A stretch of 30,736 nucleotides of DNA from a virus (taxonomy: Duplodnaviria > Heunggongvirae > Uroviricota > Caudoviricetes). This document shows, piece by piece, positions 1 to 30,736 of the stretch. The notes beneath the pieces are model-generated. The model was not told the origin of the DNA. It did not search any database and saw only the letters and a list, made by a program, of their open reading frames with translations. Location of the stretch: IMG/VR virus record IMGVR_UViG_3300049783_001441. One strand, written 5' to 3'. Position 1 is the first letter of the stretch, and every line of letters starts with the position of its first letter. Made by a program: the position numbers and the translations under genes.

Positions 1-2
1 CC

Positions 3-1175
3 GAGAAAAAGAAAAAGAAGCGCGCCCGAAAGCACAAGGGCAAGTCGGGGTACGGTAACAAGCCACCGCCCATCCCTCCCGCGGCTACCCGTGCCATCCA
101 GAAGACCGAAGAGGAAAAGCAACTCGATATGAACCCTTACGGATTTCTGCGTAAGCCGTCCACACACCAAGCCGTGAAGTGGGCGTTATCGACCATCCCG
201 GTCGAGGAAGACCCGCTCCGCAAGTCGCTGGTTATCTACCAAGAGGGCGAGGTGTTCTTTGCGCAGCAAGCCGCAGAGCGGGAGTTCCGTTCATTTTATA
301 TGGATGCTTACGACGGCGACAACCTGTCGGATATGACGAAGGGTGCGCAGTACCGGGTAATTCTGGAAAACGCGCGCTTGTCGCTGCTCTTAGGGGCTAC
401 CCCGGAGCACATCAAGGAGTTCATGGACGCTCAAGCGTGGTTACAGGGGTTAGCGGGACGTTTTATGTGGGCATATGGTATCAGCGAGCGGCGCAAGCTC
501 GAATGGACCTCCACGACCCAGACAGCCGCCCGCTGGGGAGGGGCGCGGGACGCACTACGCCGTATCCACCTGACTAACTACGAAGCCAACGAAGACGCCA
601 ACGTCCCGCTACACGCGCAACGGCTGATCTCACAATGGACCGAGGAGGTAGGTTCGGGGCTTACCAACAAGGAGGACGTGGTGGTGTCCCGTCGTCGCCA
701 ACACGCGGAGAAAACCACCAAGCTAGTAGCCATCAACTGCAAGTCGAAGATGGTTACCCAGCACGCCAAGATAGCGTGCATGATTGTGGACCTTGCCAAC
801 CGGTCAGCGCTCGCGCTGTACGCCATGTGCCCGAACAGCAAACGGGACAAAGAGTACAACGCGGTTGTCGAGGTTATACGCGAGCTGTCCGAGGTAGAAG
901 AGGACCGAGACGGCAAAGTGCTGAAGGGTCGCCGGTTACCGGTGTTCTCGCAGGCCGAGGTCTACAGTGCGGTCGGGCGTGTCGAGCGAATGCAGTGGGA
1001 CTACCTCGATGGTTTGCTCAACGAGCTGGAGCATGAAGGGCTGATCACATACCAAGGCGCACCCGAGGGCGCTGCGGTTGAAAAGCAGTTCGAGTCAGGT
1101 GTCGGCGTCCATGTTCGGGACGCAACCGACCTCATACGGTGGCGCGGAACCCGCCCCGTAATCGTGGTCTCATAA
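3..1175 (+). CDS. DUF3987/YfjI-like (primase-associated, AAA+/MCM-like) ATPase with C-terminal winged-helix-like segment; 5'-truncated
   Basis: Frame is open from base 3 (EKKKKKRARKHKGKSG...), upstream of the track's ATG at 129. The segments VIYQEGE...FYMDAYDG...RLSLLLGATPEHI...GLAGRFMW and R..QHAEK...VT.HAKIA match my recollection of the DUF3987 core. LLNELEHEGLITY resembles a wHTH. Walker A is presumably outside the window. Confidence 0.55.
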   Translation, partial: EKKKKKRARKHKGKSGYGNKPPPIPPAATRAIQKTEEEKQLDMNPYGFLRKPSTHQAVKWALSTIPVEEDPLRKSLVIYQEGEVFFAQQAAEREFRSFYMDAYDGDNLSDMTKGAQYRVILENARLSLLLGATPEHIKEFMDAQAWLQGLAGRFMWAYGISERRKLEWTSTTQTAARWGGARDALRRIHLTNYEANEDANVPLHAQRLISQWTEEVGSGLTNKEDVVVSRRRQHAEKTTKLVAINCKSKMVTQHAKIACMIVDLANRSALALYAMCPNSKRDKEYNAVVEVIRELSEVEEDRDGKVLKGRRLPVFSQAEVYSAVGRVERMQWDYLDGLLNELEHEGLITYQGAPEGAAVEKQFESGVGVHVRDATDLIRWRGTRPVIVVS

Positions 1176-1212
1176 TGCGGACCTATGCCAGAGTTACTAC
1201 ACCGGAGTTACC

Positions 1213-2772
1213 ATGTTAGTCGAGGGTAAAGATTACCAGATTAGGACGCTTAACAGGCTGCTAAAGCGCATAGCCAAAGGGGTCCACCGGCAGATCCTAT
1301 CGCTACCAACTGGCGGCGGTAAAACGTGGCTGGCGCTGGCGCTCGCTGAAGCAGTAACCGACGAGCGCGTGGTGTTCGTGGTGCCTAATGAGCTGACGAG
1401 TAACACCCGCGACGGCATACGCGCTCTAGGGTACACTGGCCCGCTGAACGTGCTACGCGCCGAGTCAACCCGGCAGAAGTCAGAGCAGTGCTATGGAGCC
1501 GATTCCATACCAGCCACCGGTATTCTGCTAGTCGGCTGGTCGTCACTGCCGCTTGTGGAAGACGAGCTAGACTGGTGGATGGGGGCTGACAACGCCGGCT
1601 CGCGTAGCTACGAGTACCGCCGCGACGAAGTTCGCGCCGCCGCGGCACCGTGGGCGCGTGACCTGCCCCGTTACTATCGCCCGCGAACGTCTGCTATGCT
1701 GATTATGGATGAGGCGCATTACGGGGGTAACGAAGCCCGGTCCACGCCGATCCGCGAAAAGGCCCAAACGTGGGCGGAACCGCTGCGTATTCCAAGCGCG
1801 GTAACCCGGTGGCCAATCGCGTCCCGTGGGGCCGTCGCGTCCCGCATTACCGAACACGCCATCTGCACGCTGGCTATGACCGCCTCCACCATAACCGAGG
1901 ACCGGGCCGACATTTACGGCATAGTCCGGCTGCTAAAGTCCGCTTCCGAGACGGCGGGTATGTTCGGGCTGCACAAGGGTTACAAGTCCGAGTTTCGCGT
2001 GAAGTATTGCGGGGCCTACGATGGCCAGTACGGGCTGGTAGACGGCGACCCGCAGCACACGGAAGATCTGTTGAAACGGCTCAAGCCGCTGATGGTTCAG
2101 CCGAGTCTACCCCAGCTACGGAAGCACTTCCTACCGATAGTTACCGAGGCGCTACGGGCGCCGGTTACCCAGTGGGAGCCCGGCGAGGACGCCAAGTGGC
2201 GGCGAATGACGAAGGGCCGCAAAAAGAAAGCCGCGCTATTGCGCATTCGAAGCACGTTCAGCGCCGTAACCGGGGCTCTAGCCAAGCACAAAACCTCCAT
2301 CGTGTTCACCGAGTACAAGGCTTCCGCCTCCATTTTAGGCGAGCTGCTAGACTGTCCGGTAATCACAGGCGATACCAGCGACGACGACCGCGAGCGGATC
2401 AAGGCCCACCACAAGGCGCATGGAGGGCACGTCGTGGCCACCGTGTACGCCATGGGCCACGGGCATAACCTCCAGTATGTGGACGCGATCCTTTGCGCTG
2501 AAATCCCAGTTCGCTTGGACCTATTCCTACAGTCGGTCGGGCGCGGACAGCGACTAGGTCGCCACGACTCATTGTATCTCTACGTGGTCGCAGTGGACGG
2601 GTCTAAAGACGTGAGCACGCTCCACACCTGGGAGGGCAAGGTGGTCCAAACGCAGGCGCTCACCACGCACCAAACCAGCCACGCGGCAGAGCTTGCGGCG
2701 GACGGTTCGGCGGTAGACTGGGCCTCGGTGTTCTCGACGCTGACAGGGGAAACAGAGCTATGCGATTATTAA
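1213..2772 (+). CDS. SF2 helicase, SNF2-like
   Basis: Walker A LPTGGGKT (1303-1326), DEAH (1708-1719), motif III region LAMTAS, GHGHNLQ (motif V-like), QSVGRGQRLGR (motif VI); GGAG SD at 1204-1207. Confidence 0.9.
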   Translation: MLVEGKDYQIRTLNRLLKRIAKGVHRQILSLPTGGGKTWLALALAEAVTDERVVFVVPNELTSNTRDGIRALGYTGPLNVLRAESTRQKSEQCYGADSIPATGILLVGWSSLPLVEDELDWWMGADNAGSRSYEYRRDEVRAAAAPWARDLPRYYRPRTSAMLIMDEAHYGGNEARSTPIREKAQTWAEPLRIPSAVTRWPIASRGAVASRITEHAICTLAMTASTITEDRADIYGIVRLLKSASETAGMFGLHKGYKSEFRVKYCGAYDGQYGLVDGDPQHTEDLLKRLKPLMVQPSLPQLRKHFLPIVTEALRAPVTQWEPGEDAKWRRMTKGRKKKAALLRIRSTFSAVTGALAKHKTSIVFTEYKASASILGELLDCPVITGDTSDDDRERIKAHHKAHGGHVVATVYAMGHGHNLQYVDAILCAEIPVRLDLFLQSVGRGQRLGRHDSLYLYVVAVDGSKDVSTLHTWEGKVVQTQALTTHQTSHAAELAADGSAVDWASVFSTLTGETELCDY

Positions 2773-2792
2773 CAATTCCGCGCAAACAGGGC

Positions 2793-2821
2793 TTGACAGC
2801 GCGGGTCTCGACTGATACCTT
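2793..2821 (+). promoter_or_regulatory. sigma70-type promoter with extended -10
   Basis: TTGACA (2793-2798), 17-bp spacer, TACCTT (2816-2821) preceded by TG at 2813-2814; lies in the gap after the helicase stop. Confidence 0.75.
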
Positions 2822-2980
2822 TTGAGTGCTCACGGGTACGTTGAGCTAGTAGGACAACACAAACAAAAACAAGCGGTAGCGCACCGAGACGCGAGTGACT
2901 ATAACGACCTTGAGCCCTGGCTTGAGGTATCGTTACTAGACTTGTCCTCCGGTTACGACTACCTCGCCGGGGTCTCACCT

Positions 2981-4246
2981 ATGACTAAGAATAAGAATAA
3001 GGCTGAAAAGTCTAGCAAGTCGCACAAGTCTGAAAAGTCGGGCAAGGCTGACAAGTCGGACAAGTCGGCTAAGAAGCTCGCTAAGCGGCAAGCTGCGGAA
3101 GCGGCCATCGCTGCTGAAGCTGCTGAAGCGCAACGCGAAGCGGACGCCGCCAAGTTCGCTGCCGCGCTGGCACCAGCATCGGCAAAGCTCACGAAGGCCG
3201 AAAAGAAAGCCGCTAAGAAAGCCGCTAAGAAGCTCGCGAAGCAGGTCGACGAAGACAGCGAAGACAGCGAAGACAGCGAAGACAGCGAAGCCGAAGCCCC
3301 CGCCGCGCCAGAGCCCGCGCCGGTGGTCGACCCGTCCGTGACCCCGCTGACGTTCGGGCCGGGCAACTACGCAGAGGTCCACGTTGACGGCAAACTCGTG
3401 GGTTACTGGAACCCTGATAGCGACGGTCTGAACGTCACGTCGGTTCGCGGCTCAAAGTGGGTTGTGACCCCTAAGATCCATACGCCGGACCCCTTCGAGG
3501 ACGGGTTCGCGTTGGAGTACACGCTCTGCCCGAACACCAGCACAAACCCGGCTACTGCGGCTACTTGCGCCGTGTTCAGCCGTCGCCGCCCCGATGGGCG
3601 CTCGCCTGACGGGTTGTCTTCGATGTCGTCGGAAGGCCGTACCATCAAGTGGGCGGATTCGTGGGATCGACGGGTCACACCGGCGGAAGCGTGCGCGGAC
3701 TCGGTGATCCTCACGCGGCTTATCGAAACGGAGTTCACCGTACACACGGCGGATCCGTTCGCCGGCTCGCGTGCCCTTGCCGAGTTCCATTCCGACATTG
3801 ACCCAGAAGCACGGATGCTTGCGCCGGCCCAAAAGGAGCAAGACTGGCTGACTACACTGGGGTTGGAGTCGAAAGCCGCTGCGAAAACCGACTCCAAACT
3901 GCTCGTAGTTACTCATCCACCTGAACAGGGCGGGCTGATCCGCGAGCTAGTCTCTTGGTGCGAGGCTTCGGGGTCGGTATTGCTGGCCTACGTGTCGCGT
4001 AGCAGCCTCTTCGAGTCGGCCCCACAAGGCGTGTTGTGCAACTGGTACGAAGCTACCGCAAACGACACACCGACTGCCGCCCGCGCTCGCAAGAGTAGTT
4101 CAACGGGGCAGCGCCCAGCGGATCCCTGGGGTTGGCTGGTAGCGGGTACGGAAGAGGACGTAACCGCGGTTGACGCGTTGTTCCTGGCTGACGGTAGCGG
4201 CATGGAATGGCTCGGCGCGTACCAGCTCACCCGGCGGACAGCCTAA
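2981..4246 (+). CDS. Hypothetical protein with Lys/Ala-rich (histone H1-like) N-terminus and acidic EDS tract
   Basis: ORF track 2822..4246. I prefer ATG 2981 (MTKNKNKAEKSSK...) because TTG 2822 abuts the -10 box and would lie upstream of the expected transcription start. The stop overlaps the next ATG (TAATG). Confidence 0.8.
   Translation: MTKNKNKAEKSSKSHKSEKSGKADKSDKSAKKLAKRQAAEAAIAAEAAEAQREADAAKFAAALAPASAKLTKAEKKAAKKAAKKLAKQVDEDSEDSEDSEDSEAEAPAAPEPAPVVDPSVTPLTFGPGNYAEVHVDGKLVGYWNPDSDGLNVTSVRGSKWVVTPKIHTPDPFEDGFALEYTLCPNTSTNPATAATCAVFSRRRPDGRSPDGLSSMSSEGRTIKWADSWDRRVTPAEACADSVILTRLIETEFTVHTADPFAGSRALAEFHSDIDPEARMLAPAQKEQDWLTTLGLESKAAAKTDSKLLVVTHPPEQGGLIRELVSWCEASGSVLLAYVSRSSLFESAPQGVLCNWYEATANDTPTAARARKSSSTGQRPADPWGWLVAGTEEDVTAVDALFLADGSGMEWLGAYQLTRRTA
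3251..3286 (+). repeat. Perfect 9-bp tandem repeat (GAAGACAGC)x4 encoding (EDS)4
   Basis: Read directly from the sequence. Confidence 0.95.
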
Positions 4247-5241
4247 TGGTAACGGTGCTCGCGGCAATGGAATACTTGGAGTGGGGTGGCTCGCCATGGG
4301 GCGGCTCCACGATCGAACGGTGGGCGGGTTGCGCGAAGCAGTTCACCGACGACATACCGTATGTGTTCCCGTCGCGAGTGCCGGTGTTAGTCGGCGGGGC
4401 GGCTCACCTTTGGGGTGCCCACCTTGTCTGGTTTGACAAGGACTTTGACCAGAAGCGATGCGTGCGGCTTATCCGCGAAGGCTTCCGCGAGTGGGAAGCT
4501 GCCGGGCTGAAGCACGACGATATGAAGCTAGGGGTAAACCTCAAGCGTAAGAATCTCAAGCTGATGGACCCGACCGAGGGTCGCCTGTTCCTCCAGCACC
4601 ACGACGACATAACCATGCGGCTGCTCAAGTGGACCGAGCAAGCGAAGAGCTTCGCCCTGAACATGGTAACCGCGCTCCGCTCTGCCGGGCTCACCCCGAT
4701 TGCGGTGGAAATGCCGATATGCAGCAAACGCCGCTACAAGTTCCGGGTTGCTACCCTCACCGGGTACACCGAGTTTGAGAGCCCGGTAACTTCCGTCGCC
4801 GACGTACTCTGTGTGGACCGTCGCGGCCAGATTGTGATGGTGGACTACAAGACCACCGGCATCTTCAGTAAGGCGGACTCGATGTCGGCGGCGGCGGCGG
4901 AGGTCAACGAGCTGCAAGCGGCGGTTCACTTGGAGATCTGCGCTGAACGCGGCTGGACGTACAAGCGGATCTACGTCCATCACAGGTACCCGTATATCCA
5001 AGACGCGCTGTACTGGACCACCCCGCAAGCGGACCTCATGCGCCACTGGCTGCGCAACGGACCTATCGCACCGTATCAAGCACCTTCGTATAAGAACTGC
5101 GGCGACTGCCAAGGCACCGTAGGGTGCTGGGGTACCGGCATGGAGAAGCCGGAACTAGACAAGGAAGACCGCAAGCAAGCCCGCAAAGCGAAGCTCAAAG
5201 CCGGCGAAACGAAGAAGAGCAAAAAGACCAAAAAGAAGTAG
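4246..5241 (+). CDS. PD-(D/E)XK exonuclease, Cas4/AddB/RecB-like, with predicted Fe-S staple
   Basis: N-terminal GSTIERWAGC (Cys at 4330), VADVL...MVDYKT (DYK 4843-4851), QAAVH (QxxxY-like), C-terminal CGDCQGTVGC = Cx2Cx5C (5098-5127); start at the TAATG overlap. Confidence 0.85.
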   Translation: MVTVLAAMEYLEWGGSPWGGSTIERWAGCAKQFTDDIPYVFPSRVPVLVGGAAHLWGAHLVWFDKDFDQKRCVRLIREGFREWEAAGLKHDDMKLGVNLKRKNLKLMDPTEGRLFLQHHDDITMRLLKWTEQAKSFALNMVTALRSAGLTPIAVEMPICSKRRYKFRVATLTGYTEFESPVTSVADVLCVDRRGQIVMVDYKTTGIFSKADSMSAAAAEVNELQAAVHLEICAERGWTYKRIYVHHRYPYIQDALYWTTPQADLMRHWLRNGPIAPYQAPSYKNCGDCQGTVGCWGTGMEKPELDKEDRKQARKAKLKAGETKKSKKTKKK

Positions 5242-5356
5242 ACCGCACCCTTGCAAGGCGTATCTCGGTGGAGTAAAGGGGGGGTAACAACCAACACCCA
5301 ACCGCTAACCGCCACCACCAACCGCCCTGCGCCACAAGCCAACAACGAGTAATTGA

Positions 5357-6367
5357 ATGCTGAATATAATTGTCGGAGGATCCGGCGTGGGTAAGACCTC
5401 TCTGGTCATGGCCTACGCGCTCGGTGACCTCCTAGTTTTGACCCCCGATAAAGACCGCGCGAAGGAGATCCGAAAAGGGCTCCGCGCTGAAAGTCGAGTC
5501 AAGGTCATACAGGTCCGAGACCTCGTGCATCTCGCTAAGGTGATGCGCGGTAAGGCCGTGCGGGAGCACGTCGGCCCCTTGCTGGTGGACGACTTCAAGC
5601 AGTTGAGCAACCTCACCGCGACCCGTTTGACGGCGGACGAGGACGGCGACCAGACCGCCAACCAGATCCACTTGGCCGTGTACGGCGCGCTGAAGCGGAT
5701 CATCGTGGGCGTGCTTGCCCAGATGGCGTCACACACGACGTTTCTGACCACGCAAGAGGAGGAGGGTGGGCCGCTGGCCTATATCTCCCCCGCCGCTGGC
5801 ACCCGCAAGTCCGCGCTGCTACTCGTAGAGGCTGCAAACATCATCATCCCACTGGCAACCATGATTCGGTTGGCCAAGATGGACGACCTGTACGACGTGA
5901 ACGACGAAGACGACGACGCAGAGAGCGCAGTCGAGGCGATTAAGCGCAAGGCAGCTGAAAAGAAAGCCGCCAAGAAAGCCAAGAAAGCCAAGAAAGCCGG
6001 TAAGTCCGAGGACAAGGGTAAGTCCGACATTGTTGTCGAGAAAGGCCCACCGCCGCGCCCCAAAGCGGTTACCTACATCGAAGTAGACTGGCCAGTGCCA
6101 GCAAAGTGGGCAGTTGCCGCCGATCTGCGCGGAACTCATTACGAGTTTCGCCAGCACACGGGCCTCACCGGGTTACTCCCGCCATACGGGCCGCTGCTCT
6201 TCGAGGGCTTGATGATTGCCCGCCCCGACGCGGAAGCGCTGGCTGTGTTGCACGCCATTCGCTCCGGGGAAATGAGGCTCCGTGGTTGCGGTTATTCCAG
6301 GGCATACCTGAACATCCAAGACCAGATCGACCTATGGGGCGACTACGTCCAGGCAGACGACATTTAG
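5357..6367 (+). CDS. P-loop ATPase, Sak4/AAA_24-like single-strand annealing protein
   Basis: N-terminal Walker A GGSGVGKT, Walker B LLVDD; position between an exonuclease and an SSB-like gene. Confidence 0.65.
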   Translation: MLNIIVGGSGVGKTSLVMAYALGDLLVLTPDKDRAKEIRKGLRAESRVKVIQVRDLVHLAKVMRGKAVREHVGPLLVDDFKQLSNLTATRLTADEDGDQTANQIHLAVYGALKRIIVGVLAQMASHTTFLTTQEEEGGPLAYISPAAGTRKSALLLVEAANIIIPLATMIRLAKMDDLYDVNDEDDDAESAVEAIKRKAAEKKAAKKAKKAKKAGKSEDKGKSDIVVEKGPPPRPKAVTYIEVDWPVPAKWAVAADLRGTHYEFRQHTGLTGLLPPYGPLLFEGLMIARPDAEALAVLHAIRSGEMRLRGCGYSRAYLNIQDQIDLWGDYVQADDI

Positions 6368-6387
6368 TAAGTAAGTAAGTAAGTAAG
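6368..6387 (+). repeat. (TAAG)x5 microsatellite directly after the TAG stop
   Basis: Read directly: tag-taagtaagtaagtaagtaag-ggttacc. Confidence 0.95.
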
Positions 6388-6464
6388 GGTTACCGGTGGC
6401 CGGAACCATTCGAGGATACCAGGGCATTCAGCCCGAAAAGACCTTCATCGGTCGGAGATATAGC

Positions 6465-7115
6465 ATGGCAAAGACTAAGAATAGCGGTTTGAGCGCGGCA
6501 GCTCGCAAGGCACTCAAGAAGATTGGCGCGTTCGACGCCCCGGAAATCGAGGGTGAGTACCTTGGTGGAGCCGGCGGCGCGTTCAACGCCCCCGGAGCCT
6601 ACGCTACCCGTAAGTGGTCCATCGGCGAGCCCGAAATCCAGACCATCGGCGACAAGATCATTGGCGTCCGCGTCCCCATCGAGTGCAAGGGACTTGCAGG
6701 CTTGCGCTTGGAACTCTCCACCGACTCGTCAAACGCCGCGCCGTTTGAGATCAACTGGAAGATCACCAAGGGTATCATCTCGGTTGCCGCTATGGATGAG
6801 GATCTTCGAGAAGCCGCTATCGAAGCGTGTACCAACCCCGGCAAAAAGGGCAACCTTGAGACCGTGATTGACGCGCTCGACAGCATCGACTCGTGTATCA
6901 TCGAAGTAGCCTACCAGATCCGCGACCACGGCTGGCCGTCTTACCGCGGCCTGAAGGCTGACACCAATGTCGAAGAGTACCAAGCTGTGTCCCTGACTCT
7001 GGAGGAGGCCGCCAAGGCCCGCGCCGACAAAAAGGCCGCTAAGGGTGGCGTAAAGAAGAAGAACCAATCCCGCAACTACGTGGAAGAGTCAGACGACGAC
7101 GACGTTGCCGAGTAA
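6465..7115 (+). CDS. Putative phage single-stranded DNA-binding protein (DUF669-like position, acidic tail)
   Basis: GGAG SD at 6454-6457 before ATG 6465 (alternative GTG 6396); beta-rich core; acidic C-terminus EESDDDDVAE; follows the Sak4-like ATPase. Function inferred mainly from context. Confidence 0.55.
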   Translation: MAKTKNSGLSAAARKALKKIGAFDAPEIEGEYLGGAGGAFNAPGAYATRKWSIGEPEIQTIGDKIIGVRVPIECKGLAGLRLELSTDSSNAAPFEINWKITKGIISVAAMDEDLREAAIEACTNPGKKGNLETVIDALDSIDSCIIEVAYQIRDHGWPSYRGLKADTNVEEYQAVSLTLEEAAKARADKKAAKGGVKKKNQSRNYVEESDDDDVAE

Positions 7116-7148
7116 CCCCGGCAACCGCTGACTAGCCCGTTTGAATAC

Positions 7149-7178
7149 GCCCGGTAGCCCACCCGCTGCCGGGCTTTT
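7149..7178 (+). terminator. Intrinsic terminator
   Basis: GCCCGGTAGC-ccaccc-GCTGCCGGGC (one G-U pair) followed by TTTT. Confidence 0.85.
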
Positions 7179-7206
7179 CGCGTGCGTATAGCGGCCTATT
7201 CCCATG

Positions 7207-7235
7207 TTGACCCCCGGCTTAGTTTGCGTTAGCCT
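7207..7235 (+). promoter_or_regulatory. sigma70-type promoter
   Basis: TTGACC (7207-7212), 17 bp, TAGCCT (7230-7235); GGAGG SD before ATG 7253. Confidence 0.7.
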
Positions 7236-7252
7236 ACCGGACTGGAGGGTCT

Positions 7253-9343
7253 ATGCTGATCGACACTGACAACTACGCCGCACGGGTTGCCTCAAGCCTG
7301 GGTGAGCAGACAGCGACGGTAATCCCGCGAGCCCTCACCGGGATGGTGCTTTCCCAGTGGGAAAGCACGATCACGAGCGACCCGGCGATGGAGCGCGGGC
7401 TGCTATTGAGCTTGTTCACGACGCCTTCACCCGGCATGGACAAACCCGCCTACCGGGCGCGCGTGATCAACACCCTCGCGCACGCCACGGTGCAAGTCTG
7501 GCTAATGCGCGGACTTGTACCCGACACCGTGACCGCGTGGGCCGCTGGCCTAGCTGCCGTGTGCGATCCGCCAAAGCCCGGTGAGCTAGGGTACATCGAG
7601 ACAATCGAGCGGGCCGCTAGTAGCGACTGGCTGGCCCAGCAAGCCATGGAGGAGGCGTTTCAGGTCATCCTTTCGTCCGAACTTGTAGTCGCCGGGAGCG
7701 GGTCACTACGGTCGCGCGTGTGGAGCCGGGTGCGCGCCATATACAAGCGCATCACGACGGATACACCGCCGCTTGACCCGCTGGTTCAGTGGGTGGCGTG
7801 CCACGTAGGCCCAGACCGCCTACCGATGCCGCGTAACTCCCAGTTCGTGAGCCCTATGCTGCACACGACGACCGCCACGAAGCTCACCCGCACGAATACC
7901 GAGGCGTCGTTTTTGGTGGGTAGTTACCTCGCGCACAACGCGACTAAGCCGGGTAGTATGCTGGCTATAGACGTAGTGGCAGCACCGGGTGAGTTTTGGG
8001 CGACCGTCGCCGCGTGGGAAACCGGAGCCAGCGCATTCGCCCAGACTAAGAAGCTCGACCGCCTGACCGCCGTGACCGTCACCGGAGCGGCTATCGAGGC
8101 TACCAGCTCGCACCCAGACCCGCCTACCGGTCGCTACATCCGGGTTGAAGACCGCTTGCTAGTCCGCGTATGGGGTGAAGGTAAGACCATGCGGCTGCAC
8201 GAACGCGCCGACGTTACGCTGCGCTATGACAGCCCCGGCGGCGGACCCGCCTACGCTATTCAACCTGCGACCGAGCCCGGCGTGGTCGTTACCGTGGACG
8301 GCACCGCCCCCGCTTGGAACGATAAAGCCGCCGCCGAAGCGCTCACGGGTGGCTACGCCCAGTACCACTACCGCCCGGCGCACCCGTCTGCGGGTCGTGG
8401 AAAAGTAGCCCAGAATGAGCGTATGCGCCGCAACTTGGCGACCCGCGCTATCGGTATCGACTTCGCGCAAGACGGCACCGCGACGGTTGAGCCCTGGTAC
8501 CTAGCGGACGGTCCGATTCCGGTTGCTTTCGGGTTCCCGAATCAGACCCCGTGGTCAGGTCCAGAGATCTCCGAGGGGCTTGCTTCGTTGCCCGCCGTGG
8601 ACGTGGTTAAGGCAAGCCCGGTTGTGGAGCCGGCGGCCACCGCAACCACGCCACCCCGCACCCAGGAAGCCCTGGAGGCCGACCCGCGTATCGAGTCGCT
8701 GTGGAGTGAAGAGGACGGTTACAACGGCTCGAAGCGCTCATGGTGGGCGGCACTGGCGCCGGGTTGGACAGTTGACGACGTGTCCACCATACACGAAGGC
8801 ACCATAGACGAGCTATTCCCGGCGCTAGAGCAGGCCGTGTACGTCGCGCCAGCGCCGGTCGTGCCGGTGGACGTGGCAGACGAGGCACCTGCCGAGTTAC
8901 CCGACCGTGCCGAGCTGCTGCCGCCAGACACGGAGCCGGGCGCAATGAACCCCGCCCGACGCGTCTACACGGATTCCGCCCCCGGTCAGTCGAACCCCGC
9001 CCGGAAGCCTGCGCCGAAAGTGGCCCCGGACCCGGCGTATGTAACCCTGGAGGGTACGTGGGCTCCCTTGTTTTCGGAGCCCGCCGTTTCCAAGTCCGGC
9101 GGTAAAGGTTCCGCCGTGTACTTCGCAGTTAGCGACCCCGGTATCAACCCCGAGCCCATGCTCGTGGTTGAGTTCCTGCCACGGGGAGACGCCCGAACGG
9201 CGGACGCCTTGCTGCTAGAAGTCGCCGACAACCTGAAGCGCTACCCCCGACCGGGCGCTCGCGTTACGTGCGTGTGGAAGCAGGTTACCCAGGAAAACGC
9301 GGACGGCAAAAGTGTCACAGTCCGCATGTTGGAGGTCGTGTAA
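7253..9343 (+). CDS. Hypothetical multidomain protein (696 aa) with Pro/Ala linkers and a possible C-terminal OB-fold
   Basis: Long ORF with strong SD and promoter; stop overlaps the next ATG. No family confidently recognised. Confidence 0.85.
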   Translation: MLIDTDNYAARVASSLGEQTATVIPRALTGMVLSQWESTITSDPAMERGLLLSLFTTPSPGMDKPAYRARVINTLAHATVQVWLMRGLVPDTVTAWAAGLAAVCDPPKPGELGYIETIERAASSDWLAQQAMEEAFQVILSSELVVAGSGSLRSRVWSRVRAIYKRITTDTPPLDPLVQWVACHVGPDRLPMPRNSQFVSPMLHTTTATKLTRTNTEASFLVGSYLAHNATKPGSMLAIDVVAAPGEFWATVAAWETGASAFAQTKKLDRLTAVTVTGAAIEATSSHPDPPTGRYIRVEDRLLVRVWGEGKTMRLHERADVTLRYDSPGGGPAYAIQPATEPGVVVTVDGTAPAWNDKAAAEALTGGYAQYHYRPAHPSAGRGKVAQNERMRRNLATRAIGIDFAQDGTATVEPWYLADGPIPVAFGFPNQTPWSGPEISEGLASLPAVDVVKASPVVEPAATATTPPRTQEALEADPRIESLWSEEDGYNGSKRSWWAALAPGWTVDDVSTIHEGTIDELFPALEQAVYVAPAPVVPVDVADEAPAELPDRAELLPPDTEPGAMNPARRVYTDSAPGQSNPARKPAPKVAPDPAYVTLEGTWAPLFSEPAVSKSGGKGSAVYFAVSDPGINPEPMLVVEFLPRGDARTADALLLEVADNLKRYPRPGARVTCVWKQVTQENADGKSVTVRMLEVV

Positions 9344-10452
9344 TGGGCAAGGAAAAAGCAGCGAAAAAGACCGATGTGACGAGCACCCTAGACGGGTTCC
9401 CGGTTTTCAACGTCAAGGGAATACCCTCGTCAAGCTCGCTGCGAGTCCGCACGCTGGTAGCCACACCAGTCGAGTGGTACCCGAGCAGCGTGGCCAAGTT
9501 CAAAGCCGAGCAGCGCGCCTATGTTAACAGCGGTGCACCGGGCACCGAGTTCGGCTACGATTCCGCTATTACTCCCGCCGCGGTAGCCATTCGAGAGCGC
9601 TCTAAGGACCGTAGAACCCAGTTTCGCGGCACCTCAAACGCCGGCTGGATCCAGAGTATGCAGGTGTTCGGCGGGAGCACGGCGATACAACAGTTGTCCG
9701 CCGCGCTGAACACGGCGCGAGTGGCTGGCATGGCACTTACCTACAAGGGGATGGACTTCAATTTTGAGCCGTGGTTTAAGCCGGACGCCACCTCGAAAGC
9801 CAAGGATCCAAACAGCCTTTTCACGAGCTACGCTATCAAGGTTTCCCGTATAGAGCGGGGGTTGTCCCTACTGGAAATGCACTCGCCGTTCTGCGAGTTG
9901 CCCGCTGCCGTGGGCGAACCCCAACGGCGCATATCGGCGAATATTACGCCAGTATGCGCAGACTGGTTCACCGTAACCACGGATGCCGCGCTAGTTGCAG
10001 GTTACAACCGGCTGGTCGACAACCCGGACCCGCTGTCAACCGAGCAGATCCGGTACATGCTCATGCTCGGTATGCTGGATAAGGTAACCCTAACGCCCAT
10101 TTACCCGCGTCTCGGGTTCGGAGAACTGCTGACCAGTTACCGGCGCGCGGTGGGTTCGCTGATCAATCCCGGCACCGTGAAGGGTTACGCCGCGGCGGCT
10201 GACCACCTGCTCGGAAACCCTACTAATACCTACCGCATGGAGCAACTGGCCCTACAAGCGGAGCGCGAGGTACCCTGGTTCACGCGCAACATAGTTACCG
10301 GTGAGGCGGCAGGGGGCGTGGAGTCGTACACTTACCACCCTGGTCTGCTGATGCTGAACAAGCCCGACGCCGACGCAAGCGCTATCAAGTTGTGGCGCGA
10401 GCACCAGAGCAACGAGCGTGCTAAGCAAGAGCAAGCAAACCGAGGGTACTAG
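9343..10452 (+). CDS. Hypothetical protein (369 aa), putative partner of the methyltransferase-helicase
   Basis: ATG at the TAATG overlap (MGKEKAAKK...), preferred over the track's start at 9268; directly upstream of the DUF6094-like gene. Confidence 0.8.
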   Translation: MGKEKAAKKTDVTSTLDGFPVFNVKGIPSSSSLRVRTLVATPVEWYPSSVAKFKAEQRAYVNSGAPGTEFGYDSAITPAAVAIRERSKDRRTQFRGTSNAGWIQSMQVFGGSTAIQQLSAALNTARVAGMALTYKGMDFNFEPWFKPDATSKAKDPNSLFTSYAIKVSRIERGLSLLEMHSPFCELPAAVGEPQRRISANITPVCADWFTVTTDAALVAGYNRLVDNPDPLSTEQIRYMLMLGMLDKVTLTPIYPRLGFGELLTSYRRAVGSLINPGTVKGYAAAADHLLGNPTNTYRMEQLALQAEREVPWFTRNIVTGEAAGGVESYTYHPGLLMLNKPDADASAIKLWREHQSNERAKQEQANRGY

Positions 10453-10499
10453 CCGCTGCGCTTGCCCCGAACCAAACACCATCTACCCTCGGACACACC

Positions 10500-13400
10500 A
10501 TGGCACGCAACGCAGCTACGTTGGATATGAACTTTTTCGCAATCGAGCCCAAAGACCTCGCGCGCATCCTGTCACACTTCCGGTTGGAGGCCCCCCAACT
10601 CTACGGCTACGGGGTCTCCGGCCCAACGCGGGTGGCGTTCGTAGACCCTTTTGCGGGCGAAGGCGCTGCGCTGGTACAGATGCAGCAATGGGCGACCACA
10701 CCGGCGGCGTGGGGATACAGCTTCGGTAACAACCAGACCCGATTTATCGGCGCATACGGCGTTGAGCTGCACGGCAAGCGGGCGTCCAAGTCCGCCGAAA
10801 CCGTGCGCAACGCCCTTGGCACCGTAGCTCGCGACTGGGACACCGGCGGCACTTCCAGTGGTCCGAAGGGCTTCGAGCTAGTCGGAGCGGTCAACCAAGG
10901 CGATGCCGAGTCGCTGCTCGTGAATATGTCGACCGCCAGCGAAGCGAGCACCTTGCTATTCCTGAACCCGCCTTACGGCGCCGACAAAGGTGTTCGGTCC
11001 ACACCCCAACTTATCAGCGCAATACTAAGCAATGGCAAGGGGCGTACCAGCGAACTCCGGCAACCCGGCGAGGGTCAGTGGTCCCCTACAGGCCGGGTTA
11101 TGGCTGTAGTGGGGTCGAACGACGCAGAGGCCACAGTGAGCGCACTGCGCCAGCACTACCACCGGGGTTACATCACGCCCGAGATATACGTGTCGCGCTT
11201 ACCCAACAAGTACAAGCAAGTAATCATAGTCATGGGTGCCCGGAGCACCTACGCGGGCGGAGACTTGTCGGCCAGTTGGATGAAGCCGCCCGCTACAGGC
11301 GGCTGGCTTGACGCCGTGCCGTTCCTCCAAGAGACCTCCACGCCCACGCTTATGCTCATGCAAGCCTCTCTGCTCGGTACCCCGAGTGGCGCGGACCAAG
11401 TAGAGCAACTGGACGCGATGGCATTCTCGAAAAACATCACAAGGTCGCGACTAGACGCCAGCCTCGTGCTGGGTGACTGGTCGGTGTGGGGTCCAGTAGA
11501 CACGCCCAACGTACCGGGCGTGATCACTCCGGCGGACATTCTGGCCCCGGTGTACTTCACGGGGACCACCGCGCGCCCCGCGCACCTCACGACCGCGCTC
11601 GCCGCGGGGGTGCTCAACGGCGTCGAGATTGAGCCTGACAACCCCTACTTGCCCACGTTGCTCATCAAGGGCTACACGACTCTGGAGCTATCGGTAACCG
11701 GCTCGGAGGATGTCGTAGTCGGCGGTGCGGACGGAACAGAAGTCACCCGGCTTAGCGGCATTGAATACACGAAGCTCCACCTAAGCGCCCTTGAGACCGA
11801 GACGGGGCGGGTAACTTCCGTCGCCATGGTGAACAAGCCGGAGCAGGCAACCAGTGGTTTCCGCTTTGACAAGCTGAATGTCAAGGATCTACTGGTGCAT
11901 TACGGCCCTTCGCTGCTGACCGGGCTGAAGTCCCGCATGTTGTCCATGGAGGATGCGCACCTCGATAGTGACGGTAGCTTCCGGCTAACGGACTACGAGT
12001 TACCCGAACTGGCCCGCCCGCTCTACCCGGCGCAAGCAAACATCGTGCGTTCGCTGGTCAAGATGCAAGAGTTCTACGCCAAGTACAGAGGCCAAAAGGC
12101 TCCGGGTGCGGTGCTTATGGGCGAAGTCGGCAGCGGTAAAACCTCCATGGCGTTGGGGTTCGCGGCCACCATTAAGGCTCAACGGGTGCTCGTAGTTACC
12201 CCTGGCCATCTCGCGTCGACGTGGGCTGAAGAGATCACCGCCGTACTCGGCGACGACAAGGCCACCGTTCACTACCTGCGCTCCAAGGTAGAAGCCTCCG
12301 ACGAGGCCGACCCGCTGGCTGACGACGCCGACCGTAAGGCGTTGTCGCGGGTGGTTAAGTGGGGCACCGCGAGCGACCCGCAACGGATGCAGATCGGGCT
12401 TATCACAGAGGCCACGCTAAGCGTCGGCTCCGGTATGACTACCGTCACCGGCCCGTGTCCTCGCTGCGGGTTCGTGTACCCGGCGCTAGGCCGGCTCACG
12501 AAGCGCGGGACGGAAGAGGCGGTCCACCTACGGAGCCGCTGCGACGTGATCCGACTGACTGCGGGTAACCCCTACGCCAACCGAGTAGCCACCTCCGCGC
12601 CGCTACTGCGGCAGTTTTTCAACGTGCAAGTACCGCAAGTCACGCTCCAAGGCATTAAGCCGCCAAAGGGTATTTCAGCGGAGCAGCGCGCGGCCTGGAA
12701 GGCGATTACCGTCCCGGTGCTGCACAACGTAGTCGGCGGCGCTCCGATGCCCCCCGCGGTCTCCGAAGAGCTGGAGTTGCTGCGAGGTGATGCCGGTTTG
12801 ACGATGCCGCACCCGGCAAACGAAACCTTCCAAGTTGCCGCGTCCGTCGCCCTGCAACTGTTGTCGGGTCTGCCGAAAGACGAACTAAAAACACAGGTGC
12901 TCAACCCGAGTAACCCTGTCGGGTGGGTCAAGTGGGCCTACGCCTCGGACGCCGGCTGGCGGGCCACTATCAGTCTGCTGAAGGCTCGCCCTGAAGTAGT
13001 CTCCGGGTCGATCTTGGTGGGCTTGTTGCAGTCGGCTCACAACCTCATCGGGCCGCAATCCCGCGCGGACCTACAAGCCTTCATCGTCGGGCACGACACC
13101 GCGCTCACAAAGAACAAGCTGAACGTGCGGTACACCAGCCCCTACCTTGGAAACTCGGTCGCAGTGTCTATGGTTGAGTGGGCTGCTATGCTGGTCGCTT
13201 ACGACGCCGGTTACGCCGGTATGCGCGACGTGCTCGGCTCCGACTGGCCCTTGGACAGTGACCGCGTGGATTGGGTTCGCAGCATGGGTTCGGTCCTGGG
13301 TAGCCAGTTTGAGTCCCGCGCTCGCTGGAGTTCTGGCCGGTGTGGCGAGCCCCGCTACAAGCTCGCAGCACGCGAGGACGACGCCACCAAGGCAGACCAT

Positions 13401-16400
13401 CGCCTGTACTTCCTGGGCGGCAAAGACGGCCTGCTGAAAGGTCGCACGCACCGCATGGGCCAGCGCAAGCTCATGCCCGCTGCTGAACTCGCCGCCCTGG
13501 TCAAAAACCCTACTGACGCTAAGTACCGCTTGCTGGCGACCCGCTGGTCTGCGTGGTTCCCTGGTGAGTACCTGATCGACCCGTCTGCCAGCGACTACCC
13601 GAGGCACCTCGTAGACCGCGAGTCGAGCGTTGGCCAAGGTCTGCCCTGGTTAGCTCGCGCGCCCGCGTCCACCCGCCAACTGCAAGAGCCTTTGATTGAT
13701 GTCATTATGAAGAACTTCAGTAACAGCATCGACCTGGTACTGTTCGACGAGTCGCACGCCTACGGTAACCTGGGTTCCGCGCGCACCGCAGCCATGCTCC
13801 GGCTGGCTAACTTGCCCGCCTATAGCCTACTTATGACCGGTACGTTCTCCGGCGGTGACGCGAAGCAAATGTTCCCGCAGTTGTGGGCCGCGTCCGCCGG
13901 TATGCGCCAGAGCTACAAAGACCCTAGCCAGGGCGGTAAGTTTGTCGCGACGTTCGGCCACCAAACATGGTCCGAGAAGAACAAGGAACTTGAAAAGATC
14001 GCGGACGACCGGGGAGTTTTGACGAGCAACAACGTCGCGTCCAACGTCATGGTAACCGACAATCTGGACCGGGGCGGCCCCGGCAGCGCACCCGGCGTTA
14101 ACCCCTACGTTATCTTCAACTACCTCCTTCCGTGTTCCGTGGGCATCACGAAGCTCGACACGGAAACCGCCGGTCGGCAAGTGCCGCCTCTGACCGAGTC
14201 GCTAGAATATGTGAACCCCGACCCCGTGGTCGGCCCCCGGTTTAGCGCGCTGGTTAAGAGCGTGATGAACGAGATCATACGGGTAAAGCTGGAGAAAGGG
14301 CTTGCCCGGCGCTTCGGTTGGGCTCTGCAAGCCTCGTTGAGTTACCTCGATGCTGGCTTCCGCAGCCGCCCGAATGACCGCTACCAGACTAAGAACCGGG
14401 CCACGCCGCCAGGGGCGATCGTCGCTACCCCGCAATACTTCGATGCCGACTGGTCCGCCAAGCACTACACGCTGCGCTGGACCGACACCACGTCATTGGC
14501 CAGGGTGCCCGGCGCGATTGCGCCGCTATGGCCCGAAGGTCACATTTCTAATAAAGAGAAGCGGTTGATCGAGATTATCAGGGAGGAGTTGTACGTTGGC
14601 CGCAAGGTTATCGTGTGCCACCACCAGATCGTGCTGCGCAAGCGGCTAGTTGAGATTCTGAAAGGGGCTGGTATCCGCGCGGTTGGCATGACCACCAAGG
14701 CCCCGGACCAACGCAAGCAGTGGATTGACGACGAACTAAGCAAAAAAGAGCCGATGCAAGTCTTGGTGACTAACCCGGCGCTGATCTCCACCGGGCTCAA
14801 CAACCTAGTGACCTTCAGTACGATGATCTGGTTTGAAAACCCCAACGCCGACGCGAAGATTTACCGCCAGACGGTCGGGCGTATTCACCGGCCTAAGCAG
14901 ACTCAACCCACCAAGTCAATCCGCCTCGCTTACCCTGCGCAGCAAGCCCGCGAGCAGTGGCTCGCCGCGAAGATCAAAGGCTCGCGTAGCATCGACGCGC
15001 TCGACCTCGACACCGGGCTAAAGCTCATGGGCGTCGGCGTGGATACCATGGCCGTGTCCTTCGGGGATAACGAAACCGGCGGTGGTGACGACATCAGCGG
15101 CGCGCTCGGTGCGAGCCTCTACCGGATGCTCATTGGCACCGACGACCCGGACTCCGCGATAGACGCGGCTAAGCGCCGAGTGCGAGACGCCGAGCTGGCG
15201 CTGGCCGGCGGGGTTACTGCCGGTGTGGTGACCGACGACCTCGAACTCGTGACCCCGGATGCACTCAAAGCCGTAGCCCGTCAATTTCCAATAGACTTCC
15301 GCATTATGCCGTACCGGGCGCTACCTTACGGTACACTCTACCGGCGCGCGGTTACTCGCAAGCGTCCCACCGCGGCTGCGAAGCCGCCCCAACGGACCTC
15401 GCCCGCCTACACCGAATCTCAATCTGGAGCCCTTGTGCAACACCTCATCACACCGCAAGGGGGCACTGCAAACGGAGGCCCCGACATCAGCGAGCCGTCT
15501 AACAGTAACCTCCTCAAGATTGCTGCCGCGTTCTCGGGTAGCCCGCTCATCACCGCCGTTCAAGCGGCAACCCCGGCATCCCAGCAAGGTCGGTTCAGCG
15601 GTCGCCGGGCAACTGTGCAACGTCCATCCAGACGCCCACAGGCGAGCCCCCGCGCCGATCGGCTTCCAGGGTTTACCCGCGCGTACAAGACCACAACCAT
15701 GAAGCCTCTGCGGCTGAAGATGCGCCTCAAGAAGCTGCACATTGCTTCGCTGGCGAGCCTCGCGATGTTCGCACTAGACCAGAATGAACCGGGTGGCCGT
15801 TTGGCCGCCGGGTTGTCCAGGGCGACCGGGTCGGAAGACTGGCCCCGCCGCGCAGCCCCGCAGGATGTCGGGCTCGGAGCTGGCTGGCTCCAGAACGACA
15901 AGTATATCCAAGTGTTCTCGCAACCAGACCCGAAGGGCAAGCTCGCAGAGGGCGTGGCTTTCTACCTCCTCGCACCGGAAGTCTGGGGTCTCGCCAAGGC
16001 GGTGAAAGCTGCCGACGACCGCGACAAGTCCGGCGTGGGTATGCTCAACCTCTTGACGCGTATGCTGCGGGCAACCTTTGGTGCCGACACGGGTAACGCC
16101 GACCATATTAACCCGGCCTCCGGCGCGATTCTCGCCAGCCCTGACCCGCTGGGCGTGGAGTTCGTCGGCCCCGCAACCCGCACCCTCGACATTGCTGGAT
16201 TCGTGCCGACGCCCCGCAACGTCGCCCCGGTAGCGCCGCCCACCCCGGTCGCTAAGCCCGCCGCGAAGCCCGCGAAGATCCCTGCGAAGATCCCTGCAAA
16301 GATCCGCCCAAACAAGACCGTGAAGCCAGTTCGCCAGCCCGCGCCGGAACCGGCTACCGCCGGAAAGCCGGTCGTCCATACCACCGCCGCTGGCCTTACC

Positions 16401-16838
16401 TACGCGGTCCTCGTGCCGGGTGCTAACCTGCCGTCCGCCCTTCAGAAGTCCCTCGGGGCGACCATCGCCAGCCGCCGCGCTGCGCTCGTAGTCGAGCACA
16501 ACGCGGACAACCCCGGCGTCGTGATCACCGGAGCGGACCTACCCTTGTACGCCACCGAACCCCCGATCAAAAATACGGGCATGTTCCGGCTGCGCAAAGC
16601 CGCCGACGCCGACCACACGTTCCGCGTGTTCTCGGTAGGCCCGCACCCACTGGGCGGTAAGGTCGTATGGGCAATGAACAAGCGCTTCGTGTGGGCACAA
16701 TTCCGCGTAGCCGCCGGTGACACGGCCCCCGCAGTGAAGACCTTGGTTGACCTCTCTGGGGCATGGGCTCGCAGCGTAAAAGCCGCGGTCGGCCCGAACG
16801 CCCGCAAGGATACCGCGCTGCTAGTTACCCCTAGCTAG
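10500..16838 (+). CDS. 2112-aa fusion: DUF6094-like N6-adenine DNA methyltransferase + SNF2-type helicase with Zn-ribbon insert + unknown C-terminal extension
   Basis: N-terminus MARNAATLDMNFF resembles DUF6094 starts; motif I DPFAGEG (10644-10664); motif IV NPPY (10965-10976); HLTTALAAGVLNG post-MTase segment; Walker A GEVGSGKT (12120-12143); CPRCG (12456-12470); DESH (13746-13757); LMTGT; QTVGRIHR motif VI (from about 14868). Confidence 0.85.
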   Translation: MARNAATLDMNFFAIEPKDLARILSHFRLEAPQLYGYGVSGPTRVAFVDPFAGEGAALVQMQQWATTPAAWGYSFGNNQTRFIGAYGVELHGKRASKSAETVRNALGTVARDWDTGGTSSGPKGFELVGAVNQGDAESLLVNMSTASEASTLLFLNPPYGADKGVRSTPQLISAILSNGKGRTSELRQPGEGQWSPTGRVMAVVGSNDAEATVSALRQHYHRGYITPEIYVSRLPNKYKQVIIVMGARSTYAGGDLSASWMKPPATGGWLDAVPFLQETSTPTLMLMQASLLGTPSGADQVEQLDAMAFSKNITRSRLDASLVLGDWSVWGPVDTPNVPGVITPADILAPVYFTGTTARPAHLTTALAAGVLNGVEIEPDNPYLPTLLIKGYTTLELSVTGSEDVVVGGADGTEVTRLSGIEYTKLHLSALETETGRVTSVAMVNKPEQATSGFRFDKLNVKDLLVHYGPSLLTGLKSRMLSMEDAHLDSDGSFRLTDYELPELARPLYPAQANIVRSLVKMQEFYAKYRGQKAPGAVLMGEVGSGKTSMALGFAATIKAQRVLVVTPGHLASTWAEEITAVLGDDKATVHYLRSKVEASDEADPLADDADRKALSRVVKWGTASDPQRMQIGLITEATLSVGSGMTTVTGPCPRCGFVYPALGRLTKRGTEEAVHLRSRCDVIRLTAGNPYANRVATSAPLLRQFFNVQVPQVTLQGIKPPKGISAEQRAAWKAITVPVLHNVVGGAPMPPAVSEELELLRGDAGLTMPHPANETFQVAASVALQLLSGLPKDELKTQVLNPSNPVGWVKWAYASDAGWRATISLLKARPEVVSGSILVGLLQSAHNLIGPQSRADLQAFIVGHDTALTKNKLNVRYTSPYLGNSVAVSMVEWAAMLVAYDAGYAGMRDVLGSDWPLDSDRVDWVRSMGSVLGSQFESRARWSSGRCGEPRYKLAAREDDATKADHRLYFLGGKDGLLKGRTHRMGQRKLMPAAELAALVKNPTDAKYRLLATRWSAWFPGEYLIDPSASDYPRHLVDRESSVGQGLPWLARAPASTRQLQEPLIDVIMKNFSNSIDLVLFDESHAYGNLGSARTAAMLRLANLPAYSLLMTGTFSGGDAKQMFPQLWAASAGMRQSYKDPSQGGKFVATFGHQTWSEKNKELEKIADDRGVLTSNNVASNVMVTDNLDRGGPGSAPGVNPYVIFNYLLPCSVGITKLDTETAGRQVPPLTESLEYVNPDPVVGPRFSALVKSVMNEIIRVKLEKGLARRFGWALQASLSYLDAGFRSRPNDRYQTKNRATPPGAIVATPQYFDADWSAKHYTLRWTDTTSLARVPGAIAPLWPEGHISNKEKRLIEIIREELYVGRKVIVCHHQIVLRKRLVEILKGAGIRAVGMTTKAPDQRKQWIDDELSKKEPMQVLVTNPALISTGLNNLVTFSTMIWFENPNADAKIYRQTVGRIHRPKQTQPTKSIRLAYPAQQAREQWLAAKIKGSRSIDALDLDTGLKLMGVGVDTMAVSFGDNETGGGDDISGALGASLYRMLIGTDDPDSAIDAAKRRVRDAELALAGGVTAGVVTDDLELVTPDALKAVARQFPIDFRIMPYRALPYGTLYRRAVTRKRPTAAAKPPQRTSPAYTESQSGALVQHLITPQGGTANGGPDISEPSNSNLLKIAAAFSGSPLITAVQAATPASQQGRFSGRRATVQRPSRRPQASPRADRLPGFTRAYKTTTMKPLRLKMRLKKLHIASLASLAMFALDQNEPGGRLAAGLSRATGSEDWPRRAAPQDVGLGAGWLQNDKYIQVFSQPDPKGKLAEGVAFYLLAPEVWGLAKAVKAADDRDKSGVGMLNLLTRMLRATFGADTGNADHINPASGAILASPDPLGVEFVGPATRTLDIAGFVPTPRNVAPVAPPTPVAKPAAKPAKIPAKIPAKIRPNKTVKPVRQPAPEPATAGKPVVHTTAAGLTYAVLVPGANLPSALQKSLGATIASRRAALVVEHNADNPGVVITGADLPLYATEPPIKNTGMFRLRKAADADHTFRVFSVGPHPLGGKVVWAMNKRFVWAQFRVAAGDTAPAVKTLVDLSGAWARSVKAAVGPNARKDTALLVTPS

Positions 16839-16877
16839 TGCGGGTTGAGTAGGCGGCGGCCCCTAGCCGACTACGCC

Positions 16878-16911
16878 AAAAGCCCCGCCAGGGATGTGGC
16901 GGGGCTTTTTT
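16878..16911. terminator. Bidirectional intrinsic terminator
   Basis: AAAAGCCCCGCCA-gggatg-TGGCGGGGCTTTTTT between convergent genes. Confidence 0.92.
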
Positions 16912-16937
16912 GTGTTCATGGTTATCTGCGTGGCCGG

Positions 16938-17177
16938 TTACTCGGTGGTCTCGCTGAACTGGCAGAGGACACACCCGCAAGGGTTTTGCGGCGTGCTGTC
17001 CGCGCAACCCTCGGGGGCATCCACTAACCCGACACCCTTGTCGCCCTCCTCACGGGCTCGCGCGAGGTTCGCGCGTGTCCACGGGGTTGACCGGTGTCCG
17101 TAGCTGTACGGACCCTCCTCGTAGCCTCTAAACCCTTCCCGTCGCCGGTTGCGTCGTCTCGACCACTTGTCAGCCAT
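16938..17177 (-). CDS. Small Arg-rich protein with Cys-rich C-terminus (79 aa), hypothetical
   Basis: Start overlaps the HTH gene stop by 8 bp and the ORF ends about 27 bp before the bidirectional terminator; no clear SD. Confidence 0.45.
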   Translation of the reverse strand: MADKWSRRRNRRREGFRGYEEGPYSYGHRSTPWTRANLARAREEGDKGVGLVDAPEGCADSTPQNPCGCVLCQFSETTE

Positions 17178-17550
17178 GGAGGCTAGGCGTGGGTGCAGCG
17201 GCTACTGGGATCTTGGAGATTACGCACGTCACGACTACCTGCTCTGTAGCGCGCACGCGGGCGTCTATGTCCAGCGCGTAGCCTAGCTTCCGAACGGACT
17301 TCGCAAGCCCGTGCAAGGTAGACAAACGCGTCTGCCGACCCCGCTGGCACATCTGCGTAACCCCCGTCGTCGTGATGCCATGCGCATACGCAATGTGTCG
17401 GCGGGCCAGCCCGGCAGCGACCAGCGTTTCCACGACTAACCTAACGATGTTGGTGGGTGCTCCAGTGACGGTCTGGGGTAGCGGCAAGAGCGCGGGTTTA
17501 GAGGTCTCGGAGTCGGCGATAGTGGAGGTTTCTGGCTTGTTTTCGGTCAT
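17170..17550 (-). CDS. HTH transcriptional regulator, XRE/Cro-like
   Basis: LVAAGLARRHIAYAHGITTTGVTQMCQRGRQTRLSTLHGLAKSV fits the XRE HTH pattern; AGGA SD 6 nt before ATG 17550. Confidence 0.65.
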   Translation of the reverse strand: MTENKPETSTIADSETSKPALLPLPQTVTGAPTNIVRLVVETLVAAGLARRHIAYAHGITTTGVTQMCQRGRQTRLSTLHGLAKSVRKLGYALDIDARVRATEQVVVTCVISKIPVAAAPTPSLHG

Positions 17551-17666
17551 GTTACGTCCTGCCGCCCAACAGGCGTAGTTTGAAGTGTAGTTTCGGAAAT
17601 GTAGCATTTCCGTGAGGTCTCGAAAAGCGAGGTTCTAAGGGGGTTATTATCTCGAAACTGGTCGTC

Positions 17667-17682
17667 AAACCCCGCAAGGGGC
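17667..17682 (-). terminator. Possible weak terminator or hairpin after the 611-aa gene
   Basis: Minus strand GCCCC-TTGC-GGGG-TTT; short stem and short U tract. Confidence 0.3.
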
Positions 17683-17689
17683 GAACCCG

Positions 17690-19525
17690 CTACTCCGCCG
17701 GAATTGGCGTAGCAGCGGGGGTTTCGGCGGGTGCCAAGAGCCCGATAGCGGTCTCCCGGTCAATCTCGCTAAGCGACAAGGTGTCCAGCGTGTGGCCGGC
17801 TAGGGTAAGTAACGTCCGCAAGCCTTCGCCGGAAGTCGAAAGCTGTACCTGCATGGCGACCCGCGCGGTGTCCACCTGCCCGGCACTGTTGATAATCTTC
17901 TGGACCAGCTCCGGGTTGGCGGCGGCTAGCGCGGCTTGTGCCGGGTTGGGCGCGGCGGCTACGGGTGGCGCTGGCTGGGCGGTGTCGCCGGGCACGTTGG
18001 AGCGGTCGGTGAGCTGCGGCGGGGCGGAAGGGCCGGAGGCGTGCGCTATGCCCGCTTGTACCGCGGTGCCAATTACTCCGGGTAACACCTGCCCTAGACC
18101 ATTCACAACCGCGCTGGACAGTTGCGTAGTCAGGGACATCGGTGCTCCGAACAGCACTTGGTGAGCCATGGCCGCATCGGGCTTCTGGCCCGCGTCCAGT
18201 TGGGCCATGAGTAGGCGTTCGCCCAACGGTACCGAGCGCTGGCGATCCTCGCGCTCTGCCGCCATAGTGTCGAGTTCACGCTGAAAGGACAGCGCCATGC
18301 TCATGCGCTGGCTTTGGGCTTCGAGCGCAATGCGCTCAACCTCGGTGGTCATGCGCATGTACCCGTCGATCTGTTTACGGGCCATATCGGTAACCTGTAG
18401 CCCTAGCTGGGCGAGCCGTTCCATGCCTTCGCTCTGGAGTTCGGTGGCCCGCGTGGTGTTCTCCTGAATGGCCGCGCTTACTCCGAACTGGGTTTCCAGC
18501 GGAGCCCTAATCGCGTCGGCGTAAGCGGAGTGAACCCGCCGCGCTTGCTCGGACTGCGGGTCGTATGGTCGGCGCGGTTCGCCAGGGGGAAACTGCGCTC
18601 GCTCGAAAGGTGGGCTGGATGGAGCGCCCCAACTATGCCCGTTGGCAACCCCCGGAACAGGTAACCGCTCACCTTCGGGGTTACCCCACTGGTCTGCTCG
18701 ATGCACCGTCGAGGGGCCACCGCCGAAGTCAACCCCTAGCTCACCGTCGTCTGACCAAACCTCGGGGTCTGCCGCAGCGGTTGTCAGTTCGTCCAGCCCG
18801 GCCCATGCGTCGTCCTCGCCTACGGCTTCGCCTTCGTCTTCGTCTTCGTCATACCCGTGGCCGTCGCCGTCCTCGTACCCGCCCAGCTCTATGCCACGTT
18901 CCGGGGAGTAACCTCCGCCGCCTCCGCCGCCTCTGCCGCTAGGCGCTGTCCAGGGTTCGTTTGACCGCGCATACTCGGCAATGGCCCGCCGGATCGGGGC
19001 GCTTAGCTTCGGGTCAAGTATCCGCTCCATGGCGACGACGTTAGACACCCCCGCCGTGGGGTGAATTGGCGCGAACTGGAAGCGGATTATGCGTTCCTGC
19101 CACGCCTGAATCATCACCGGGTGCGAGATGAGCGCGGAGAACGTCACGCGCAAGGGAATGTCGCCAAGCTGCGCCCACTCACCGTGCCGTTGCCCGCTGA
19201 CGAGGTAACCGGTCAGGTTGGCGCGCACGTCGGCCTCACTAGCCAGGAAAGGCCCCTCTTTGGACCCGTTGCGGTTGCCCAGTGAAGCCCCGGCAGAGCG
19301 TAGCTCTTGCGCCTTGGCTTGTAGGTACGCGTCTCCGTCCAGCTCCAGCCCGTCTGGGCCGGACGACCGGTCGCGTTGCCCGCGAGTAACACTTTCGCGG
19401 TTACCCTCTAACGCTTCGCGTTCCTGGCGGCGCTTCTTCTTCTTACCGCTCTTCTTACCGCCCAAGCTGGCGGTTAGTTCAGCTAGTATGCCGCTTTCGG
19501 TGGGAAGGTCGTCGTCATGGCTCAT
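17690..19525 (-). CDS. Hypothetical protein (611 aa): basic N-terminus, Gly/acidic disordered centre, coiled coil, Pro/Ala-rich C-terminus
   Basis: Long ORF with a GGAG SD 7 nt before ATG 19525; no family recognised. Confidence 0.8.
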   Translation of the reverse strand: MSHDDDLPTESGILAELTASLGGKKSGKKKKRRQEREALEGNRESVTRGQRDRSSGPDGLELDGDAYLQAKAQELRSAGASLGNRNGSKEGPFLASEADVRANLTGYLVSGQRHGEWAQLGDIPLRVTFSALISHPVMIQAWQERIIRFQFAPIHPTAGVSNVVAMERILDPKLSAPIRRAIAEYARSNEPWTAPSGRGGGGGGGYSPERGIELGGYEDGDGHGYDEDEDEGEAVGEDDAWAGLDELTTAAADPEVWSDDGELGVDFGGGPSTVHRADQWGNPEGERLPVPGVANGHSWGAPSSPPFERAQFPPGEPRRPYDPQSEQARRVHSAYADAIRAPLETQFGVSAAIQENTTRATELQSEGMERLAQLGLQVTDMARKQIDGYMRMTTEVERIALEAQSQRMSMALSFQRELDTMAAEREDRQRSVPLGERLLMAQLDAGQKPDAAMAHQVLFGAPMSLTTQLSSAVVNGLGQVLPGVIGTAVQAGIAHASGPSAPPQLTDRSNVPGDTAQPAPPVAAAPNPAQAALAAANPELVQKIINSAGQVDTARVAMQVQLSTSGEGLRTLLTLAGHTLDTLSLSEIDRETAIGLLAPAETPAATPIPAE

Positions 19526-19559
19526 GCTAAGTCTCCGGGGCTAGTGCGCGTCTAGGGCC

Positions 19560-19588
19560 ATATTTAACCGCTACCGTTACCGTGTCAA
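19560..19588 (-). promoter_or_regulatory. Possible leftward promoter in the divergent intergenic region
   Basis: Minus-strand TTGACA (19588-19583) followed after 16-17 bp by TAAATAT; the -10 is imperfect. A rightward TTGACC at 19633-19638 lacks a clear -10. Confidence 0.4.
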
Positions 19589-19677
19589 CTAGTACGTTCC
19601 CACGGTTGCGTACTAACGCTCGTGTGTTACGCTTGACCCGCAGGGCAGTAGCTATTGCCCACACAAGGAGACCGAAC

Positions 19678-20232
19678 ATGGCGCACCGGCTAACCCCCAT
19701 GCAAGATGACCTGATGCGTAAGTGGCTCGCTTGCCGTCGCACTGCAATGTATACCGAGAATGAGCACGAAGCAGCGACCGCTGCCCGCCAACAACGCAGT
19801 TTAGAGGCTAAGTTGCGCGCTGCCGGCATCCGAGACCCCAACGCGGTAAAGTTTGTAGCGGGTAAGGACGCCTCGGTGAGCGCTATGAGCCCGCTCGGGG
19901 GTTACGCGAAGACCGTGGCCAACCTCGCAAGCGAGTTTCTGGGTATCCAGAACCCCGGAGCTTTCGCCGGTGCCGTTGTGGGTAAGGTGGCCCAGCAAGC
20001 TCTGAACGAAGGCGGGGTAGACCTCGCGGGCATGGGTAAGGTGGTCGGTGACACCTACAACATGCAAGCGGGCTGGGGCTACACTTTGGGCCTAGCCCCC
20101 GACGCAGAGACCGGGCGCACGGTGTTGACGATGGAAGGCGAGAGCGCCGGGCTGCTCGCGCTGCTCGAAAACCCGAATCTGCTCGGCACGGTAATCACGA
20201 ACGGGCTTCGCACCGCCGGGAAGATCGACTAA
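19678..20232 (+). CDS. Hypothetical protein with DUF2786-like N-terminal helical hairpin
   Basis: AAGGAG SD before ATG 19678; TENEHEAATAARQQRSLEAK resembles the DUF2786 NEHEA motif; coupled to the helicase by TAATG. Confidence 0.6.
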   Translation: MAHRLTPMQDDLMRKWLACRRTAMYTENEHEAATAARQQRSLEAKLRAAGIRDPNAVKFVAGKDASVSAMSPLGGYAKTVANLASEFLGIQNPGAFAGAVVGKVAQQALNEGGVDLAGMGKVVGDTYNMQAGWGYTLGLAPDAETGRTVLTMEGESAGLLALLENPNLLGTVITNGLRTAGKID

Positions 20233-21632
20233 TGGGCGGCGGCTCCGGTAAGCGGCTCAAGGTGGGCGAGGTCACACTAGCCAAGCAGCAGATGCGCGTG
20301 GTGGAAACCGTAATGGAGCGCGTGCGCGCCAACGCTAAGATCACCGTGTACGACGGCCCCGGCGGTACCGGTAAATCCGTGGTTGCAGCGGCTATCTGCG
20401 GCGAGCTTACCCGTGCAGGGTTCAACCCCGTGCCATGCACCATGGTCGGCAAAGCCGCCGCTCGCTTGCAGGACAAGCTGGACAAGGCCGGGCTCAAGCT
20501 GAAGACCCGCACGCTGTCAAGCCTGTGCGAGCGCGTGTTTATGACTGACGACGGCCCCCGGTTCACGGGCAAAGACTCGGGGTTACCGGATAACTCGGTG
20601 CTCTTCGTTGACGAAATGTCCATGGTGGGTGCCCGCTACCTGACAACCCGGCTACTGCCGGCGGTCGAAGGGTTGCCCATTGTCGGCTGCGGGGACGCTT
20701 TCCAGATCCCCCCGGTCATGGACAAGTCTTCAGGGTTACTCGAAAACACGCCACTCAAACTAACTCAAGTCCACCGCCAAGCTAGGGAATCCCCGATCCT
20801 GGCGCTGGCCTCCGCCATGCGCGAAGACAAGGTTTACTTCTACACCCCGGATGACGAAGACGACCATCGGTTGCTGCACGGTAGCCACGTACGGGAGTTT
20901 GACAGTAACCCCGGTGTGACCTTCATACCAGCGATTGAGTGGTTACCTACGCTGCTATCCGCGTACCCTACTCACCGCATACCCGACATTCCGGTGCTGG
21001 TTGGGACTAACGAAGAGGTGGCGGCCATCAACGACGCGGTTCGTCGGCGTTACCGGTTGGATACTATGCTGCCCATGCCGGACGAAATCATCCGTTGTTT
21101 GCGCAATAACTCCGCAGCCGGTGTCTACAACGGGGAGCACTACCGCGTGGAGCGCGTGGTGTCTATGGCCGACGACGGCGAGAGCATAGTGGTGGAGCTA
21201 AGTGGCGTAGCCGAGAGAGTTACCCTCCCGCTAGACCCGTCGCACGCTCGCTGGTCCAATGTCGGTGACGCCGTGACCTGGGGCTGGGGTTACGCTACAA
21301 CAATCCACCGATCACAGGGTAGCGAGTGGGACCATGTGCGCCTCGTTGTTGGCCCGCACACTGCCGCTAACAGCACTTCTCAAGTGGGGCGGCGGTTACT
21401 CTACACCGGGATCACCCGCGCCGCGAAGCAACTGGACGTGTACGTCGTGGATTACGACTACGCGCGCAAGGTCGCGAAGCTACGCAACCGACTGCGGACC
21501 CGAATCCGAGCGCGGTTACGCCGCGAGTCCGAGCCGCCTACCCCGCGAAGCCCCACCCGAAACTCACCGCGCAAGCGGACTACTCGCCCCAAAAAACAAG
21601 GTCGCATCGACCTCAAGGATCTCCTAAAATGA
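20232..21632 (+). CDS. RecD/Dda-like SF1B 5'-3' DNA helicase
   Basis: GPGGTGKS (20355-20378), VLFVDEMSMV, GCGDAFQIPPV, LTQVHRQ, YATTIHRSQGSEW, LLYTGITRA. Confidence 0.93.
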   Translation: MGGGSGKRLKVGEVTLAKQQMRVVETVMERVRANAKITVYDGPGGTGKSVVAAAICGELTRAGFNPVPCTMVGKAAARLQDKLDKAGLKLKTRTLSSLCERVFMTDDGPRFTGKDSGLPDNSVLFVDEMSMVGARYLTTRLLPAVEGLPIVGCGDAFQIPPVMDKSSGLLENTPLKLTQVHRQARESPILALASAMREDKVYFYTPDDEDDHRLLHGSHVREFDSNPGVTFIPAIEWLPTLLSAYPTHRIPDIPVLVGTNEEVAAINDAVRRRYRLDTMLPMPDEIIRCLRNNSAAGVYNGEHYRVERVVSMADDGESIVVELSGVAERVTLPLDPSHARWSNVGDAVTWGWGYATTIHRSQGSEWDHVRLVVGPHTAANSTSQVGRRLLYTGITRAAKQLDVYVVDYDYARKVAKLRNRLRTRIRARLRRESEPPTPRSPTRNSPRKRTTRPKKQGRIDLKDLLK

Positions 21633-21928
21633 ACCAGCAGATGCTCGTAAACATCCTCGGAATCAGCCCTTCAGACTTGGAGCAGGTTAAATCGTTTTTC
21701 TCCTCGTCCAACCTGAACATGATTAAGAAGCGCCTGGAAGACGCGGATACCTTGCTCCAGATTCTCAAGGTAAAGGCTGACGCCGCCTTGACGCTGCTCA
21801 AGGCTACCCGGCTGTCCGTTGACGCGCACGGTGCGCAGCTAAACGCCGTGGGCGCGGTAGCAAAGGCCAATGCCGAAAAGCTGGACCAGATCCTCGTCTC
21901 ACTGAACCCCACCACAACCCCGGAGTAA
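21629..21928 (+). CDS. Small helical/coiled-coil hypothetical protein (99 aa)
   Basis: ATGA overlap with the helicase stop; amphipathic helical sequence. Confidence 0.7.
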   Translation: MNQQMLVNILGISPSDLEQVKSFFSSSNLNMIKKRLEDADTLLQILKVKADAALTLLKATRLSVDAHGAQLNAVGAVAKANAEKLDQILVSLNPTTTPE

Positions 21929-21932
21929 CACC

Positions 21933-22787
21933 ATGAGCAAGCCTAGAGTTAGAAAGGCTCCCGCAATCAACGCGATCCCGGCTATTGAACCCCACACCGG
22001 CGTAGGGACTACCTCGCGAGGTTTGAACGCCCTCATGCGCTCGGAGTTTGCGCGAGCGGTAACCCTGCGACTAGACCAAACTCGGTACGTGGGCGTAGAC
22101 CTAGAGCGCGCAAACAGCCATGCGCGGGGTAAGGCGCGCTTCATGCTCGTGCTCACCGGACCTGGTGGGCACAAAGACCATATCGCGCTCGGTATGTTCG
22201 CATTCCCGCCGATTTCCACCACGTGGCGACTCATTGCAGACCGCTCGATGGCCGTTCTGGAGGCTCACACGGTACTTGTGGCGGAGGAGCCAGAGCCGGA
22301 GGAGGAGCCCGTGCCGGAGCCGGTAAAGTCGTTCAAGGCCGAGCCCGTAGCCAAGGCCGCGCCCGAGCCCGTCGTGAAGCCCGCGCCCGTAGCTGCGGAG
22401 CCAGCGCCAAAGCCCGAGCCCGCGCCCGAGCCCCCGGAAGAGGACGACGACGAGGAAGGGGAAGAGGAAGAGGCAGAGTACACCCCGGAGCCTCTACCCG
22501 AACCGCCGCCACGCTACCAGACCCCAAAGGAGCCGCGCGTACCTCGACAACGACTAGCCACCCCGCAACCGTCCCCGCTGGCGGCGGGTAACCAGCTTGA
22601 CCCCATGACGCGCCAAGCGCTTGACGATATGCGCGGCGCAAGCAGCGCAGCTAGGGGGCGGCAAGAGGCGCTGAACCGGATCCGACACTTCGCAGCGGCG
22701 TTCCTGAAAGGTGACCGGGCGACGGCCATAACCATCGACGTGACCGGTGAGATCACGATTTCGCGCACCACCGTCGAGCGGGCCTAA
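21933..22787 (+). CDS. Hypothetical protein (284 aa): two small domains joined by a Pro/Glu-rich linker
   Basis: GGAG SD at 21922-21925; EPEPEEEPVPEP...EEDDDEEGEEEE linker. Confidence 0.8.
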   Translation: MSKPRVRKAPAINAIPAIEPHTGVGTTSRGLNALMRSEFARAVTLRLDQTRYVGVDLERANSHARGKARFMLVLTGPGGHKDHIALGMFAFPPISTTWRLIADRSMAVLEAHTVLVAEEPEPEEEPVPEPVKSFKAEPVAKAAPEPVVKPAPVAAEPAPKPEPAPEPPEEDDDEEGEEEEAEYTPEPLPEPPPRYQTPKEPRVPRQRLATPQPSPLAAGNQLDPMTRQALDDMRGASSAARGRQEALNRIRHFAAAFLKGDRATAITIDVTGEITISRTTVERA

Positions 22788-22827
22788 AAAGAGAGCCGGG
22801 TTGCGAGGCTTTCACCCGCAACCCGGC
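22786..22827 (-). terminator. Intrinsic terminator of the giant fibre gene
   Basis: Minus strand GCCGGGTTGCG-GGT-GAAA-GCC-T-CGCAACCCGGC followed by TCTCTTTTT; 11-bp perfect outer stem and GNRA loop. Confidence 0.85.
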
Positions 22828-22841
22828 CCGTTGGCCACCCT

Positions 22842-22877
22842 GCTACGCGGCCCGCTACGCGGGCCGCTACGCGGGCT
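22842..22877. repeat. Imperfect 12-bp tandem repeat x3 (GCTACGCGGSCY)
   Basis: gctacgcggccc / gctacgcgggcc / gctacgcgggct, between the fibre stop codon and its terminator. Confidence 0.9.
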
Positions 22878-25800
22878 TTACGCCTTGGTGCCGATAGCAA
22901 TCCAAGTGACGGTCTCACCGACGTTACTCACGCCATTCGCGCCCGTGTTCCACGAGTTCAGGGTAAACCCGGTGGTCGTGAGGCTGGACAGGTTCGCAAT
23001 ACGGTCACCGGTCGGCGCGTCCGGCATTGATGGCGTAATCACAGGCACGGAGGCAAAGGCCACGGGGTAGGTAACGCTCCCTCCCGTTGCCGTTGTGGTG
23101 CCCCACTGGATCCGCATGGTACCGATGTCGAAGTAGCCACTCGCGGTCTTGTCGTCTACCACAGCATCGGTGACGTTAATCACGCTTTGCTGCGGCTTGA
23201 TACCGTAAACGCTAACCGTTGAGCCGTTCCATGCGTTGGTGCCGCTGAAAGCGACGTTGGCGGTCGAGCCTGCGATGTCCATCTGGGACAGAGACAACGA
23301 GGACGAACCATTGTGATAAAGGAAGGTCGAGGTGCTGTCTGCCCAATCGGCGGTCTCAATCGTGGAAGACAGCCGGATGTTGGTGCCCGCGTTTTTGGGT
23401 GTGAGCTGGACCTCTACAGTCTCGTAAGTAGCGGCGAGCGTCCCCCACGCCTGGGAGATGGTGACCGAGCTAGCGTTAACCGCACCCGTCAACGTCCCCA
23501 GCAGTACGCGCCTGTCAACCACCGGAACAGAGGATGGCTCTACCACCTCGGAATCCGCCAGTTGGGTGACTTCGAGGGTAGGGCGGTCTGACAGTGCAGT
23601 ATTCGTGTTGTCAGTACTGGGCGTAAAGACCCCTAGAGTAACCGTGTCGCCGATTGACAAGTCGTGCGTCGAAACAACGGTCTGCACGTCAACGTCGCCA
23701 CTGGAAGACTGGGCGTTTACCGCCCTCGCAACCACGGTTCCGTTTACCTTGATGTAGACTTGGCTGTTATTCGAAGCCGTCACATTGCCGGCCCGGCCTA
23801 CCAGGGTGTAGGTGCCGGGCTGCGCGATGGTAACGATACCGCCCGCTGCAATAGCGCCGACGTTGTACTCGGGGGTCTCCAGCACTACGTCGGTGTCCGA
23901 ACCAGCAAGCGTAGCCTGCGCCGATACACGCGCGTACTTGGCGCGGTGCAGGGTCACAGCCGTCAACGAGCCAGGGATAACGACTTCCGTCGTGGGGAGC
24001 TGCGTGAGCGAGCTGCTCCATGTCTTGATGTCGAGCGCCCCGGCGGTGTCCGCGCCGAACCGGATGTCGATTACGTCGTTGACTGCGAGTGTGCCTTCCC
24101 AGACGACGGTAGTCGCCCCGTGCACACTCGTGGAGTTCTGTTGGGCGGGGCTCACCGCGAGGACGGTCGCACCGTTTTTGTAAGCACCTGCGAAGTAGCG
24201 CGGGCCGTTTGAGGTCTCGATCCAACCGATGACGGCGGTGAGACTGTACCGGCCAGCTTGCAGGCATGTGTAGCTCTCATTGCCCACGGTGATGTTAGTA
24301 GACTCGGAGAAGAGCGCGCCGCTCATAACCAAGCGGGCCGTGGTTGCGGGTACGCCGGTATGCCACGCGTCCACCTCGGGTACCGCGACTGACTGGATTG
24401 TGTTGCTCTGGATGTCCGTAGATGCCTGCGAGGCCGTGGAGTACGCCAGTGTCGTGGCTTCGGTGTAGGTCGGGTCCACAACCAGCGAAACTACGGATGA
24501 GCTGGGGTTCTGCCGGATTGACAGCACGCACTGGTCGGCCAGGGCTGTATTCGGGTCGGTAAGGGCGGTAACCTCTGCGCTATCACTGACGCCATCGGCA
24601 TCGGAGTCTGCGAGAGCCGGGTTAGTGCCGAGTGCGATTTCATCGAAGTCCGTGATGCCGTCGCCGTCCGTATCCGTGGTGCTAACGTAGGTGCCCCGGC
24701 AGTCCTCGCCGGACCCCACTGTCACGGTTGTAGCCAGCGTCATGTAGGTGTTAGCGAAGACGCGAGCGCAGAAGTTACCGGGGTTGGTAACGACCACGCC
24801 AGCGGCCAAAGTAACGTATTGGCGGGCCAGAATGACGCCGGGGATGTTCACGAGGGTCGCGATTGCCGCGTAGGTGCCTACACTCCAGATCACCTGCACG
24901 TTGTCGGTCGCGTTGACGACGCGGATTTCCGCGCCGGCTGCGGCACTAAAGTAACTGCCGATATTGAACACGAACTTCGCGTCACGACCTTGACAGTCCA
25001 GCGTGATAATCGCTGCGGCTGATACGCTAAGAAATGCCGCGGTTGTGTAGACGCCCGGCGTGATTACCGCCCCGGTAGCCAGGATACCCGCTGCGGTGGT
25101 CAGCGTGTTGGTAGCGGTCAAGGCCGCGAGCGTGTCGATTGCTGCGGTCACGGCTGCGGTCTGGTCTGCAATGACCGGCGCGGCAACCCCTGTTGTCTGG
25201 GTGCCCGCGGAGGCTCCAGCGCCTAGGGTGATGACTCCCGTTGCGTTTATCGCGCCGGTTACAACGCCAGCGGCGAGCAAGTCCACTGTGGACCCGCCGT
25301 GGACAGCCCCGGCAGTTGTGCTGCTAGCACCGAGAGAGATACTGCCGACGGCCTCCACGTTGCCACCGGTTACACAAGTCGAAGCAACGTCGACTGTGCT
25401 GCCGCCCTGGATGGTCCCTGTAACCTCGGTTTCAGCGCCGATGGACAGGGCACCAATGGACAGAATGTCGCCCCAAATGGGCTGGGGTATGGAGGTCGTC
25501 GCGCCGGTGATGGTGGTGGTCGTACCCGTAAACAGGGTCTTGGTGGACAGCACGCTTCCGAGCAGTGTCGCGAGGTCCAGAAAGCCAGTGGGGCCGATGG
25601 ACGTGACGTGCAGCCCCATCTGCACGGTGTCGCCGGCCACGAGTTCGTAGTCGGTGGAGACGTGCATGGTGTCGGCTTGCGCTTCCGCCCGGCCTAGTTG
25701 CTTACGATGGCGAATAGCCTTGACGCCGTTAACCTTGATGTAGGTCTCGGTGAAGTGCGGGTACGCGGGTCCAGTGCTCTGGTAAACCGAGTTGTTGCCG

Positions 25801-28800
25801 CCGCTGGCGTTCAGGGTGTAGTTGCCACTGTTGACGATGGTCACGATGCCGGCGCTGGAGACGTTACCAACATCGTAGTCTTCCACGTTCATAACGATGT
25901 CGTTATCGCCGACAACCGTGGTAACCACGCCGGTCTGGCGAGCCCGCGCACGGTGCAGAGAGGTAACCGGCACGGCGAGGGGGTTAACGACCGTCGAAAC
26001 TACTTTCTGTTCAATGGACAGCTCGAACGAGTACAGGTCTACCTGCTCACCTGTCGTGGTTCCGAGGCGGAACTCGATGGTTGAAACACCGGCTGTCAAG
26101 CCGAATAGCGGCACATTGATAATGTCGCCAGCCATGAACCCGGCGGTCAGGGTTGCCTGGGTGCTGGTGTACTCGGCACCGTTGACGCCCATGAACAGGG
26201 TGTAACGGGTGTCTGCGCCGCCCGTGTCGTTCAGACCGGGGCGGAAAGACACCGAGTAGTTACCGTCGTTAGGCACGGTGATTACGTTGGAGGCGACTGC
26301 AAAACTGTCGTTCTGGCGGCTCACTGCTAGGCTCAAGTCCACAACCGCCGCACCCGCAAAGGTAGCGTCGTTGGTGTTGATTGCTTGCGCCCCCGTGGCG
26401 TTGTAGGCCCGGACCAGGGAGTAATTGGCCAGTGCCGTGGGGGTTGCCATACCTGCCAGCACGACCGAGGTAGCGGGCTTGCTGTTGAGCGAGAACGAAA
26501 GCCCCGTGATTGCAAGGGTCTCACCGGCGGCATGGCCCGCGCGGAGGTCGATGACCGCGCCAGCCGTTAGCGGGCCGTCGTATGTGAGGGTCATATGGTA
26601 GGGGTAAGACGCGACCATTGCCGTGACGCCTTCGTCGAGAATAGCGGTCCCGTTACCGAGGTACCAATGCGCCTGGGTGCTTGTGCCGCCCCGGTCGACC
26701 ATGGCGATGCTGGCGGAGATAATGTAGTTACCAGTCGCCGGTACGGTGAAGCCAGTCGTACCCGCGATATTGTTGGTGTCGAGCTGCGCAGTGCCCAGCG
26801 TGAAGTCAACCACAGTGGCCGTCAAGTACGTGGTTGTACTTGCACCGCCGAGGGTTTGCAGCTCGGATCCCGTGTAGGGGATGGTGAAGCCGAGCTGGAC
26901 CAGCGAGGTAACCTCGGCCAAGCCGTGGACGTGGACCGACCACGCACCCGAGCCAAGGCTGATGACGGAGACTACTTCGCCGACCGAGGTCAGGGTGTAG
27001 GTTGCGTCTACAACACCGTTCAGCGTGTCGCCTACCTGGGGCGTGATGACCGCCCGGTAGAGTTCTACAGTCGAGCCGCCGATTACGGTCATACGAATCT
27101 GGTTCAGCCCCACGCTCGGCAGGGTGAACACGCCGGTTGCGGTGTACTCGGTGCTGTAGATGCTGTCTGCGAGAGCGGGTCCGGGGTCCGCGGTTACGGC
27201 CCCGCGCGAGATGAGGCCACTACCAGAGGCGTACTCCGATACCGCGCCGGCATCGATTCCCGATAGTGCCAGGCTACCCACAGCGGTCGCGTCGACAACG
27301 GCAGTGCCGTCTAGGTTGTAGACGGGCTCAATGATGAGGACGGGGGTTGCGCCCGATGCGCCGGTCCAAGTCAGCACCAAGCTCACTCGGAGCATACGAA
27401 CGTCGCCCCGGTCGGAAGCGGCCACGGTGGCGACTGCGGTGACGAGGCCGGCGTCCGTTCCGCCAGCGACTACCGCCGTGCCGGCTGTGCCGATCTCTAG
27501 CAGCTCAAAGGCGCTATTAGCGGCGTCCGAGTACCCGATACGGATAACGTGGTTAGCGTTTACAATGTCGTCAGGTAACTCGATGTTGATCTGGTACGTG
27601 TCGCCGCTCGTGAATGCGAGGGCACCGAGCGAGGCTTCAAAGGCCGTGGTGACGGCAGCGTCCGTGTCGGTGAGGGTAAGCAGTGACTTGCCGCCCCACG
27701 GTGACGCTGTACGGGAGGCCGCTCCCGTGCCAGTGCTCGGAACCGCGATGGCCGCCGGGAGCAGCGTATCAACGAGGTTGCGCTCGGTGTTGGCGGTAAA
27801 CTGCGTCCAAGTGCCTGCGTCGGCGGCGAAGGTCGCGCCGGAGATGCCGGTAGCCGTGCGGATGTAGGCTTCACCGTCTACGCTGATCTGCGTGCCCGCC
27901 GGGTAAGGGGCGGTCGCGGCAAACGCGTTGATGGTGGTCTGGCGGACGTAGGCCCACTTTGCAACCTCGGTCGCGTCGAAAGTGGCTTCCGAGTCGCCGG
28001 CTGCGACGTTCTGCACAATCACGCCGGCAACCGAGGCGTTCGCGGTGGCTCCCATGGCAAGGCGTTCGCCCGCGTAGTAGTAGGTCGCAGCGGCCCAGTC
28101 TGGAGTCGTTACCTGGGAAACAAAGGACCACGTCGCGGCCTCTGCACTGTCGAACGTCGCGCCTGACGAACCGGCTGCAATGCGGCTCAAGCGGCGGATA
28201 CCGGACAACACCTGCGCACCGGCATGGTAGTAAGTCGCTGCCGCCCATGCTGGGGTGTGCGCTTGCGCTGCGAGTGTCGAGGTCCAGTCGGCCTGCGCCC
28301 ACGCCACGACACCCTGGAAGGTCGCTGTAGCGGTGTAGAGGTTGCCGTCCTGCACAATCTGGGTGCCTGCGACGTAGAGCCCAGACGCGGAGTAGGCGTC
28401 TACACTGGCCTGGGACACGTAGGCCCAGTTACCAGCTTCCGCAAGGTCGAACGCTGCGCCGGCAGTGCCATCCGCCACGCGGCGGAGGTACACGCCGTTA
28501 AAGCGTACCAGTTGGTCCGCCGAGTAAACCAGGGTAGCGGCCCACAAAGGAACCGAGGTCGAGGTCTTCGCAGTCCACAGCGATGCGTCGAACGCGCCCG
28601 CGGCAGCGCCGGTAGCGATCTTGGCGTAGATGACGCCGCCCGAGGTCACCAGTTCGCCGGTGACGTAAATCGAGGCGGTTACCCACGCGGGTACACTGGC
28701 CTGCGACACGAGCGTCCAGTCGGCGGCTTCAGTGGCATCGAAGGCTGCTCCAGCCGTTCCGTCCGCCGTGCGGCGGAGTACTGCGCCGGTCGGGGAGATT

Positions 28801-30734
28801 GCCAGTTCGCCGGCAACGTACACGGCCAGAGTGGCCCACGGGTTGACCACGGTCGAGCCCGTGACCAGCGTCCAGTCGGCGTCCACAAAGGTTGCAGTGG
28901 AGGTGAATGCAGCCGTGGCTGCGTAGAGCTTACCGGCCTGCGAGATCTGCACGTTGGCCGGGTAAACGGCGGTGCCTGCGAAGGCACTCACCGACACCTG
29001 CGACACGTAGGTCCACGCGCCGGCCTCTGCCGTGTCGAACGTAGCCCCCGAGTCACCGGAAGCAGTGCGGGTAAGTAGCACGCCGTTCTGCTCGATTAGC
29101 GTCTGCGCCGGGTAGTTCGTGGCGGCAACCCATGCCGAGATCGTGGCGTCGTTTACGACTGACCAGTCCGCGGCTTCCGTTGCGTCGTATGCGGCACCCG
29201 AGGTGCCTGTAGCGGTGCGCTTTACAATCTGGTTAGCGCCGGCCTGTACCAGTTCGCCAGCCATGTAAATGGTGGTTGCGGCCCATGCACTGACGGTGCC
29301 TTGAGCGAGTAAGTCCCACGAAGCCGCCTCGACTGCGGTGAAGGTTGCCGCGGAGGTGCCGGCAGAAGAGCGGCGGAGCGTGCGGCCTGACTCGATGGCT
29401 AGCCCTTTATCGGAGTAGGCCGTAGCGGCGATCCAATCGACGACAATCGGGTCTACGTTGACGAGCTTCACCCAACTGGCGGTCTCGATTGCGAGCGAAG
29501 CGCCGGTGAGGCGGGCGGAGGAGCTTTGCCACAGCGTGTCGTCCTCGGAGATCTTCTCGCCGTCCATTACGACGCTAGCAGCTACGAAGCCAGCGATGGA
29601 GCGTTGGGCTGTGAGCGTCCAGGCGGCGGCCTCGGTCGCGTCGAAGGTCGCGTTGGATGTACCGGCTGCGATGCGGGTCATCGTGCGGTTACCGTCCGCG
29701 ACGACGGCGTTGGCGGGGTAGCTTGTGCTCGACGCCCACTGCTCGATCGCGGTGTAGGTACGCGCGGTCCATGAGGCCGCTGTGAACGCGCCCGCCGATG
29801 TGAAGGTGGCGTTCGACTCGTAGAGCGCTCCGGCCTCACTGACCAGCTCGCCTGCGATGTAGATCGAGGTAGCGGCCCAGCCGGTTGCGCCCACCTGGGA
29901 TACTAGGCTCCAATCTGCGGCTTCGGTAACATCGAAGGCTGCGCCTGAAGTGCCGGCGGCAATGCGGCGGAGCGTGCGCGTGCCTGACAGGACCAGTTGG
30001 CCCAGCGGGTAAGTCGTGGTAGCTGCCCATGCGGGCAAACCGCCCGACGTGCGCGGGGTCCAGCTTGCGGCGTTGAATGCGCCGGCACTGGTGAGCACTC
30101 CGGGTGCTTCGTAAATAATGCCGCCTTCAGTGGCCAGCTCTCCCGCGAAGTAAATGGTAGTGGCGACCCATGCTGGCACGCCCTGTTGAGCTACCAGCAG
30201 CCACGTAGCGGCTTCCGCTGCGTCCAGGGTTGCATTCGAGGTGCCGTCTGCAATGCGCCGGATCGTGCGGGTTCCCGCCAGGACCGTCTGGCCTGCGAGG
30301 TACGCCGTGCTAGCTGCCCATGCGTCCAGCGTGGTCGCCGATGTAATCGCGGCCCAGTTACCCTCGGTGAACGTGCCGGTTGATGTGAAAGTGGCGGCAG
30401 CAGCGTACAAAACGCCGGCTTCGGTCACAATCTCGCCAGCCATGTAGGTGGAAGTACCCGCCCATGCTGCGATCGTAGACTGGCTGATCAAGTTCCAGTT
30501 ACCGGCTTCGGCCAGAGTGAACGTAGCAGCGCTGGTACCCGTAATGGGGCGCGAGAGCAACCGGGTGCCCTCGGTTGCCGTTGCGTCTGCGGGGTACGAA
30601 GTGGAGCCGACGAACGCCGAGATACCGGCGGAAGGCTCCAGCACAACCGTCCAGCTCGCCACGCCGAATGCGCCAGCCGAGGTGAACGTAGCGCTTGCGG
30701 CGTAGATTACGCCGGTCTCAACTACCATTTCGCC
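22878..30734 (-). CDS. Giant tail-fibre/adhesin-like protein (>2600 aa, N-terminus outside the window): CBM5/12-like repeats, C1q-like domains, DUF3494 ice-binding-type domain, TSP3-like repeats, gp53-like C-terminus
   Basis: Frame stays open beyond ATG 30728 (GGC GAA ATG continues the repeat register). Contains tail-fibre-type modules (ITPQVGDTLNG...YTL...W; GSTVSVYGIK; C-terminal GYFDIGTMRIQWG...YPVAF...TGFTL...WIAIG). Confidence 0.9.
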   Translation of the reverse strand, partial: GEMVVETGVIYAASATFTSAGAFGVASWTVVLEPSAGISAFVGSTSYPADATATEGTRLLSRPITGTSAATFTLAEAGNWNLISQSTIAAWAGTSTYMAGEIVTEAGVLYAAAATFTSTGTFTEGNWAAITSATTLDAWAASTAYLAGQTVLAGTRTIRRIADGTSNATLDAAEAATWLLVAQQGVPAWVATTIYFAGELATEGGIIYEAPGVLTSAGAFNAASWTPRTSGGLPAWAATTTYPLGQLVLSGTRTLRRIAAGTSGAAFDVTEAADWSLVSQVGATGWAATSIYIAGELVSEAGALYESNATFTSAGAFTAASWTARTYTAIEQWASSTSYPANAVVADGNRTMTRIAAGTSNATFDATEAAAWTLTAQRSIAGFVAASVVMDGEKISEDDTLWQSSSARLTGASLAIETASWVKLVNVDPIVVDWIAATAYSDKGLAIESGRTLRRSSAGTSAATFTAVEAASWDLLAQGTVSAWAATTIYMAGELVQAGANQIVKRTATGTSGAAYDATEAADWSVVNDATISAWVAATNYPAQTLIEQNGVLLTRTASGDSGATFDTAEAGAWTYVSQVSVSAFAGTAVYPANVQISQAGKLYAATAAFTSTATFVDADWTLVTGSTVVNPWATLAVYVAGELAISPTGAVLRRTADGTAGAAFDATEAADWTLVSQASVPAWVTASIYVTGELVTSGGVIYAKIATGAAAGAFDASLWTAKTSTSVPLWAATLVYSADQLVRFNGVYLRRVADGTAGAAFDLAEAGNWAYVSQASVDAYSASGLYVAGTQIVQDGNLYTATATFQGVVAWAQADWTSTLAAQAHTPAWAAATYYHAGAQVLSGIRRLSRIAAGSSGATFDSAEAATWSFVSQVTTPDWAAATYYYAGERLAMGATANASVAGVIVQNVAAGDSEATFDATEVAKWAYVRQTTINAFAATAPYPAGTQISVDGEAYIRTATGISGATFAADAGTWTQFTANTERNLVDTLLPAAIAVPSTGTGAASRTASPWGGKSLLTLTDTDAAVTTAFEASLGALAFTSGDTYQINIELPDDIVNANHVIRIGYSDAANSAFELLEIGTAGTAVVAGGTDAGLVTAVATVAASDRGDVRMLRVSLVLTWTGASGATPVLIIEPVYNLDGTAVVDATAVGSLALSGIDAGAVSEYASGSGLISRGAVTADPGPALADSIYSTEYTATGVFTLPSVGLNQIRMTVIGGSTVELYRAVITPQVGDTLNGVVDATYTLTSVGEVVSVISLGSGAWSVHVHGLAEVTSLVQLGFTIPYTGSELQTLGGASTTTYLTATVVDFTLGTAQLDTNNIAGTTGFTVPATGNYIISASIAMVDRGGTSTQAHWYLGNGTAILDEGVTAMVASYPYHMTLTYDGPLTAGAVIDLRAGHAAGETLAITGLSFSLNSKPATSVVLAGMATPTALANYSLVRAYNATGAQAINTNDATFAGAAVVDLSLAVSRQNDSFAVASNVITVPNDGNYSVSFRPGLNDTGGADTRYTLFMGVNGAEYTSTQATLTAGFMAGDIINVPLFGLTAGVSTIEFRLGTTTGEQVDLYSFELSIEQKVVSTVVNPLAVPVTSLHRARARQTGVVTTVVGDNDIVMNVEDYDVGNVSSAGIVTIVNSGNYTLNASGGNNSVYQSTGPAYPHFTETYIKVNGVKAIRHRKQLGRAEAQADTMHVSTDYELVAGDTVQMGLHVTSIGPTGFLDLATLLGSVLSTKTLFTGTTTTITGATTSIPQPIWGDILSIGALSIGAETEVTGTIQGGSTVDVASTCVTGGNVEAVGSISLGASSTTAGAVHGGSTVDLLAAGVVTGAINATGVITLGAGASAGTQTTGVAAPVIADQTAAVTAAIDTLAALTATNTLTTAAGILATGAVITPGVYTTAAFLSVSAAAIITLDCQGRDAKFVFNIGSYFSAAAGAEIRVVNATDNVQVIWSVGTYAAIATLVNIPGVILARQYVTLAAGVVVTNPGNFCARVFANTYMTLATTVTVGSGEDCRGTYVSTTDTDGDGITDFDEIALGTNPALADSDADGVSDSAEVTALTDPNTALADQCVLSIRQNPSSSVVSLVVDPTYTEATTLAYSTASQASTDIQSNTIQSVAVPEVDAWHTGVPATTARLVMSGALFSESTNITVGNESYTCLQAGRYSLTAVIGWIETSNGPRYFAGAYKNGATVLAVSPAQQNSTSVHGATTVVWEGTLAVNDVIDIRFGADTAGALDIKTWSSSLTQLPTTEVVIPGSLTAVTLHRAKYARVSAQATLAGSDTDVVLETPEYNVGAIAAGGIVTIAQPGTYTLVGRAGNVTASNNSQVYIKVNGTVVARAVNAQSSSGDVDVQTVVSTHDLSIGDTVTLGVFTPSTDNTNTALSDRPTLEVTQLADSEVVEPSSVPVVDRRVLLGTLTGAVNASSVTISQAWGTLAATYETVEVQLTPKNAGTNIRLSSTIETADWADSTSTFLYHNGSSSLSLSQMDIAGSTANVAFSGTNAWNGSTVSVYGIKPQQSVINVTDAVVDDKTASGYFDIGTMRIQWGTTTATGGSVTYPVAFASVPVITPSMPDAPTGDRIANLSSLTTTGFTLNSWNTGANGVSNVGETVTWIAIGTKA
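22881..23150 (-). other. gp53-like/H-type-lectin-like C-terminal tail-fibre domain
   Basis: SGYFDIGTMRIQWG...VTYPVAFASVP...TTTGFTL...VTWIAIG. Confidence 0.75.
24552..24680 (-). other. Two bacterial TSP3-like Ca2+-binding repeats
   Basis: DTDGDGITDFDEIALGTNP and DSDADGVSDSAEVTALTDP. Confidence 0.85.
24720..25545 (-). other. DUF3494 (ice-binding-like) beta-solenoid domain within the giant protein
   Basis: ITPGVY (25047-25064)...ITLDCQGRDAKFVFNIGSYF...VIWSVG...GVILA..VTL...ARVFA..MTL follows the DUF3494 signature (LTPGVY...LTLDAQG...FIFQIG...VFWQVG...GNILA...GRLLA...VTL); preceded by the long helix DQTAAVTAAIDTLAAL. Confidence 0.85.
27800..30734 (-). repeat. About 20 tandem CBM5/12 (ChtBD3)-like protein repeats of two subtypes
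   Basis: Consensus W-A-A-x-T-x-Y-x-A-G-(E/Q)-x-V...G...(Y/L)...F...W, counted by eye in the translation. Confidence 0.75.
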
Positions 30735-30736
30735 TG

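Follow-up and report, generated by a model that had tools for sequence, protein, structure and literature searches.

The known ice-binding proteins are secreted by cells or sit on their surface, and in viruses such proteins have come up only as genes presumed to help the host. MpIBP of Marinomonas primoryensis is a 1.5-MDa, type I secreted RTX ice-binding adhesin in which a very long modular stalk carries an ice-binding beta-solenoid beside sugar-binding modules and calcium-binding repeats; it serves in positioning on ice, not as an antifreeze, and its ice-binding domain is not DUF3494. The canonical IBP-1 proteins of the DUF3494 family with solved structures, including LeIBP (3UYU), FfIBP (4NU2), EfcIBP (6EIO), SfIBP_1 (6BG8), IBPv (5UYT) and ColAFP (3WP9), are all secreted cellular proteins. 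Virus particles offer a parallel of another kind in the Ig-like decoration proteins of phage capsids, such as T4 Hoc, to which the 'adherence to mucus' model applies.

Two recent studies describe closer systems. A non-canonical type, ncDUF3494, is nearly confined to bacteria of icy habitats; its examples have 9 coils in Candidatus Aquiluna sp. and 11 in Colwellia and Glaciecola. One recombinant member was ice-active at µg/ml levels, and the DUF3494 family extends to habitats without ice, where its proteins are suspected of acting on other substrates (Raymond 2024, PMC11645318). Three Arctic viral genes matching PF11999 have been read as host cryoprotection genes (Rahlff et al. 2024, PMC11515562).

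The locus described here lies in a 30,736-nucleotide stretch of viral DNA (the window; IMG/VR record IMGVR_UViG_3300049783_001441). We read its product, with a probability of about 0.4, as the giant modular adhesion fibre of an ice-dwelling, ~99 kb virus-like element, in which a captured DUF3494 domain would let the particle adsorb to ice. The initial annotation had noted an open reading frame of more than 2600 codons at 22878-30734 on the minus strand, and this frame is indeed open for 2618 codons before it runs off the window end; on longer contigs of the same element the complete gene codes for 2862 aa. The four copies of the gene (in the window and in contigs L004, L005 and L006) differ from one another by 1 nt, and the fibre is thus known from a single, nearly clonal population. 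The source is an uncultured element assembled from ice metagenomes. All four sequencing runs that hold the full-length gene are labelled "ice metagenome", although they may stem from a single campaign, and the source sample may be among them; no RNA run was among the runs listed as holding the gene. The habitat of the element therefore fits an ice-related reading.

The N-terminus, which lay beyond the reach of the initial annotation, has now been recovered and contains no signal peptide, and Pfam matched no secretion signal of any other kind on the fibre protein. The genes around it are those of replication and a helicase, a polymerase, an integrase, an orphan 333-aa protein and a second fibre, a neighbourhood that is viral and not cellular. 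Tail PHROGs are absent among these neighbours, and the gene does not stand amid tail or baseplate genes. A label of "phage tail fibre" is too specific for this protein; a fibre character is suggested by the Gp53-like C-terminus and predicted trimeric tip. No structural PHROG family was recognised in the fibre, in its segments or in the 333-aa partner, which also gave no PHROG match of any kind, no usable Atlas match and a poor Atlas model. The first ~85 aa of the fibre are common to a 381-aa protein (E 6e-9), and an IMG/VR pattern scan with this shared domain found no further relative.

Each of these two genes is preceded by a gene for a paralogous protein of ~333 aa (48% identity between the paralogues), and the two pairs form a duplicated two-gene cassette. 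Downstream of the fibre gene, a terminator scan of a 600-nt region found one site, compared with a mean of 0.7 in shuffles.

Table 1. Features of the fibre gene and its downstream flank, by window position
Feature	Position	Strand	Basis or remark
Intrinsic terminator-like hairpin, 15 pairs, 11 of them G-C, then a T run	22793..22829	-	49 nt past the stop codon
Fibre gene, 3' part, 2618 codons and stop	22878..30734	-	First 244 codons beyond the window end
C-terminal tip region, predicted trimeric	22881..23615	-	Gp53-like_C at 22890-23111
C1q/TNF-like D4 and D5	23616..24506	-	AF2 domain pLDDT 70-90; Foldseek matches
Displaced last beta-strand of C1q-like D3, NTALADQCVLSIRQN	24507..24551	-	Parallels the D5 end, NTALSDRPTLEVTQL
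Two bacterial TSP3 repeats (Asp-rich, calcium-binding type)	24552..24674	-	PF18884, 35.3 bits; follow DUF3494
Extended (non-canonical) DUF3494 / IBP-1 beta-helix, by coil layout	24699..25583	-	PF11999, PDB sequence, AF2, Foldseek; P0001 1718-2012
C1q/TNF-like D1, D2 and D3 (D3 minus its last strand)	25584..26969	-	Internal similarity, alignment
All-beta region, ~280 aa	26970..27803	-	Pfam, PHROG and PDB sequence searches: no match
CBM5/12-like Trp/Tyr modules, double units of ~98 aa	27804..30734	-	Repeat profile and Pfam CBM_5_12; ~20 of ~24 modules in the window

The N-terminal part of the protein carries the Trp/Tyr modules. The initial annotation counted about 20 of them; ~20 are present in the window and ~24 in the full protein, where our own repeat profile resolves 12 double units in P0003 83-1221. 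They belong to the CBM5/12-like family: CBM_5_12 (PF02839) scores 51.9 bits in seven stretches of P0001 1-1000 and, when the whole protein is scanned, 32.8 bits (cut-off 26.2), and a glycan ligand would be in keeping with this assignment. No tandem repeats were found at the DNA level. For the all-beta region that follows, Atlas features lead weakly to viral structural proteins (0.87, under the 0.9 mark).

Next come five internal repeats of ~155 aa each, D1-D5, in agreement with the five C1q-like jelly-rolls proposed earlier; the fold was modelled for D4 and D5, and D1-D3 are assigned by internal similarity. The pairs D1-D2, D1-D4, D2-D5 and D3-D5 match one another (E down to 2e-17), and the Foldseek matches of D4 and D5 are C1QL1, Caprin-2, Cbln, APRIL and the collagen X NC1 domain, with TM by target of 0.72-0.81. 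Pfam C1q gave no match on the fibre protein itself; among 15 aligned sequences (the query and 14 relatives), Pfam C1q matched two, BclA_C three and TNF one. PDB sequence searches with the C1q-like and C-terminal parts also gave no match.

The C-terminus had been called Gp53-like. On the fibre itself, PF21882 (Gp53-like_C) scores 24.3-24.5 bits, just below the cut-off of 24.9 (E 4e-5, profile positions 8-83 of 84), so that the call falls narrowly short there; in the alignment, 13 of 15 sequences match the family with E values of 0.01 or lower, the best being 7e-13. A homotrimer prediction with three copies of the last 310 residues reached an ipSAE of 0.80, against 0.00 for the best control. Of proteins with solved structures, 20 of 30 pairs of one chain and one of 23 single chains attained that mark. 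Contacts are shared between runs at 80% or more, the partner has a pLDDT of 72 or higher, and the predicted interface covers P0001 2406-2616; this result may reflect likeness to solved structures of trimeric C1q/TNF heads and fibre tips. Relatives of the C-terminal modules occur on IMG/VR viral contigs and among PHROG families. Since the PHROGs on two of these relatives' contigs, L002 and L010, belong only to lysin-like families or families of unknown function, those contigs are viral and give no morphotype. Among the proteins retrieved, no C-terminal relative has a DUF3494 domain, and the domain is therefore dispensable for the basic function of the fibre.

The DUF3494 signature reported earlier at 24720-25545 is secure and somewhat longer than first drawn. 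PF11999 matches P0001 1854-2003 (window 24726-25175) with 64.1 bits (E 1.8e-17, cut-off 28.7) over profile positions 62-205 of 208; this match was missed by a Pfam scan of the whole protein (2618 aa) and appeared only on the excised segment. PDB sequence matches of the domain are solved ice-binding proteins (6bg8, 7e-7; 6eio, 2e-5). The AF2 model of the segment has a pLDDT of 88.4 and a pTM of 0.87, and its 31 best Foldseek PDB matches are all IBP-1 ice-binding proteins, namely LeIBP, AnpIBP, TisAFP, FfIBP, EfcIBP, IBPv, ColAFP, SfIBP_1 and FcIBP (E 7.6e-7 to 3.4e-4, probability 1.00, TM by target up to 0.72). As modelled, the domain is a genuine DUF3494, a right-handed triangular beta-helix with one alpha-helix alongside. 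The coil register places seven 18-residue coils at segment residues 17-142; a single alpha-helix follows at residues 145-156, between runs of short strands, with about five further coils after it. A Cys pair and a Tyr ladder are conserved.

This layout separates the domain from canonical IBP-1 proteins, with which it shares fold and sequence similarity: at 15-22% identity, it has ~100 extra residues, equivalent to six more coils than the single canonical coil ahead of the helix. In the model, the coil layout and the match of Pfam to the C-terminal half place it in the extended, non-canonical type. Like the ncDUF3494 proteins (PMC11645318), it combines a triangular beta-helix with one flanking alpha-helix and with what, by analogy, would be a central hydrophilic row on one face, is seen by PF11999 in its C-terminal half only, and comes from an icy habitat. 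The bacterial ncDUF3494 proteins, however, are free-standing, with a signal peptide and often a PEP-CTERM end, whereas the domain described here has neither, is embedded in a C1q-like loop of a 2862-aa viral fibre, and carries Asp at two ladder positions.

The embedding itself is legible in the order of the modules. The DUF3494 domain and the TSP3 repeats stand ahead of a strand that by its sequence is the displaced last strand of D3, and the pair is thus an insertion into the last loop of this third C1q-like domain. Twelve relatives were found among 185,579 species genomes. Every one lies in a MAG from the same JGI series, for which the record of one sample gives a central Arctic ice core. 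The closest genomic relatives are secreted proteins. One bacterial protein, P0014, matches across the DUF3494 domain into TSP3 repeats of its own (43% over query 240-583); four others (P0004, P0005, P0009 and P0011) have a signal peptide and a PEP-CTERM-like end, and identity to relatives of this type is only 25-30%. Because identity to secreted surface proteins of ice bacteria is ~34-43%, the DUF3494 and TSP3 cassette was probably captured from such a protein.

These data suggest the following arrangement. The N-terminal ~85-aa domain, common to the second, smaller fibre, would fix the protein to the particle, and we infer a location on the virion. The ~24 CBM5/12-like modules would form a long, aromatic-rich stalk of a glycan-binding type, and the five predicted C1q/TNF-like knobs and trimeric Gp53-like tip would make up the distal, host-recognising part; lectin-like modules might capture host glycans, as the initial annotation supposed. 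One extended DUF3494 beta-helix per chain would project sideways from the third knob on a calcium-repeat hinge. The particle could then adsorb to the surfaces of ice crystals within brine channels or veins. Virions would in this way be kept close to hosts that are attached to ice, in the manner in which phages are retained in mucus by Ig-like domains of the capsid. T4 Hoc resembles the fibre in being a virion module for a habitat matrix and not for the host, raising encounter rates; this is an analogy only, as fold, position on the particle and substrate all differ. A working likeness to MpIBP is also proposed, in that the fibre, too, would serve in positioning on ice, by a long stalk with an ice-binding module beside sugar-binding modules and calcium-binding repeats. 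The two are not homologous, and no RTX repeat or C-terminal type I secretion signal was matched by Pfam in four segments of the fibre at E up to 10. The DUF3494 domain of the fibre may bind ice. That the particles carry functional ice-binding domains, three per trimeric fibre, and adsorb to ice crystals is somewhat doubtful.

One ground for doubt is the outward row. At its centre stand, in segment numbering, T32, S50, D68, S86, D104 and T122, followed by S, A, T and T; this central outward row was assigned to the ice-binding b face by analogy with the figures of Raymond, not from coordinates. The two Asp residues stand where 13 of 15 and 15 of 15 relatives have Thr, and a third position holds Ala; at the main N-terminal row positions, Thr is present in 11-15 of the 15 relatives. 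Charged residues are unusual on ice-binding faces. The partial replacement of the bacterial Thr ladder by Asp, Asp and Ala therefore leaves room for a ligand other than ice, and it is quite possible, at somewhat less than even odds, that this is a virion fibre whose DUF3494 domain is one more adhesin module, directed at host capsule or exopolymer, a cell-surface glycan, or mineral or organic particles. Beta-helices are common as receptor-binding modules of phage fibres, and the bacterial relatives pair the domain with adhesin-type modules (TSP3, MopE, GEVED and LruC/DUF4842). The occurrence of DUF3494 proteins in non-icy habitats, with other suspected substrates, points the same way (PMC11645318). 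Against a non-ice ligand, seven of the ten ladder residues are still Ser or Thr, the DNA source is ice, the genomic relatives come from the one MAG series with its Arctic ice-core sample, and the extended class as published includes an ice-active member and scarcely occurs outside icy habitats (PMC11645318).

An unlikely explanation is that the protein is not a component of the particle and is instead an 'auxiliary' product, released at lysis or displayed by the infected cell, with a role in shielding the host in ice or fixing it there. This would follow the published reading of viral PF11999 genes as cryoprotection genes, and the lack of any structural PHROG match to the fibre is consistent with it. 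The PF11999 genes on Central Arctic viral contigs do resemble the present case as virus-encoded Ice_binding-like domains from a polar habitat (PMC11515562); those genes, however, were reported as stand-alone, with host cryoprotection as their supposed role and no structural context, whereas here the domain is part of a fibre. Such a product is also hard to reconcile with a protein that has no signal peptide or other Pfam-recognised secretion signal, that shares its N-terminus with a second fibre-like protein in the duplicated cassette, and that ends in a Gp53-like, predicted trimeric tip; nor does a cryoprotectant need 2862 residues of stalk and knobs. It is very improbable that the insert has no ligand and is a rigid beta-helical spacer or stabiliser that arrived with the TSP3 repeats: fibre relatives do function without it, and the conserved Cys pair and Tyr ladder seem to have a structural role, but a 300-aa insert in a surface loop points off the fibre axis and so cannot lengthen the fibre, and its solvent-exposed row remains hydrophilic and small.

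Also considered was a plasmid-borne bacterial adhesin secreted by a type I or type IX system; it was rejected, there being no signal, RTX repeat or sorting domain, in a context that is viral.

Three tblastn queries against GenBank phages (50,697 records) gave no match: the C-terminal 919 aa of the fibre, its DUF3494 segment (E up to 1) and a canonical DUF3494. No relative came out of IMG/VR when the DUF3494 alignment was used for pattern scans, the fold is represented in BFVD by just three proteins, all from a giant virus, and a word-index search returned no larger protein with this domain, which is weak evidence. Synechococcus phage S-SKS1 has been named as carrying PF11999 homologues (Rahlff et al. 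2024, PMC11515562); it gave no PF11999 match in our search, a weak result, as the search controls likewise found nothing. No described phage fibre with the domain was found in GenBank phages, IMG/VR, BFVD or the literature, in line with the earlier remark that no characterised virion-borne DUF3494 protein was known. The three findings named at that time as grounds for abandoning the proposal (no PF11999 match, a secretion signal in a cellular neighbourhood, or phage fibres already described with the domain) were not encountered.

The 320-residue domain is a directly testable case by expression and assay of ice shaping, recrystallisation inhibition and ice-affinity capture. The arrangement is of design interest for protein engineering, as an IBP-1 helix displayed off a C1q-like knob loop on a calcium-repeat hinge, probably in three copies, and indicates that the IBP-1 fold tolerates insertion as a cassette. 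If the ice-binding reading is true, this would be the first structural, virion-borne ice-binding protein. It would represent a new viral strategy, either of remaining within the ice near hosts attached to it or of shielding the particle from growing crystals. It would also change the view of virus-host contact in sea and glacier ice, since particles would stay fixed to the walls of the ice and would not diffuse or drain away in brine.

On the minus strand of the window, an ORF open from 30734 continues for 2618 codons to a stop at 22878–22880. Longer JGI and Logan contigs of the same element contain the full gene of 2862 codons, 244 of them outside the window. The four gene copies compared differ by a single nucleotide, and what is known is therefore a single nearly clonal population; the cluster of the fibre protein also has one member encoded on a contig of 98,770 bp. 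A strong hairpin lies between two convergent genes, that of the fibre and a 284-aa gene ending at 22787, and may terminate both strands.

The protein is modular, and the modules proposed in the initial annotation from the sequence alone are recovered. Its ~20 Trp/Tyr repeats are modules whose double units Pfam reads as CBM_5_12 (51.9 bits, seven stretches), and their number rises in the full protein. Further along are five mutually related repeats of ~155 residues each (E down to 2e-17). Folding the last 534 residues with a 15-sequence alignment gave a pLDDT of 70.7 overall and 70–93 for most domain blocks; Foldseek matched the last two repeats to C1q/TNF domains (C1QL1, Caprin-2, cerebellins, APRIL, collagen X NC1; TM by target 0.72–0.81), and some of the aligned sequences match Pfam C1q, BclA_C or TNF. 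The five suggested C1q-like jelly-rolls are thus borne out, two by predicted fold and the other three by internal similarity. For the gp53-like C-terminus, Gp53-like_C (PF21882) scores 24.3–24.5 bits on the fibre, slightly below the 24.9 cut-off, and is matched by 13 of the 15 sequences in an alignment of the query with 14 relatives (best 7e-13). An hmmscan of the whole 2618-aa in-window protein reports neither PF11999 (DUF3494/Ice_binding) nor PF21882, and the excised segments give 64 bits and 24 bits, respectively; in long fibres rich in Thr, Ala and Gly, domains can escape a scan of the entire protein.

Features of the fibre and its surroundings. P0001, fibre part inside the window; P0003, full fibre; L009, longer contig of the same element.
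Feature	Location	Strand	Remarks
2112-aa protein	window 10500–16838	+	N-terminal methyltransferase-like motif region; ResIII, Helicase_C; phrog_62 1.1e-34
Terminator-like strong hairpin, then T run	window 22793–22829	-	49 nt past fibre stop
Interrupted third C1q-like repeat	window 24507–25583	-	cassette and resumed last strand
Common N-terminal domain	P0003 1–90; L009 2261–2530
CBM5/12-like modules	P0003 83–1221		twelve double units of ~98 aa = ~24 modules, ~20 in window
All-beta region	P0003 1222–1500		no match found
DUF3494 domain and two TSP3 repeats			between third and fourth ~155-aa repeat
C-terminal region			245 aa; Gp53-like_C = last 74 residues
Confident predicted trimer contacts	P0001 2406–2616		region past fifth knob
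Two-gene unit, two copies	L009 1101–3406 and 8835–18589		333-aa protein, then fibre
Putative split family A DNA polymerase, two adjacent genes	L009 5673–8521	-	486 aa and 463 aa; phrog_17

Scanned alone, residues 1700–2060 of the in-window protein match PF11999 at 64.1 bits (E 1.8e-17, cut-off 28.7) over profile positions 62–205. Searches of PDB sequences with phmmer retrieve SfIBP_1 (6bg8, 7e-7), EfcIBP (6eio, 2e-5), an FfIBP/LeIBP chimera and LeIBP, and an exhaustive HMMER search over 1.84 billion representatives identifies relatives at 35–43% identity across all ~300 residues. AlphaFold2 models the domain, aligned with 15 of those relatives, at pLDDT 88.4 and pTM 0.87, and the best 31 Foldseek matches in the PDB are all IBP-1-fold ice-binding proteins, the following ones reaching only E 0.02. 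Profile and fold thus agree with the DUF3494 signature noted initially. The predicted model consists of seven 18-residue coils, a single alpha-helix and then ~five coils, whereas canonical DUF3494 members have one coil ahead of the helix. In this layout, and in being recognised by the profile over the C-terminal half only, the fibre domain matches the non-canonical DUF3494 proteins, which Raymond (2024, PMC11645318) found in bacteria only, nearly all from icy habitats, and of which one recombinant member displayed ice activity down to ~2 ug/ml.

The domain interrupts a C1q-like knob. The third repeat breaks off at ...AGDTVQMGLHVTSIGPTG and gives way to the DUF3494 domain, followed by a pair of TSP3 repeats. 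The sequence then resumes with NTALADQCVLSIRQNPSSSVV, which parallels the way both the fourth repeat and the fifth (NTALSDRPTLEVTQLADSEVV) end; the cassette therefore sits ahead of the third knob's final strand. An insert at this point must have its ends close together, and the IBP-1 fold, which brings its first and last coils together, suits such a loop insertion. The best bacterial relative is 43% identical over query positions 240–583, and since this match runs through the DUF3494 domain into TSP3 repeats of its own, the alignment suggests acquisition of the cassette as one unit.

Read in an 18-residue register, every coil has as its third strand a run of five residues, the middle one of which points outward. 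Among the 15 bacterial relatives this middle position is Thr in 11–15 sequences on the main N-terminal coils, and the four C-terminal coils mainly carry Ser or Thr there, in agreement with the central Thr/Ser row described by Raymond. Along this row the fibre has T, S, D, S, D, T followed by S, A, T, T, with a hydroxyl kept at seven of ten positions, Asp at two and Ala at one. By analogy, the row would form the flat b face. All relatives retain a Tyr ladder two residues ahead of it (Y214, Y241, Y259, Y283) as well as a Cys pair, both of which are therefore features of the subfamily, not of the virus. At the level of sequence, the two Asp residues are the main argument against simple ice binding; the partly acidic row leaves room for a different ligand, and binding of something other than ice by the fibre domain is about as likely.

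The habitat is consistent with an ice-tethering fibre. The closest relatives of the domain, found in MAGs of Myxococcota, Planctomycetaceae and other groups, are bacterial secreted proteins with signal peptides; they also bear TSP3, MopE, GEVED/LruC or PEP-CTERM-like parts. Scanning 185,579 species by pattern, each through a single genome, yielded 12 domain relatives, all in MAGs of one JGI series and assigned to Halioglobus, Cryomorphaceae, Bradymonadia, Myxococcota, Cognaticolwellia, Ilumatobacter and others. This range of at least five phyla suggests that the extended DUF3494 module has spread widely by horizontal transfer within ice communities. One sample of the series is on record as a central Arctic ice core, and from consecutive accession numbers we infer that the other samples share that habitat. 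The window DNA is present full-length in four 2024 runs labelled 'ice metagenome', which may stem from a single campaign, possibly with the source sample among them.

Several features point to a location on the particle. The recovered N-terminus starts MSRTIATALTVTSGDGVAPLELNGH; read directly, it contains one basic residue and neither a hydrophobic core nor a cleavage-site pattern, and therefore is not a Sec or Tat signal, which settles the check for a signal peptide raised by the initial annotation. Over its first ~85 residues the fibre shares 36% identity (E 6e-9) with the beginning of a 381-aa protein encoded ~7 kb upstream, and the two fibres have only these residues in common. Each of the two fibre genes is preceded by a paralogous gene for a ~333-aa protein (48% identity, E 1e-99) without a match in PHROG, Pfam or Atlas. 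To judge from the sequences, a short common N-terminus with a divergent remainder follows the usual pattern of alternative fibres that would dock at one particle site. The common domain contains the motif GDT(Y/F)...(F/W)RY.GAAW, which we take to resemble motifs in the N-terminal portions of minor tail proteins and fibre proteins from phages; a pattern scan of IMG/VR returned zero relatives of this domain.

Modelling of the last 310 residues in three copies supports a trimeric fibre tip. The ipSAE is 0.80 against 0.00 for the best control, a pass at a mark that 20 of 30 proteins solved as same-chain pairs attain, as does 1 of 23 solved as single chains. This pass may mirror likeness to solved structures, which include many trimeric C1q/TNF heads and fibre tips. 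At least 80% of contacts agree in the trimer runs, with a partner pLDDT of at least 72.

The remaining window genes include those for a DUF3987 primase-helicase type protein, helicases, a Dda-like helicase and a methyltransferase-helicase protein of 2112 aa, whose long C-terminal part is rich in Pro, Ala and Lys. Upstream of the fibre are a tyrosine integrase, a methyltransferase and polymerase A, which seems split across two genes, as its halves match consecutive stretches of phrog_17 (positions 633–831 and 850–1209). Relatives of the fibre C-terminal modules occur on IMG/VR viral contigs and in PHROG families of unknown function, and all those retrieved as proteins are without the DUF3494 domain. 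Architecture, common N-terminus, lack of a secretion signal, predicted trimeric tip and viral relatives together make it probable (roughly three chances in four) that the protein is a virion fibre, a reading that does not rest on a recognised structural gene neighbourhood.

In the literature searched, DUF3494 is nowhere described as part of a phage particle, and tblastn against GenBank phages gave no match, consistent with the initial statement that no characterised virion-borne example was known. Rahlff et al. (2024, PMC11515562) report viral contigs from the Central Arctic with three PF11999 genes, which they interpret as serving host cryoprotection, and refer to an antifreeze gene of Southern Ocean viruses. 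Within BFVD, the IBP-1 fold is found only in three proteins of one giant virus, Hyperionvirus. The observation on the fibre is confirmed, and its interpretation as an ice-tethering virion fibre is partly supported: the checkable predictions all held and the habitat fits, while ice binding and particle location are what we infer. The ice-binding fold and its extended, ice-habitat type are known; new is that a giant fibre, encoded by an unclassified virus from ice, displays it on a loop of one of its C1q-like knobs.
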